NCBI GenBank assembly: GCA_963740085.1
Contig: CAVUCU010000004.1
Span: 384,001-448,000, forward strand
Origin: Nitrospirota bacterium
GTDB taxonomy: Bacteria; Nitrospirota; UBA9217
Direction: 5' to 3'
Length of the DNA stretch: 64,000 nucleotides
Shown here piece after piece: positions 1-64,000 of the stretch. Numbering within the stretch: position 1 is the first letter of the stretch; each line of letters starts with the position of its first letter. Below the pieces are notes generated by a model. It saw nothing but the letters and a program-made list of their open reading frames with translations, was not told the origin of the DNA and ran no database searches. A program made the position numbers and the translations under genes.

Positions 1-16
1 ATGTGCCCGACGCATG

Positions 17-466
17 TTATCCGCGGCGTACGGCCAAAAACACGCCGACCGACATCAGAATGAGACCGATAGACCTCTGAAAAGTGATGGCATGCGTTGG
101 GGCACCCATCAGCCCGAATTGATCTATGGCCGCCATGGATATGACCTGGCCTAGAAGTACAAAAGCCACAGCATTTCCGACACCGAATTGTGGGGCTACC
201 CAGGTGACGCTGAGGACGTAAAAGGCTACGAACACACCACCTAAGTAGAAATAGAACGGCAGCGCTGTTTTCGGGAATGGCCTCAGGCCACCCTCTACAG
301 CGAAAAGGAAAGCAACCGAAATAGACAGCGCTACCAGAAACAAGACAGAGGCAGCGAACGCTGGGCTTCCGTACTTAGTGCCCAAAGTTGCGCTCAGCGC
401 TGCCATAACAGGGATACCAATGCCTGCAGCAAGCATGAGACATGAGAAAAAAAGATGGTTTGCCAT
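17..466 (-). CDS. DMT-superfamily small membrane transporter (YdcZ/DUF606-like)
   Basis: 149 aa, about 5 hydrophobic segments, with GG(V)F...APQFG...GQ...IDQFG pattern typical of the YdcZ family. Confidence 0.8.
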   Translation of the reverse strand: MANHLFFSCLMLAAGIGIPVMAALSATLGTKYGSPAFAASVLFLVALSISVAFLFAVEGGLRPFPKTALPFYFYLGGVFVAFYVLSVTWVAPQFGVGNAVAFVLLGQVISMAAIDQFGLMGAPTHAITFQRSIGLILMSVGVFLAVRRG

Positions 467-711
467 AAGCTAAGTCTCCTCGGGTTAAGAAGGCGCATAA
501 CAATATATTGAGCAGATACCGGAGTTTATCACGATTATTTCACCTGGTCAATAAACTTGAAATAAAATCCTGACGCGAATACAAATTTATCAAATAGTTG
601 CGTGGTTGGAATATATTCGGTTTTGCATGTTGAACAGTTTCCTCTCAATACCCCATTCTCCCTATCCCCAAAGACATTTCCGCTAGATATCAAGCCGTCC
701 TCGAACAGTTT

Positions 712-785
712 GCAGGTCGGGTCGCGTTTTATGACCCGACAGTTCTCTAACCATGTCGGGCTTCGCTTCGCTCTACCTGATCTGC
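712..785. repeat. GTAG-type REP doublet (degenerate)
   Basis: GCAGGTCGGGTC..GACCCGACA...TGTCGGG-CTTCGCTTCGCTC-TACCTGATCTGC: two inverted REP-like palindromes in an intergenic gap. Confidence 0.55.
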
Positions 786-860
786 TAACTGGATGCGAAG
801 CTGGGCCGCTGAAATAAAATAATGCTATACTCTATAGAAAAAGTCTCCAGGAGGTGCTCG

Positions 861-1346
861 ATGAAAAAATTCATGTTTGTCGTCTTATGTGTGTTGCTGG
901 CAGCCGCCAACGCATTTGCGGCGCCGGCCGCGACGGTGAAGTCGCTGAGCGGTCTTAAGCAGGTGAAGATCGTGGTTGATGTCAATGTCGGCAGTCCCAA
1001 AATGCTTCTGTCGCGGATGGATCTTCTTGATAAGACGTACCGGCAGTTGGCGGCGGCAGGGATGAAACCGGTCGTTGTCGTGGCTTTTCGCGGCAGGGCC
1101 AGTCTCTTCATAACCAAAGGCGACGGTTATGTTGCCGAGGATGAGAAGGGGGCCAAGCTCGAAATGAAGTCATGGATCGAACGATTCAAACAGGAAGGGT
1201 TTACCATTGAACAGTGCTCCCTAGCAGCAGGGTTTCTCAAAATTAATCTGAAGGATTTCCTCCCGCAGGTTGAGGTCGTGGAAAACGGCTATGTCTCATT
1301 GATCGGGTATCAGCAGCAGGGATATGCGTATCTCCCAATGGACTGA
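861..1346 (+). CDS. Exported DsrE-like protein
   Basis: AGGAGG before ATG 861; signal peptide (MKKFMFVVLCVLLAAANAFA); DsrE-like fold with single Cys (IEQCS) and VENGYVSLIGYQQQGY terminus. Confidence 0.7.
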   Translation: MKKFMFVVLCVLLAAANAFAAPAATVKSLSGLKQVKIVVDVNVGSPKMLLSRMDLLDKTYRQLAAAGMKPVVVVAFRGRASLFITKGDGYVAEDEKGAKLEMKSWIERFKQEGFTIEQCSLAAGFLKINLKDFLPQVEVVENGYVSLIGYQQQGYAYLPMD

Positions 1347-1394
1347 TCCGACTTTCTCAATCCTGACCCACAAATTGACGAGCGGGGGTATCAC

Positions 1395-2423
1395 ATGAAG
1401 GCCATGGTTCTCACACAGATTACCTCCCTAGCTGAATACCGGGCTCCTCTCGATCTTGTCGACATGCCCATCCCTGTTCCAAAAGAGCATGAAATACTGC
1501 TGAAGGTTTCGGTCTGCGGCGTGTGCCACACGGAGCTGGACGAAATAGAAGGACGGACGCCGCCGTCTCAATTCCCGATCATACTTGGGCATCAGGTCGT
1601 CGGGCGTGTTGTGAAACAGGGGCCCGGAGCAAGCAGATGGAAAACAGGTGATCGTGCGGGGATCGCCTGGATCCATTCTGCCTGCGGCGTGTGCGATTTC
1701 TGCAAGTCAGGCAGGGAGAACCTTTGTGACGACTTCAAGGCCACCGGCAGGGATGCTCATGGAGGGTACGCGGAATATACTGCGGTTCACGAGAATTTTG
1801 CTTACCCCATACCTGAATCGCTGTCCGATGCAGAGGCGGCACCGCTCCTGTGCGCGGGAGCCATCGGCTATCGGTCTCTTCGTCTCGCCACGATGTACGA
1901 TGGGAACAACCTGGGACTCACAGGCTTCGGGGCCTCGGCGCACCTTGTGCTGAAGATGGCCAAACACCTCTACCCGAATTCAAAGGTGTTCGTCTTCTCC
2001 CGCACCGAGGGGGAAAGGGCCTTCGCACGGGAACTGGGCGCTGTCTGGGCCGGCGGTACTGAAGAACCCTCACCGGAAAAGCTGCACGCCGTAATCGACA
2101 CGACCCCTGCCTGGAGGCCCGTGGTCGGGGCGATGCGGAACCTCGAGAAGGGCGGGCGTCTCGTGATCAATGCTATCCGGAAAGAGGAAGGGGACAAGGA
2201 GGCGTTGCTTGAGCTTGATTATTCACGCGATCTCTGGATGGAGAAAGAGATCAAGAGCGTTGCGAACATCACGAGAAAAGATGTCGAAGATTTTCTGAAT
2301 CTGGCCGCGGAGATCCCGATCAGACCGGAGATCCAGGAGTATACCCTTGAAGATGCAAATACGGCCCTCATGGAACTGAAGGAGCGCAAGGTCAGGGGCG
2401 CGAAGGTACTGCGTATTTTCTGA
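1395..2423 (+). CDS. Zinc-dependent alcohol dehydrogenase family protein
   Basis: CGVCHTE and GHQVVG catalytic Zn motifs, CGVCDFC..C structural Zn, GFGASA nucleotide-binding loop. Confidence 0.92.
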   Translation: MKAMVLTQITSLAEYRAPLDLVDMPIPVPKEHEILLKVSVCGVCHTELDEIEGRTPPSQFPIILGHQVVGRVVKQGPGASRWKTGDRAGIAWIHSACGVCDFCKSGRENLCDDFKATGRDAHGGYAEYTAVHENFAYPIPESLSDAEAAPLLCAGAIGYRSLRLATMYDGNNLGLTGFGASAHLVLKMAKHLYPNSKVFVFSRTEGERAFARELGAVWAGGTEEPSPEKLHAVIDTTPAWRPVVGAMRNLEKGGRLVINAIRKEEGDKEALLELDYSRDLWMEKEIKSVANITRKDVEDFLNLAAEIPIRPEIQEYTLEDANTALMELKERKVRGAKVLRIF

Positions 2424-2511
2424 AACATCGATCTATCAACGAATGTATGTATGTAAATCTCTCCCCATCAAAGTCGGCTCTTTGCCGATAGCGCACGATT
2501 TTTTCTTTTTT

Positions 2512-2692
2512 CTGCACCCCGGTTCACAATCCGCGCAGGCATGCCTTGCTGGTTCTGTTGACAAGCTTTTTCGAGTATCGCAGCGCTTCCCCTCGCCATG
2601 CAAACGGGCTCGGCCGCGTCTGCCTGGTTTTGTGATGGAATCGTTGATGACTGCATCCGCATGCTTGTGCGCGGGCTGTTCACGGGATGCAG
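2512..2692 (-). ncRNA. Candidate structured ncRNA, copy 1 (rod-like, 6S-like architecture, family unassigned)
   Basis: Homologous to 56723-56924(+). Closing stem CUGCAUCCC/GGGGUGCAG, inner stems CGCGCA/UGCGCG, GCAUGC/GCAUGC and GCAG-CGC/GCG-CUGC, with compensatory changes between copies. Confidence 0.55.
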
Positions 2693-2715
2693 GGGCCTCT
2701 GAACAGCGGGAATCC

Positions 2716-2751
2716 GAACCCTGGAACCCTGAACCCTGAACCCTGAACCCC
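2716..2751. repeat. Heptamer tandem repeat (GAACCCT)n
   Basis: About 5 imperfect copies just after the sbtM stop. Confidence 0.8.
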
Positions 2752-2758
2752 GACGGCA

Positions 2759-4367
2759 TTATCGAGGGGATTGATCGTGCAGAAAGCAGAAGGGGTCCTT
2801 GTCCTCAAAGATATTGAGTCCATGGCTGTTTGTACTGGCGAGGCATCCGCCGCAGACGGGGCGAATGGCGCATGTCCGGCACGCCGCGGTCCCCGTGCGA
2901 TAGCGTTTCGCCAATTCCGAATCATAGATCTCCGAGATGCTCTGCTCGTGGACATCGCCGATGGGCGAGGGAAATTTTCGGCAGGCATGAACTTCGCCAT
3001 CCGCGAGGAGCGTCACGAAATTGAATGCTGCGCCGCATCCGTAGCCGGTACAACCGCCGAAGAGTGCGACTATCATGTTCGTGGCGGATGATGTTGATGA
3101 GGTTGTCCTTGATCCCCATGACGGGGTTGGTTTTAGCAGCCTCGAGATATGATTGGAGAAAAGAACGGTAGTGCCGGGCTTCCGGTAAGAGAAGATTAGC
3201 ACCTTCGCCGACCATGGAGAGCCGGTTGAAATGGAAGGTATCCGTCTTCCCGCGGAGCACCTCGGCGAGCGGCAGTACCTGGTCGATGTTCCCGCTCGTC
3301 AGGGTGAGCATGACCATGGATGATACACCGAGCTCTCTGAGGACATCGAGGAAGGCCATGATCCGGTCAAAATGACCAGTGCCGCGGATACTGTCGTTAT
3401 GCTTCCGCAGACCCTCCAGGCTCACCTGGAAAAAAGCGGGCATTTGGACGGCGATCAATTCCTCGATCTGCTCCCGCGAAGCGGGATTGCCGAGGATCGC
3501 CGTGGTGAAGCCGCGCTCTGCGGCAGCGCGGTAGATCTCCGGGAACGCCGGGTGAAGGAGGGGATTGCCGCCCGTAAAGGAGACCGCGCCGGTGACGTTC
3601 TTATTCCTGCAGAACATGCGCAGATCATCCAGCACGCTCACTGCCTGGTCGAACGTCACGGGAGGCCGGTCGCTGCGGTCATAGCAATGCTTGCAGTGAA
3701 GATCGCAGGCCTGTGTGATGTGCCACTGAAGGGTGAAAGACGGCGATGAAAAAAACTGATCGGGGATCCCATTGCCGCGGTGAAAGACCTCGGGGTCCCG
3801 CCTGATAAGCGACGGCGGTGTGAGTACGAGACCGCGCGCCCATGCGCGGACGAGCGCACGATCAATAGCACCGACGGGCAGTTTCCCCTGCGTCGCGACG
3901 GTCTCCGGAGCTACGCGCTCAACGACCATTTTGAGGACAAGGAGGTCTTCGTCCGTCGCCGGCCGCGCAATTACGCGGCCGGTAAGGTGGTTGAAATAAA
4001 CGAGTAGGCGCTCCCTCGTTTGAACGGGAGGGTTGGAACCGCGCTGGTCATGACCAAGGAAAACGGCCAGGTTCTTCCACGAAACCTCGATGATCTGCAG
4101 CGTGGGGTTGATGCAGGATCGAGCGACCTCAGCAGGGATTGATCCCGCGTTTTTTTTGACGGAGAAGGTTGTTTCCTCTAAAAGGGCGAGGTCGGACAAA
4201 AATATCGGTATCGAGCGGTCATGCTGATGGGACAGCATTTTCGACAATGACTGTGCAGCGATCGCGCCGGCCCATTGCGTGGAGAAGCGGGCCCATGCTT
4301 TTTCGCCCAGGACATTTCGACATGCTCGATACCGGGTGTCAACGTTTTTGTCTGGAAAAGGGTCCAT
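2759..4367 (-). CDS. sbtM: SbtM-type thio(seleno)oxazole radical SAM/SPASM maturase, frameshifted near 3070
   Basis: LQWHITQACDLHCKHCYD rSAM motif in 2922..4367. SPASM part (FGGCTGYGCGAAFNF...ACRKF...CRTC..VCGGC..FC) continues in the 2759..3202 frame. Adjacent to an SbtA-type precursor. Confidence 0.85.
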
Positions 4368-4521
4368 GGCATCAGAAAAACGGGATCCCGGCAGTGTATG
4401 GACCTAAACGGTCATCATCGCCGGACCACAACTTGTCAATGCGTGTTCTTGATGTACTCGTGTTTGCCGGCAGGTCTATCCTGCCGGCTGTTTCCCGGAA
4501 CATTTGATAGTGCAAACTGCA

Positions 4522-4758
4522 CTATTTGCTGCCGCTTCAGCCGCCTGTCGGGGTAGGGTCAGAAGCCGGTTCAGCTTTTGTTCCGCTTCAGCTGCCGTGC
4601 GTTGAGGTCTGCTCAGTGGTAACGCCTGTACCACCTGTTGAACCAGCTCAACTGCTCTCTGCGGCGCCTGTCGTCGCACCGAGAGTGAGTCCGGCGCCGG
4701 CAACCAATCCGGCAATTCCGAAGCCTGCCAGTAACTTTTTAAGCTCTTGAATATCCAT
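4522..4758 (-). CDS. sbtA: SbtA-family selenocysteine-containing RiPP precursor (3 Sec)
   Basis: SD AGGAGGTG then MDIQELKKLLAGFGIAGLVAGAGLTLGATTGAAESSUAGSTGGTGVTTEQTSTHGSUSGTKAEPASDPTPTGGUSGSK-TAG; in-frame TGA at 4648-4650, 4588-4590 and 4537-4539. Confidence 0.88.
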
Positions 4759-5001
4759 GTTTCACCTCCTTTTCGCCACGTGTCTGCGTAAATGACGCGT
4801 TATCGGATGGGGTAAATCGATCATTGTTATTCTTGCCGGCTTACTGTATATCCCAAGCATGAGTAGTTTGAAAAGGGATGATCGGCATATATAGATAAAG
4901 TCTATTGGTTCCTGGTATCATTGTCAAGAACTGATTCGAGCAGATGAGGTCAGGGTGAAAGGGCCGTTCCGGGGACATGCGGGGTTGGGTATGGCTTCCC
5001 G

Positions 5002-5248
5002 ATGATCAAGGTCATCGAAAGAAAATCGCAGGAGCTGGAGGTTACTGTTCCCCTGGTGCCGAGAGAACGAATTACCTGTTCGACCTGTCATAATCCCCAC
5101 CAAAAGGGGCGTCATAACATATAAGCCTTCCACGAAGGGGGTCGATGAACCGGGCAGGCTCCGCCTGCCCGGTTCATCGGAGAGCTGCTCTGTCTGTCAT
5201 GACCTCTCATCATCAACGTTGCGCGGTTTTCTAACAGTTTCCCGTTGA
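5002..5248 (+). pseudogene. Remnant of multiheme c-type cytochrome C-terminus
   Basis: ITCSTCHNPH (CxxCH at 5077-5091), then after a +1 shift in the G-run at about 5106-5109, RLRLPGSSESCSVCHD (5186-5200). No signal peptide or N-terminal part. Confidence 0.55.
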
Positions 5249-5273
5249 CGAATGGGCAAAAAATAGGCATAGT
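5245..5273 (+). promoter_or_regulatory. sigma70-type promoter, probably leaderless
   Basis: TTGACG-17-CATAGT, ending 6 nt before ATG 5280; no SD. Confidence 0.45.
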
Positions 5274-5279
5274 AGCGCC

Positions 5280-6917
5280 ATGATATTCATCAGCCTCTTC
5301 GGCGGTATGCTCCTCCTGCTCTACGGCATCAAGCTCCTGAATGACGGGCTCCAGAATGCCGCCGGTTCCAAGATCCGTTCGCTCCTCAGGTCCCTCACGA
5401 GCAACCGGCTCGCTGCCGTGGGCGGCGGGGCGTTCATCACCGGCCTCATCCAGTCGAGCAGCGCCACGTCGGTCATGCTCGTCGGGTTCGTGAGCGCCGG
5501 GCTCATGAGTTTCCGCCAGACCCTTGCGGTCATCCTCGGTGCGGACATCGGCGCCACACTTACCGTGCAACTCATCGCCTTTCACGTCTATGACTATGCC
5601 GTGCTTCTTGTCGGGATCGGTTTGTCCTTCACCCTTTTTGCCAAAAGAATGCTCTTCAGGAACTTCGGCCAGGGTGTGCTCGGCTTCGGTTTTGTCTTCC
5701 TCTCCATCAAGATCATGATCGAGGCCATGACGCCGCTCCAGAGCGACGAGCTGTTCCGCCAGGTCTTTATCGCCCTCACGGATACGCCGATCATCGGGAT
5801 CGTGCTCTCGGCCGGTGTGACGGCCCTTATCCACAGCAGTGCGGCGACCATGGGCGTTGCACTTGTCCTTGCCTCGAGCGGTCTGATACCGCTTCCCGCC
5901 GCCATCTATATTGTCCTCGGCGCCAACATCGGCACCTGCGCCACAGCGTTCATGGCAAGCCTGCGTTCACCCGCCGAGGCGAGACGTGTTGCCTGGGCGC
6001 ACCTGCTCTTTAAAGTATTCGGCGTTCTGCTCTTCCTGCCGTTCCTCTCGCCCTTCTCGCATCTGGTCACCGCCACGTCCCCGGACCTCACCCGGCAGAT
6101 CGCAAATGCCAATACGCTGTTCAATGTTATCATGGCGGTAGTCTTCCTGCCCCTTATCGGTCCCTTCTCCAAGCTGGTCATGAAACTGGTTCCTGAAGAG
6201 GAGAAGGGAAAAAGGGTCGGGCCCCAGTACCTGGACGAGCACGTGCTTGGTACGCCCGCGCTGGCGTTGGGACAGGCAAGCCGGGAGGCGCTCCGGGTGT
6301 CGGACATCGTGAGGGAAATGCTGAACGACGCGGTCAAGGTTTTTCAGAGCGATGATACAGAGACCATAACCACCATCAAGAACAAGGACAACCTGATCGA
6401 CCTTTTGGACAGGCATATCCGTCTTTACATCACCCGGCTTTCATCGTCGCATCTGACCGAAGCCCAGTCCCGACGCTCGATGGCCGTGCTCGAGATCTCA
6501 CGCAACCTGGAGAACATCGGAGATATCATCGACCGGAACATCATGCCTTTGGCGCTGAAGCGGATCAGCAAAGGGATCACCTTCTCTCCGGAAGGGTTGG
6601 AAGAGATCGTCCGCTTTCATAGAAAAGTGATCGACAACTTTGATATCGCCATCTCGGCATTCGGGAGCAACGACCTGGTCCTTGCGGAGCAGGTGCTTCG
6701 GAACAAGGAAGAAATCGGCATGCTTGAACGAGAGCTGGTCCAGGCGCACCTTGACCGGCTCCGCAAGGGGTTCCGGGAATCCATTGAGACGAGTCATATT
6801 CATCTTGATGTGATCGGGAACCTCGCGCGCATTAATTCGCTCATTACCCACATCATCTATCCGATCGTTGACGAAAAACGAGTGAAGGGACGTGAGGATG
6901 TGGGGATTGAGGCGTAG
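5280..6917 (+). CDS. Na/Pi cotransporter family protein with C-terminal PhoU domains
   Basis: Repeated IQSSSAT/IHSSAAT and GADIG/GANIGT motifs; helical PhoU-like tail (LENIGD). Confidence 0.9.
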   Translation: MIFISLFGGMLLLLYGIKLLNDGLQNAAGSKIRSLLRSLTSNRLAAVGGGAFITGLIQSSSATSVMLVGFVSAGLMSFRQTLAVILGADIGATLTVQLIAFHVYDYAVLLVGIGLSFTLFAKRMLFRNFGQGVLGFGFVFLSIKIMIEAMTPLQSDELFRQVFIALTDTPIIGIVLSAGVTALIHSSAATMGVALVLASSGLIPLPAAIYIVLGANIGTCATAFMASLRSPAEARRVAWAHLLFKVFGVLLFLPFLSPFSHLVTATSPDLTRQIANANTLFNVIMAVVFLPLIGPFSKLVMKLVPEEEKGKRVGPQYLDEHVLGTPALALGQASREALRVSDIVREMLNDAVKVFQSDDTETITTIKNKDNLIDLLDRHIRLYITRLSSSHLTEAQSRRSMAVLEISRNLENIGDIIDRNIMPLALKRISKGITFSPEGLEEIVRFHRKVIDNFDIAISAFGSNDLVLAEQVLRNKEEIGMLERELVQAHLDRLRKGFRESIETSHIHLDVIGNLARINSLITHIIYPIVDEKRVKGREDVGIEA

Positions 6918-6922
6918 AGAGG

Positions 6923-7036
6923 CAGAGTTAGGAGTTAGGAGTTCGGAGTGTGGAGTCGGAGTAAGGCAATCTTACAACCCGAACCCTGAACCCTGAACCC
7001 TGAACCCTGAACCCTGAACCCTGAACCCTGAACCCG
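6923..7036. repeat. Heptamer repeat tract (GGAGTTA-like then GAACCCT)
   Basis: Degenerate GGAGTTA/GGAGTTC units followed by about 8 near-perfect GAACCCT units. Confidence 0.85.
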
Positions 7037-7062
7037 ATACCCTCTAGTTTGGAGGTTTTAAA

Positions 7063-7461
7063 ATGATAAGGCAACTCAGAGTGAAAACGAATTCAAGGAC
7101 AGAGCTTGTGGACATCACGCAGGGAGTGCAGATGCTCGTGGCGGAGAGCGGGGTTCGCTCCGGCGTATGTTACGTCTACGTGCCCCACACGACCTCGGCG
7201 GTCACGATCAACGAGAACTCCGATCCGAACGTAGGGCGGGACATCCTGAAGGAACTGAACAAGGTCATTCCCTTTGACGACAATTACGGCCATCATGAAG
7301 GAAATTCCGCGGCTCACATCAAGTCGAGCATCATCGGTGTATCCAAGGCGATCATGGTAGAGGAGGGGAGACTGGCGCTCGGCACGTGGCAGGCCGTATT
7401 TTACTGCGAGTTCGACGGCCCGCGCGACCGCAGGGTGTTGGTGAAGGTGATGAAGGATTAG
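7063..7461 (+). CDS. yjbQ: Secondary thiamine-phosphate synthase / UPF0047 family
   Basis: VPHTTSAVTINEN-DP, GNSAAHIKSS, LGTWQ..YCEFDGPR motifs; GGAGG SD. Confidence 0.92.
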   Translation: MIRQLRVKTNSRTELVDITQGVQMLVAESGVRSGVCYVYVPHTTSAVTINENSDPNVGRDILKELNKVIPFDDNYGHHEGNSAAHIKSSIIGVSKAIMVEEGRLALGTWQAVFYCEFDGPRDRRVLVKVMKD

Positions 7462-7473
7462 GGGAAAAGGGAT

Positions 7474-8598
7474 ATGATACTCAGGGGAAGATTGTTGATT
7501 TCCGTAATTAGCATTCTGCTGTTCACCCTCTCCGTGGCTTCAGCCCAAACCGCTGAACAGAATGCCTATGCCCGCTTTCTGAGAACAGGCTCCGGGCAGA
7601 TGAAGGCTGGCGATTATCAGGCCGCGCGCGATTCATTTAAGCAGGCGCTCGAGTACAACGATTCCGCACCTGAAGGCCACCTTGGCCTCGGCATTGCATA
7701 TTTTTACCTGCGGGATGATACAGAAGCTGAAAGGGAATTGTCGAAGACGCTTGAACTTAATCCAAAGTCATCAATAGCAAATCAATTTCTCGGCGAGCTT
7801 TATTACCGCAAAGATGACCTGAAAACGGCGGTATCGTACTGGGAAAAAGCGGTTGAATTAGATCCCAATGCGGCCAATATTCGCTCGCGGCTCGACCGCA
7901 TCCGCAAAGAGCACAAGGCGGAGAAGGATTTCAATCACGAGATTACAAGTCACTTTCTGATAAAGTATGAGGGCAGGGAAAAGATCGAGGCCGGGAGGAT
8001 CGTTCTCAGGATACTCGAAGACGCGTACGGTGAGGTGGGCCGCTCCCTGTCTTTTTATCCCGATCAGGAGATCCAGGTGATCTTGTATTCGGGACAGCAG
8101 TTTCAGGCAGTGACCAGCGCACCTGACTGGAGCAGCGGTCTCTTCGACGGGAAGATCCGCCTTCCCGTCGGCGGCATCGAACGGGAAACGCCGGCGCTCA
8201 GGATGAATCTCTTTCATGAATACACGCACGCGGCCGTGCGCGCCATAACACCCCGCTGCCCTACCTGGTTGAACGAGGGGCTGGCGCAATACTTCGAGGG
8301 CAGGCAGATCGACCCACGGCAGCTGGAGAATCTTAAGCAGCTCGCGCAGGCTGGAACGCTCCCACCGCTCACGAACCTGGAAGGCTCATTCATGGGACTC
8401 AACGGCAGCCGGGCACAGCTGGCCTATTTAATCAGCCTCTCCTCGGTCCGTTACATGATCGATACCTTCGGCCTGTATCGCGTTAAAGGTGTGCTGGACG
8501 AACTTGCCAGGGGCGCGGACACCAATGGGGCCCTCAGCAGGGGGATCATGTTGTCGTATGAAGAATTCGAGCGCGGGTGGAAGCGGTCGCTCGAATAG
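7474..8598 (+). CDS. Exported TPR protein with peptidase MA-like domain
   Basis: Signal peptide, TPR repeats, HEYTH zinc motif and PTWLNEGLAQYFE. Confidence 0.8.
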   Translation: MILRGRLLISVISILLFTLSVASAQTAEQNAYARFLRTGSGQMKAGDYQAARDSFKQALEYNDSAPEGHLGLGIAYFYLRDDTEAERELSKTLELNPKSSIANQFLGELYYRKDDLKTAVSYWEKAVELDPNAANIRSRLDRIRKEHKAEKDFNHEITSHFLIKYEGREKIEAGRIVLRILEDAYGEVGRSLSFYPDQEIQVILYSGQQFQAVTSAPDWSSGLFDGKIRLPVGGIERETPALRMNLFHEYTHAAVRAITPRCPTWLNEGLAQYFEGRQIDPRQLENLKQLAQAGTLPPLTNLEGSFMGLNGSRAQLAYLISLSSVRYMIDTFGLYRVKGVLDELARGADTNGALSRGIMLSYEEFERGWKRSLE

Positions 8599-8626
8599 AG
8601 ACAAGTACCAAATATCAGGCACCAAG

Positions 8627-8790
8627 GTATCTACACAGGTCAAAAGCTGTTTAGCCGCGAATGGCCTGAAAAATGAACCGGCCACTTAGAGAGGCACGCA
8701 AGGATCGCAGAGAGAATTAAAACTGAAATACATGGTTTCAGATTATTTCTTTGAGTTCTTTGCGTTCTTTTGCGGCCAATCTGAGCAGTT
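8627..8790. mobile_element. MITE-like element family A (inverted relative to the 20423 copy)
   Basis: Near-identical reverse complement of 20423-20585; related to 12996-13136. Confidence 0.75.
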
Positions 8791-8847
8791 TGTACCAAGA
8801 TGCAAATAATCACCAAAGGGAGAGGCAAGCACCAATTGCAGACTTGT

Positions 8848-8921
8848 TGTCACCCTGAGCGAAGCGAAGGGTCTCGCAACGGGCTGGAAATAAGAGATTC
8901 TTCACTACGTTCAGAATGACA
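8848..8921. repeat. Palindromic REP-like element TGTCA..CTGAGCGAAGCGAAG...CTTCACTACGTTCAGAATGACA
   Basis: Long imperfect inverted repeat with TGTCA/TGACA ends. Confidence 0.7.
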
Positions 8922-8973
8922 TACTGTGCCGATTTGAGATTTGGGATTTGATATTTGGAATTTGTCCGATCAT

Positions 8974-10068
8974 ATGGTACTATCCCGTCATGACCTCACC
9001 GGTTGCAGAGAACCTACACTTTCCGATTTTGACTTCGATCTTCCCGAATCGCTCATTGCGCAGGAACCATCACTGCGAAGGGATTGTTCGCGCCTTCTGG
9101 CAGTCGATCGCGAGAGCGGAAGTATCGCGCATCGCATTTTTACTGATCTTGAACAGTATCTTGTTCCCGGCGATCTGCTGGTCTTAAACGACACGAAAGT
9201 TTTCCCGTGCAGGCTTTTGGCAAAAAAAACCGGAGGCGGCAGGGCAGAGATATTCCTCTTGTCTGAACAGGGGGTGAACCTCTGGGAAGCACTCGTGAAG
9301 GGTGGTGTCGGCACCGGGAAACGATTGAGCGTCACGGCGGAAATAGATGCCGAGATCATGGGTCAGGGCGCAGACAACGTCAGGATGGTCCGCTTTTACG
9401 GCATCAACGATATACGGACGGTCCTTCCTGAGATCGGGAAAACACCGCTTCCTCCTTATATAAAGCGAGAAGCCGATAAGGCTGACGGGGAACGCTACCA
9501 GACGGTATACGCGGCGCATGAAGGTGCGGTTGCGGCGCCTACAGCCGGTCTGCACTTCACGGATGAAATGCTTGTCCGGTTGAAGCACAGGGGTGTACAG
9601 TTCGCCTTGGTCACGCTCCACGTGGGGCCGGGAACGTTCCAGCCTGTCCGGGTGGAAACGATCGCGGATCATCGCATGCTTCCCGAGCGCTACTCGATCA
9701 CCGAGGACGCCGCTGCGCGGATCAACCTCGCGAAGTCAGAAGGCAGAAGGGTGATCGCGGTGGGGACCACGAGCGTGCGAACGATCGAGACCTCGGCGGC
9801 CGGCGGCAACAGGGTCGCGCCCGGCGAAGGCCGTTCGGAGCTGTTCATTTATCCCGGCTATCAATTTACGGTGACAGACGGCATCGTCACCAATTTTCAT
9901 CTGCCGAAGTCAACTCTTCTCATGCTCGTATCGGCTTTTGCCGGCAGGGAACGGACGCTGTCGGCGTATCGTACGGCGGTCGCGGAGAAGTACCGTTTTT
10001 ACAGTTATGGAGACGCGATGTTCATCGCTCAGGCAGGTCCCAAACAACAAGCATCGAATAACAAATAA
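8974..10068 (+). CDS. queA: S-adenosylmethionine:tRNA ribosyltransferase-isomerase
   Basis: LSDFDFDLPESLIAQ, PLPPYIKR, GAVAAPTAGLHF, TNFHLPKSTL, YSYGDAM. Start uncertain (ATG 8974 in frame, or ATG 8989 with an indel). Confidence 0.95.
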   Translation: MVLSRHDLTGCREPTLSDFDFDLPESLIAQEPSLRRDCSRLLAVDRESGSIAHRIFTDLEQYLVPGDLLVLNDTKVFPCRLLAKKTGGGRAEIFLLSEQGVNLWEALVKGGVGTGKRLSVTAEIDAEIMGQGADNVRMVRFYGINDIRTVLPEIGKTPLPPYIKREADKADGERYQTVYAAHEGAVAAPTAGLHFTDEMLVRLKHRGVQFALVTLHVGPGTFQPVRVETIADHRMLPERYSITEDAAARINLAKSEGRRVIAVGTTSVRTIETSAAGGNRVAPGEGRSELFIYPGYQFTVTDGIVTNFHLPKSTLLMLVSAFAGRERTLSAYRTAVAEKYRFYSYGDAMFIAQAGPKQQASNNK

Positions 10069-10152
10069 ATATCAAGCATAATTTTCAAACGTTTCGAATT
10101 TGTACTTTTGAGTCTGGAATTTATTTGGGATTTGTCATTTGAAATTCGGATC
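10039..10152. repeat. Degenerate heptamer inverted-repeat element (CCAAAT.. / ..ATTTGG)
   Basis: A-rich arm followed by ATTTGG/ATTTGA units; same type as the flanks at 8600-8965. Confidence 0.5.
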
Positions 10153-10154
10153 TT

Positions 10155-10827
10155 ATGCAGGAGTGCCCTATGATCAATCAAAGAGGCGGCATCATTTCCA
10201 AGCTCTTCATCATCCCGATGGGAGTGGCCCTCATGGTGGGCTTCTTTTTTTTAGGATATTATGTGGGGAAATATCAGAGCAAGACAGCGGCATCGGGAGA
10301 GATAGCGCCGCCGCTTCCCGCGATAGCTTCCAACAATGGCCAGAAGCTGGAAGAGTTTACGTTCTACAAGACACTGGCCGACAAAAACGACAAGACCGTA
10401 TCAATCGACCTCAAAACAAAGCCTGTGAAAGAGGCCACAAAACCAATGCCTATTTCCGAGGCGCCGAAGGAAAAGCGGCTAGAGGTCAATCTTGGGAAAG
10501 AGTCGTCCTCGACGGCGAGGCCAAAACAGCTGGCGTCGAAGCACGCAGCAGCCAGCGAAGAGAGAGCCTGCCGAGGCATCCTCGAACACAAAAATCCGCT
10601 ATACCGTTCAGACGGCATCATACCAGGAACGGGCAATGGCCGAGGATGAAGTGAAGCGGCTGAAAAAGAGGGGATTTGCCGCGTTCATTGTCTCCTCGGA
10701 ACTGCCGGGCAAAGGCGTGTGGCACCGTGTGAGGCTCGGCAGCTTCTCGAACAAGGCGGCGGCTGAAAGGCTCCAAAAGACGGTTCGTGAGAAGGAGGGG
10801 ATTTCAACCATCGTGGTATTGGAATAG
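10155..10827 (+). CDS. SPOR-domain cell division protein (FtsN/DedD-like), frameshifted near 10550
   Basis: TM segment plus FTFYKTL in 10155..10649; SPOR domain (YTVQTASY..A...L..KG...WHRVRLGSF) in the 10492..10827 frame. Confidence 0.8.
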
Positions 10828-10913
10828 AGACAGGCGGCCTGGGGAAAATTGAGGGTCCAGGGGGACCGGGTCTTTCTCAATTGCTGAACGACCGATTCCC
10901 TCATGTTCCCGTA

Positions 10914-11324
10914 TCAGTGCACATTCTTATTGGAAATGATCTGGAGGGTGAGAGGAATGATGCCTGCCCGTTCCTGATCGAGGAGGGTCTCTATCCAGTA
11001 CGTGCCGGGGACATTGAACGTCGAATTGAACCGGATCGATATGTCCCGGTGATGCTGGCTTTCGTTGAAAAGGGTTATCGTTGCATCAGACTCGGAGAGG
11101 ACCTGCTTCTGGTCCGGGGCAAGGAGCCTGATACGGGAAAGGAACTCGCCCTTTCCGCCGGTCCATTCGTTCACAATAGCAAAACGGGGGTGCAGCGCCG
11201 GGAACGTGTTCGAGTAGATGCTTTCGAACAGTCCCATGAGACTGAACTTGCCGCCCATCTCCTGTCGCACGTCGTCGCAGAGGATGGTGTAATTCAACCT
11301 TGGTTTGATCTTTGTCATTGCCAT
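10914..11324 (-). CDS. Conserved hypothetical protein (DUF6941-like)
   Basis: YTILCDDVRQE-GGKFSLMGLF N-terminus; beta-rich; ATG 11324 follows a promoter. Confidence 0.6.
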   Translation of the reverse strand: MAMTKIKPRLNYTILCDDVRQEMGGKFSLMGLFESIYSNTFPALHPRFAIVNEWTGGKGEFLSRIRLLAPDQKQVLSESDATITLFNESQHHRDISIRFNSTFNVPGTYWIETLLDQERAGIIPLTLQIISNKNVH

Positions 11325-11330
11325 GCCGGT

Positions 11331-11400
11331 AACGTAACATACAGTTCTGCTGTGTGTCAAACTGTTTTTTCTTGACAAATATTTTCAATCAACGTAATCT
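11331..11400. promoter_or_regulatory. Back-to-back sigma70 promoters (DUF gene and pheS)
   Basis: Plus: TTGACA(11372)-17-TAATCT. Minus: TTGACA(11360)-18-TACGTT with an extended TG. Confidence 0.6.
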
Positions 11401-11412
11401 TATCCGCATCTT

Positions 11413-12978
11413 ATGGCAACACCAGCCCTCATAAAACTGCTCGAAAGCCTCCACCCGCTTGAAAACAAGGTGCTCCTCTCGTTTCAGCAGGGAGAGGCCC
11501 TGTCCGCATTTGAACTCCTGAAAGCATCGGGTCTCGATGAGTCCCGCCTTGACATGGCATCAGGCTGGCTCCAGTCCAAGGGGTTGCTCGATGTGAAGGA
11601 CGAGTCCGTCACCTCGCTTGTTTCTCTTACCGAAACAGGAAGGGAGTATCTGGAAAAAGGCACTCCCGAAATGAGGATCATCAATGCCCTCCGTGACGGA
11701 AAACAGTTTACGGTCAAAGACATCATCCAGACCTGGGGCATGGAGCCTTCCGAGGTCAGCTCTGCTGTGGGAGCGCTGAAAGAGGCAAACGTGGCGCAGA
11801 TCGCGCAAGGCGGCATTCTGGCGCTGGCGCCGGGCGCCGACATTTCCGTCTATGAGTTCCTGTCGACCCTGATCAAGATGGCGGCTGATAAAGACCAGGC
11901 CGATCTCTCTTCTTATTCAGAAGCACAGCAGTCTGCGATCAACGCAAACTTCCACAAACGCGGGAAAGGCAAAGGTCTCTTCCGCATCAGTGACAAGAAA
12001 AACCGCGTTTACACGCTTACGAATGACGGACTGGAAATGCTCGGCCTCATCAAGGAACGCGGCGTTGTTGCCGAAGAGGCTTCAATGCTCACTCCCGAGA
12101 TGCTGAAGCAGGGCACCTGGAAGAACAAAAAGTTTCGCGCCTACAACATCGCCCTCAATCCCCCGCGCCAGAGCATCGGCAGGAAGCACCCCTACAAAGA
12201 ATTCCTCGACTTCGTGAAATATAAATTCGTCGGCATGGGGTTCGAGGAGATGCGCGGACCGCTCGTGGAGAACGAGTTCTGGGACATGGATGCACTGTAC
12301 ATGCCCCAGTTCCATCCCGCCCGGAACATTCATGATGTGTATTTCGTAAAAGAGCCCGCGGCGTGCAGGGAGATCGAGTCACCATTCGGCAAGAACGTGG
12401 CGGCAGCGCACAAGGACGGCGGCAAGACCGGGTCCACCGGCTGGCGCTATCCTTTTGACATCGAGCGCGCAAAGCGACTGATCCTCAGGAGCCAGGGCAC
12501 TGCGGTATCGGCGCGCACACTGGCATCGGGACCGAAGGTCCCGGGCAAATATTTTTCCATCGCGCGCTGCTTCCGTTATGACGCGGTCGACGCAACCCAT
12601 GCGCCCGACTTCTATCAGGTCGAGGGTATTGTGCTCGGCGAGGACATCAATTTCAAGGCGCTGCTCGGGCTCTTGAAGCTCTTTGGGCAGGAGATCGCCA
12701 GGGCAGGGGAGTTTCAGTTCAGGCCGGCCTATTTTCCGTTCACAGAACCGTCGGTCGAACTGCACGTGAAGCACCCCGAACTCGGCTGGATGGAACTCGG
12801 CGGGGCCGGCATCTTCCGTCCCGAGGTCACCAGGCCGCTCGGTGTGGATGTGCCGGTGATCGCCTGGGGCCTCGGACTCGACCGCATGGCCATGGTGGCG
12901 CTCGGGATCAAGGATATCCGGGACCTGTTCTCCAAGGACCTGGATTTCATACGAACAAAAAAAATACAATTGGGATAA
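11413..12978 (+). CDS. pheS: Phenylalanyl-tRNA synthetase alpha subunit, archaeal/eukaryotic type
   Basis: 521 aa with long N-terminal extension; FWDMDALYMPQFHPAR, FRYDAVDATH, YFPFTEPS, GAGIFRPEV, AWGLGLDR. Confidence 0.95.
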   Translation: MATPALIKLLESLHPLENKVLLSFQQGEALSAFELLKASGLDESRLDMASGWLQSKGLLDVKDESVTSLVSLTETGREYLEKGTPEMRIINALRDGKQFTVKDIIQTWGMEPSEVSSAVGALKEANVAQIAQGGILALAPGADISVYEFLSTLIKMAADKDQADLSSYSEAQQSAINANFHKRGKGKGLFRISDKKNRVYTLTNDGLEMLGLIKERGVVAEEASMLTPEMLKQGTWKNKKFRAYNIALNPPRQSIGRKHPYKEFLDFVKYKFVGMGFEEMRGPLVENEFWDMDALYMPQFHPARNIHDVYFVKEPAACREIESPFGKNVAAAHKDGGKTGSTGWRYPFDIERAKRLILRSQGTAVSARTLASGPKVPGKYFSIARCFRYDAVDATHAPDFYQVEGIVLGEDINFKALLGLLKLFGQEIARAGEFQFRPAYFPFTEPSVELHVKHPELGWMELGGAGIFRPEVTRPLGVDVPVIAWGLGLDRMAMVALGIKDIRDLFSKDLDFIRTKKIQLG

Positions 12979-12995
12979 TAAAAACAAATAGTAAA

Positions 12996-13136
12996 AACTC
13001 AGATTGGCCGCAAAAGATCGCAAAGAACTCAAAGAAAAAACCGGAAACCATATATCATTTTAATTTTCTCTGTGGTCTTTGCGTTCTTTCGCGTCGCGGC
13101 TAACAGATTTTGACCTGATTTGACCTGAGTGGATAC
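12996..13136. mobile_element. MITE-like element family A between pheS and pheT
   Basis: ACTCAGATTGGCCGCAAAAG...CGCGGCTAACAGATTTTGACCTGA, with a duplicated TTTGACCTGA end. Confidence 0.7.
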
Positions 13137-13153
13137 TTGGAATTTAAAGTGCT

Positions 13154-14851
13154 ATGCCTACTATCGACATAAAAAAACACGACCTCGACACCCTCATCGG
13201 CAAGAAGCTCTCCGTTGCGGTTCTCGAAAAGAAGCTTATGCTCGCCAAGGCCGAGCTGAAGGAGTACAACGCAGAGACCGATGAGCTCAAGGTCGAGTTG
13301 TCCGACAGCAACAGGCCGGACCTCTGGTCGTCTGAAGGCATTGCTCGCCAGGTTCGCATCGCGTTATCCGGAAAGCCCGAGACCTATCCCTTCTACAAAC
13401 ATGGCGGGAAAGCTACGCGGGAGATCAGGGTCTCAAAGGGAATGAAATCCGTGAGGCCGTACATCGCGGCCTGCACCGCGATCGGCATTCATATGAACGA
13501 CGACGTGCTGGCGCAGATGATCCAGAGCCAGGACAAGCTCTCGGAGATCTTCGGCCGGAAGCGGTCAACGGTGTCGATCGGCATCTACGAGCTCGACCGC
13601 ATCATGTTCCCGGTGGACTACCGGCTTGCCGAGCCGTCCTCCGTGTCATTCATTCCGCTCGGCATGGAAGAGAAACTTACGCTTACCGAGATCCTCGAAC
13701 GACATCCCAAGGGTATCGCCTACGGCACTATCGTGAAACCCTTCCCTCAGTACCCGGTGCTGACAGACAGCCTGGGCCGCGCCCTGTCCTTCCCTCCGGT
13801 CATCAACAGCAGGGAGATCGGTGAGGTGAAGCCGAATACCAAAAATGTGCTGATCGAGGTGACCGGCACGGACCTGCGCATGACGGTGCTCACGCTGAAT
13901 ATCCTTGCGACGAACTTTTATGACCGGGGCGCGGACATCGAACCGGTGCAGGTGACCTATCCGTATGAAACCGGACTCGGGAAGCGCGTGACATTCCCCG
14001 CTGATACATCGGGAACGTTCACGGTGCCCCTTGCAAGATTCTCTACCGGGCTCGGAGAGGATGTTTCATCCGCTGAGGTGAAGAAACGGCTCAGTTCCTA
14101 CGGACACATCATAAGCTCCGCGCGCGGAACAGTTTCCGTGACCGTGCCTCCGTATCGCGACGATATCATGCACCCCATGGACCTGGTGGAAGACTATGCC
14201 ATCAGCAGGGGATACGAATCCTTCGAACCGATCATGCCGCGACAATCGACGGTCGGGGCCATATCCCGGATCGAATTATTGTCCGATATTGTGCGCGGCC
14301 ATATGGTCGGGTCCGGTTTTCAGGAGATCATGTCGAATATTCTCTGCTCGCGGGAAGAGCTTGATTATGCCATGACCGCGGGGGAGAAGCTCGTCGAGGT
14401 GGACAACGTGATGTCGCTTGCCTACTCGGTGCTCAGGAACCGGGTCATTCCGTCACTGTTGAACGTGGAAGCGGCAAGTTCAAAGGCCTTCTATCCGCAT
14501 CGGACGTTCGAGGTAGGCGAGGTCGCCGTGCGCGACGCGAGCGAGAACATGGGCTCACGCACTGACCTGAATCTCGGCGCGATCATTTCCCACCCGGGCG
14601 CCAATTTCTCGGAGATGCATTCAACGCTCGATATCCTCCTTTACTACCTCGGTCAGGATTATAAACTGGATCCGGCGGAACATGCTCTCTTCATCCAGGG
14701 CCGCTGCGGCCGGGTGGTCGCGGGCGGCATTGAACTGGGTTTCGTCGGCGAGGTACGGCCCGAGGTACTTGAACGCACGCAGATCACCATGCCCTGCGCC
14801 GCCTTCGAGATCAATCTGGACCGGATGCTTCGTCCGTCACTCATCGAGTAA
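13154..14851 (+). CDS. pheT: Phenylalanyl-tRNA synthetase beta subunit, archaeal/eukaryotic type
   Basis: 565 aa, MPTI start, NRPDLWS-EGIAR, LSFPPVINS, VPPYRDDIMHPMDLVED; lacks the bacterial OB (B2) and B8 domains. Confidence 0.95.
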   Translation: MPTIDIKKHDLDTLIGKKLSVAVLEKKLMLAKAELKEYNAETDELKVELSDSNRPDLWSSEGIARQVRIALSGKPETYPFYKHGGKATREIRVSKGMKSVRPYIAACTAIGIHMNDDVLAQMIQSQDKLSEIFGRKRSTVSIGIYELDRIMFPVDYRLAEPSSVSFIPLGMEEKLTLTEILERHPKGIAYGTIVKPFPQYPVLTDSLGRALSFPPVINSREIGEVKPNTKNVLIEVTGTDLRMTVLTLNILATNFYDRGADIEPVQVTYPYETGLGKRVTFPADTSGTFTVPLARFSTGLGEDVSSAEVKKRLSSYGHIISSARGTVSVTVPPYRDDIMHPMDLVEDYAISRGYESFEPIMPRQSTVGAISRIELLSDIVRGHMVGSGFQEIMSNILCSREELDYAMTAGEKLVEVDNVMSLAYSVLRNRVIPSLLNVEAASSKAFYPHRTFEVGEVAVRDASENMGSRTDLNLGAIISHPGANFSEMHSTLDILLYYLGQDYKLDPAEHALFIQGRCGRVVAGGIELGFVGEVRPEVLERTQITMPCAAFEINLDRMLRPSLIE

Positions 14852-14916
14852 AACACCTCATCAATGCTGCATGAGGAGCTCTTTAAACACGGATGCATAA
14901 AAAAGGAGGATTCGTC

Positions 14917-15354
14917 ATGATCAATAAAACGGTCATTGGTTTGCTCGCGCTCGTTCTTGTATCGCTTTTTCGGCTGCCGTCTGTTTTTGCCGAACCGAAC
15001 ATGAAGGAGGGGATGTGGGAGATCAAAGGAGAAATGAAGATCGAAGGCATGCCATTCCCAATGCCGCCCGTTCCGATGAATTATACGCAATGTCTTACGA
15101 AAAAGGACATGATCCCGCAGAAGAAGGAAAAGAACCAGGATTGCAAAATGATCAGCAATAAGATGGCCGGAGATACGGTTTCCTGGGTAATGCAGTGCAC
15201 GGATAAGAATGGAGTCATGGAGAGTACGGGAAAGTTGACGTATAAAGGCAATAGCTTTACCGGCACCGTACACATCGTAACAACGGAAACAAATGGGGAA
15301 AAATCGGAATCTACCCTGCAGATGTCCGGAAAACGCACCGGCGACTGCAAATAG
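14917..15354 (+). CDS. Exported DUF3617-like protein
   Basis: AGGAGG SD, signal peptide, EGMWEI..TQCLT..C..C..GKRTGDCK pattern. Confidence 0.75.
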   Translation: MINKTVIGLLALVLVSLFRLPSVFAEPNMKEGMWEIKGEMKIEGMPFPMPPVPMNYTQCLTKKDMIPQKKEKNQDCKMISNKMAGDTVSWVMQCTDKNGVMESTGKLTYKGNSFTGTVHIVTTETNGEKSESTLQMSGKRTGDCK

Positions 15355-15393
15355 AATATCTTCTGCTGATCACCCTCACCGGAAATGAGCCCG

Positions 15394-15423
15394 CTGCCCC
15401 CTGAATAAGGGGGCAGTTTTTTT
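15394..15423 (+). terminator. Rho-independent terminator
   Basis: CTGCCCCCT-GAATA-AGGGGGCAG followed by T7. Confidence 0.85.
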
Positions 15424-15468
15424 GCGGTGAAGACGGTCTATCGATAGCTGAGGTAACCAGGAAAAGTC

Positions 15469-15497
15469 TTGACAGTGCAGGAATGTTAGTGTAATAT
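15469..15497 (+). promoter_or_regulatory. sigma70 promoter of the lipid cluster
   Basis: TTGACA-17-TAATAT upstream of fabG. Confidence 0.65.
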
Positions 15498-15650
15498 TCA
15501 GAACTTTGCAAGTTTAACTGAAAACGCCTGAAATATTCCATGGTTAGAGGGATTATTTTCAGCGGGAAAGTGATGCTTTAGACGGCTTTTTTCATGGCGT
15601 TTGATGATCAATCGTCAAGGACCATGAGGCCCGGGACCCCATTCATTTTC

Positions 15651-16385
15651 ATGCAAAATAAAACGCAAAAAATAGCGCTGGTCATCGGCGGAAGCCGGGG
15701 GATAGGGCGTGCCATAGCGATCAAACTGGCAAAGTCCGGGTTCACCCTCTGGTTGACATATAAAGGTAATCATGAGGCAGCGAAAAAAACGAAGGCAGAG
15801 ATAGAATCAGCGGGAAGCGTCTGCGAACTTATCCCGTTCGATGTCTCGAGTTTTGAAGAGACCGAATCAGCCCTAGGTGAGCGCCTCGAAAACCGGTCGC
15901 CTGATGTTCTCGTGTTCAACTCGGGGATCTCCCGGGACAATCTCCTGATGTGGATGACCAAGGACGAGTGGGGCTCGGTCCTCGCCACAAATCTGAACGG
16001 GTTCTTCAATGTGACCCGTGCGGTGGTCTTCGCGATGCTGAAGGCGAAACGCGGCCGTATCGTCGTTGTTTCGTCCGTATCGGGCCAGATCGGCCAGGCA
16101 GGACAGGTAAACTATTCAGCGTCAAAGGCCGGCTTGATCGGTGCGGCAAAGGCGCTCGCGCGCGAGGTCGGGAGAAAGAACATAGTGGTGAATGTAGTGG
16201 CGCCCGGATTCATTGAAACGGAAATGACCGAAAAGATCCCGAAGGAACAGATCCTGCCTTTGATCCCGTTGAATCGCCTGGGCAGCATCGACGATGTGGC
16301 TTCGGTCGTAAATTTTCTCTGCACGGAAGAGCATATGTATATTCACGGCCAGGTGATCGGCATCAACGGCGGACTCGCGATGTAG
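15651..16385 (+). CDS. fabG: 3-oxoacyl-ACP reductase
   Basis: GGSRGIG, NYSASK, NVVAPGFIET SDR motifs; start may be 15594-15651. Confidence 0.9.
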   Translation: MQNKTQKIALVIGGSRGIGRAIAIKLAKSGFTLWLTYKGNHEAAKKTKAEIESAGSVCELIPFDVSSFEETESALGERLENRSPDVLVFNSGISRDNLLMWMTKDEWGSVLATNLNGFFNVTRAVVFAMLKAKRGRIVVVSSVSGQIGQAGQVNYSASKAGLIGAAKALAREVGRKNIVVNVVAPGFIETEMTEKIPKEQILPLIPLNRLGSIDDVASVVNFLCTEEHMYIHGQVIGINGGLAM

Positions 16386-16400
16386 GGTTCCATCTTGATC

Positions 16401-16534
16401 TTTGATGGACTCGTACTAAGTCAAGATTTGCCACAAAATGCGCAGAAAACACAAAGGTAAGACCGTAAGACCCAAAGCATGTCTCTGAGCATTTGTGACT
16501 TCTGTGGTTAAGAGATACTCTTTTACGAATTTGT
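16401..16534. mobile_element. MITE-like element (TTTGATGGACTCGTA...TTTTACGAATT ends)
   Basis: Imperfect terminal inverted repeats enclosing CACAAA/TTTGTG-type internal inverted units. Confidence 0.45.
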
Positions 16535-16631
16535 TATTTTTTATTGATGTGAACCTCAGGTCAGTCACTCGCTTCGCCCGTAACGGACCCGAGCAGCTGC
16601 GCAGTAATAACGTATTTATTTCTCGAAGTGA

Positions 16632-18137
16632 TTGACGATAATGAAAAAATATGACGATATTGTGGTCGGAAGCGGTATCAGCGGGTTGACCATGACCCTT
16701 CTGCTCGCGATGAGCGGCCATCGCGTGTTATTGCTCGAAAAGAGCCCGCATATCGGCGGCTCACTTGCGCGATTTTCCAAGAGAGGGATCCCGTTCGACA
16801 CAGGGTTCCATTTCACGGGCGGGCTTCACGAGGGCGGCATACTCTCGGATATCCTGCGGTTCCTCGGGATCCGCGATTCCATCGAGCCGATCTATTACAA
16901 CGATACCTTCAAAAACCAGTTCGTTTTCGAAGCAGCCGGCCGGACGTTCGAACACCCCAGCGGGATCGAGAACATCAAGAGGCAATTCAAAGGCTACTTT
17001 CCGGGCGAGGCGAACGCCATAGACCGGTATTTTGAAAAGATACTCTCTGTCTGTCAACGAAGCCCGTCTCTCAACATCCATGAAAACAATATCACGTTCC
17101 CCAACCTGGACGAGGATTATATCTCGCTTGACGCGGTCCTGAAGGACCTGACCCCGAATGGGCTTCTGCGCGGACTGCTGTCCGCGTTCGCCATGTGCTA
17201 CGGTGTGCGGCCGGATGAGATGTCCTTTGCCAATCACAGCAGGATGATGCTCAGCTTTTATGAATCCTTTGCCTGTGTAAAGGACGGCGGAGATGCATTT
17301 GTCAATGCCTTTCAGAAAAGGTTCAAGGATTTTGACGTGGAGGTCCGCTGCGGGACGTACATCGCGGAACTTGCAGACCTCTCCGACAGCAAGGTGGGAC
17401 GATTTATCCTGAACACCGGAGAGGAGATTACTTCGGATACGTGCGTATTCACGATCCACCCGAAAGAGATATTGAATATCCTGCCCGCAAAGCACTTCAG
17501 CAGGGCCTTTGCGGATCGCATCGGGAGATTCGAATCGTCGGTGGGTTTCTTTTCTGTTTTCGCAACGATCAAGCCGGGGACCCGTGACCCGTATCCGGAC
17601 GCCGCAGTAACATCGCTCTTTCCGATCGAGGATGTGAACCGGCTGCTTGATCCTGCTTACCAAGGTGGTCCCGCCGTGGTCGTCATCAAGTCCACGGGAC
17701 TTGACGGCGCGGGGAAATCGGTTTGCATCCTTGAACCCTCACACTCGGAACAGGTAATGGCCTGGAGCGAGTCCCGAAGGGGGAAAAGGCCCGGGGAATA
17801 TCTTGATTATAAAAAGCATCGCATTGAAGCGATCATGGACCATGTATGCGCCGTCTATCCCGCATACCGGGAGAGTCTTGATATCGTCGATGCGGCATCC
17901 ATGTTGACATTCAAAGAATACCTGAACAGTCCTGACGGCAGTGCCTACGGCATCAAGCAGAAGATGGGACAGTTCAATCTTATCGGGAAACTCCCGCTGC
18001 ACAACCTGTATGCGGCGGGACAAAGCGCTCTCCTGCCGGGGATCACCGGCGCCATGATGTCATCGCTCATCGTGGGCCGCGCGGTGGTGGGCAAAGAGCA
18101 GTACGGCAGGCTGCTGAACCGGGCATTATGTCATTAA
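16632..18137 (+). CDS. Phytoene-desaturase-family FAD oxidoreductase
   Basis: VVGSGISG..LLEK..IGG, FDTGFHF, GSAYG, NLYAAGQS..PGITGA. Confidence 0.85.
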   Translation: MTIMKKYDDIVVGSGISGLTMTLLLAMSGHRVLLLEKSPHIGGSLARFSKRGIPFDTGFHFTGGLHEGGILSDILRFLGIRDSIEPIYYNDTFKNQFVFEAAGRTFEHPSGIENIKRQFKGYFPGEANAIDRYFEKILSVCQRSPSLNIHENNITFPNLDEDYISLDAVLKDLTPNGLLRGLLSAFAMCYGVRPDEMSFANHSRMMLSFYESFACVKDGGDAFVNAFQKRFKDFDVEVRCGTYIAELADLSDSKVGRFILNTGEEITSDTCVFTIHPKEILNILPAKHFSRAFADRIGRFESSVGFFSVFATIKPGTRDPYPDAAVTSLFPIEDVNRLLDPAYQGGPAVVVIKSTGLDGAGKSVCILEPSHSEQVMAWSESRRGKRPGEYLDYKKHRIEAIMDHVCAVYPAYRESLDIVDAASMLTFKEYLNSPDGSAYGIKQKMGQFNLIGKLPLHNLYAAGQSALLPGITGAMMSSLIVGRAVVGKEQYGRLLNRALCH

Positions 18138-19354
18138 AGCGTGTCGTGATAACAGGGATCGGCGTGGTTTCGCCTTTCGGCAACGGCCTGCCCGCCCTGA
18201 TGAAGGGTATCGAGGAAGGTCGGAGCGCCGTGCGGCGCATGGAGGGATGGGACCAGTACATCGGCCTGCATAGTCTCGTCGGGGCAACGGTAGATATCCA
18301 GGACGAAAAACGAATTCCGAGACAGAAGCGGCGTTCCATGGGACGCATGAGCATCTTCGCGGCACAGGCAGCTGATGAGGCCATCGCTGATGCCGGTATC
18401 TCCCTCGCCGGAGAAGACCTGTGGCGGATCGGCTGCGTCATCGGTTCGACCATGGGGAGCGCCAAAAGCATCAACGATGCCTTTGAGACCATGCTGCCCA
18501 ACAAGGACCTGAGCCGGCTGAACTCGACCATGTTCTTTCAGTGCATGTCGCATACGGCAGCGGTGAACGTCGCCCAGTACCTGGGACTGAACGGCACGAT
18601 CATGGCGCCGGCCGCTGCATGCGCGTCGGCACTTCATGCCATCGGCACGGGTTACGATCTGATCAGGCTCGGGAGGCAGGACGTCCTGCTCTGCGGCGGG
18701 GCCGAGGAACTCCACCCGACGGTAACCGGGTCTTTCGACATTCTTTTCGCGACATCGACGAAGTACAACGAGACACCGCAGAAAACGCCGCGGCCGTTTG
18801 ACAGGGACCGGGACGGTCTGGTCTGCGGGGAGGGGAGCGGCCTCGTGGTCATCGAGGACTACGAGCGGGCGATCAAGAGGAACGCAAAGATCTACGCCGA
18901 GATCACGGGTTACAGCACGACGGCGAACGGTCTTCACGTAAGCCAGTCGAACAGGGAATCCATGATCGTCTGCATGCAGCAGGCGCTCCGTGATGCCCGT
19001 GTTCAGTCGGAGGAGATCGATTATGTCAACGCCCATGCCACGGCCACTCTTCAGGGGGACCAGGAGGAAGCAGAGGCCATCGCGAAAGTCTTCGGGTCGG
19101 TGGTTCCTGTAAGCAGCCTGAAGGGATATATCGGTCATACACTCGGCGCTTCAGGCGCCATCGAGCTGGCCGCATCGCTCTCGATGATGGAGCGGGGTGT
19201 GGTCTACCCCACGCTGAACCTGGACACCGTCAGTTCGGACTGCGAAGGGATCCATCACGTGACGAAGCCGCTCAAGAAGCAGCTCAAGACCATCCTGAAG
19301 AACGGGTTCGCCTTCGGCGGCATCAATGCGGCGCTGGTGTGCAGGAAAATATAA
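18128..19354 (+). CDS. fabF: Beta-ketoacyl-ACP synthase (KS1)
   Basis: Cys-His-His triad: AAACAS, NAHATAT, GHTLGA; NGFAFGG. Confidence 0.9.
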   Translation: MSLKRVVITGIGVVSPFGNGLPALMKGIEEGRSAVRRMEGWDQYIGLHSLVGATVDIQDEKRIPRQKRRSMGRMSIFAAQAADEAIADAGISLAGEDLWRIGCVIGSTMGSAKSINDAFETMLPNKDLSRLNSTMFFQCMSHTAAVNVAQYLGLNGTIMAPAAACASALHAIGTGYDLIRLGRQDVLLCGGAEELHPTVTGSFDILFATSTKYNETPQKTPRPFDRDRDGLVCGEGSGLVVIEDYERAIKRNAKIYAEITGYSTTANGLHVSQSNRESMIVCMQQALRDARVQSEEIDYVNAHATATLQGDQEEAEAIAKVFGSVVPVSSLKGYIGHTLGASGAIELAASLSMMERGVVYPTLNLDTVSSDCEGIHHVTKPLKKQLKTILKNGFAFGGINAALVCRKI

Positions 19355-19403
19355 AGTTATCATAGGACCGATACGACCTATCAGACAGATACCGGAGGCG
19401 TGC

Positions 19404-19670
19404 ATGATCGAGCAGGAAATCATCAACAAGATCAACAAGGTGTTCGAGGAATCCTTTGAGATCGAGAAGGAGCGTCTTGTCCCGCAGGCGCATATCTTCA
19501 CGGACCTGGGACTCGACAGCCTTGATATCGTCGACCTGGTGGTCGCGCTCCAGAACACCTTTGGCGTCAAGATCAGGAACGAGGAAAAGGTCAGGGACAT
19601 CCGGACGCTTCAGGATATCTACCAGTTCATTTCCTCGCTGAAGAACGAGGAACACAAGAAGAGCGCCTAG
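19404..19670 (+). CDS. Acyl carrier protein (ACP1)
   Basis: GGAGG SD; DLGLDSLDIVD phosphopantetheine motif. Confidence 0.92.
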   Translation: MIEQEIINKINKVFEESFEIEKERLVPQAHIFTDLGLDSLDIVDLVVALQNTFGVKIRNEEKVRDIRTLQDIYQFISSLKNEEHKKSA

Positions 19671-19672
19671 CG

Positions 19673-20425
19673 ATGCTGTCCCGGGTGAAACTGCTTCTTC
19701 TGAACCTGTATTTTTATACGTTCTTTTTCCTGTTTTCCGCGATCTCGATCCCGGTGCTGACGATCATTGTCGCGATTTCGAGGATATTCCTGTCTCACCG
19801 CCGGACCATGAAACGGTTTCGCCGCGCCATCAGCTGGTATGGGATAATCATCACGTCCATCCCGTATCCATTTATCAGGCTCCGTTACGAGGACCGGGGA
19901 AAGGACAGCGCGGAAGGGGCATACATCTTTGTTTGCAACCATCGTGCTGCATCAGACGCGTTCCTGATGTGCGTGCTTCCGCATGAGGTGGTCCAGATCG
20001 TGAACATCTGGCCCTTCAGGATACCCGTGCTCGGACTGTATGCCAGATATTCCGGCTACTTGAACATCAGGATGATGTCGCAGGAACAATTCCTGGAACA
20101 AGCGACAAAATTGCTTAACGATGGCGTCTCGATCATCTTCTTTCCCGAGGGCACGCGTTCGGCCAGCAGGACCATGGGGAGTTTTCACGGCGCTGCATTT
20201 CGTCTGGCGCTCGCTTCAAAGGCCGCCGTTGTCCCGCTTTGCATCACGGGGAACGAGAACATCCCGCCCAAAGGATCGCCGCTTCTTCGACCGGGTACGA
20301 TACGAGTGCGCAGATTGCCGGCAATCACCTGGGATGAGTACAAGGACCTGAATGCCTTCGCCTTCAAGAACAGGGTGTGGCATATTATCGATAAAGAGCT
20401 GTCCGTCATGGAGAAAGATTCATAA
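19673..20425 (+). CDS. PlsC-family lysophospholipid acyltransferase
   Basis: NHRAASD (HX4D) and FPEGTRS motifs. Confidence 0.9.
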   Translation: MLSRVKLLLLNLYFYTFFFLFSAISIPVLTIIVAISRIFLSHRRTMKRFRRAISWYGIIITSIPYPFIRLRYEDRGKDSAEGAYIFVCNHRAASDAFLMCVLPHEVVQIVNIWPFRIPVLGLYARYSGYLNIRMMSQEQFLEQATKLLNDGVSIIFFPEGTRSASRTMGSFHGAAFRLALASKAAVVPLCITGNENIPPKGSPLLRPGTIRVRRLPAITWDEYKDLNAFAFKNRVWHIIDKELSVMEKDS

Positions 20426-20585
20426 CTACTCAGATTGGCCGCAAAAGAACTCAAAGAACTCAAAGAAAAAACCTGAAACCATGTATGTCAGTTTTAAATC
20501 TCTCTGCGATCCTTGCGTGCTTTTCTCAGTGGCCGGTTCATTTTTCAGACCATTCGCGGCTAACAGATTTTGACCCGAGGCGTTA
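20423..20585. mobile_element. MITE-like element family A
   Basis: TAACTACTCAG...GACCCGAGGCGTTA ends; its TAA is the stop of the acyltransferase gene. Confidence 0.75.
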
Positions 20586-20621
20586 GGGAATGTATTTATA
20601 ATTTGGCGCTTAGCAAACAGT

Positions 20622-21926
20622 ATGATCGAATTCGACCGAAATAATAAACTGGAATTCTCCGATCCGGGGAAGATCAGGGAGGTACAGGAAGGGCTGCTGA
20701 AAAAGCATGTCCTTTATTGCGCAGACCATTCTCCCTATTACCGGGAGCTGTTCCGCCAGCAGGGTGTCGATGCACGAGCCATTACCCTCGACAGGCTGCG
20801 CGATCTTCCTCTTACGGACAAAACCGCGCTCAGCCTTGCAAATGACGATTTTCTTGCCGTTCCGCCGTCGCAGATAGTGGATATCGTGCTGTCCTCGGGG
20901 ACCACAGGCAAGCCGACGAAGATGATGTATACCGAAAACGATCTCAGGCGGCTTGCTTACAACGAAGAAATTTCCTTCAAAAGCTGCGGATTGACGCGGG
21001 ACGATATTGTGCTGCTGACCTGCACCATGGACCGCTGCTTCATCGCCGGCCTGGCTTACTTTTCGGGTGTCCGGAGCCTGGGCGCGGCGGCCATCAGGAA
21101 CGGCCTGAGCAGCTTTGACAGCCATCTCGAGATCATTCTGCGGTTGAAACCGACGGCCGTCGTGGGTGTGCCTACGTTCCTGCTCAAGCTCGGACAGTTC
21201 ATAAAATCGCAGGACATCGATCCGCGCGGGGTCGGCATCGGGAAACTGATCTGTATCGGCGAACCGATCAGGGACCGTTCTCTCGCATTCCTTCGGATCG
21301 GCGAAAGCCTGGAATCGGTCTGGGGAGCGAAGATCTATTCTACCTACGCCTCCTCGGAGACCATCACCTCGTTCTGCGAGTGCACTGCCCAGCAAGGCGG
21401 ACACCTGCATCCAGACCTGGCTGTGGCGGAGATCGTGAGCGACCAGGGCGAAGTGCTCCCTGCCGGCGAACCGGGCGAGGTGGTGATAACTCCCCTGGCG
21501 ATCGAAGGCATGCCCGTGCTCAGGTTTAGAACCGGTGATATCGGTTTTATCATTGATGAACCCTGCGCCTGCGGACGGCATTCGCATCGCCTGGGCCCCA
21601 TCCTCGGGAGAAAGAAGCAGATGATCAAGTTCCGCGGAACGACGCTGTATCCCAATTCTCTGTACACGGTCCTCGACTCGTTCCCCGGGATCAGCGAATA
21701 CTTCGTGACCGCAACGAGCGACTACGACCTTTCCGATGTGGTCAGGGTCACCATTGCCGTGAAAGATCCATCCTGCTCCGCCGACGTGATCATGGATAAG
21801 CTTCAGGCGCACCTGCGGGTGAGGCCTGAAGTGATCATCGCGAGCGAGGAGAGCGTGAAACGTCAGGTCTATGCCGGGAATTCCCGGAAGTTAATTCGTT
21901 TTGTGGATAAGAGAAAGAAAATATGA
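20622..21926 (+). CDS. Phenylacetate-CoA ligase (PaaK)-like AMP-binding enzyme
   Basis: SSGTTGKP, YSTYASSET, LRFRTGD motifs. Confidence 0.88.
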   Translation: MIEFDRNNKLEFSDPGKIREVQEGLLKKHVLYCADHSPYYRELFRQQGVDARAITLDRLRDLPLTDKTALSLANDDFLAVPPSQIVDIVLSSGTTGKPTKMMYTENDLRRLAYNEEISFKSCGLTRDDIVLLTCTMDRCFIAGLAYFSGVRSLGAAAIRNGLSSFDSHLEIILRLKPTAVVGVPTFLLKLGQFIKSQDIDPRGVGIGKLICIGEPIRDRSLAFLRIGESLESVWGAKIYSTYASSETITSFCECTAQQGGHLHPDLAVAEIVSDQGEVLPAGEPGEVVITPLAIEGMPVLRFRTGDIGFIIDEPCACGRHSHRLGPILGRKKQMIKFRGTTLYPNSLYTVLDSFPGISEYFVTATSDYDLSDVVRVTIAVKDPSCSADVIMDKLQAHLRVRPEVIIASEESVKRQVYAGNSRKLIRFVDKRKKI

Positions 21927-23410
21927 AAACATGTCAAAGCCGTATTTACGGCGCGGAATTCTCCCAGCAGGAGATCGCCGAGGCCGTCCGTGGGGGCCGG
22001 CTGCTTTCCATGGAGATGGAGTTCAACAAGAGCTGCAATTTCCGGTGCCTCTACTGCTATGCGTCCGACCATACCGTTCATCGGAACGAACTGAGCAAAC
22101 ATGAGTTCCTTGACCTCATCAACCAGGCCAGGGAACTGGGCGCGAGGAAGATCATCGTCCTCGGCGGCGAACCCATGCTCTATCCGTCCATCATAGAGAT
22201 GATCCAATACATCAGGGACCTCGGAATGGATGTCGAGCTCTTCACGAACGGGACGAACGTCACCCGTGAGATGGCTCAGACGCTGTATGGTCTCGGAGTG
22301 CGCGTGGTCCTCAAGATGAACACGTTCGAGGAAAAGATCCAGGACATGCTTTCGGGAAGGAAGGGCGCGCACGTCCAGATCCATGAAGCGTTCAATAACC
22401 TGAAACTGGCCGGCTATCCGTCTGCGGACCATTTCATGGGGATCAGCACGGTTATTTGTCAGCAGAACATCGATGAGCTCCCGAAGATGTGGGAGTGGCT
22501 GCGGGACCAGAACATCGCTCCCTATTTCGAGATGATCACCCCGCAGGGTGGCGCCAAAGAACACAATATGCTTGAAGTCGATTCCCGGCAGGTCGAAGAG
22601 CTTTTTCACCGGATCTCCAGGATCGACCGGAAGAAATACGGGCACACCTGGGACCCAAAGCCTCCGCTCGTCGGCGGCGAGTGTCTTCGTCACCAGTTCT
22701 CCTGCGCGGTCAACTCCGAAGGCTTTGTGCAGCCGTGCGTAGGGGTCACGATCCCGATCGGCAATGTGCGCAAACAACGGCTCAAGGACATTCTGCGTGA
22801 GAGTGAGGTGGTCCAGGACCTCAAGAACTATACCGAGACCATCAAGGGTCCCTGCAGCGAATGCGAACGCTTGAGCGAATGTTACGGCTGCCGGGGAGCG
22901 GCATACCAGATGACCGGCGACTACCTTGCTTCCGACCCCCTGTGCTGGAAGAACCTGGACAGGCGGGACGATATCATGTTCCTGCCGGTGGATGCCGGCC
23001 AGCTCGTTCCGCACAAACAGCCCATGCTTCTCATCGACCGGCTCCTCGAGGTCCAGGAGCGGGCATCGCTTTCCGAGATGATCGTGCGTGCGGACATGCT
23101 CTTCGTGGGAAAGGACGGGAAGCTCGATGATGTCTCGTATCCCGAGATCATATCCCAGGCGATCGCCGCACAGGAGGGCTTTCGAAAGCTCGGGAGCCGT
23201 AATCCTCAGCAGGAAGGTTTTCTGCTCGGCATCAAGAACATCGAGATCGTCGGCAGCGCGCGCGTCGGAGACACCCTTCGCGTATCAGTGTTCAAGGTCG
23301 CTAAGTACGGGGACTTCGGAATTATCCGGGGAGAGGTCAGGAATGGCGACACCCTGATCGCCAGCGGAGAGGTAAAGGTCTGGCAGGGCAATGGCAAGGC
23401 GGCGGCATGA
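21923..23410 (+). CDS. Radical SAM/SPASM protein fused to C-terminal FabZ/ApeP-like hotdog dehydratase
   Basis: CNFRCLYC; SPASM Cys set (C..QPC..CSEC..CYGC..PLC); then VPHKQPMLLIDRL..EIISQAIAA hotdog motif. Confidence 0.82.
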   Translation: MKTCQSRIYGAEFSQQEIAEAVRGGRLLSMEMEFNKSCNFRCLYCYASDHTVHRNELSKHEFLDLINQARELGARKIIVLGGEPMLYPSIIEMIQYIRDLGMDVELFTNGTNVTREMAQTLYGLGVRVVLKMNTFEEKIQDMLSGRKGAHVQIHEAFNNLKLAGYPSADHFMGISTVICQQNIDELPKMWEWLRDQNIAPYFEMITPQGGAKEHNMLEVDSRQVEELFHRISRIDRKKYGHTWDPKPPLVGGECLRHQFSCAVNSEGFVQPCVGVTIPIGNVRKQRLKDILRESEVVQDLKNYTETIKGPCSECERLSECYGCRGAAYQMTGDYLASDPLCWKNLDRRDDIMFLPVDAGQLVPHKQPMLLIDRLLEVQERASLSEMIVRADMLFVGKDGKLDDVSYPEIISQAIAAQEGFRKLGSRNPQQEGFLLGIKNIEIVGSARVGDTLRVSVFKVAKYGDFGIIRGEVRNGDTLIASGEVKVWQGNGKAAA

Positions 23411-24219
23411 TGATGAACAACACTATAGCGAAGAGCGCCGTTCTCTTCCTGGTCCTGTGCATACTGGCGCACGCCGGACAGGCTTTCGCGAAGGACGGGA
23501 AAAAGGACGGCGCGCCGGAACCAACCGACCTTTCCGTATTGCTGAATCGCATCGGGAAAAAGGTCTCGAACTTCAAGACCCTCAAAACGGACTTCACGGA
23601 GGAAAAAGAAATGGCCATGTTCAAGGAGAAGCTCGTGCTCAAGGGCAGGATCTATCTCCAGAAGCCGAACATGGTCGCCTGGCATGTGGATAAACCTCTC
23701 CGGTATTCCGTCCTGATCACTGATAAATTCATCCGTCAGTGGGACGAGGACACGAACCAGGTCCAGGAACTTTCCTTAACGAAAAACCCGATGTTTCAGA
23801 ACGTCATCAGGCAGCTGACCGTATGGTTCTCAGGAGAGTACGGCTCGCTCCTTGAGACCAATGACGTGCGGCTGGTGAAACGCACCCCCCTGACGCTCGA
23901 GTTCTCGCCCCGCGCGAATAATGACTCCCGGAAAGTGATCAAGAACATCACCATTACGTTCCGGGAGGACGAGACCTATCTCCAGCAGATCCGCATGGTG
24001 GAACTGAGCGGTGATGTCACCACGATCACGTTCACGAACACTCTTTTGAATGCCCCTCTTGACAGCGGGAGTTTTAAGGTTCCCCCCGTCAGAGAAAAGA
24101 GTTCTCTCCTTTCCCCCGATCGCGACGGTGCGCGGGTATCGCGCGCATCGCTCCGGGACGCGGTGGACCTCCCTCGTGAGCCGGCTACTTTTTTCAACGG
24201 GGTAACAGGGCATGTTTGA
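23407..24219 (+). CDS. LolA-like lipoprotein/lipid carrier
   Basis: Signal peptide; F-EEK..F..KGRIYLQKP..W..P LolA-fold pattern. Confidence 0.8.
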   Translation: MMMNNTIAKSAVLFLVLCILAHAGQAFAKDGKKDGAPEPTDLSVLLNRIGKKVSNFKTLKTDFTEEKEMAMFKEKLVLKGRIYLQKPNMVAWHVDKPLRYSVLITDKFIRQWDEDTNQVQELSLTKNPMFQNVIRQLTVWFSGEYGSLLETNDVRLVKRTPLTLEFSPRANNDSRKVIKNITITFREDETYLQQIRMVELSGDVTTITFTNTLLNAPLDSGSFKVPPVREKSSLLSPDRDGARVSRASLRDAVDLPREPATFFNGVTGHV

Positions 24220-26602
24220 GAAGTATTTCTCGCTCCTGTACCAGTTCGTATTCCGGCACAAACGAGGCGTGCTCGGGGCCGTCCTCCTGATTACCATTGC
24301 GGCCTGCGTCGGGCTCTTCTTTATTCCCTATGAAGGCAATATCGATATCATGCTCCCGCCGGACCCGGAGATCACCCGCAGCATGGATTTTCTCCGTGAC
24401 TCGAGCCTTTCCGACAAGGTCATTATCTCCCTCGCCCTGACCGACCGGTCAAAAGGGAAGCATGACCTCTTCCGGGCCGTCGATGAACTGGCGGCCTCGC
24501 TTCAACCGCCGCTCTTCACGAGCGTGATCACGGGAATCTCCATGGCCGACGCAATGGAGGAATTCTCGATGCTGCAGTACGCGCCGCAGATTCTCGGCGA
24601 GAAAGACCTCGTCACCATTGAACGCCAGCTGACGCCGAAATCCGTTTCCGCGAGGATGCAGGCGATCTACCGTCAGTCGCTCAGACCCGAAAGCGTCTTC
24701 ATGACCTCCCTGTCGCGCACGGACCCCCTGAGCATCCACACGCTGCTGCTCGGAAAGCTGCGGGCTCTCCCGGCTTCGATGGGTTTTGATGTCGCCATCG
24801 AGGAGGGCCATTTCGTCAGCCGCGACGGTCGCCATGCCATGCTCATCATCCAGACGCCGGTCAAGATGATGGACAGCCAGAAGAGCAAAGAGCTGGTGCG
24901 GGCGTTGGATGAACATATCAAAAAACTGCCTGCGTACGTGTCCGCGGACGTCATCGGCGGTCATCTCCACACGGTCAGCAACGAACGGGTGATCCAGCGG
25001 GACATCGCGGTCGCTTCGGTCATCGCCACGATCGCCTTTTTCCTTCTCTTTTTTATCGTGTTCCGCGATGCCCGGGCGATGTTCGTGTTCATCTTCCCGC
25101 TGATCGCGGTCATCTGGGGCGTCGTTCTGCTGGCCGGTATCGAACACACGCTTTCGTACCTCGTCATCGGGTTCGGTACGGCCATCGTGGGGATCTCCGA
25201 TTACGGACTGATCGTCTATATCGCCATGAAACGGGGCACCGGCGCTTCGCAGCCCGTGCAGCTCGCCAAGCTCGTGTTCATCGATGCGATCACGACCATT
25301 TTCAGTTTCGTCGTGCTGTTTTTCTCCCAGATCCGCGGATACCATCAGCTGGCCTTGTTCTCGGTCCTCTGCCTGCTCATCTGCCTTCTGTTCTCGCTGT
25401 TCGTGCTGCCGCTGACCCTTTCCTGGAAGCGGTACTCCATGGTGGAAGATCCGACGGTCGGCGACCGGCTGAAGAACATCCAATGGCCCGCAAAGCTCAC
25501 GGTCGGGATATGGGCGATCATCACGGTCGTCTTCTTCGTTCTTTCCCTGTCGATCAAACTTGACAGCGACGTGCGAAAACTGGACGGGAGCGGACCGGAG
25601 GTGCTTCAGGCGGAACGATCGTTCCATAGTATATGGGGCGGAAAGTCCAATCAAGCGATCCTGGTTGTCACGGGGGCAAGCCTCGAGGAAGCAATGGAAA
25701 AGAACGACCGGGTCTTCCACAAGGCGATGAAGACGGTCAACAGTGAGGATTTTACGAGCCTGGCGCTGTTCTGGCCATCTGAGAAGACCCGGATCGAGAA
25801 TCAGGAGCGCTGGGACCGTTTTTGGAAGCAGGGGCGGGAACGCAGGCTGAAGGAGTTGATCAGGCAAACGTCTGCCGAGCACGGCTTCTCGGAGCGTGCG
25901 TTCATGCCTTTTTTCGACGGGCTCTATGACCATCAGCGCGATGCCGGGCGCGCCGGCGGCATGATCACCCGGCTGCAGGAACGGTTCGTGGTGAAGAAGA
26001 AAGAAGAATACCGGATCATGTCGTTCTTCCCGGACGAACCGAAGACCTACGAATCGCTGTCCGCGGTGGCGAAGCAATTCCCGGGCACGTTCATCGTATC
26101 CGGCAAGGCGTTGTCCTCGTCGATCTCCACGTATACGGCGAGGGAAGCGATGATCCTCGCCCCGCTCGCGGTCCTCTTTAACGTCGTGCTGGCCTGGCTT
26201 TTTTTCAGGAACTGGAAAGAGACCCTGATCTCGCTCGTCCCGCTCCTGACCGGCGCTGTCTGGCTGCTCGGCTTCATGGCGATATTCAAAATGCCGCTGA
26301 ACGTCATCAGCATAGTTGCCGGCATCATCGCGAGCGGCGTCATCGTGGACTACGGCATCGGGATCACCTACGAATACAGCCACAATCTGCACTTCGGCAC
26401 GATGATGGCGATGACCCTGTCCGCGGCGTCGAACGTGATAGGAGCGGGGGCACTGCTGTTCGCGCTGCATCCGGCCTTTTTTTCAACCGGGGTGGCCATG
26501 GTTATCTCCATGGTCACCGGATACCTCTCGTCCGTGATCGTGATACCGTCCCTCTGCAAACTGCTGGGGACAACGGGCCGCCAGGAGGTCGGGCAGCAAT
26601 GA
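24212..26602 (+). CDS. MMPL/RND-family exporter
   Basis: 796 aa, two repeats of a TM bundle plus soluble loop; GISDYG and VIVDYG motifs. Confidence 0.82.
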   Translation: MFEKYFSLLYQFVFRHKRGVLGAVLLITIAACVGLFFIPYEGNIDIMLPPDPEITRSMDFLRDSSLSDKVIISLALTDRSKGKHDLFRAVDELAASLQPPLFTSVITGISMADAMEEFSMLQYAPQILGEKDLVTIERQLTPKSVSARMQAIYRQSLRPESVFMTSLSRTDPLSIHTLLLGKLRALPASMGFDVAIEEGHFVSRDGRHAMLIIQTPVKMMDSQKSKELVRALDEHIKKLPAYVSADVIGGHLHTVSNERVIQRDIAVASVIATIAFFLLFFIVFRDARAMFVFIFPLIAVIWGVVLLAGIEHTLSYLVIGFGTAIVGISDYGLIVYIAMKRGTGASQPVQLAKLVFIDAITTIFSFVVLFFSQIRGYHQLALFSVLCLLICLLFSLFVLPLTLSWKRYSMVEDPTVGDRLKNIQWPAKLTVGIWAIITVVFFVLSLSIKLDSDVRKLDGSGPEVLQAERSFHSIWGGKSNQAILVVTGASLEEAMEKNDRVFHKAMKTVNSEDFTSLALFWPSEKTRIENQERWDRFWKQGRERRLKELIRQTSAEHGFSERAFMPFFDGLYDHQRDAGRAGGMITRLQERFVVKKKEEYRIMSFFPDEPKTYESLSAVAKQFPGTFIVSGKALSSSISTYTAREAMILAPLAVLFNVVLAWLFFRNWKETLISLVPLLTGAVWLLGFMAIFKMPLNVISIVAGIIASGVIVDYGIGITYEYSHNLHFGTMMAMTLSAASNVIGAGALLFALHPAFFSTGVAMVISMVTGYLSSVIVIPSLCKLLGTTGRQEVGQQ

Positions 26603-27279
26603 TCCGAAGAACGGTCATTCTTGTGTTCCTGTTGCTCGTGTTCGCTGCCGGATGCAGTACGGTGCCGTTCCAGAAGACCGCCCTGGTAAGTCTTGAGACC
26701 GTGGACGCGAGAAACATCCTGGAGCAGTTCAAATCGCGTATGCCGGACAGTTTTCAATTGCTGAATACCGTTGTTTTTGAGTATAATGGGCGCAAGTTTT
26801 CCGCTATCGGTTCGGTGTATATCAGCGAGGCTGACCGTGTTTTCAGGGTGGCCGGCATGAATCCCATGGGGGTGAAGCTGTTCGAGCTCTCAGGTGACCG
26901 AAGCGGCGTGAAGACCCATTACGCGATCGCGGATTTCTCCAAGCGCGGCGATATCGCCACTGCAGTTGGCAACGACATCAGACTCATCTACTTTGATCTT
27001 GTCCCCGGACCCGAAGCGAGTATATGGAAGAGAAAATATAAACTGATCTTTCGACAATCTTCCGGTCCCGGTCATCTGGAGTATGTTTTCGGCGGGGCGA
27101 ACGGAGACCTGATCGAGAAGAACTATTATGATGAGGGCGGGATCGTCTGGAGAATATCGTATTATGAGTACCGGGACCAGGACGGATACCGCTGGCCGCA
27201 GGGCATTGTCTTCATTCACTACCAATATCGGTACCGGTTGACCATAAGACAGAAGGAGTTGCTTGTTGAGCGCAATTAA
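26599..27279 (+). CDS. Lipoprotein (DUF3261-like)
   Basis: Lipobox AAGC; NPMGVKLF motif; typical companion gene in such clusters. Confidence 0.6.
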   Translation: MIRRTVILVFLLLVFAAGCSTVPFQKTALVSLETVDARNILEQFKSRMPDSFQLLNTVVFEYNGRKFSAIGSVYISEADRVFRVAGMNPMGVKLFELSGDRSGVKTHYAIADFSKRGDIATAVGNDIRLIYFDLVPGPEASIWKRKYKLIFRQSSGPGHLEYVFGGANGDLIEKNYYDEGGIVWRISYYEYRDQDGYRWPQGIVFIHYQYRYRLTIRQKELLVERN

Positions 27280-27655
27280 ATCAGAGATCGAAGGCTGCAT
27301 GAGCGGTCTGGAAAAGGTAGGCAAAAGGGTGACGTCCCGCTTTGCCTTCCCGCCCGGGTTCATTGGTTTTCAAGGACACTTTCCCCAGAAAAAGGTCCTG
27401 CCGGGAGTGTGCCAGATCCAGTGCGCCCTTTCCCTCCTCGAACAGGGGAGTGGAAAGTCCGTGGTCCTGAAAGAGATTGTGCTGGCCAAGTATTTTTCAC
27501 CCGTGTTCCCGGACGACGAAGTGACCTGCGTCATAAGCGAGATGGGGGACACCTGCGGCGAGGTCGTTGTGAAAGCGGTCATCTCACGGAAGACCGACAA
27601 AATCTCGGAAATGAAATTGCGCGTCTCCTATGGCGACGGGGAAAACAAGAGGTAG
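27263..27655 (+). CDS. FabZ/ApeI-like dehydratase
   Basis: FQGHFPQKKVLPGVCQI..KYFSPVFP hotdog motif. Confidence 0.85.
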   Translation: MLSAIKSEIEGCMSGLEKVGKRVTSRFAFPPGFIGFQGHFPQKKVLPGVCQIQCALSLLEQGSGKSVVLKEIVLAKYFSPVFPDDEVTCVISEMGDTCGEVVVKAVISRKTDKISEMKLRVSYGDGENKR

Positions 27656-27656
27656 T

Positions 27657-28142
27657 ATGAGGTCAAGGAACAGGGAAACCTATTTTGAGCGGGTCCCGGG
27701 AGTACCCGAGCCGATCGTCGTCCAGGTCAAGAGGCGGGTCCGGTTCAATGAGGCCGACCCCATGGCGATCGCATGGCATGGGCGGTATCCTCTCTATTTC
27801 GAAGAAGCATCCGAGGAGCTTGGCAGAAAGTGCGGTTTGTCGTATGCGGACTATTTCGAAGCCGGTCTGCGCGCGCCTGTTGTCGAATTTCATATCGATT
27901 ACTATAAACCTCTGTTCCTCGACGAGGAATTTACGATCAAGGCATCGCTGATCTGGCATGAAGGGTCGCGGCTCAATATCGAGTATCTCCTGATCAAGCA
28001 GGACCGGAGCACCGCCTCGAGCGCTTACATGGTGCATTTGTTCACCGACCATCAGACCGGAGATCCCTTTATGGTCTCTCCGGAATTACTTGAACGCTGC
28101 CGAAGGAGATGGAAGGCAGGGGAGTTCCATCGCAGACCATGA
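27657..28142 (+). CDS. Acyl-CoA/ACP thioesterase (4HBT/YbgC family)
   Basis: VRFNEADPMAIAWHGRYPLYFE. Confidence 0.88.
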   Translation: MRSRNRETYFERVPGVPEPIVVQVKRRVRFNEADPMAIAWHGRYPLYFEEASEELGRKCGLSYADYFEAGLRAPVVEFHIDYYKPLFLDEEFTIKASLIWHEGSRLNIEYLLIKQDRSTASSAYMVHLFTDHQTGDPFMVSPELLERCRRRWKAGEFHRRP

Positions 28143-29254
28143 AACCTGTCGTCGTATCGGCGGATATGCTGACGCCTTATGGCAAGGGAATTGACGCATG
28201 CTGGCAGGGTTTGTCTGCCGGGCAAAGCGCCATATCCCGGGTCAGCCGTTTCAAGACAGCGGCGTTCCACTCGGACTATGCGGGTATCATCGGCGGCCTG
28301 AGGTATCACGAACAAACCTCCCTGGTCGTGCAGATGTTGGAGTCCCTGTTCACGGGAACGGTTTTCCCCGAAGACGCGAAACTTCTGCTGGCAACGACCA
28401 AAGGGGAGATCGACCTGCTCGAGCAGAGCATGCTCGAGAACAAGGGCGATGTTAGGGATGCCGTCGTGAGCAGGCTCATCGGCAAGGTGGCCGGCATGAC
28501 CTCAGCGAGGGGCGGGGGGCTGGTGCTTTCGGCAGCCTGCACCTCATCGGCGGCGGCAGCAGCGCAGGCGGCTGCCATGATCAGGAACGGTCACGCGGAC
28601 TGCGTGCTCGTGGTTGCCTGCGACAGCGTGACCGAATTCATCTTTTCCGGATTTTCCTCGCTCATGGCGCTGGACAAACAGCCCGCACGGCCCTTTGACA
28701 GGAACAGGGCAGGCCTGAACGTGGGCGAGGCCGCTGCCTATGCGCTTATTATGAGCGAAGAACGCGCCCTTCGCGAGAACCGTCCCGTGCTCGGGACGAT
28801 AGCAGGCTGGGGCCTGAGCGATGACGCGAACCACATGACCGGCCCGTCGCGGGAGAGCGAGGGTCTTGTCCTGGCCATCAAGAAAGCGCTTGAATCCGCC
28901 GGCATTGCGCCCGGTGAGGTGGGACTTATCGCAGCGCACGGCACCGGGACCGTGTACAACGACCAGATGGAGATGCGCGCTTTCCGCGCCGTGTTCGCGG
29001 ATGCTCCTCGTCCGGTCTATTCCATCAAGGGCGGAATCGGACATACGATGGGCGCGGCGGGGCTCGTGGAGATGCTCATTGCGCAACGCGCGCTCCGGGA
29101 AGGGCGCATCCCGCCAACAGTAAACCTGAAAGAGGTTGATGACGATGCGCGAGGATGGGCGTCGGACCGGCAGCAGCCGGTGCGCGGACAGTCGCCGGCC
29201 CTGATGACGAATGCCGGCTTCAGCGGGATAAACACGGCACTGGTGCTGGGATGA
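28139..29254 (+). CDS. Beta-ketoacyl-ACP synthase (KS2)
   Basis: SAACTSS, AAHGTGT, GHTMGAAG; ATGA overlap with the thioesterase. Confidence 0.88.
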   Translation: MKPVVVSADMLTPYGKGIDACWQGLSAGQSAISRVSRFKTAAFHSDYAGIIGGLRYHEQTSLVVQMLESLFTGTVFPEDAKLLLATTKGEIDLLEQSMLENKGDVRDAVVSRLIGKVAGMTSARGGGLVLSAACTSSAAAAAQAAAMIRNGHADCVLVVACDSVTEFIFSGFSSLMALDKQPARPFDRNRAGLNVGEAAAYALIMSEERALRENRPVLGTIAGWGLSDDANHMTGPSRESEGLVLAIKKALESAGIAPGEVGLIAAHGTGTVYNDQMEMRAFRAVFADAPRPVYSIKGGIGHTMGAAGLVEMLIAQRALREGRIPPTVNLKEVDDDARGWASDRQQPVRGQSPALMTNAGFSGINTALVLG

Positions 29255-29257
29255 TAA

Positions 29258-29422
29258 CGAAAGAATACAGGTCTTCTCAAAATGTAGAGAGCAAATTACC
29301 GCGAAGAAGCGAAGGAGGGCATGAGATCATTCCCGGTTTAAAACGGCAGAAGCACAGATTTTCTTCGCGACTTTGCGATTTGGCAGTTTAAATTTATCAA
29401 TTCCGGTCAGTCCAGGTTAGGA
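29258..29422. mobile_element. MITE-like element family B
   Basis: 5' ACGAAAGAATA..TCTTCTCAAAA and 3' TTCCGG..GTCCAGGTTAGGA shared with 38429-38607. Confidence 0.55.
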
Positions 29423-29426
29423 TGTA

Positions 29427-30101
29427 ATGTCAATTTCCGTTCACGGCATAGGATGGCTCACCAAAAGTGGATATGGCTGTATCAGGAGCGAGCTCGAGCA
29501 GGCGTATGAGTCCGGTGAGGGCGCCAGCACCCTGCCGAAGAGGGACATTTTTTCACATCCCTTTAAAAATTTCGGAAGGCTCGACACCATATCAAAGATG
29601 ACCGCTTTCGGCGTGAGTCTCGCCCTGCAGGATGCGGGCATCGAATACTCGCCGGCAGGGAAACAGGACATCGGGATCATCGGAACGAACGCAGAGGGTT
29701 CGCTCCGGTCCGATATCGAGTACTTCCGGGATTATCTTGAGAGCGGGCGTACACTGTCGAGGGGAAACCTTTTCATTTACACGCTGCCGTCAAGCCCTCT
29801 CGGCGAAGCAGCCATTCATTTCGGATTCCTGGGGCCCGTTCTGTATGCAGCCGGTGACGGCAACGCTTTGTCCTCCGTGCTCGACATGGCGAATGAGATG
29901 GTCCTTGCCGGGGAAGCTCCGGTCATGCTTGCGGGGATGGCGGAAGCGGATGAGGCGATGTTCTTCGTCTTGCGGCGGGAACGCGGTCAGGACGGGTCGG
30001 TCCTCTGTGATGTAGCAGAGGCCCGGGCTCTTGTGGAAACGGACTCCGCTGTAGCGGAGTTGGTGCGTAAATTCATACGAATGACGGCAAGAAAGGGATA
30101 A
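29427..30101 (+). CDS. Ketosynthase N-terminal-like / chain-length-factor-like protein
   Basis: FGRLD..SK, FIYTLPSSP; no catalytic triad; follows KS2. Confidence 0.75.
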   Translation: MSISVHGIGWLTKSGYGCIRSELEQAYESGEGASTLPKRDIFSHPFKNFGRLDTISKMTAFGVSLALQDAGIEYSPAGKQDIGIIGTNAEGSLRSDIEYFRDYLESGRTLSRGNLFIYTLPSSPLGEAAIHFGFLGPVLYAAGDGNALSSVLDMANEMVLAGEAPVMLAGMAEADEAMFFVLRRERGQDGSVLCDVAEARALVETDSAVAELVRKFIRMTARKG

Positions 30102-30102
30102 T

Positions 30103-31374
30103 GTGAAGATCAGACTCATTTATCCAAAATGGCCAAAGCTTGAACGGCAGACGGAGTTCCATCTGCCGCCGCACGGCCCGATCTGTTTTGCGGCCACCGT
30201 GCCCGGCGACGACGAGCTTGCTTTCACTGATGAACATGTTGAGGAGATCAATTTTGACGAGAAGGTGGACCTTGTCGCCATCTCGTGCATGCTCACGTGC
30301 CAGATCAAACGGGGATGGGAGATCGCCGACCGCTTCCGCGCGAGGGGGGTCCCGGTCATCTTCGGCGGCATCGGCACCATGCTGCATGCCGAGGAAACCG
30401 GGGAGCACGCCGATTCCGTGTTCCTCGGCGAGGCCGAGGGACGCTTTGGACAGGTACTTCAGGACCTGAAGAACAACAGCCTCAAAAAGGTGTATGACTA
30501 TCAGTGGAACTTTCCCGACATGAGCGTGATCGGTCCGGCAAGGCGGAGCATACTCAACCGGGAACGGTACAATTATCGCGGGGTACAGATGGTGGATCTT
30601 ATCCACGCCTCGCGCGGCTGCCGGTTCAACTGTTTCTGCTGCTGTACACCGTTCCTGGGTGGAAGGAAGTTCCGGCCCCGTCCCATCGATGATGTTGTAC
30701 GCGAGGTCGCGGCCATTGACAACAACCGCCTGTTCTTCGTGGACAACTCCCTGGCCCAGAACGACCAGTGGGAGAAGGACCTGTTCAAGGCGTTGATCCC
30801 ACTGAAGAAGAAATGGGTCTCTCATCCCATCAAGGACGACGACGAGATCCTGGACCTCGCGGCCGAGGCCGGCTGCTGGTACGTGTACCAGGCAATCTTC
30901 GACACGTCCGACTATATCCGGAAACGCGTGAAGCGGCTGCAGGAGCGCGGCATCGGCGTCGAGGGTACGATCATCCTCGGGATGGATGAGCAGGATGAGG
31001 ATTATGTCAAGCGGCTTGTCGATTTCCTGCTCGAGATCAAGCTGGACCTGGCTGAGTTCACGATCCTGACGCCGTTCCCGAATACGCCGGTCCGTGATGC
31101 GCTCGTGAAAGAGGGGAGGGTCCTGACGAACGACTGGAACCGTTACACGGGCGGGCAGGTGGTCTATCAGCCGGCACAGATGACCCCGACAAGGCTGCAG
31201 GACCTCTACCATTACGCGTGGGACACGTTTTACCGGGAAAGCAGCCAGAACCTCAAGATGGCCAAGCTCTTTCTCAAGGTCATTGAAAAGGAGAAGGCGG
31301 ACGGAACGTACCGGGGAGCAAGTCTCCGGCGCAGGAAATGGCAGAAGGAAGAAATCGAGGAGAAGGTCCGATGA
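30103..31374 (+). CDS. Cobalamin-binding radical SAM enzyme (1)
   Basis: N-terminal B12-type domain, SRGCRFNCFCC, FFVDN, TPFPNT. Confidence 0.88.
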   Translation: MKIRLIYPKWPKLERQTEFHLPPHGPICFAATVPGDDELAFTDEHVEEINFDEKVDLVAISCMLTCQIKRGWEIADRFRARGVPVIFGGIGTMLHAEETGEHADSVFLGEAEGRFGQVLQDLKNNSLKKVYDYQWNFPDMSVIGPARRSILNRERYNYRGVQMVDLIHASRGCRFNCFCCCTPFLGGRKFRPRPIDDVVREVAAIDNNRLFFVDNSLAQNDQWEKDLFKALIPLKKKWVSHPIKDDDEILDLAAEAGCWYVYQAIFDTSDYIRKRVKRLQERGIGVEGTIILGMDEQDEDYVKRLVDFLLEIKLDLAEFTILTPFPNTPVRDALVKEGRVLTNDWNRYTGGQVVYQPAQMTPTRLQDLYHYAWDTFYRESSQNLKMAKLFLKVIEKEKADGTYRGASLRRRKWQKEEIEEKVR

Positions 31375-32741
31375 AGGTACTGCTGATCTCAGCCAATGTG
31401 ACACTGTCGCCATACCCGCTCTACCCCCTGGGTGTGAGCATCATTGCTGCCGTGCTCACGAAGGCCGGTCATACGGTGCAGCAGGCGGACTTCCTGCAGC
31501 AGAACAATTCGCTTGAGGCGATCGGCCGGGAGGTGCGCGAGTTCGGACCCGACCTGGTCGGGATATCGGTGCGCAATATCGACAACGTGAACCTCATTCA
31601 CGAGCAGTATTACATCCAGAACGTAAAGAACATCGTGAGCACGGTCCGGGAGGCCTCGAAGGCAAAGGTGCTCCTGGGAGGAGCGGGGTTTTCTCTTGTC
31701 CCGGATCTGATCCTCAAGGAGACCGGCGCCGATTACGGCATTATCGGTGAGGGTGAGGTCCTGGCGGTCGAGTTCGCGAACAACGCAGCCAAAGGGATAT
31801 ATCCGAAGGAGACCCTCATCGACTCAACGACCAGGCTTCCGGGTTCGCAGATCAGCTCGGCTCTCTATGATGAGCGGCTGCTCGAATTTTATCTCCACAG
31901 CGGCAACATCGCCTCGATCCAGACAAAGCGGGGCTGTACCCATAAATGCGTGTACTGCACCTATCCCCTGCTTGAAGGCGCGGAGCTTCGCAGGAGGGAA
32001 CCGCGGGCGGTGGTCGACGACATCGAGCTGCTGCGGGACGCGTTCAAGACCAAATATATTTTCTTTGTCGATTCCGTGTTCAATGACGATGAGGGCGCAT
32101 ATCTTGATGTGCTCACTGAAATGGAGAAGCGGAATGTCAACATCCCCTGGACCGCATTCATCAAGCCCGGGGGCCTGACCGACGGGATCGTTGAACGGAT
32201 GAAGAAGACCGGGTTTGCCGCGGCCGAGATCGGCACTGACGCGGCCTGCGATACGACGCTCAGGAGGATGGGAAAGAGCTTTACCTTCGACGACGTCATC
32301 GCGTGCAATGATCTCTTCGGACGCCATGAGATCGCCACCTCTCATTTCTTCATGTTCGGCGGACCGGGAGAGACCGAGGAGACGGTGCAGGAAGGGATCA
32401 GGAACATCCTGAGCCTGAAAAAATGCGTGGCGTTCATCTTTATGGGCATACGGATCCTGCCGAATACCCCGCTGGCCAGGCTGGCGGTCCGGGAAAAGCT
32501 CATCGCACCCGACGAGGGAATGTTAAAGCCCATCTACTATCTGTCTCCGTCCGTTGATAAGAACTGGCTCGAGCAGACATTGACAACCGCCTTTGCCGAC
32601 GTGCGCCATTGCGTGTTTCCGCCTGATAAAATGGACAACAGCCTCCAGGTGCTGCATAAACTCGGCTACACGGGCCCGATGTGGGACCTGCTGCTCCCCG
32701 GGAAGAAACCCCGAGAGAGGGAACGGCATGCCGCAAAGTAG
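31371..32741 (+). CDS. Lipid-biosynthesis B12-binding radical SAM enzyme (2)
   Basis: SPYPLYPLG..VRNIDN, TKRGCTHKCVYCTYP, FVDSVFN, GIRILPNT. Resembles the TIGR04072-type family (from recall, not HMM-tested). Confidence 0.85.
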   Translation: MKVLLISANVTLSPYPLYPLGVSIIAAVLTKAGHTVQQADFLQQNNSLEAIGREVREFGPDLVGISVRNIDNVNLIHEQYYIQNVKNIVSTVREASKAKVLLGGAGFSLVPDLILKETGADYGIIGEGEVLAVEFANNAAKGIYPKETLIDSTTRLPGSQISSALYDERLLEFYLHSGNIASIQTKRGCTHKCVYCTYPLLEGAELRRREPRAVVDDIELLRDAFKTKYIFFVDSVFNDDEGAYLDVLTEMEKRNVNIPWTAFIKPGGLTDGIVERMKKTGFAAAEIGTDAACDTTLRRMGKSFTFDDVIACNDLFGRHEIATSHFFMFGGPGETEETVQEGIRNILSLKKCVAFIFMGIRILPNTPLARLAVREKLIAPDEGMLKPIYYLSPSVDKNWLEQTLTTAFADVRHCVFPPDKMDNSLQVLHKLGYTGPMWDLLLPGKKPRERERHAAK

Positions 32742-33927
32742 CGCAATATCACGAGACCGCATCTGGTGCGCGGTCCCGGTCTACAATAACCGGGAAACGG
32801 TCAAGGACGTGGTTGCCCGATGCCGTTCGATCCTCCGGAACGTCGTGGTGGTCGATGACGGCAGCTCGGACGCTGATGTGGCCGTGCTCCTTGCCGGTCT
32901 CGACGTGGTTGTTTTGAAACAGGGAAAGAACCTCGGCAAAGGTCAGGCGATCCTTACCGCATCGCGCTATGTCGAGGACCACGGAGGTATGTACCTGATC
33001 ACGATCGATGCCGACGGTCAGCATGTTCCGCGGGACATCGAGAAATTTATCCCGCTCATCAAGGAAGACGAGCCGGCTCTTCTTATCGGGTGCAGGGATT
33101 TTAATACGGAGCATGTCCCCGCGTCGAGCCGCTTCGGCAGATCGTTCGCTAATTTCTGGCTCAAGGTCGAGACCGGTCTGACCATGGACGATTGCCAGAG
33201 CGGTTTTCGCGCCTATCCGGTTCACTATCTGAACCAACTGCGGTTCAAGGGAAAGCGCTACGATTTTGAAGCTGAGGTGCTCGCCAAGGCGGCCTGGGCA
33301 GGTCTCAAACTGATGACGGTCCCGATCCGCGTCATCTATCCGAAGCCGGACGAGCGTGTTTCGAGTTTCAAGCCTTTTATCGACAATCTTCGCCTCACCG
33401 GCATCCACTCGATGCTCGTGGGCAGGCGTCTCCTGCCCGTACCGCATAAGAAACTGGTACGGGATCACAACGCGTTCGATCTCTCGCTCTTGCGTCATCC
33501 GGCAAGGGCTCTCAAAATGCTCCTGCTTGAGAATGCGACTCCGGAAGGTCTGGCGATGTCGGCGGCGGTCGGCGTTTTCCTTGCCGTGCTTCCGCTCCTG
33601 TTCATGCATACGATCGTGATACTCTACGTTTCACTGCGGCTCAACCTGAACAAGGTCGTGTCTCTCAACGTGCAGCACCTGGCGATGCCGCCGTTCATCC
33701 CGGCGTTGTGCATCGAGACGGGATATTATCTCCGGCACGGTCGGTGGCTGACCGAGCTTTCGTTCAAGACGGTGTTTGAACAGTTCTCGTCACGTTTCTA
33801 CGAGTGGTTTCTCGGATCTCTGATCATTGCTCCTCTTACCGCGATCCTCATCGGTGGCATTATGTTTATCGCTGCAACAGTGATCAAGCGGGTACGGTGC
33901 GCGAATGTCGCAAAAGAAGGATGTTGA
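32728..33927 (+). CDS. GT2 glycosyltransferase with C-terminal DUF2062-like membrane domain
   Basis: VPVYNN, VVDDGS, IDADGQH, DCQSGFRAYP; hydrophobic C-terminus. Confidence 0.88.
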   Translation: MPQSSAISRDRIWCAVPVYNNRETVKDVVARCRSILRNVVVVDDGSSDADVAVLLAGLDVVVLKQGKNLGKGQAILTASRYVEDHGGMYLITIDADGQHVPRDIEKFIPLIKEDEPALLIGCRDFNTEHVPASSRFGRSFANFWLKVETGLTMDDCQSGFRAYPVHYLNQLRFKGKRYDFEAEVLAKAAWAGLKLMTVPIRVIYPKPDERVSSFKPFIDNLRLTGIHSMLVGRRLLPVPHKKLVRDHNAFDLSLLRHPARALKMLLLENATPEGLAMSAAVGVFLAVLPLLFMHTIVILYVSLRLNLNKVVSLNVQHLAMPPFIPALCIETGYYLRHGRWLTELSFKTVFEQFSSRFYEWFLGSLIIAPLTAILIGGIMFIAATVIKRVRCANVAKEGC

Positions 33928-34807
33928 GCGGAAGAGAGGCACCCGGTCAGGCTTCTGGTTCTTCCGGACGGCAGTGCGTATCTTCGGCCTCAGGGGAACC
34001 TATGGACTGCTCTACTTCGTCAGTCTGTACTATCTTGCCTTTGACCGTGCGGTTGTTGCCGCGAGCAAGGCATATGTCAGGAGACGCTTCCCGGACCACG
34101 GCGCTGTCCGGCAGCTCTTCGATGTGTATCTGCTTTTCGTAAACCAGGGGAAAAGCCTCATTGACCGCTATTACGTCGCGGCCGGCGGCCGCGACATCAG
34201 GCTTGAACTTGTCGGATATGAAAAGATCAAGGACCTCCTTGCTGAGGGGCAGAAAGGGCTCATTTTGCTGACCGCTCACGTGGGCAACTGGCAGGTCGCG
34301 ATGACCGCCCTCAGGGAACTCGGGCGGACGGTCCACCTCATGATGCGCCCGGAGGACAATGTCGCGGTGAAAGAGGCGCTGAACATCGACAGCGAAAAGG
34401 ACACCGTTCGGATCATCTATACTGACGGCGCCATGGGCGGCGTGATAGAAGCCCTGAAAGCGATCAACCGGGGAGAAATCGTTTCGATCATGGGAGACCG
34501 CACCTATGGATATGGAGCGGTCGAGGCCTCCCTGCTCGGCGGGAAGGTACGGTTCCCGTACGGCGCGTTCAGTCTCGCATCGGCAGCTCACTGTCCCGTG
34601 GCAGTGCTGCTGTCGGCGAAGGCTGGAGCAAAGAAACATGTTACCGATGTCTCGCATGTGATCGATCCTCCCGCAGGCGCGCGGGGCAAGAAGGATGAGG
34701 AGATCCACGCATGTGTCCAGGAATTCGCCAGCGTCCTGGAAGAGTATTCTGTTCGCTACCCCTACCAGTGGTTCGTATTCCGCGACATGTGGCAGGGAAA
34801 TGATTGA
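33905..34807 (+). CDS. LpxL/HtrB-like acyltransferase
   Basis: TAHVGNWQ, IMGDR, YPYQWF. Confidence 0.85.
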   Translation: MSQKKDVERKRGTRSGFWFFRTAVRIFGLRGTYGLLYFVSLYYLAFDRAVVAASKAYVRRRFPDHGAVRQLFDVYLLFVNQGKSLIDRYYVAAGGRDIRLELVGYEKIKDLLAEGQKGLILLTAHVGNWQVAMTALRELGRTVHLMMRPEDNVAVKEALNIDSEKDTVRIIYTDGAMGGVIEALKAINRGEIVSIMGDRTYGYGAVEASLLGGKVRFPYGAFSLASAAHCPVAVLLSAKAGAKKHVTDVSHVIDPPAGARGKKDEEIHACVQEFASVLEEYSVRYPYQWFVFRDMWQGND

Positions 34808-34837
34808 TATGATACATACCTTACAGGCAAGGAGAGC

Positions 34838-35128
34838 ATGATGGAGAAGAACAAGGAGCAGGAACTGGCGGCAATACGAAAAGATCTCAAGGAGATGATC
34901 GTCCGTGACCTTTCGCTGGAAGACATCAAGCCGGAGGATATCAAGGACGATGAGGTCTTGTTCGGGGAAGGGCTGGGGCTGGATTCCCTCGATGCCGTCG
35001 AGATCGTCGTGCTGCTGCAGCGCAACTTCGGCATGGAAGTGAAGAACATGGACCAGGGAAAAGAGATATTCCATTCCATCGATACCATGGCCCATTTTGT
35101 ATACGAGAACAAGAACAAGGCTTCATAA
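34838..35128 (+). CDS. Acyl carrier protein (ACP2)
   Basis: LFGEGLGLDSLDAVE motif; AAGGAG SD. Confidence 0.9.
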   Translation: MMEKNKEQELAAIRKDLKEMIVRDLSLEDIKPEDIKDDEVLFGEGLGLDSLDAVEIVVLLQRNFGMEVKNMDQGKEIFHSIDTMAHFVYENKNKAS

Positions 35129-35147
35129 TGATCGATCACCGGTACCT

Positions 35148-36152
35148 ATGAGACGGCATTTAATCGTATTGTGGCTTCTGGTGTTCCTTGTTTCCTGCGG
35201 CGGGATCGGCACACGGAAGCCTGCTGATTCAGGAGGTCCCACGGGTTCGGTCCCGCTGATCTCCTTCGTGTTCGACGACGGGAACGACACGGATTACCTG
35301 GTTGCCAGGGCAATTTTTGCGGAGCAGGGGGCCGTCGCCTGCTCGGCGATCACGACCGACTGGATCAACAGGCCGGGGTATCTTACCGCTGAACAGATCA
35401 TCGGGCTCAAAGGTGCGGGCTGGGAGATCATGGCCCATACGGCGACCCATCCGAACCTGAGGTCTCTTACGTCCGCTCAGGTCGAGGTAGAACTGTCACG
35501 ATCAAAAGCGGCACTCGATGATCTGGGGCTCGGCATCAAGAACCTCGTCTATCCGTATAACAAGAACAATGAGATGGTCAGGGCGATCGCCAGGCGTTAC
35601 TACCGTTCAGGAAGGGGCGGCACGAACACGGCGAATGGGGCGGACCTCGATCCGTATGATTTGAAATCTTATTCGATCAAACATGATCTTGCCGGGATGG
35701 AGCGATACATCGATCGCGCTTATGCCGGCAGGTCCTGGATCATTTTCTACCAGCATCAGGTCGACATCAAGGTCGCCGTTGAAAAGAGACAGGGGAGCTT
35801 CATTCCCGGAGAGAAGTTGCTGTTCAGTCCTTCGGGTGCGATCGGCAGGTATGAACCGCCGGCGTGGTACTTGTTCTTCGGGTCCCTGTATTTTGTCCCG
35901 CTTTCAGGGAGACCAGAGGCAGGGGACACGATCACCGGAGAGACAAGCGGCGCATCGGCCCGCATCGACCGGATTCTTTACGACGAAAGGGCCCAGCTTC
36001 GCGATATGATCCGTTATGTTCACATGCACTATCCGGACATGCGGATCGTAACGATCGATCAGGGGCTGGACATTCTGGGTGTCGCGCAGCAGACAAACGC
36101 GTACGAGAACAGGCCGGCAAAGAGCGTGCGCAGCGCGGTAACCGTGAAATGA
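35148..36152 (+). CDS. Polysaccharide deacetylase (NodB-like) lipoprotein
   Basis: Lipobox LVSC, FVFDDG, WEIMAHTATH, YPY, IFYQH. Confidence 0.75.
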   Translation: MRRHLIVLWLLVFLVSCGGIGTRKPADSGGPTGSVPLISFVFDDGNDTDYLVARAIFAEQGAVACSAITTDWINRPGYLTAEQIIGLKGAGWEIMAHTATHPNLRSLTSAQVEVELSRSKAALDDLGLGIKNLVYPYNKNNEMVRAIARRYYRSGRGGTNTANGADLDPYDLKSYSIKHDLAGMERYIDRAYAGRSWIIFYQHQVDIKVAVEKRQGSFIPGEKLLFSPSGAIGRYEPPAWYLFFGSLYFVPLSGRPEAGDTITGETSGASARIDRILYDERAQLRDMIRYVHMHYPDMRIVTIDQGLDILGVAQQTNAYENRPAKSVRSAVTVK

Positions 36153-36167
36153 ACAGATATCGAAACT

Positions 36168-37347
36168 ATGCATGATACCTCAATGTTGATAACGGGCATC
36201 GGGGTCATATCCGCTGCGGGAAACAATGTGGCCGAGACGCTCACCTCCTTCGAGCTGGGGACGAGGAATGCGGGACCGGTGACCCTTTTTCCCACGGATT
36301 TGAAATCTCCGGTATTTGAAGTGAAGCGTCTTCCGGCTGAATATTATCTGGAAGGCTGGCGGACCGTGAGCCTTGCCCTGATCGCCGTTGATGAGGCGTT
36401 GAAGGACGCGCGTCTGTCCGACCTTAAGGAGTTCCGGGTAGGTGTCTGCATGGGAACGACCGTGGCGAGCCAGCTGAACGCTTTGCAGTTCTATAAAACG
36501 TACCGCGAGCGCGGTGCGGCGCCGATGACGTCGGTTGACAGATTTTTGAAGGGAAATCTCGCCGAGTATATAGCGCGCCGGATCGGGGCGCGGGGCCCGC
36601 AGATCTCCGTGGTGAACGCCTGCTCTTCCTCGACCGACGCGATCGGCGTTGCGCTCTCCTGGCTCAAGAGCGGCCTGTGCGATATCGCGATCGCGGGCGG
36701 GGCGGATGAGTTGAACCATGTGCCCTACTGCGGCTTCAGCTCCCTCGGCATTGCCAATCCCGGTCTTTGCACACCCTTTGACCGGGACCGCAAAGGTCTG
36801 AACCTCGGAGAAGGCGCGGGGATCATGGTCATCGAAAGCAGGGCAACAGCGCGCAAAAGGGGCGTGTCATCACCTCTTTTTCTTTCGGGCTACGGCACCT
36901 CAAGCGACGCCTATCACCTGACCGCGCCCAGTCCCGAAGGTGTTGGTTTGAAAGCGGCCCTCCATGACGCACTGACGGAAGCGGGCATCGCGCCTCGAGA
37001 GGTCGGTTTTGTCAATGCCCACGGCACCGGAACTCATGAAAATGATCTGGTCGAAGGAAAGTCGCTGGCGGACATTTTCGGACCGGATCTCATCATGCTG
37101 TCGACCAAAGGATTTACGGGGCATACCCTGGGAGCTGCGGGCGGCATCGAGGCCGTGTTCACGGCGGCAGGACTCCGGTGCAGGATGGGTGCCGGCCAGC
37201 GCGGGTTTTCAGAACAAGGACGAGGCCATCCCCATTTCTCCGGTGAGAAAAAAGACCGCTATCACCGGACGTTTCGCCCTCTCTACTTCGCTGGCCTTCG
37301 GGGGCACTAATGCCGCGATCGTGATCGGACGGGAGGCAGGCGTATGA
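36168..37347 (+). CDS. Beta-ketoacyl-ACP synthase (KS3), frameshifted near 37179
   Basis: VNACSSS, NAHGTGT, GHTLGAAG; C-terminus (ALSTSLAFGGTNAAIV) is in the 37009..37347 frame. Confidence 0.85.
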
Positions 37348-38414
37348 AGATCGCCGGGATCGGCATGATCTTTACGCAGGGTCTGGGCATCGACAGCCTT
37401 GAGAAGGCCCTGCAAAACGGATGGCGGAAGCCGGGCGAAGTGGCGGCTCATCCGGTCAGTGGCGGTACGTTGCCCGCGTATCTTGTTGATCTTACTACAA
37501 CGTCCGTTAAAGCGCTGTTAAAGAAGGTCCGGCGCTCGGATTCCCTGAGCAAGATGTCCGTGGTCGCGGCGTCGGACGCCCTTGCTGACAGCGGTATTGA
37601 GAATATAGCTCAAAAAAGGCTCGGCATCATCATAGCCACCGCCTTCGGTCCCCATGTGACCACGTTCGATTTTCTGGACGACATCCTTGACCACGGGGAC
37701 GCCGCCGTGTCGCCGACCACGTTTTCCAACTCGGTGCACAATGCCGCGGCCTCCTATGTCGCCACGTCCCTGAATATCAAGGGGCCGACGCTGACGATCA
37801 CGCAATTCCACTTCTCGTTCCAGGGTGCGCTGCAGCTTGCACAGGCCTGGTTGCAGCAGGGCCGCTGCGACTATGTCCTTGTCGGGGCAGTGGACCAGTA
37901 CGGAGAGGTCCTCGGGTATGTTTCCGATCATAAACTCTCGACGGCGAAGGATGGCAGGATCAAACCTTTCACCTTCAACCCCACCTGTCAGGTCCCTGGT
38001 GAAGGCGCCGCTTTCTTTCTGGTGGGCAAAGGAAACGAGGGCAACGTGTATTGCGACGTCAACGCCGTTCACATCGGCGACGATCCGGATCGCCGAAAAC
38101 CCGTCGATATCAACATCATCGATGCCGACGGCATGCTGCCCGACGAGTCCGCGTACCGGTCATCCCTGTCGGCCACTATCCCGACAGCTGCCTATTCGCC
38201 GCTCTTCGGCAGCATGATGATCGGCAGCGCCTTTAATGCCGCGGCAGGCGCGCTGATGCTGAAACGGCAAAGGCGTTATGCCGCTCCGGTGCCGGACAAC
38301 CCTCATGGGATCAGTCTTCTCACGGAATCCGTCAGCAGCCATGTCGAGTCGATTCGATGTATCGGGATCAATTGTTACGCGGAAAAGTCGGCGATCTATT
38401 TAACGAGGGCGTGA
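37344..38414 (+). CDS. Chain-length-factor-like protein (partner of KS3)
   Basis: VSPTTFSNSVHNAAAS motif, no active-site Cys; ATGA-coupled to KS3. Confidence 0.8.
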   Translation: MKIAGIGMIFTQGLGIDSLEKALQNGWRKPGEVAAHPVSGGTLPAYLVDLTTTSVKALLKKVRRSDSLSKMSVVAASDALADSGIENIAQKRLGIIIATAFGPHVTTFDFLDDILDHGDAAVSPTTFSNSVHNAAASYVATSLNIKGPTLTITQFHFSFQGALQLAQAWLQQGRCDYVLVGAVDQYGEVLGYVSDHKLSTAKDGRIKPFTFNPTCQVPGEGAAFFLVGKGNEGNVYCDVNAVHIGDDPDRRKPVDINIIDADGMLPDESAYRSSLSATIPTAAYSPLFGSMMIGSAFNAAAGALMLKRQRRYAAPVPDNPHGISLLTESVSSHVESIRCIGINCYAEKSAIYLTRA

Positions 38415-38428
38415 GTCTGATTTTAGTC

Positions 38429-38607
38429 ACGAGAGAATAAAAATCTTCTCAAAAACGGAAAGAATATTTCAAAGCATTAACACGAATGCCGCGAAAAGAA
38501 CGAATTGCACTAATAAAACCCGGAAACCCTGTTTTCCCTTCGTGATATTCGGAGCATTCGTGTAATTCGTGTTAAAAGGTCAGGTTCCGAACTTGTCCGG
38601 GTTAGGA
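38429..38607. mobile_element. MITE-like element family B
   Basis: Internal AACACGAAT../ATTCGTGTT inverted units; ends TTCCGAACTTGTCCGGGTTAGGA. Confidence 0.55.
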
Positions 38608-38624
38608 TAATGAGGCTATAAAAC

Positions 38625-38867
38625 ATGACCATACAGGAAATTGAAGCTACGTTGATTCAGGGGATCGCTTCGATCACAAACAGGGACGCATCGACCGTTT
38701 CTCCTGATGTGCCATTTCACGATCTGGGGATCGACTCGCTCGGGTTCATCGAGATCCTCGTGTTCATTGAAAAGACATTCAAACTTCCACTGATCGCGGC
38801 GGACCTGACCAGGAAGGACTTTGAGACCATTCACGCCCTGGCTTCGTTCATCAACGGAAAAGTGTAG
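38625..38867 (+). CDS. Acyl carrier protein (ACP3, divergent)
   Basis: DLGIDSLGFIE motif. Confidence 0.88.
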   Translation: MTIQEIEATLIQGIASITNRDASTVSPDVPFHDLGIDSLGFIEILVFIEKTFKLPLIAADLTRKDFETIHALASFINGKV

Positions 38868-38880
38868 AACGGGAGCGGTC

Positions 38881-40209
38881 ATGTTGGTGTCTAAACGCAA
38901 GCGTTACCTCTCCGGCTCCGACTGGGTGATCAACACCTTTGATCACATGATGAAGGCCAGGACCTGCGCAGGCAACATGTCACAGGTGGTGCTCCAGTTC
39001 GATTCGCCTCTTGATGAGAACGAGCTCCGCACGCAGGTGAGCCGGTTCGTGAATCAGTTCCCGGTATTGCAGGGTAGCGTGGGACGGGACCTCAAACTTG
39101 CGCCCTACTGGAGGATCCCGTCGAAAGGCATTCACGAGGTAACGTTCGTTGTCCATCGCGCGGATGACCGGATGTCAGGCCGTGAATTCCGTACCTTTCT
39201 GGAAAAGAGCGCGAATACGGCGTTTCGGGACGACAACGATCATCTTGCGTTCCATCTGTTCACCGGCCACGAGCGAAGCACGCTCGCCATGACCTTCGAC
39301 CACCGCATCCTCGACGCACGCGGGGCAGAGTTGTTTTTGGACCTGTTCCAGGCCAGCTTGAACAAGGGTGCACCCAGGGTATCCGGGGACATTGCCTTTG
39401 CCTCTTCATCGGCCTTGACCCACTGGTCGAAGAGGTTTCTGGCAGGCAGGAACGTGAACCGCAGGATCATGACGCTTTCGAAAACATCCACGCCGGAGGC
39501 CCTGCCGCTTCCGCTCGGGGGAGATCGATGCTACCGTTATCATCTTCTTTCGTTCAATGAAAAGGAGACCGCAGGTATTTATGAACGGGCATACAGCGAG
39601 GCAGGATATCTTATGGAATCGCCGTATCTGCTGTCCGTGATCGTTCAAAGCATGCGCGAACTGTTCAAGAGCAGGCAGATGACCGGGGCCAGCTACCTTG
39701 TCCCCGTTACCATGGACCTGCGGCCCGGCCTGGACCCGCTGCAGGAAGTATTTTTCAATTACGTGTCGTACCTGTTTTACCAGATACCGGTCCCCGAAGT
39801 TGATGACCGTAAGGGGCTCATTGCCTTGCTCAAGCAGCAGATGTACGACCAGGTGAAATCGGGTTTTCCTAAAGACCTTGTGGAGGCGAGCCTGTTGACC
39901 CGCATCGCGCCGTTGTCCGTGCTCGGGAAGCTGCTGCACCTTCCGATGAAGGGGAAAATGGCCACCTTTGTCTTTTCGCATCTCGGGAAGAGTTCATATC
40001 AGCATCCCGGGTTCATGGGGAAAAGGATCGCGAATATGTTTCATATGCCGCGCGTTCCCGTGCCTCCCGGGCTCGGGTTCTTCAGCAATTATTACAACAA
40101 GCGACTCAACATGGTGATCTCCTCTCTGGATGGGCTGCTCAGTGATGGAGAGGTCCGGATGCTCGAAGAGGGCATTCGGGATCGATTCGGCGTTTCGAAG
40201 GCATCATGA
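38881..40209 (+). CDS. Condensation-domain-like / CoA-dependent acyltransferase
   Basis: FDHRILDARG (HxxxD), VPVTMDLRP, FFNYVS; about 440 aa two-lobed size. Confidence 0.65.
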   Translation: MLVSKRKRYLSGSDWVINTFDHMMKARTCAGNMSQVVLQFDSPLDENELRTQVSRFVNQFPVLQGSVGRDLKLAPYWRIPSKGIHEVTFVVHRADDRMSGREFRTFLEKSANTAFRDDNDHLAFHLFTGHERSTLAMTFDHRILDARGAELFLDLFQASLNKGAPRVSGDIAFASSSALTHWSKRFLAGRNVNRRIMTLSKTSTPEALPLPLGGDRCYRYHLLSFNEKETAGIYERAYSEAGYLMESPYLLSVIVQSMRELFKSRQMTGASYLVPVTMDLRPGLDPLQEVFFNYVSYLFYQIPVPEVDDRKGLIALLKQQMYDQVKSGFPKDLVEASLLTRIAPLSVLGKLLHLPMKGKMATFVFSHLGKSSYQHPGFMGKRIANMFHMPRVPVPPGLGFFSNYYNKRLNMVISSLDGLLSDGEVRMLEEGIRDRFGVSKAS

Positions 40210-41414
40210 ATATTACCTGTGATGTTCTCGTGATCGGGGCGGGTGTTGCCGGCGCGTCAGCAGCTGTAGCAGCGGCACGGGGCGGATCGCGCACGGTGCT
40301 CCTCGAGAAGGAATGCTATCTCGGCGGCACCGGCGCCGCGGGCATGTTCCAGTATATCTGCGGTCTCTATCTGAACGGTGATCCCATGCCGAGAGAGACA
40401 TTGAACCAGGGGATCGTGCGCGAACTTGTTTCTTTGTTGTACGCGAGATCGCCGCAGAGAACAGTGAAAAAGATGGGTCAGGTGTACGTGCTGCCCTATT
40501 CGAGCGGAGATCTGCAATCTGCGCTCACTTCGCTCTGCAGCGCTGAAAAAGGATTGACGGTACTGCAGAAAGCCGCGGCGGTCGGGGTCACGAACCGATC
40601 AGCGGGAATCGGGAGCGTCACGGTCAAGGGTCCTGACGGCGACCAGGTGATCGTACCGCAGGTGGTTATCGATTGTTCGGGAAGCGGAGAGATCGCAGCT
40701 CTCGCCGGGGCGGAATTCGATCTTTCGAGTGCGGAAGAACGTCAGCTGGCAGGTTTCACGCTTCACCTCAAAGGCCTGCAGGGCGCCGACGATTCGCTTG
40801 CGCTCAAAGTACCTTATCATCTTGCCCAGGCGGTGAGACAAGGGATGTTTGCACCCGCAGTAAGGTTTACTACCTTCAGTCCCGGCGATGAGGCCGGTGA
40901 GGGGTATTGCAAGATGAGCATCGACGCTGAAGAAGGCCCGCTGAGGGAAGAACAGACGAGAAAAGAAGCCGCTGCAGTGCATGCCTATCTCGCATCGGTC
41001 ATCCCGGCCTTTAAAAATTCCTCCATTGCCGGGACTTCGAACAAGGTGCTTGAGCGCGAGGGCAGAAGGGTCAGGGGAGAGTATACGCTCACGAAAGAGG
41101 ATGTGCTTTCAGCCAGAAAGTTTTCCGATGGGATTGTGAAAAATGCCTGGCCTATCGAGCTCTGGGACAGGCTGAAAGGAACGGTCTATAAATATGTCCC
41201 GCGGGGAGAATATTATGAGATCCCGTTAAGGTGTCTGACGGTCAAAAATGTCGCGAACCTGCTCACTGCAGGGCGCTGCATATCGGTCACCCATGAGGCG
41301 CTCGGCTCGACGCGAGTTATGGGCGCCTGCATTGCGCTGGGCGAGCAGGCAGGCAAAGCAGCGGCACACCGGGTAAGGAACGGGAAGTACCCTGAGAACA
41401 TGAAGGAGTATTAA
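40206..41414 (+). CDS. FAD-dependent oxidoreductase (PF12831-like)
   Basis: VIGAGVAG, IDCSGSG, REGRRVRG, YEIPLRCL, AGRCIS..STRVM. Confidence 0.85.
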   Translation: MNITCDVLVIGAGVAGASAAVAAARGGSRTVLLEKECYLGGTGAAGMFQYICGLYLNGDPMPRETLNQGIVRELVSLLYARSPQRTVKKMGQVYVLPYSSGDLQSALTSLCSAEKGLTVLQKAAAVGVTNRSAGIGSVTVKGPDGDQVIVPQVVIDCSGSGEIAALAGAEFDLSSAEERQLAGFTLHLKGLQGADDSLALKVPYHLAQAVRQGMFAPAVRFTTFSPGDEAGEGYCKMSIDAEEGPLREEQTRKEAAAVHAYLASVIPAFKNSSIAGTSNKVLEREGRRVRGEYTLTKEDVLSARKFSDGIVKNAWPIELWDRLKGTVYKYVPRGEYYEIPLRCLTVKNVANLLTAGRCISVTHEALGSTRVMGACIALGEQAGKAAAHRVRNGKYPENMKEY

Positions 41415-41422
41415 TAATAACG

Positions 41423-41587
41423 TAACTACTCAGCACATCTCAACCCAGAAGTGTGATACGCAAGATAGAAACCTTGATATCCGCAGATTACGCAGATGGA
41501 CGCAGATTTCAATATAAAAGAGGTCAAGTTTGATCTAATCTGTGAAATCTGCGTAATCTGCGGACAATGATTTGACCTGAGTAATTA
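41423..41587. mobile_element. MITE-like element with family A ends and a different core
   Basis: TAACTACTCAG...TTTGACCTGAGTAATTA; core CCGCAGATTACGCAGAT / ATCTGCGTAATCTGCGG. Confidence 0.65.
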
Positions 41588-41629
41588 AGTTTCTTGTTGC
41601 TTGATCGTTTATCCAAAGAGGTGATCTTA

Positions 41630-43069
41630 ATGAAAATATTACTCGTGAAACCGAATCCACAACTGCTCGTGGCGAAGCGTCTGCAGGAAGGGTTCCTGCA
41701 CCTCGAACCGCTGGAACTTGAAATGGTGGCCGGCGGCGTGCCGCTGGAGGACGAGGTCGTGATCCAGGACCTGAGCTTCGAGAAGGACCCGATCATCGGA
41801 TTTCAGAACAAATTGCGCGAGATGAAGCCCCAGATCGTCGGTTTCACCGGCTATAGCAGCCAGTCGGCCCTGGTCAAGACCCTTGCGGACCTGGTAAAAA
41901 AACATGATCCGAAGATCGTGACCGTCGTCGGCGGGACGCACGCCACGATCATTCCCGCGGATTACGCTCTGAACGGCGACGGCATCGATATCATCGTGCG
42001 CGGCGAGGGCGGCACGGCGTTCGCGGAGATCGTCAGACGCTTTAAAAAAGGTGAACCGCTCGCGTTCGGCGACGCGGTCCTCTCACCCAAAGATCCTGGA
42101 TTCGCGGAAAAGGCCGCGGCCCTGCCGCCGGAATTTCCTCCTGTGGACCGGATACCGCGGGCGCGTCGCGAACTTGTCGATCGATCGCGCTACTTCTGCG
42201 TCTGGACCTCGAGCACGGAGAAGAGGCTCGACACCATCTTCCCGCGCACCGCGAGCATGCGCACGTCGACGGGATGCGCCTTTTCGTGCTCCTTTTGCGT
42301 TGTCCACCATTTGATGCGCGGAAAGTATCTCCAACGTCAGCCGGAGGACGTGGTGGATGAGATCGAGAAGATCGCGGAGAACCATATTTATTTCGTGGAC
42401 GACGAGACGTTCCTGAACAAGGACCGGTTGACCAGGATCGCGAACCTGCTGCTGGAGAAGGGGATCAAAAAGAAATATATCAGCTGGGCGCGCGCTGATA
42501 CGATCGTAAAATATCCGGAGTTGTTCAAGCTCTGGAAACAGGCGGGTCTCAGCGTCGTCTACGTCGGCCTCGAGGCCATGGTTGGATCGCGACTCGACAA
42601 ATATAAGAAGCGGACGAGCGTTGACACGAACCGAAAGGCCATAGAAATCCTGAAAGAGATCGGCATCACCCTCCACGCAAGCTTCATGGTTGATCCGGAT
42701 TTTTCGGTCCAGGACTTCCGGGATCTTGAAAAGGAGATCATGAAGGTCTGTCCGGCCGAGGTCACCTTCACGGTGTTTTCGCCGTCGCCCGGGACCGACC
42801 TCTGGCATACGCATAAGAACGACTACATCGTCGACCCCTATCGTTACTATGACTGCATGCACACGATTCTGCCGACGAAACTCGATATGAACAAGTTTTA
42901 CTCCCACTTCGCGAAACTGTCCCGGGTGGCCCTTCAGGCGAACCCGCTGCGGGTGAACAAGGTCAAGGTGCCTCTTCGGGAGACGATCAAGATCATCTAC
43001 CTTGGAACGAGATATATTTTTGCAATGCGGAATATCTATAAGGACTATTTGCCGAAGAACAGGGTATGA
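41630..43069 (+). CDS. Cobalamin-binding radical SAM enzyme (3)
   Basis: EPLELE, VGGTHAT, GEG, STGCAFSCSFC, FVDDET, SPSPGT. Confidence 0.88.
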   Translation: MKILLVKPNPQLLVAKRLQEGFLHLEPLELEMVAGGVPLEDEVVIQDLSFEKDPIIGFQNKLREMKPQIVGFTGYSSQSALVKTLADLVKKHDPKIVTVVGGTHATIIPADYALNGDGIDIIVRGEGGTAFAEIVRRFKKGEPLAFGDAVLSPKDPGFAEKAAALPPEFPPVDRIPRARRELVDRSRYFCVWTSSTEKRLDTIFPRTASMRTSTGCAFSCSFCVVHHLMRGKYLQRQPEDVVDEIEKIAENHIYFVDDETFLNKDRLTRIANLLLEKGIKKKYISWARADTIVKYPELFKLWKQAGLSVVYVGLEAMVGSRLDKYKKRTSVDTNRKAIEILKEIGITLHASFMVDPDFSVQDFRDLEKEIMKVCPAEVTFTVFSPSPGTDLWHTHKNDYIVDPYRYYDCMHTILPTKLDMNKFYSHFAKLSRVALQANPLRVNKVKVPLRETIKIIYLGTRYIFAMRNIYKDYLPKNRV

Positions 43070-44493
43070 ACATATTTGACACCATAAAACGCGAGACGGA
43101 ATTTTTTATTCAGAAGACCGCGGTCATTGAGGATGATGACCACATTACCTACGGACAACTGATTACCGCCGCTGAACAGGTTGCTGAAACATTGCGGCAG
43201 GTAGGTGTCGGACGGTTTCATCGTGTCGGACTTCTCTGCGACGACAGCATTGACTATATCATCATGAGCCTTGCTATTTTGTCTCTCTCGTCCGTGGTCG
43301 TTCCCGTTTCGCCGGAGCAGACGACGGAAGAAGCAGAGAACGTTATCGACATAATCGATATAGATTTTCTGATCGCCGAGCCGCATCTGTGGCAGGGGGG
43401 ATACGGCGACCCGCTGAGATCGATTGGTCTCTTTAAAAAAGAATTTACCATCGTGAAAAGGACGACCAGAGAGCGTCCGAAGGCCGAATATTTCAGGGTC
43501 AACCCGGCATTCATCCGGTTCAGTTCCGGCACCACGGGCAAGAGCAAGGGGGTGGTGCTGTCGCACGAGGCCATCATCGAACGGACTGATGCCGCTGACA
43601 GGGGACTTCGGATAACATCAAAGGACATCGTGGTCTGGGTACTGTCCATGAGCTTTCATTTTGTGGTCACGATCCTCCTGTTCCTGCGGCGCGGCGCTAC
43701 GATCGTGCTCTGCGGTCATGATTATCCCAAATCGATCATAGAGGGGATCATGTCGCATAAGGGGACGTTCATCTATGCCTCGCCTTTTTATTACGGCCTT
43801 CTGTGTCGTACCGACGCGCTGCCGGGAGATGCGTTGAAACAGATCCGCCTTGCGGTCTCAACGACCATGAAGCTGCCTGAACAGGTTGCGGATGCATTTA
43901 ATGCGAAGTTCGGTTTTGAGCTGACCGAGGCGTATGGGATCATTGAGGTCGGTCTTCCCTTCATCCGGCTGACAGGAGGAAAAGACAAGCGCTGTTCGGT
44001 AGGGAAGGCGCTGCCCGATTACGAGATCAAGCTCGACAAGAAGGATGCGGATGGCGTCGGAGAAATCCGGATCAGAGGAAAGGGGATGCTCGATGCATAC
44101 TACTCCCCCTGGAGGGGCAGGGACGAAATCCTGACGGATGGGTGGTTCAAGACCGGTGATCTCGGAAAGATAGATGCGGATGGATTCCTCACGATCGTGG
44201 GCAGGGAAAAGGACGTGATCAATTTTGTGGGCATGAAGATCTTTGCCCAGGAAGTCGAGGCCGTTCTCAACCAGCACCCGCAAGTGAAGGAGTCGCTGCT
44301 GTATGGCGCTGCGCATGCGGAATACGGTCAACTGCCGATAGCAAAAATCGTAGCACGTCATGAGAGCGGCGATCTGGACGCGAATGACCTTCGGCGCTTC
44401 TGTTATCAGCGCCTGGCTCAGTATAAGGTGCCGAAGGACTTCGAATTCGTGGACAGCCTCCCGAAAACCGCAAGTGGAAAGTTAAAGAGATGA
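43066..44493 (+). CDS. Class I adenylate-forming (acyl-AMP/CoA/ACP) ligase
   Basis: FSSGTTGKSKG, YGIIE, WFKTGDLG, LPKTASGK. Confidence 0.9.
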   Translation: MNIFDTIKRETEFFIQKTAVIEDDDHITYGQLITAAEQVAETLRQVGVGRFHRVGLLCDDSIDYIIMSLAILSLSSVVVPVSPEQTTEEAENVIDIIDIDFLIAEPHLWQGGYGDPLRSIGLFKKEFTIVKRTTRERPKAEYFRVNPAFIRFSSGTTGKSKGVVLSHEAIIERTDAADRGLRITSKDIVVWVLSMSFHFVVTILLFLRRGATIVLCGHDYPKSIIEGIMSHKGTFIYASPFYYGLLCRTDALPGDALKQIRLAVSTTMKLPEQVADAFNAKFGFELTEAYGIIEVGLPFIRLTGGKDKRCSVGKALPDYEIKLDKKDADGVGEIRIRGKGMLDAYYSPWRGRDEILTDGWFKTGDLGKIDADGFLTIVGREKDVINFVGMKIFAQEVEAVLNQHPQVKESLLYGAAHAEYGQLPIAKIVARHESGDLDANDLRRFCYQRLAQYKVPKDFEFVDSLPKTASGKLKR

Positions 44494-45917
44494 AAATCCT
44501 GCTGATCAATCCCTTCGGCTCGAATTGGGTCGAAGGCAGGAAAGACGTTACCGAGACCGCTATTCGCATGGCTCCGATCGGCATCCTGTCAATTGCGGCC
44601 TATCTTTTGGAAAAAGGGCATGAGGTGGAGGTTCACGACTGCCGCGGCGCAGTAAGCCGCATCGGCGCAGAAGATGTCCTTGACAAGGTCAAGATCTTCA
44701 AGCCTGACATGGTTGGTTTCACGGCCGTGACATCGGGTTTTCTGAACGCCTATCACCTGACCGAGGAGATCAAGAAAACAGCTTCTCATGTTACGATCGT
44801 CTTCGGCGGTGTACATGTCTCCGCCCTGCGCGCAAAGATCCTTGAATCCTATCCTGCCATCGACTTCCTGGTCACCGGTGAGGGAGAGAAGGCAATGGCC
44901 GAGCTTGCCGCCGGAGCAAAGCCCGGGACGATCCAGGGGCTGGTATATCGCGAGGGGACGGAGCTCAGGGACAACGGTTTGCGGACCGATCTGTGCGAGC
45001 TTGACTCACTGCCGTTTCCCGCGTATCACAAACTTGAGGGGTTCCCGAAAAGGTTCGAGGCTGCGCTGTTCAATTACCCGAAGGCGCCATCGGCGACGAT
45101 CATTTCGAGCCGGGGCTGTCCCTACCAGTGTTCGTACTGCGACCGCTCGGTGTACCGCAGGAGCTTTCGATATAACTCCGCTGAATATCTCTATGATCAC
45201 ATGGCGTTCCTGAGAAAAGAATTCGGCATCCGGCACGTATTCTTCTATGATGACCTGTTCACCTTTAACCGCGAGCGGATAGAGAAATTCTGCAGTCTCT
45301 TGCAGACGAAACCGCTCAAGATGACCTTTAATTGCGCAGTGCGTGTGGGTCACATCGACGACGATCTGCTCAAAATGCTGAAGGCGTCGGGCTGCTGGAT
45401 GGTGAGCCTCGGCATAGAGTCGGGCGCGCCCGAGATCCTTGCCCGGCACAAGACCAGGGTGGATTTCAATGAGATGAAGACCACGGTGAAGCGGATCCAG
45501 AAAAGCGGACTGAGGGCAAAAGGACTCTTCATGATGGGACTTCCCGGGGAAACCGAGAAAACGATCAAGATGACGTCCGATTTCATCACAGACCTTGAAC
45601 TTGACGACATGAACATGACGAAATTCACGCCCTTTCCCGGATCTCCCATCTACCAGACCATCCATGACGAAGGTGTGTTTGAGGAAAAATGGGAGCTGAT
45701 GAACTGCCTTAACTTTGTCTTCGTACCCAGGGGGATCGAGTCGAAGGAACGTCTCGATGAGCTCTACAACCGGTTTATCAAGCGCTTTTACACCGGAAAG
45801 AACTGGACCCGTAAGTTCGGTCCGTTGATGTTCAAGTCTCCTCACAGTACCTATCGGATTTTCAGGAACCTGCCGACGTTTCTCAAGATCAAGCGTGATT
45901 TTGAGCCGCATAAATGA
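44490..45917 (+). CDS. Cobalamin-binding radical SAM enzyme (4)
   Basis: PIGILSIA, FGGVH, GEGE, SRGCPYQCSYC, YDDLF, TPFPGS. Confidence 0.9.
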   Translation: MKILLINPFGSNWVEGRKDVTETAIRMAPIGILSIAAYLLEKGHEVEVHDCRGAVSRIGAEDVLDKVKIFKPDMVGFTAVTSGFLNAYHLTEEIKKTASHVTIVFGGVHVSALRAKILESYPAIDFLVTGEGEKAMAELAAGAKPGTIQGLVYREGTELRDNGLRTDLCELDSLPFPAYHKLEGFPKRFEAALFNYPKAPSATIISSRGCPYQCSYCDRSVYRRSFRYNSAEYLYDHMAFLRKEFGIRHVFFYDDLFTFNRERIEKFCSLLQTKPLKMTFNCAVRVGHIDDDLLKMLKASGCWMVSLGIESGAPEILARHKTRVDFNEMKTTVKRIQKSGLRAKGLFMMGLPGETEKTIKMTSDFITDLELDDMNMTKFTPFPGSPIYQTIHDEGVFEEKWELMNCLNFVFVPRGIESKERLDELYNRFIKRFYTGKNWTRKFGPLMFKSPHSTYRIFRNLPTFLKIKRDFEPHK

Positions 45918-45998
45918 TCCAGCCGGTTGTCCGGTTCGATCGATCACCAGGAGAGGTTGCTTCTCCCCGAGTCGTGCGGGCAACACTTTCCCATTTTA

Positions 45999-46027
45999 TT
46001 GACAAAACATTCTATTTCTTGTATCTT
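45999..46027 (+). promoter_or_regulatory. sigma70 promoter
   Basis: TTGACA-17-TATCTT; marks a new transcription unit after the cluster. Confidence 0.55.
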
Positions 46028-46135
46028 GAGGACGGTCTTTTTGTGTACGGGTAAACTGATGGAATTGATCGTCGGTGGAGTGGACAGCGCGGTAGAGGGC
46101 GGCATACATCGTGCTGGATTTCGTGGAGTTGACTT

Positions 46136-46834
46136 TTGATCCCTTTGCGAGACATTAACCCGACGGAGCGTTTTGCCATCGTCACGTTCACCCTGATTTT
46201 TCTGAATATCGCGGTGTTTATCTATGAATTGACCCTGGGGACGGTTGATGGAGAGAAGTTCATCGTTTCCTTTGCCCTCATCCCGAGAAGGTTATTTTAC
46301 CCTGACACCGTGATGAGCGGAACGTTACCCGCAACAGCTACCCTGTTCACCTCCATGTTTTTGCACGGCGGCTGGCTGCATATCTCAGGCAACATGCTTT
46401 ATCTCTGGATATTCGGGAACAATGTGGAGGACGCCACCGGGAGGGTGCGTTTTATCGTTTTTTACCTGCTCTGCGGTCTCTTTGCCGCCTTTGCTCACGC
46501 GTTCATGAACCAGTCCTCGATTACGCCGATGATCGGGGCAAGCGGAGCAATTTCAGGAGTACTTGGCGCCTATCTGCTCCTGTATCCGCGGGCCCGGGTC
46601 GTTACGCTCGTCATATTCGGTTTCTATATAAGAACTGTTGAGGTTCCCGCCATGATCGTATTGGGATTATGGTTTGTGTTGCAGTTTTTGAACGTCCTGG
46701 TCTCGAGCGGATCGGGCGGAGGGGTGGCGTGGCATGCGCATGTCGCCGGGTTTGTAGCAGGGATATTCCTGATCGGGCTGTTTAAGCGAAAAGACGTGTT
46801 GTTCGATGGTGGAAGGGGATTTCGCTATCCATGA
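46136..46834 (+). CDS. Rhomboid intramembrane serine protease
   Basis: FLHGGWLHISGNM, GASGA catalytic Ser, AHVAGF His. Confidence 0.92.
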   Translation: MIPLRDINPTERFAIVTFTLIFLNIAVFIYELTLGTVDGEKFIVSFALIPRRLFYPDTVMSGTLPATATLFTSMFLHGGWLHISGNMLYLWIFGNNVEDATGRVRFIVFYLLCGLFAAFAHAFMNQSSITPMIGASGAISGVLGAYLLLYPRARVVTLVIFGFYIRTVEVPAMIVLGLWFVLQFLNVLVSSGSGGGVAWHAHVAGFVAGIFLIGLFKRKDVLFDGGRGFRYP

Positions 46835-47919
46835 TAGTTTCCTGTGAATGCGGCGCAAAACTCAAGATCGATGATGCCAAGCTATCCGGCAAGGCGATGA
46901 AGGTGCGGTGTCCGCGATGCGGCAATGTAATCCCATTACAGAAGCCGTCTTCGGCGCTGTCCGCGCTCCCCGAGAAAACAAGCGTTTCATGCGCATCGCG
47001 CGCTTCGTTATCAGACGCGCTGGTGCTGGTTGCGCATGACAGCGAAGTTGTCAGGAAGACGGTCACCGATTTTCTGTCTGAAGCCGGTTTCCGGGTTGAT
47101 ACCGCAGCTGACGGTGTTGAAGCGCTCAAGAAGGCGATAGAGAAAAGACCGCAGGGTTTGGTGCTTGATGTGGGACTGCCGGGCATCTATGGTTTTGAAC
47201 TATGCGAACGGTTAAAGAGCAATCCGGATACACAATCGACTAAAATTGTGCTCCTTTCATCAGTGTACGATATGCGGCGTTACAAACGTACGCCGACCAA
47301 TCTGTATGGCGCCGACGATTACATTGAAAAACACCATATCCCGGATTTTCTGGTGAACAAGCTGCGTAAACTTATTTTCCCGGAACAGCTTGAAGTTGAA
47401 TCGCCCGGGATCAAAGAGCATTCTCATCACGACCTTCCGGAGATGTCTCGGCCTCCGGCACGGGAGTTCGAGTCGTCCCTGCTCAGTCCCCAGAACCCCG
47501 CACGAACTGAGAACGCGATCCCTGATGCGTTTCCGTCCCGGTCCGCAGTGCCGAAACCTGCATCACTGGACGGGCAGGAAGGGTCTGCGCTTTTTCCCGA
47601 GTCGCTCAGTCTCGATGCCTCGATCTTTCAGAAAGAAGAGTGTGATATTCCCCGGGTGGATGAAGCCGATCCCGAGGCCGTGGAGAAGGCGCGGCGCTTC
47701 GCGCGGATCATCGTGTCCGATATCGCCCTCTATAATCAGGAGGCCGTGATCGAAGGCCTTGAGAAAGGGACCTTTTATAATTTGCTGGGGAAGGATATTG
47801 ACGAAGGCAGGGATCTGTACGAAGGGCGCGTTCCGAGCCTTATCAGGGAGAAAAAAGACTACTATCAGGAAGCGTTTGATAATTTTATCGCAGCGGCACA
47901 AAAGAAGAATGTTCGTTGA
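46831..47919 (+). CDS. Zn-ribbon + receiver domain protein with uncharacterised C-terminal helical domain
   Basis: CEC..CPRC ribbon; REC (LVLDVGLPG, YIEK); ARRFARIIVSDIALYN tail. Confidence 0.75.
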   Translation: MIVSCECGAKLKIDDAKLSGKAMKVRCPRCGNVIPLQKPSSALSALPEKTSVSCASRASLSDALVLVAHDSEVVRKTVTDFLSEAGFRVDTAADGVEALKKAIEKRPQGLVLDVGLPGIYGFELCERLKSNPDTQSTKIVLLSSVYDMRRYKRTPTNLYGADDYIEKHHIPDFLVNKLRKLIFPEQLEVESPGIKEHSHHDLPEMSRPPAREFESSLLSPQNPARTENAIPDAFPSRSAVPKPASLDGQEGSALFPESLSLDASIFQKEECDIPRVDEADPEAVEKARRFARIIVSDIALYNQEAVIEGLEKGTFYNLLGKDIDEGRDLYEGRVPSLIREKKDYYQEAFDNFIAAAQKKNVR

Positions 47920-48005
47920 CCCCGTTAGAGATATCACAGCCCGTCCGTTCGCGGGGATGGAGGCTTATCCACGGATAAATAATCCGTTTTTAACTCTAAC
48001 GGGGT
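47919..48005. repeat. Small inverted-repeat element
   Basis: Perfect 12-bp IR ACCCCGTTAGAG / CTCTAACGGGGT; the right end abuts TTGACA of the tRNA promoter. Confidence 0.6.
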
Positions 48006-48045
48006 TGACATACGGATATAGTTAGTATAGTATTAAGCGGCTTTG

Positions 48046-48124
<79 letters not shown>

Positions 48125-48202
48125 TTTTATTCATGACAGCAGACATCAACGTATCAGTAAAAGGAGCACCTTGAATCCTATTTTTCATGCCACGAGGTGT
48201 TC

Positions 48203-49168
48203 ATGAGTGAGAGGGAACTGCCGGTTGATGATCTGATAGGCTCAGATCCTTACAGTGAGGACCGCGAGGACAATAAAAGTACAGATAAACAAAGCAGTAC
48301 CGACTCCTCTGACGTCGCATCCGAGGTCCCTGCGTCGAAGGGCCTTGATGCCATCAAGTACTATCTCAAAGAAATTCGCAAGACCCCCCTCTTAACGTTC
48401 GAGCAGGAACAGGAACTCGCCAAGAAGATCGAAAAGGGTGACCAGGATGCGCGGGCCAAAATGATCGAGGCGAATCTCCGGCTCGTTGTGGCGATCGGGA
48501 AAAAATACATCAATCGAGGTTTGCAGTTCTCGGACATTATCGAAGAGGGCAATCTTGGCTTGATCCGGGCCGTAGAAAAGTTTCAGTACCAGCGGGGTTT
48601 CAAGTTCAGCACCTACGCTTCGTGGTGGATCAAACAATCCATTGAACGGGCTATCGTCAATCAGACAAGAACCATTCGCCTGCCTGTCCATATCGCCGAG
48701 ATCGTCAATTCCTATATGCGCTCTGTGCGCCAACTGACACAGACCCTTGGCCGCGAACCTCAGATAGAGGAGATCGCCAGGAAGATGAAGGTGACCGTCG
48801 ACAAGGTACGGAGCATCTCGCAGGTGGTGCGTGAGACATACTCTTTGGATATGCTCATCGGCGACCAGGAGGAAGAAACCCTCAAAGACATACTTCAGGA
48901 CACCAACTCTTTATCGCCGGCCAGCGCTTCAGAGGACATACGAAGACGCGAGCATATTGATGACTGGCTTCAACAGCTTTCGGTGAGTGAACGGAAGGTT
49001 GTTGAGCTGCGGTTCGGCCTGGGTGACGGAGATCCAAAGACGCTCGATAGTATCGGCAAGGAGTTCGGTATCACGCGAGAGCGGGTCCGGCAGATCGAGA
49101 CCCAGGCGCTCAATAAACTGCGGGTCATCACAAGGCGAAAGAAAATCGATTTTGAGGAGATGCTCTGA
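48203..49168 (+). CDS. RNA polymerase sigma-70 family factor, RpoS-like (no region 1.1)
   Basis: Regions 1.2, 2 ([16 protein letters not shown]), 3 and 4 ([10 protein letters not shown]); about 320 aa. Confidence 0.88.
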
Positions 49169-49278
49169 TATAAAACGAATTCGAAAATTTTAATTGGAAA
49201 TTGGGGCTTTAAGATTTTCCAACAGTGATATTTCGATTTTCAAACTTCAATCGGCAATTTTCAATGTTCCTTCGAAAC

Positions 49279-49355
49279 GCCCCTGTAGCTCAGGTGGATA
49301 GAGCAGCGGTTTCCTAAACCGCGTGCCGGAAGTTCGAGTCTTCCCAGGGGCACCA
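49279..49355 (+). tRNA. tRNA-Arg(CCT)
   Basis: GCCCCTG/CAGGGGC acceptor stem, GCGGT-TT-CCT-AA-ACCGC anticodon arm, CCA end. Confidence 0.97.
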
Positions 49356-49364
49356 TAAAAAAAC

Positions 49365-49396
49365 AAGCCTTCAGATGTCTGGAAGGCTTTTTTATT
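49365..49396 (+). terminator. Rho-independent terminator
   Basis: AAGCCTTCAGA / TCTGGAAGGCTT hairpin plus T-run. Confidence 0.75.
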
Positions 49397-50158
49397 TGAA
49401 GCCTTGTCGTCGCCTCAAGAATTTACGCGACTGTATGGCACTTGCATCGTACCATTCTATAACCTAATACATAAAAAAAGAAGTGGTTAAAGTGATCGTG
49501 CCCTTATCAAGAGTAAAAAAAAGAAACATGGCCACAATTGAGCGTTATTCCTCAGTAATATGATCCAGTCACTGATCCGTGTTAAGATTCAAAATTATCC
49601 CTTGAACTCAATTTATCAATACCAGTCGGAATATCTTACAAATAGCGGCAGATAATACTTTTGTACCTAAATATTTATCGATATTGTCCGTAATATGTTG
49701 ATATTAAATATAATATTAAAAAAGTTCGGTAGTCGAAAAAACTAACAACCGTATTTTTAAGAAATAAAAAGCAATATATCCAATATGATACAAGATGGTA
49801 TTTATATTGCAAAAAATAATTTAGGATATGAAATATTAAAAGAATTAATCTTATAATTTTAATGTCGTTTATCTGTAGTGATTGTCTAAACGAAGACCCC
49901 ATAATTGCATGCTGTAAAAGCTCCCTCGCAGATTACCCGGCAGCGATGCTCCTCTTTGGAATGAGCCTTTTAGGAGTAGGGAATATGAAAAATATTTAAG
50001 AGGCAAGAGGGCAAAATAACTCTTTTAAAAGGGATGTTACTGCGTCCAACATCCCTTCTGTTTTGTGCTCAGTTCTCCCAACATGAATGAATATTGTAAG
50101 GTTATCACTTGCGTCCAAGGTCCTTTGCGCTCTTGAAAACAGGTGATCAGGATTTTTC

Positions 50159-50188
50159 TTGACGCTCTATCGGGATTATGCTAATAAT
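50159..50188 (+). promoter_or_regulatory. Possible sigma70 promoter with ~260-nt leader
   Basis: TTGACG-17-TAATAA preceded by TG. Confidence 0.4.
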
Positions 50189-50446
50189 CAAATGCCAATC
50201 CGGAGACCTTGCACTATTCGAAGCAGACTAACTTTCGCGGAGGAAGGTAGACATAGACCGAAAGCATTGTAGTCTTCACCGGAGCCAGGAGTGAAATGTT
50301 TGCAGTGCCCCGAAATCTATTCAGTTTATCACATGCACGCATCGAACAACCGCATTCATTTGCTGAGGCGCGCTTCTTGTCCACTCCTCCAGTCGCAGGA
50401 TTAAATAAGTTCTTCAACTACGAATACCGGGTACGTCGGAGGCACA

Positions 50447-52474
50447 GTGGTAAACGCGATTACTGAAGAACACCTGAAAGATCTCTTCACGACTGAGACG
50501 TGGCACGACCAATTCACCACACTTTCCGATAGTCTTGGATTTTCTCTCAGCATCTATTCGCCGGATGGAACACTTATCTTCGCTCCTATGCACACTCCTT
50601 CCTTCTGCCAGGGGTTGTGCCTGTCATCCTCCTCATTCAAGTCGAAATGTGAATCCTATTGTCATCCCTTCATGATGAACACGATCGCGGCGGGAAAACC
50701 CGATGTCTTCAAGTGTTATTCAAAGATCATGTGCTTTGCCTTCCCCATCGAATACATGGATGAACATGCAGTGGTAGTGGGCCAGGGCTCCTTCGCTTCG
50801 TACGAGGATTTTCGCGAAAGCGTGAATATTCTTGCTTCCAGCGGCCTTGACACGATTTCCATAACAACACCTCTGGTCTTTACGAGTGTCCAGCAAACGT
50901 GGAAGGTCATGGGTTTTGTGTCTGACTCCGTAGGCCGTCTTCTCAACAACGCCCGGGAAACCGTTGCCCTCAGGAGCAAGATCGAAGGGTTGAAAAGTAT
51001 TATAGTGAAATGGGGTACTTCTGCAGAGGAACGTCCGGAAATCCTTTATAAAGAGATGATAGACAAACTGTCCTCACTGCTCGACATCGAAAGCATTGCC
51101 ATTCTTGTCTTTGACCGCAAGCGGAAACTATATGCAAGTCTCTATAGTCTGTCGAGAAGTATTGGAACGACCGGGGCCCTCACTATCAACGAGCACGATA
51201 CTATTGTGGAGGACCTCACCAGAGGAAAACCGTTTGTCCTTTCAGCGGAACCCGTAAAAGATCCAAGGGCCGCCCTTCTGAACGGCATGGGGGCCCTCTA
51301 TTTTTTCCCCATCATGGTTTTCAAAAAATTAGAAGGGATACTGCGGGTAACCGATAGGGTTCTCAAAGAGAGTGACAAACAAATCATCATAGCATACTGC
51401 CAGCAGTCGGCACTCTCCATAGAGAACCAGCGTCTGCACCAGAATCTTGATAAAAAGTTTGACCGGTTTGCTGAAGTTTCGGAACTAACAAAGACAATAA
51501 CGCACATTCGCAATTATGAAACACTGCTTCAAACGATCCTGGATAAATCCGCAGATCTGCTCAGGGCAGAGCAGGGGTCCCTTATGCTTCTGGACCACGA
51601 AACCGATGACCTGCTCGTGGAGGCTAAAAAGGGTAACATCGATAGAGTGATGGAGAAACTCAGGATCAATCGTGGTGAAGGAATTGCCGGCAGGGTGGCC
51701 GAGTTCGGCGAGGCCATTCTCGTCGAGAACCTTGAAAATGACCCGAGAGTGAAGAAAAAAAACAGACAGCATTACAAAACACGGTCGTTCGTAAGCGTGC
51801 CCCTGAAGATCGATGATCGCATCATCGGCGTGCTCAATTTATCCGACAAGACGACCGGTGAGGTTTTCAATGAAGAAGATCTGAAACTCATTCAGTCCTT
51901 TGCGACCCATGCTGCTATCGTCATGGAGCGGAATGTCTTCTATAATAAAGCGGAGGAGCTTAAAAAGCTGACAATAACCGACTCCCTGACCGGTCTCCTT
52001 AATCGCAGATACCTGAACGATCGGCTGAAGGATGAAGTGGCCCGTTCCGAACGTTATGGTCACCATCTCAGCCTTCTCATGCTGGATCTTGACGGGTTCA
52101 AATATTGCAACGATACGTTGGGGCATCTGTTCGGTGACAAGACACTCAAAGAAATTGCGGAAACATTATTGAACACCGTGAGGTCCATGGACATTGTGGC
52201 GCGGTACGGCGGAGATGAGTTCATGGTGATTCTTCCCGAGACCGAGGAAACATTGGCGATCGATATCGCGGAACGACTGCGAAGCAATGTGGAAAAGTAT
52301 GCAGTGCTTCCCCGGGACGCGTCGGGCAAGGGGCCGTATAAGCTTACATCCAGTATCGGCATCGCGTGCTATCCCGTGCATGGGAAAACGATCGAACTTC
52401 TTCTTGAGAACGTCGATAAAGCTCTGTACCGAGCCAAGAACAAAGGGAAAAACAGGGTAGAGGTGTTTTCATAG
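50447..52474 (+). CDS. PocR-GAF-GAF-GGDEF diguanylate cyclase
   Basis: Cys-containing PocR-like N-terminus, two GAF domains, RSMD I-site and ARYGGDEF. Confidence 0.9.
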   Translation: MVNAITEEHLKDLFTTETWHDQFTTLSDSLGFSLSIYSPDGTLIFAPMHTPSFCQGLCLSSSSFKSKCESYCHPFMMNTIAAGKPDVFKCYSKIMCFAFPIEYMDEHAVVVGQGSFASYEDFRESVNILASSGLDTISITTPLVFTSVQQTWKVMGFVSDSVGRLLNNARETVALRSKIEGLKSIIVKWGTSAEERPEILYKEMIDKLSSLLDIESIAILVFDRKRKLYASLYSLSRSIGTTGALTINEHDTIVEDLTRGKPFVLSAEPVKDPRAALLNGMGALYFFPIMVFKKLEGILRVTDRVLKESDKQIIIAYCQQSALSIENQRLHQNLDKKFDRFAEVSELTKTITHIRNYETLLQTILDKSADLLRAEQGSLMLLDHETDDLLVEAKKGNIDRVMEKLRINRGEGIAGRVAEFGEAILVENLENDPRVKKKNRQHYKTRSFVSVPLKIDDRIIGVLNLSDKTTGEVFNEEDLKLIQSFATHAAIVMERNVFYNKAEELKKLTITDSLTGLLNRRYLNDRLKDEVARSERYGHHLSLLMLDLDGFKYCNDTLGHLFGDKTLKEIAETLLNTVRSMDIVARYGGDEFMVILPETEETLAIDIAERLRSNVEKYAVLPRDASGKGPYKLTSSIGIACYPVHGKTIELLLENVDKALYRAKNKGKNRVEVFS

Positions 52475-52475
52475 C

Positions 52476-54146
52476 ATGCCATTCAATTCTCTCCAGGAAA
52501 AGGATTTTTTCGGAAGACTGCAAGAGCAGGCCAGCCTTTTCAAAAGGGTTCTCCTGGCGGAGAGGGGACAGGCGCAAAGCGCTGTTCTCTCCGGGCAACG
52601 GGGCATCGGAAAAACAGAACTGCTTAAGCATCTATTCGTTCAGCTATTCTGGAAACAGGACCGGGTAGTCCCTTTCTGGTATGCGGTCAATCCTGCACTG
52701 TTGTCTGTAACAGCCTTTTCCAAAACCTATCTGGCCCGGTTTATTTGCCAAAGACTCGCCTTCCCAAAAAAAGAGCAAGCCCTTTTTTATCAGGATGGGA
52801 TATCATTGGATGCCCTGTCCTCTCTCGTGGAAGAGCGGGAGGCCTTGTGGGCAAAGGAGATTCTTGACCAGTATGTACAATGCTCCGGAGATCCCCTCGA
52901 TGCGCTCCGCATTGCACTTTCGGCTCCGCACCGGTCGGCGCTGTCGACCGGAATGCCTGTAGCCGTTCTGATCGATGATTTTCACTGGATAAGGGGCCTC
53001 CATCTTGGTGGTATCCCTGATCACCGTCTGGCCTCACTTTTTCAAGAACCGATGGCATATAGAAAATCGCCCCACATGATCTCGGGCAGCATGGCCGAAC
53101 TCCAGGAGATGCCCGTGGTAAGTGGACTCGAGCGGATTCAGCTGCAAGCGCTTGGACACGAGGCAACCTCGTCAATGGTTCTTTCTCTTATGAATGCACA
53201 TGAGGCTGAAGGCAGCGTGCCTCCTCTCCTTATTCGTCATCTTGGGGGAAACCCGTATTATATCGGGTGTGTCGTCAACAGGGCGTGCGAGAAAAAGAAT
53301 CCCGACGAAAAGGATTTTTGGAATGCCTACGTTCAAGAGATCATGGAGGGAACACTAGCCCACTCCTGGTCAAAGGTCTTGAAGGGCTATTTCCCGGACC
53401 TGGGGCAGAGGAGAACCGCCCTCGCAATGATCTCTAAAATCTATCATACATCGGAAGCTCTTTCCTGCCAACGGATCGCGAAGGTCTTTTCACTGTCGGA
53501 CAGCCATGCGCATGAGATAGTGCATGCTCTGTATCTCTCCGGTTTTATTCGTGGAGAGTTCGGTACGTTCAGGGCAATGGAAGACCGGGTATTGCGTGAT
53601 GTCGTCGACAGTCTCTCCATGAGAGAAATACTGGCGAAGTCCACTCACGACAGGGAAGGCCACTTTCTTGAAGCGCTGGTACCGCAAATGGAAAAGGTCG
53701 TGCGTTTTGACATGACATTGCCGGTTGCCAGAGATGCGGAGCTCGTTGTTGCCCAGAGCCTTGAGCAGATCGGCAAAAACCTTAACATCAATCAGGAGGC
53801 CATCGGTCAACTGCAAATAGCTGTGATCGAGGCCTGCATCAACGCGATTGAACACGGCAGGGGCATGGAGGATAAAGTCTATGTCAGCATTGTCGCTGAA
53901 GAGGACCATCTGGAGGTTTCGGTCGAAAGTGCCGGACAGGAGTTTATCATCCAGGAAACAGGAGAACCTTACCGGGACCAGGAGGCTTCGAAAACAGAGG
54001 GAAGAGGATGGGGTATAAAACTAATAAAACGTTTCGTGGATCAGGTCAAATTTGAAAAAACCACGTATGGCACAAAAATAGTGCTCGTCAAAAAAATCGA
54101 AAAGTCTGCAGACATACACAAGGAGGATACGGCAAACCGTGAGTAA
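52476..54146 (+). CDS. P-loop ATPase fused to C-terminal RsbW-like anti-sigma kinase domain
   Basis: FFGR, Walker A GQRGIGKT, Walker B LIDDFH, GGNPYY; C-terminal IAVIEACINAIEHG..GRGWGIKLIKRFVD. Confidence 0.8.
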   Translation: MPFNSLQEKDFFGRLQEQASLFKRVLLAERGQAQSAVLSGQRGIGKTELLKHLFVQLFWKQDRVVPFWYAVNPALLSVTAFSKTYLARFICQRLAFPKKEQALFYQDGISLDALSSLVEEREALWAKEILDQYVQCSGDPLDALRIALSAPHRSALSTGMPVAVLIDDFHWIRGLHLGGIPDHRLASLFQEPMAYRKSPHMISGSMAELQEMPVVSGLERIQLQALGHEATSSMVLSLMNAHEAEGSVPPLLIRHLGGNPYYIGCVVNRACEKKNPDEKDFWNAYVQEIMEGTLAHSWSKVLKGYFPDLGQRRTALAMISKIYHTSEALSCQRIAKVFSLSDSHAHEIVHALYLSGFIRGEFGTFRAMEDRVLRDVVDSLSMREILAKSTHDREGHFLEALVPQMEKVVRFDMTLPVARDAELVVAQSLEQIGKNLNINQEAIGQLQIAVIEACINAIEHGRGMEDKVYVSIVAEEDHLEVSVESAGQEFIIQETGEPYRDQEASKTEGRGWGIKLIKRFVDQVKFEKTTYGTKIVLVKKIEKSADIHKEDTANRE

Positions 54147-54492
54147 TTTTTCTTTATCATCCAGATCAGAACGGGACATCTCCGTCATGATGCCCAAAGG
54201 ATATATCAATAACATCGGGGCAGAACATCTCGAATCTACGAGTGAAAAGTTTATCGACAAAGGATCTAAAAAGCTTATCGTTAATTTTTCCGACGTTCAA
54301 TTTATCAACACCATCGGTTTGTCCATATTCTTAAGCATCGTTCAGAATACGCTGGACGCCAACAGTTTGCTCTGTTTCACAAATATGAAAAAAGACCATC
54401 GTGAGATGTTCGAGATGGCTGGATTGATGAAGCATGTCAAGGTATTTAAAGATGAGAAGGACGCCCTCAATTATCTGAACGGGAGAAATTAA
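54139..54492 (+). CDS. STAS-domain anti-anti-sigma factor (RsbV/SpoIIAA-like)
   Basis: GYIN, LIVNFSDVQFINTIGLS, FEMAGL. Confidence 0.85.
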   Translation: MSNFSLSSRSERDISVMMPKGYINNIGAEHLESTSEKFIDKGSKKLIVNFSDVQFINTIGLSIFLSIVQNTLDANSLLCFTNMKKDHREMFEMAGLMKHVKVFKDEKDALNYLNGRN

Positions 54493-54493
54493 G

Positions 54494-55717
54494 ATGTCCG
54501 CGAGCAAGCTGCATCTCAAACGGCTGTTGTTCAGCATGGCATCGCTCGTCGATCTTGGACAGGAGGCAACGTCCTCGAAGGACCTGTCCTCAAAGATGAA
54601 ATCCGCACTCTACGTGATTACCGGAACATTTTCCGTTCCGGCAGCGGCCCTGTTTGTATACCGCCCCCAGCAGAGAACTCTCCAGCTTCTTGTGGAAAAG
54701 GGTTACAAAAAGATCGCCCTCCGTGATATGAAATTATCCGTTCTGCCAAAGCACATTGATCATTTCAATGCAAACGAACCTCACCCCATTCATGAGCTTG
54801 TCAAGGGTTCTTTTTATGAACGGAACGAAGAGATGTTTTCAAAGCTGCATGCGAGATTGTTCATCCCGCTCTTTGCAAAAGATGAGTTCGTCGGCGCTAT
54901 TTCTCTCGGCAAGAAACTCGGCCGAGCCTCATTCCGGCAGAGCGAGAAAGACGTTCTCCGGGTGGTCGCTCATCAAATGGCAATAACGTTGTATAATGCG
55001 ATGTTATTTCTAGAGCTCACCAAAAAAGCGGCGGAAAACAAGAAGCTGTATGAAAGCATGCGGCGCATTTATCATGACACCATCCAGGCATTTTCAGCTG
55101 CCATCGATGCAAAGGATGGGTATACCAAGAACCATTCCTACCGTGTGGCATGTTATGCTGTCGCTATCGCACGGGAACTCGGATGGAAGAAGAAAGAGGT
55201 GGAGGGTATCTATGTTGCCGGCCTGCTTCATGATATCGGGAAGATCATTATTGACACCAGGGTCATCAAAAAAGGAGAAGGGCTTACGACACCGGAGATA
55301 AACGAAATTAGAAGACATCCCCAGATATCGTACGATATACTCTCAAAGATAAACTTCCCCTGGAGAAATATTGAACGGTTTGTCCTGCACCATCATGAGC
55401 GGATGGATGGGAAGGGATATCCGGATGCGCTCCGGTCAACGGAACTGAGCGACGGCGAAAAGATCCTGACACTCGTTGATGCATTTGATGCTATGACAAC
55501 AGACCGTCCGTATCGGGATAAACTGGGGCTCGATGAAGCATTTCGAGAAGTAATTAAATGCGGCGGCACACAATTTGATGAACAGATCACAAAGACGTTC
55601 TTCGATTTACTGCATAAAGAGTTGAAAGGGGAGGTTAAAGAACTGCAGATACTTCCGCATTTGCAGCAGATCGATGTAAGCGCCTTCAGGGAAAATGAAT
55701 CAGGCCGCGGAATGTGA
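54494..55717 (+). CDS. GAF + HD-GYP cyclic-dinucleotide phosphodiesterase
   Basis: HSYRV, LLHDIGK, HHERMDGKGYP, DAFDAMTTDRPYR. Confidence 0.9.
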   Translation: MSASKLHLKRLLFSMASLVDLGQEATSSKDLSSKMKSALYVITGTFSVPAAALFVYRPQQRTLQLLVEKGYKKIALRDMKLSVLPKHIDHFNANEPHPIHELVKGSFYERNEEMFSKLHARLFIPLFAKDEFVGAISLGKKLGRASFRQSEKDVLRVVAHQMAITLYNAMLFLELTKKAAENKKLYESMRRIYHDTIQAFSAAIDAKDGYTKNHSYRVACYAVAIARELGWKKKEVEGIYVAGLLHDIGKIIIDTRVIKKGEGLTTPEINEIRRHPQISYDILSKINFPWRNIERFVLHHHERMDGKGYPDALRSTELSDGEKILTLVDAFDAMTTDRPYRDKLGLDEAFREVIKCGGTQFDEQITKTFFDLLHKELKGEVKELQILPHLQQIDVSAFRENESGRGM

Positions 55718-55797
55718 TAAACCCGAGCTGCTATTCAGACACAAAGAGAAAATTATTGCCCTCATGATCCGAGGGAAGACATCCGCTTAATTCCATT

Positions 55798-55986
55798 TCA
55801 ATAACAACCAAAAAACCCTGGATATAACCCGTTCAGCGATGACTGTTCTGTTATCGGGGGGACGTTCGAAGGGGCATATTTTCTGCGGTCTAATCCAGAT
55901 CTTCTATCTTTATCGCTTCTCCGTTCAGGACCCTTGTAGTTCGGATCATTAAACTTTCTCCGGTTTTGACCTGATCGTCTAAGCAT
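55798..55986 (-). CDS. Small Arg-rich protein with (D/E/N)RR repeats
   Basis: RRSGQNRR..GPERRSDKDRRSGLDRRK; preceded by a sigma54-like promoter. Confidence 0.5.
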   Translation of the reverse strand: MLRRSGQNRRKFNDPNYKGPERRSDKDRRSGLDRRKYAPSNVPPITEQSSLNGLYPGFFGCY

Positions 55987-56036
55987 ATGAGCTCTTATGC
56001 GCTCCTCATGGTATGGCTTTATCCCTCAAGATTAGA

Positions 56037-56129
56037 TGCAAATTTAATGCTATTATATAATGCATTGTTATTATGAACAATGTATTTTTACCTTCTAACA
56101 CTACCTCCAATATGTAAAATATTACGTCA
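56037..56129 (-). promoter_or_regulatory. sigma54-like promoter (degenerate -24) with enhancer-like box
   Basis: Minus strand TAGCAT-N5-TTGCA (56052-56037); TGT-N11-TCA at 56113-56129, 61 bp away. Confidence 0.45.
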
Positions 56130-56722
56130 TATTTGTTAGAAATTCTGTTTACTGATTATGTGTACTTACATGATTAGAACAAGATGATATCTATAGATTG
56201 TCGAAAAAGATATTTGGTTATTCGAATGGTGTAATGCGCTGCCGAAATGACGAGAGTGACAATTCAATGTGAAGTATTTGTCAGAATGCTCATTGTGATG
56301 TTGAATAATAAGTCAAAGAAGTTTTTCTGATATTAAAGCGTCCTTCATGTTATTTCAATGTAATATACCCCGTGTAGTCTGTCCGTTTGTGGGTACTTAA
56401 TTGCATGTTCGCTGTTAATTCTTCATTCAATCTGTTTCCCGAATGTTATCTAAGTTGGCGCTTGTCCCAGGTGTGCATTTATTTTTTTGGGCAGCTCATC
56501 ACTCGGCCACGCAGCATGCCGGGACAGATAGATATACAGTACCTCCACCCTGATATGCAGGACTCGCATCACTCCACCCTCGCCCTTTAAAAAAGGGCTC
56601 GGCCGTGTCTGCCTTGTCGTGTTCTTGTAACTATGATCTGTGCAGCATTGCCAGGCGTGTCTCTCGCGTCAGAGCTACCCGGCGCAGGGGAACGGCAGAA
56701 CTCTTTGCCTTTCCAGAACCCC

Positions 56723-56924
56723 CTGCATCCCATGAACAGGTTCGCGCACAGGCATGCCGAGGTAGAAAAGACCGAAGTTGCCACAAAGCCAGGCAGACAC
56801 ACCGTGCTCTTGCGATAACGCGGGTGCAGGCGGCCAATCTAAGGGAAGTGCTGCGAGATGCTCGAAAGGCTTGTTATCAGTACCGGCAATCATGCCCTGC
56901 GCGGAGCTGTGAACTGGGGTGCAG
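56723..56924 (+). ncRNA. Candidate structured ncRNA, copy 2
   Basis: Homologous to 2512-2692(-); same stems, longer apical insert, followed by an A-run and ATCGTG as in copy 1. Confidence 0.55.
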
Positions 56925-57032
56925 AAAAAAATAGGATCGTGACATGTGCCGAATGAGAAACAGATAAAAGCGACCCACACAAAACCCGGAAGACCCATAA
57001 TTGTAAGAGCATTATAACTTCACGATCTCATC

Positions 57033-57353
57033 TTATTTTCTGAATTTTGTGGCAAAGAGGCCAAGGCCCAACAGGCAACTGCCTAACAACAGCATCGTGC
57101 CGGGCTCAAGAACCTTCCTCACCATTTCAATATCTGTGCAAGATATAGAATATGATCTTGCCTCCCCGGCGCCCCCTATACCGTCCGCAACGATGAACGT
57201 CCCGTTTGGCAGGCCATCACGCGACCATTTCACACGAGAGTCAATATGTTGCGCGGAAGTGTCAATTAACAAGTTGTCAAAGTTCGCCCGTGCAGACAAA
57301 GGCATAATGAGAAATAATACAACCAATGCCGATACCCTTAATACTTTTATCAC
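57033..57353 (-). CDS. Small PEP-CTERM-like protein
   Basis: Signal peptide; C-terminal VLEPGTMLLLGSCLLGLGLFATKFRK (PEP-like motif, TM, basic tail). Confidence 0.7.
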   Translation of the reverse strand: MIKVLRVSALVVLFLIMPLSARANFDNLLIDTSAQHIDSRVKWSRDGLPNGTFIVADGIGGAGEARSYSISCTDIEMVRKVLEPGTMLLLGSCLLGLGLFATKFRK

Positions 57354-57432
57354 TATATTTTACCTATCCAACACCTAAATTCGACATAATAGTATGAGGC
57401 AGGTGAAAGAATAAAAAACATATATTTTGGTA

Positions 57433-57480
57433 TTGACAGCATGAATTAGTCAGTTTATAATCATGTCAGCTAAATTGACA
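57433..57480 (+). promoter_or_regulatory. Consensus sigma70 promoter of the EPS genes plus palindromic operator
   Basis: TTGACA-17-TATAAT (57433-57461); TGTCA-N7-TGACA at 57464-57480. Confidence 0.75.
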
Positions 57481-57529
57481 CTTTAATGATAATCTTAATA
57501 TAAGTAATTGCTTTGTATATTCAGTAAAT

Positions 57530-57622
57530 TGCAATGACAATGCCAATTTATAGTATGTTGAATATTAATAATAATTTGAGATATACTAAGTGTAAAACCT
57601 TTTAGTGTAAAGAACACCAACA
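57530..57622 (-). promoter_or_regulatory. sigma54 promoter with TGT-N11-ACA enhancer for the PEP-CTERM-like gene
   Basis: Minus strand TGGCAT-N5-TTGCA (57545-57530); TGT-N11-ACA at 57606-57622. Confidence 0.7.
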
Positions 57623-57655
57623 GCTCTTAGAGGGTAAAGAAAGCTGGTTACCGAC

Positions 57656-58510
57656 ATGAGAAAAAAAATATTCTTAATTGTATTTGTACTTTTGTTTGCG
57701 TCGACGGTATCGGCTGCTGATTATCTGATCGGGGAAGGAGATACGCTTATGATCTCCGTTTGGGGAGAGAAGGACCTGAGCCTCCCGGCGGTGATAGTCC
57801 GTCCCGATGGGAAGATCACGATCCCCGCCGTAGGCGAAGTTATAGCCGCTAATTCCACGGTAAAGGATCTTCAAACGACGCTTACCGGAAAAATCGGGAG
57901 GATCGTTAAAAACCCCATTGTGACAGTCATGGTCACTGGTATCACGAACAATAAGGTCTATCTGTTCGGAGGAGGCGTCAGCTCCCGTGTGTATAGTCTG
58001 ACCCAGAGAACGACACTGCTCCAGCTTCTGTGCCAGTTAGGAGATCAGCAGACCCCCGCGGACGGCTCAACCGGTGTTGCTGGAACATCCAATAGTGCTC
58101 GAGACGTTGATTTAAAGAACGCCTACGTGCTCAGAAACGGCAAAAAAATAAAGCAGAACTTTTACGATCTCTTCGTCGGCGGAAATATTGCCGAGGATGT
58201 GGTCATAGAACCGAACGATGTTGTTTTCATTCCCGGCTACAATGACAAGAATGTGTATGTAATGGGCGCCGTGAATACGCCACGGTCGATCACCTATCGT
58301 GATGGTCTTACCGTCATGGCGGCAATTCTCGAAGCAGGGGGATTCACGAAATACGCGAGCCAGAACGATACTACGATCTATCGGAAAAATGGCGCCCATG
58401 AGACCACGATAACCGTCAAGATAAAAAAACTGATCAATGACGGCGACCTCTCCCAGAACGCCCGTCTCCAGCCGGGCGATTATATTGTTGTCAAGGAAAG
58501 CATATTTTAG
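57656..58510 (+). CDS. Polysaccharide export protein (Wza/GumB-like, SLBB domains)
   Basis: YLIGEGD-L-I-VWGE..VRPDGKIT-P; VYVMGAV..AGGFT..LQPGD. Confidence 0.9.
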   Translation: MRKKIFLIVFVLLFASTVSAADYLIGEGDTLMISVWGEKDLSLPAVIVRPDGKITIPAVGEVIAANSTVKDLQTTLTGKIGRIVKNPIVTVMVTGITNNKVYLFGGGVSSRVYSLTQRTTLLQLLCQLGDQQTPADGSTGVAGTSNSARDVDLKNAYVLRNGKKIKQNFYDLFVGGNIAEDVVIEPNDVVFIPGYNDKNVYVMGAVNTPRSITYRDGLTVMAAILEAGGFTKYASQNDTTIYRKNGAHETTITVKIKKLINDGDLSQNARLQPGDYIVVKESIF

Positions 58511-58543
58511 TTGGTACGGGATACAATTCCTCTCGAAATGGGA

Positions 58544-58677
58544 AAAAATTCGGCAACAAAGGCCACCGAGAACACTGGAAAGACTTATAGTAATCGCATG
58601 TCAATAAGATTTATTATACTTTACCGCGTTATTCTGTAGCAATTAGATCGTTGGTTCCGGCTCGACAAGGTTAGGAG
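58544..58677. mobile_element. Degenerate MITE-like family B element
   Basis: Ends TTCCGGCTCGACAAGGTTAGGAG, which supplies the SD of the next gene. Confidence 0.4.
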
Positions 58678-58684
58678 AACAGAC

Positions 58685-59908
58685 GTGGAACAATCCGAGG
58701 GACTGGATATACAACGCTATCTTCAACTTATTTATAAACGGCGTTACCTTTTTGCACTCACCGCGGCCTTCATTATTACCTCAGTGATCATCATAAGCCA
58801 CTTCATACCGCCGGTTTATGAGGCTAAGACCGTGGTTGCCATTGAAAAAAGTTTTTTAAATGATGCCCTCAAGAATATCGGGGGAGCACAATCGATCGAT
58901 GACAGGGCTACAGCGCTTTCCACGATCATGAAGAGCAGGACCCTCATTGTAAAAGTGATCGGCGATCTCGGCATTGATATGAAGGGGTTGACCGAAGCAC
59001 AGGTTGAGGGTCTCATCAAGAGTACGCAGGACAGGACGAAGATCACGATCGAGTTCAGTCGGGGAGGCGGGAGTGATGTGGATTTTTTCACCGTTTCTTT
59101 TCGGGACCGGGACCCTCAGTTTGCAAGGGATTATGTGAATAGTGTGGTCAGCAAGTATATTGAAACGACCATCGGCTCCAAGAGATCGGACACATTCGGC
59201 GCAAACCGATTCCTCCTCGACCAGATAAACCAGTTCAAGGAAAAAGTGGAAAAATACGATGCAGAGATCGCGGTGCTGAAGAAAGACAATAATATTGTTC
59301 TGTATAACAGATACCTTAAACTGCAAAAGCGTCTCGATGATCTTCTTGTCCAGTACACGGAAAATCACCCTGAAGTGCTCAAAGTTAAGTCTGAGATCGA
59401 GGCGTATAAGGCGAAAGATGATATCTCTCCAAAAAAACTGGCGCACGTTTTGGATGCCAAGAACCGCCTTGCGATCCTTGAGCGCGATCGTGAATCCAGT
59501 AAAAAGATGTACGATGAAATGGCGGCGGCCTACAGTAAATCAGAGGTGTCTACGAAGGCGGAGTTGCAAGACAAGGCGGGTACATTCAGGATCGTCGACC
59601 CTGCAGTCTTGCCCATCAAGCCGGTCAGCCCAAACCGCATCAAGATCATCTTCCTGGGGATTGTTGGAGGGATCGCGGTCGCAACTGGTCTTATCATACT
59701 CCTCGATATCCTCGATGATTCTATCAAGAACGTTGATACGATCAAGAGTTTAGGCTTTCCCGTGCTTGCTATTATCCCGCATATTCAGAACCCTGATGAC
59801 ATGATCAAGTCGAGGAGAAAAGACATTTTCTTTTATACGCTATCCGGATTGTTTGTGGTGCTCCTGGGTGCGGTCATAGTTCTGGAAAAGCTCGGGTTGT
59901 TCGGTTAG
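58685..59908 (+). CDS. Polysaccharide chain-length determinant (Wzc N-terminal/GumC-like)
   Basis: N-terminal TM, YTENHPEV, coiled coil, FRIVDPAVLPIKPVSPNR plus TMs. Confidence 0.88.
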   Translation: MEQSEGLDIQRYLQLIYKRRYLFALTAAFIITSVIIISHFIPPVYEAKTVVAIEKSFLNDALKNIGGAQSIDDRATALSTIMKSRTLIVKVIGDLGIDMKGLTEAQVEGLIKSTQDRTKITIEFSRGGGSDVDFFTVSFRDRDPQFARDYVNSVVSKYIETTIGSKRSDTFGANRFLLDQINQFKEKVEKYDAEIAVLKKDNNIVLYNRYLKLQKRLDDLLVQYTENHPEVLKVKSEIEAYKAKDDISPKKLAHVLDAKNRLAILERDRESSKKMYDEMAAAYSKSEVSTKAELQDKAGTFRIVDPAVLPIKPVSPNRIKIIFLGIVGGIAVATGLIILLDILDDSIKNVDTIKSLGFPVLAIIPHIQNPDDMIKSRRKDIFFYTLSGLFVVLLGAVIVLEKLGLFG

Positions 59909-60087
59909 TCAAATAATTATCAAAATGTTTTCATTCCGACTGACTTAGGAGAAAACGGAGGATCAAGAAAAAGGATTTGCTATGTTAAAATAGACTATCC
60001 AAAAAGGATCGTTTCCAGCTATTTTATATTGTGATACTTCAGTTTAACTAATTGATTAAGAAACAATTTGCATCATGGTTTTTCAAA

Positions 60088-60103
60088 TGGCATAAGTATT
60101 GCT
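60088..60103 (+). promoter_or_regulatory. sigma54 promoter
   Basis: TGGCAT-AAGTA-TTGCT with canonical -24/-12 spacing. Confidence 0.6.
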
Positions 60104-60340
60104 TTATAGGACGTAAGTATTATTTTATATTAGCTAGTTTAGTTTCAGTTATTGAAAAAATAATACTGTTTTCGAAATCAGTGAGGAAAATTTATTGCAG
60201 CCGTCAGAAAGTACATTGAGAATAGCGAAAAGTAATTTCTTTACGAACCAGATGTTTGCCAGACAGTATTTAACCGCTGTGATTTATTTTGCCTTTTGGG
60301 TTTAATTTTCAATTTGTCCGACTACCCGTGTAAGGACAGG

Positions 60341-61193
60341 ATGAGCGAAGTTCAAAACGCATTGGAAAAGGCGATCAAGCCGAAATAAATCGATCGACAC
60401 GGCGGACAGCAGTGCCGTTGTGACAAAGCCTGTCCGCGTTGAACCTGTGGAGGCTAAAGGAATGACGACGATGCATCCGAACAATCCCTCCATTATCAGC
60501 TATGTGAACACTGATTCTCCAATTGCCGAAGAGTATCGGAAACTGAAAACCGTACTTTTGCGAATGACCAGGGATGAGTTTCGGAACACGCTCATGGTGA
60601 CCAGCTCGGTCAGCGGTGAAGGGAAAAGCGTCACGAGTGCTAACCTTGCCGTTATGCTCGCACGGGAATATGGACAAACTGTTCTGCTGATTGATTCGGA
60701 CCTGAGGAGGCCGTCACTGCACGAGTATCTTGGAATCACCCCTCGCGTGGGCCTTGCTGACTGTCTGGAAGACAGGATCGATGCTGGAAGCGCCATGGTG
60801 AAGACCGGCATACCGAAACTCTCATTTATGTCGGCGGGGAAAAAAGTGGAGAACCCCGGAGAGCTCCTTTCATCGCAGCGGATGAAGGATTTTTTGATGG
60901 AGATCAAGCACCGATACCGGGACCGGTATATTGTTATTGACACACCACCGATCCTTCTGTTCTCTGAAACTCAGGCTTTGAGCATGCTTGTTGACGGGGT
61001 GCTCGTCGTAGTAAAAGAGGGCGGCGTCACTCTCAAAGGGATCACCCAGATGTTCGAGATCCTGAAAGGTGCAGCTGTGCTCGGTATTGTTTATAACGAT
61101 GCAAGTACTGCGAGCCTTGATGGAAAGTATTACCACCACTATAAACACTATTACCAGGACGATCGCCATGGGAAAAAGCAGAAGAAACGCTGA
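60341..61193 (+). CDS. BY-kinase (CapB/Wzc C-terminal tyrosine autokinase), frameshifted near 60380
   Basis: AAGGA SD plus MSEVQNALEKA at 60341; main frame AEEYRKL, GEGKS, IDSDLRRP, IDTPP, Tyr-rich tail. Confidence 0.88.
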
Positions 61194-61238
61194 AAAAGGC
61201 ACAGCGGGGATGGTTAAGAGCTGGTGCTTAATTCAATA

Positions 61239-61739
61239 ATGACTGAAAACTGGTATGCACTCAGGGTGAAATCACGTCATGAGTTCGTTTCTTCTGAAGA
61301 GCTTACCCGGAAGAGCATCGAGAACTTTCTCCCATCTGTTTCAAGAGAGCGTCAATGGAAAGATAGAAAAAAAATTGTAAATTTCCCTCTCTTCCCGGGA
61401 TACTTATTTGTTCATCTTGAACCGCAACCCGAGGCATTTTTGAACGTCTTGAAGACCCGTGGATCCGTTAGTTTCATTTCTCTGGAACCGGGGCAACCAA
61501 CTTCCGTATCACCGGAAGAGATCGTATCCCTTATGGCTATGCTGAAGAGCGGGGAGCAGCTCGATGTCTTTCCTGCATTCAAGGAGGGAACGGCTGTTCG
61601 GGTAAAGCATGGCCCGTTGAGCGGTATTGTCGGCATCCTGGCAAAACGGGAAGGCCGCCAGATGTTCCTGATCAATATCGACATTCTCGGCAGAAGTGTA
61701 GGCCTCAAGATATGCGCCGAGGATGTTGAACTGGCCTGA
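61239..61739 (+). CDS. NusG paralog antiterminator (UpxY/RfaH/LoaP type)
   Basis: WYALRVKSRHE, RQWKDRKK..PLFPGYLFV, KOW motif (VRVKHGPLSG). Confidence 0.88.
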   Translation: MTENWYALRVKSRHEFVSSEELTRKSIENFLPSVSRERQWKDRKKIVNFPLFPGYLFVHLEPQPEAFLNVLKTRGSVSFISLEPGQPTSVSPEEIVSLMAMLKSGEQLDVFPAFKEGTAVRVKHGPLSGIVGILAKREGRQMFLINIDILGRSVGLKICAEDVELA

Positions 61740-61957
61740 TGCGATAAAAGCAGGCGAATCGACTGAAGGGTGAAGTTTTAGAGGAATTCAAGTAGATATA
61801 CTTTAACCTTCAGCCTGCATGTATACAGGTCCACCATCGGTCTTTATTCGCTAATGATTCCACCCCCTTGGTTCGTGGTATGTAACTGAGAGGGCGAAGC
61901 ATTGTCTAACGCATTCTAATTTTTAGCAGATCCTCGAGAATATCTATTCATACGCAG

Positions 61958-63245
61958 GTGACAAAACATGCTTTCTACCGACACTGCCTCACGCTGAAAA
62001 GCGGGAACGGCGAAGCTCCTATTTGGTTCCTGCTTGTCAGTCTGATCATATTGTTATACACGGTCCCTGACAATGTTGAGGCCTCAGAATACAGGATACA
62101 ACCGAGCATTTCGCTCGGTGAGGAGTATAACGATAACATATTTCTGGTGCCTGAGAACAGGAGCTACGATTATATTTCGCGGATCACTCCCGCGATCAGT
62201 ATTATGTATAAAGCTCCTCTCTGGGACTGGAACGTAAACTACTTTTACGATTATCGTTATTTTGCCAGATATTATATACGCGAAGATAAAACACACTCAC
62301 TCAACCTCGCAAACCACACCAGGATCATAGATGAATATGTCTTTCTCGATATCGGGGACAATTACGCAAGGGTATCGATCGATCCTACCAGAGACTACAC
62401 TCAGGAAAGCACTTTTGTGAACCAGACAGACAGGAACACCCTGACGGTGAACCCGTATTTTATCATGAGACCCACGTCTCAAATGACCGTTACAACAGGA
62501 TATGGCTATTCGAATACCTGGTATAAGGACCCAACCGCGATCGACGAGACAAGCCATGTTGTTTATACGGGTCTACAGCAGGAGCTGTCGCAAAGAGCGA
62601 ACATGACTGCCGGTATCAGGCATACTCAGAACAAGAACAGACTTCAGGAATACTCGCAGGATGACGTGTTTCTCGGACAGAAATATGAGTATGTAGAGAA
62701 CTCCATTCTCTCGGTAACAGTAGGCAATAGTTGGTTTGATATCAAGGATGCGGAAAAAACCAGCCAGGTGTATTGGGATGCCAGTTTAACGCACCGTTAT
62801 TCCACGATGACCGTTACGTATGAAACCGGTTTGCGCTTCATTCCCGACCCTATCCTAATATTACGAAGAGAGGACCGCTATCTGGCAACGATCAGTAAAT
62901 CTGTCGAGAGAACGTCTCTGAGCGTTTCCGGCGGTCTGATAGAATACCGGAACGTTATAAATAAGCACCTTGAGACCTCAAGCTATCAAGTGACCGGCAC
63001 ACTAAGTCATGCTGTAACGACAAGATCAAAGATCCTTCTCGATCTTGGCGCGTACCGCTTGAAGGATTATCTGGCATACTGCAAAAACTGATAGATATCT
63101 CATGGGAGCGCGGTTTGAACATCTGTTCACTGAAAATCTCACGCTGGCCCTGGATTATCGATATACCAACGTATATTCGCCCGATGTATACGTGTATAAT
63201 TACTTTAACAACAGGTTCTCAGTTGAATTACGAAAGGTATTTTAA
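61958..63245 (+). CDS. EPS/PEP-CTERM-associated outer-membrane beta-barrel, frameshifted near 63080
   Basis: EEYNDNIFL start, Tyr-rich beta strands; the continuation frame ends NNRFSVELRKVF-TAA (terminal Phe beta-signal). Confidence 0.78.
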
Positions 63246-63316
63246 TTTACTCAATGACCTTGTACGTTTATTATAAGAGGGGTGTTTTATTGGTTGCTGA
63301 GTCGACCAAGCTGATT

Positions 63317-64000
63317 ATGAAGAGATATTCGATCATACTGTTTGTTCTCATACTGATAACCCTTGTCCTCTCTGCATGCGGTGGCAAGGGACCGCTGCCG
63401 CCGGCTGATACAACGCCTCCAACGCGTGATCTCCGTTAATCCCGCTAATGGGGCCCAGAATGTCCCGATCAACAGTTCTGTCATAATAACGTTCAGCGAA
63501 GCAATGGATGCTTCGTCCATCAATGGGCAAACGATCAGCGTTTCAACCGGGAACAGTAATGTCCAGGGTTCGGTGACCTATTCGGGCGTGACTGCGATCT
63601 TTAAGCCGACATCAAATCTTAACCCAAACACTGTATACGGTGGCTGTTGAAGCAGGCGTCAAGGATGCGGCCGGGAATGCCATGGGCAGTCCTTACGGGT
63701 ATATTTTCATAACGGGTATCGACGTGCAACAGGATATCACGCCACCGAGGGTCGTGGATGTCCAGCCTTCGAACCGTGCAACAGGGGTAAGTCCTAATAC
63801 CGCTATCGTGGTCATGTTCAGTGAGCCGATGGATCCGGCCACGATCACAAACATCTTCCATAACAATAGTTAATTCCTTGGGAAAGTCAATCTAGCACAG
63901 TAACGCCTTTTGGAACAGCAGCCATTATTAAACCGACTCTGGCACTTGCACCAGCAGCGATTATACGGTCATTGTAACAACACGAGTAAAGGATTTGGCA
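63317..64000 (+). CDS. Lipoprotein with repeated bacterial Ig-like (Big_5/SbsA-type) domains; several frameshifts, runs off the window
   Basis: Lipobox LSAC; DTTPP-V-SV-P-NGA..ITFSE-MD..F-P..L..Y..VKDAAGN repeats spread over three ORF frames. Confidence 0.72.

Follow-up and report, generated by a model that had tools for sequence, protein, structure and literature searches.

REP/BIME, REPIN, ERIC and Correia repeats are intergenic, multicopy, imperfect palindromes of 35–130 nt, and roles in cis as terminators, insulators or stabilizers of mRNA 3′ ends have been proposed for REP and ERIC elements. The ends of ISL3-family elements typically begin with GGCTCTT and give 8-bp repeats, which in this study is confirmed only for the elements examined. 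IS110 elements have bridge RNAs (PMC11208160), and an IS110 transposase moves free sRNA modules (ssr9 of ISPpu9; PMC12288879). A literature search joining "Nitrospirota" with "intergenic repeat" returned no paper, and the papers found on ISL3 and MITEs, judged by title and opening lines of the abstract, do not deal with this Nitrospirota lineage.

We analyzed a 64,000-nt stretch of DNA (hereafter the window) of a Nitrospirota genome (G000; 3.46 Mb, 7 contigs, 98.5% complete), in which a preliminary description had pointed out an unannotated structured element, present twice with compensatory base changes, as a candidate for a novel non-coding RNA (ncRNA) family: a paralog of 6S RNA, a protein sponge or an RNA-structured mobile unit, under selection for structure. 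The element is designated here as the rod, and its two occurrences in the window as copies A and B (Table 1). Our analysis leads to a different reading, to which we assign a probability of roughly 0.6, namely that the rods are a lineage-specific, mobile, hairpin-forming intergenic repeat of the REP/BIME/ERIC/MITE kind. The module is found singly (copy A is an example), preceded by a second, related rod family ("rod-2"), and in tandem arrays. One rod copy probably became, by insertion, the internal cargo of a non-autonomous ISL3-family MITE, which would account for most rod copies, copy B included. An ISL3 DDE transposase would move this MITE in trans, inserting it in AT-rich DNA with 8-bp duplications, and the hairpin would be kept for the propagation or stability of the element itself, as DNA or as read-through RNA, and not for a host function.

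Table 1. Features of the two rod loci, in coordinates of the window
Feature	Position	Strand	Basis
Copy A, solo rod module of the older "A-type" subfamily, outside the MITE	2512..2692	−	Fold and homology limits
3′ tail belonging to copy A, with A-rich linker, ATCGTG and a further ~40 nt	2458..2511	−	Alignment with the G001 ortholog
7-nt tandem repeat GAACCCT × 4.9, beside the 5′ side of copy A	2716..2750	.	Tandem Repeats Finder, score 61
ISL3-type MITE carrying copy B, ~625 bp	56370..56996	+	Homology; left end by eye, degenerate
Copy B, rod module as MITE cargo	56723..56924	+	Homology and fold
33-nt apical hairpin insert defining "B-type" rods	56799..56831	+	Present in 7/15 copies
Right terminal inverted repeat of the MITE	56971..56996	−	Exact 26/26 match to the consensus at G000:C4:440996(−)

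Copies A and B are homologs, as had been claimed: the reverse complement of copy A aligns end to end with the forward strand of copy B (71% identity over ~190–211 nt, E about 4e-16 in BLAST), and the shared blocks named in the preliminary description are visible in this alignment. In the orientation proposed there, both copies fold into a rod whose two ends are paired, at −79.6 kcal/mol for copy A (z −4.17; none of 200 shuffled sequences was as good) and −84.6 kcal/mol for copy B (z −2.99; 1 of 200). When the whole window was compared with Rfam at gathering thresholds, two tRNAs only were returned and neither copy was matched; at E ≤ 10 the two copies gave chance matches only, without RF00013. 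The rods are thus new with respect to Rfam, and they are also non-coding, as proposed: the distances between the end anchors are spread evenly over the three classes modulo 3 (26/24/26), and therefore no reading frame is conserved.

The rods are much more numerous than the pair first described. Searching their own genome yielded 15 full-length copies of 181–202 nt and one 3′ fragment, which upholds the multicopy nature of the element but not the count of two, and many more copies exist in relatives, with matches (E ≤ 0.001) in 20 of 61 related genomes. These carriers include 19 of 36 genomes of the same family and none of 24 genomes across eleven other families of the phylum. The remaining 17 of the 36 same-family genomes show no rod, and carriers have between 1 and more than 25 copies per genome. 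In a collection of 185,579 species, 67 stretches contain an exact 21-mer of the 3′ arm, and all of them belong to MAGs whose titles read Nitrospirota, Nitrospirae, Nitrospiria or Nitrospiraceae. Within G000, all copies are intergenic, their orientation relative to the neighboring genes is not uniform, and the genes that flank each copy are different and mutually unrelated. For solo rods, nine loci revealed no shared neighbor gene. In G000, all 15 copies and the fragment lie on the two largest contigs (C1 and C4), and C3, C5, C6 and C7 (~1.06 Mb in total) are devoid of rods, a restriction that may stem from replicon structure, binning or chance.

The module is ~200 nt long: its two arms, strongly conserved, form ~27 bp with each other, and the remainder is made up of two variable segments and a stem-loop at the center. 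The apical insert that defines B-type rods is also found, 91–97% identical, at five non-rod places in G000 (C1:3097, C1:1497172, C4:499474, C4:539875 and C4:758981), and a palindromic module of ~33–45 nt lies inside rod-2 copies as well and, in the opposite orientation, forms a 46-nt insert in three of the aligned MITE copies. The insert looks like a separate small palindromic module, a tiny mobile hairpin. Tandem arrays of three to five rods with a period of ~430 bp occur in two related genomes, G004 and G005 (loci L123–L126; e.g., L124 2300–3400 and 5290–5970), and in these arrays the rods alternate with a conserved ~220-nt module that holds a hairpin with a perfect 12-bp stem. No plausible genes were found between the arrayed rods of these loci.

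Copy B is part of a larger composite. Its homology to other copies extends beyond the rod by ~330 nt on the upstream side and ~75 nt on the downstream side; between window position 56388 and about 57001, homology to 8–10 other copies is 80–92%, and the rod itself is 93–96% identical to five other copies in G000. Most copies share these extensions. The composite is ~610–690 bp long and its ends are inverted repeats of ~26 bp, and the 26-nt ends are found at five complete and several partial copies in G000. Three of the five complete composites have perfect 8-bp duplications, one has a duplication that matches at 7 of 8 positions and one has none; the target duplications of MITE copies are AT-rich. 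In the composite of copy B the right end is exact, the left end is degenerate and there is no clean duplication, and the orthologous site in G001 lacks the MITE and holds 630 nt of unrelated DNA, with no clean empty site. The composite is the usual setting of the rod in that genome, where 19 of the 20 rods examined are inside it. The interior of the MITE is built of other repeat modules: the rod, remnants of the second rod family and a 45-nt hairpin. Two genes of an XrtA/PEP-CTERM system adjoin the MITE of copy B, one for exopolysaccharide export (57656–58510) and one for a chain-length determinant (58685–59908), and the C-terminus of a 106-aa ORF at 57033–57353 (−) resembles a PEP-CTERM sorting signal by eye, with no NCBIfam match.

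A search for the ISL3 transposase (PF01610) found none in G000. The domain is present in 13 of 41 related genomes, and full ISL3 elements of 1372–1387 bp occur in G013, G014, G018, G041 and G046; perfect 8-bp duplications were found at four of the five elements examined. Overall, the ends of these elements differ from the MITE ends at 2–8 of 26 bases, with 6–8 mismatches to the left end of the MITE in the five genomes and only 2 of 26 bases different at the right end in G014 and G018. The preliminary description had named target-site duplications with a matching transposase as the mark of an ordinary MITE, and for copy B this is largely what was found: the terminal inverted repeats and 8-bp duplications are those of the MITE, and the matching ISL3 transposase is seen in relatives only. 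The mobile part of the proposed RNA-structured mobile unit is borne out to the same extent, copy B being MITE cargo. The negative search in G000 weighs against a mobile repeat there, where current mobility is putative.

Other candidate carriers were rejected. Four matches to PF01797 (Y1/RAYT-like) are present in G000, and neither end motifs within about 1 kb nor rod homology in the flanks were found near these genes; as no RAYT gene is flanked by rods in G000, a REPIN/RAYT system was discarded. A TnpB/omega-RNA system was likewise discarded, given that G000 has no PF07282 match.

Copy A represents the solo rods. Its homology to the other 14 copies ends within ~10 nt of its limits, and neither terminal repeats nor target duplications could be defined for it or for the other solo rods. 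The subfamily to which it belongs, called older, is 70–81% identical to the MITE-borne rods, and its members occur singly in several genomes, often preceded by rod-2, which is only distantly similar to the rod. An ortholog of copy A occupies the matching position in G001, downstream of the corresponding alcohol dehydrogenase gene, and the two are 84.6% identical across 247 nt (window 2458–2694). This value is about equal to that of the dehydrogenase gene itself (84%), and 35 nt beside the stop codon of the gene are unalignable between the two genomes. As far as sequence comparison goes, conservation similar to that of a gene next to unalignable DNA suggests a constraint beyond selfish decay. 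The counterpart of this locus in G003 is without a rod and is also rearranged, and the GAACCCT repeat beside copy A is missing from the orthologous locus in G001. The adjoining radical SAM gene (window 2759–4367, −) matches the SbtM profile (TIGR04082; thio(seleno)oxazole maturase) and is broken up into two ORFs that overlap in different frames, with profile positions 2–422 lying in 2922–4367 and 422–516 in 2759–3202. A frameshift near position 3066 of the window follows from this layout; a pseudogene, faulty assembly or recoding could each account for it.

Pairing across the family was scored with a hand-drawn structure on a MAFFT alignment, which is not structure-aware, of 76 distinct rods, all full-length and drawn from 14 genomes. 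In this alignment, 84.7% of the cells pair, compared with 82.5 ± 0.2% after column shuffling (none of 500 shuffles reached the observed value), and pairing drops to 26–41% when the partners are slid. The closing helices P1–P3 are 96–99% paired and the inner helix 94%, with closing stems that are almost invariant in sequence; the values for P4 (45.9%) and P7 (56.1%) are not properly scorable because MAFFT shifts the register between the subfamilies. Both G-C/A-U covariations noticed between copies A and B hold up and reappear across the wider family, at columns 18–235 (AU 60, GC 12, other 4) and 96–158 (AU 42, GC 28, GU 2, other 4), and a third pair, at columns 83–174, alternates in the same way (AU 40, GC 21). 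Seventeen pairs are changed on both sides, compared with 10.8 ± 1.6 in shuffles (0/500), a signal that comes mostly from three pairs. On a tree built without the covarying columns, pair 96–158 requires about 10 changes between A-U and G-C with few intermediates; supported branches carry only three independent switches (sign test, p = 0.25), and the pattern could also stem from gene conversion between copies. One U-G pair is invariant in all 76 copies, where the other strand would read an A-C mismatch. New mismatches, counted with two founder U-G columns excluded, comprise 46 G-U and 35 A-C, showing no clear strand bias. With G-U and A-C changes similar in number, stems nearly invariant and three covarying pairs, the proposed selection for RNA structure stays putative.

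These data bear on the rival that fares best, which we consider possible though unlikely: the rod is a genuine structured ncRNA specific to this Nitrospirota lineage (e.g., a protein-binding RNA or sponge), the MITE captured and amplified its gene, and the solo copies are functional. The fold well below the shuffled controls, the three covarying pairs, one of which switches repeatedly, and the lack of a conserved coding frame speak for it. So do the invariant U-G pairs, which favor the strand proposed in the preliminary description, the sequence of the internal loops, which is conserved from genus to genus in unpaired blocks such as CACAAAG and GGGGAAG, and the retention of copy A at an orthologous site with gene-like conservation. 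The conserved loops, the switches at 96–158, the invariant U-G pair and the conservation of copy A also count against a mobile repeat, as does the want of a definable inverted-repeat or duplication signature in copy A and other solo rods. A function as a structured RNA keeps its minor share of probability mainly because the solo ortholog is conserved, the loops are conserved and one pair has been compensated repeatedly.

The signals expected around a gene argue the other way. No promoter was predicted near copies A or B in a scan that covers the sigma-70-like type, and no terminator was found after either rod in the rod's orientation. A sigma-54 promoter upstream of the rod, picked out by eye, was rejected since its elements are spaced one base too far apart and copy A lacks the motif, and a hairpin resembling a terminator, also plausible by eye and located in the 3′ tail of the solo rods, was rejected since RNAalifold gave no consensus pairs for 13 sequences. 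The sequences upstream of the solo copies are mutually unrelated. The near equality of G-U and A-C mismatches, the few well-supported switches of the best pair, and a copy number that varies so widely among genomes and falls to none in nearly half of the family also stand against an RNA gene.

A more far-reaching version, rather unlikely in our estimation, takes the solo units of ~250 nt (the rod and its conserved 3′ tail, often after rod-2) as the genes of a novel family of structured RNAs restricted to this lineage, in which the invariant arms and loops would bind a protein and the two hypervariable segments would give specificity. The MITE copies would then be hitch-hiking amplification, and the whole a mobile, possibly programmable RNA module. 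If the solo copies are transcribed and protein-bound, the family would constitute a candidate new class of bacterial ncRNA with an unusual mobile history.

We think it distinctly improbable that the rods are domesticated cis-elements, serving as bidirectional terminators, insulators or stabilizers of mRNA 3′ ends. Such roles would suit the intergenic position of every copy and that of copy A, 89 nt past the stop codon of the dehydrogenase gene, where the dehydrogenase strand holds two terminator-like hairpins in the rod and one at the gene end (three sites vs. 0.6 ± 0.7 in shuffled sequences). However, the region of copy B shows no excess of terminator-like sites (1 vs. 0.7 ± 0.7), the orientation of the rods to the neighboring genes varies, and gene-free arrays of three to five rods misfit a terminator role.

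One MITE copy outside the window, at C1:1497009–1499147 and with a perfect 8-bp duplication, has the only IS110-family gene of G000 in place of the rod. The element concerned, at G000:C1:1497236–1498796 (locus L107 1391–2951), is IS1111-like and encodes a 369-aa recombinase (PF01548, PF02371). It has subterminal inverted repeats of ~17 nt, a short left end and a right end of ~340 nt, and is inserted after ...TTAG in a rod-2 repeat within the ISL3-type MITE. The same IS lies at unrelated sites in G004, G007 and G020, preceded each time by a flank that ends in TAG: TTAG in G000, G007 and both G020 copies, TATAG in G004. Comparison of this locus with Rfam at E ≤ 10 gave chance matches only.

It is conceivable, and in our judgment very improbable, that the rod derives in miniature form from an IS110/IS1111 element, retains a bridge RNA (seekRNA) and is mobilized in trans by the one IS110-family recombinase that G000 has; such a unit would resemble the free ssr9 modules of ISPpu9. 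The replacement of a rod by the IS110-family gene in one MITE copy, a loose resemblance of the rod ends to the sequence around that gene and the precedent of sRNA modules moved by an IS110 transposase (PMC12288879) favor the idea. Against it, the five IS copies in four genomes share only the 1.56-kb unit and have unrelated flanks, and therefore the rod-like and rod-2 sequence around the IS in G000 is a mere target. Drawn in this way from the five copies, the boundaries of the IS leave both the rod and rod-2 outside, so that membership among IS110 bridge RNAs is largely refuted. Moreover, the IS has subterminal inverted repeats of its own and is present in 5 of 41 related genomes, compared with 20 of 61 for the rods.

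Last, the proposal of a 6S RNA paralog, suggested by a comparable length and a rod layout with a looser middle, is refuted as regards membership of the 6S family: RF00013 does not match copies A or B at E ≤ 10 and the canonical 6S RNA gene of G000 is located elsewhere, outside the window (C4:73917–74095, 104.9 bits with the RF00013 model), therefore the idea fails the test that defines the family, and there are at least 15 dispersed rod copies, the majority within a transposable element.

Reading the rods as a mobile repeat removes a false lead, as they are neither a 6S paralog nor a two-copy covarying RNA, and brings out a previously undescribed repeat system in uncultured Nitrospirota, which have been little studied, comprising an ISL3-derived MITE with a rod as cargo, solo copies, a sister rod family and arrays. 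Such repeats affect the assembly of MAGs, genome rearrangement and annotation. They can also supply hairpins, terminators and insertion targets; one IS110-family element landed in one of them.

Compared with known systems, the rods share with 6S RNA (RF00013) a length of ~190 nt and a rod-like fold, and differ from it in having no covariance-model match and in being multicopy and mobile. They recall IS110 bridge RNAs and ssr9 (PMC11208160, PMC12288879) as a structured RNA-like unit of ~180 nt with internal loops and a link to mobile DNA, and an IS110-family element does sit in one related repeat copy; unlike a bridge RNA, the rod lies outside the IS110 element as delimited by its five copies. 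The carrier of copy B resembles ISL3-family MITEs in its ~26-bp terminal inverted repeats beginning with GGnTCTTC, its 8-bp AT-rich duplications, its many copies without a transposase gene and the near-identical ISL3 ends in relatives, whereas the ~570 bp of its interior show no relation to the ISL3 transposase gene. From REP- and ERIC-type repeats the rods differ in size (~200 nt vs. 35–130 nt) and in their structured, three-part interior, and from REP/REPIN systems in that no Y1/RAYT-like gene of G000 is flanked by rods and part of the family is the cargo of a DDE-type MITE. With REP/BIME, REPIN, ERIC and Correia repeats they have in common that they are intergenic, multicopy, imperfect palindromes restricted to a lineage, with arms more conserved than the middle, an organization in mosaics and tandem arrays, and occasional compensatory changes that keep the hairpin.
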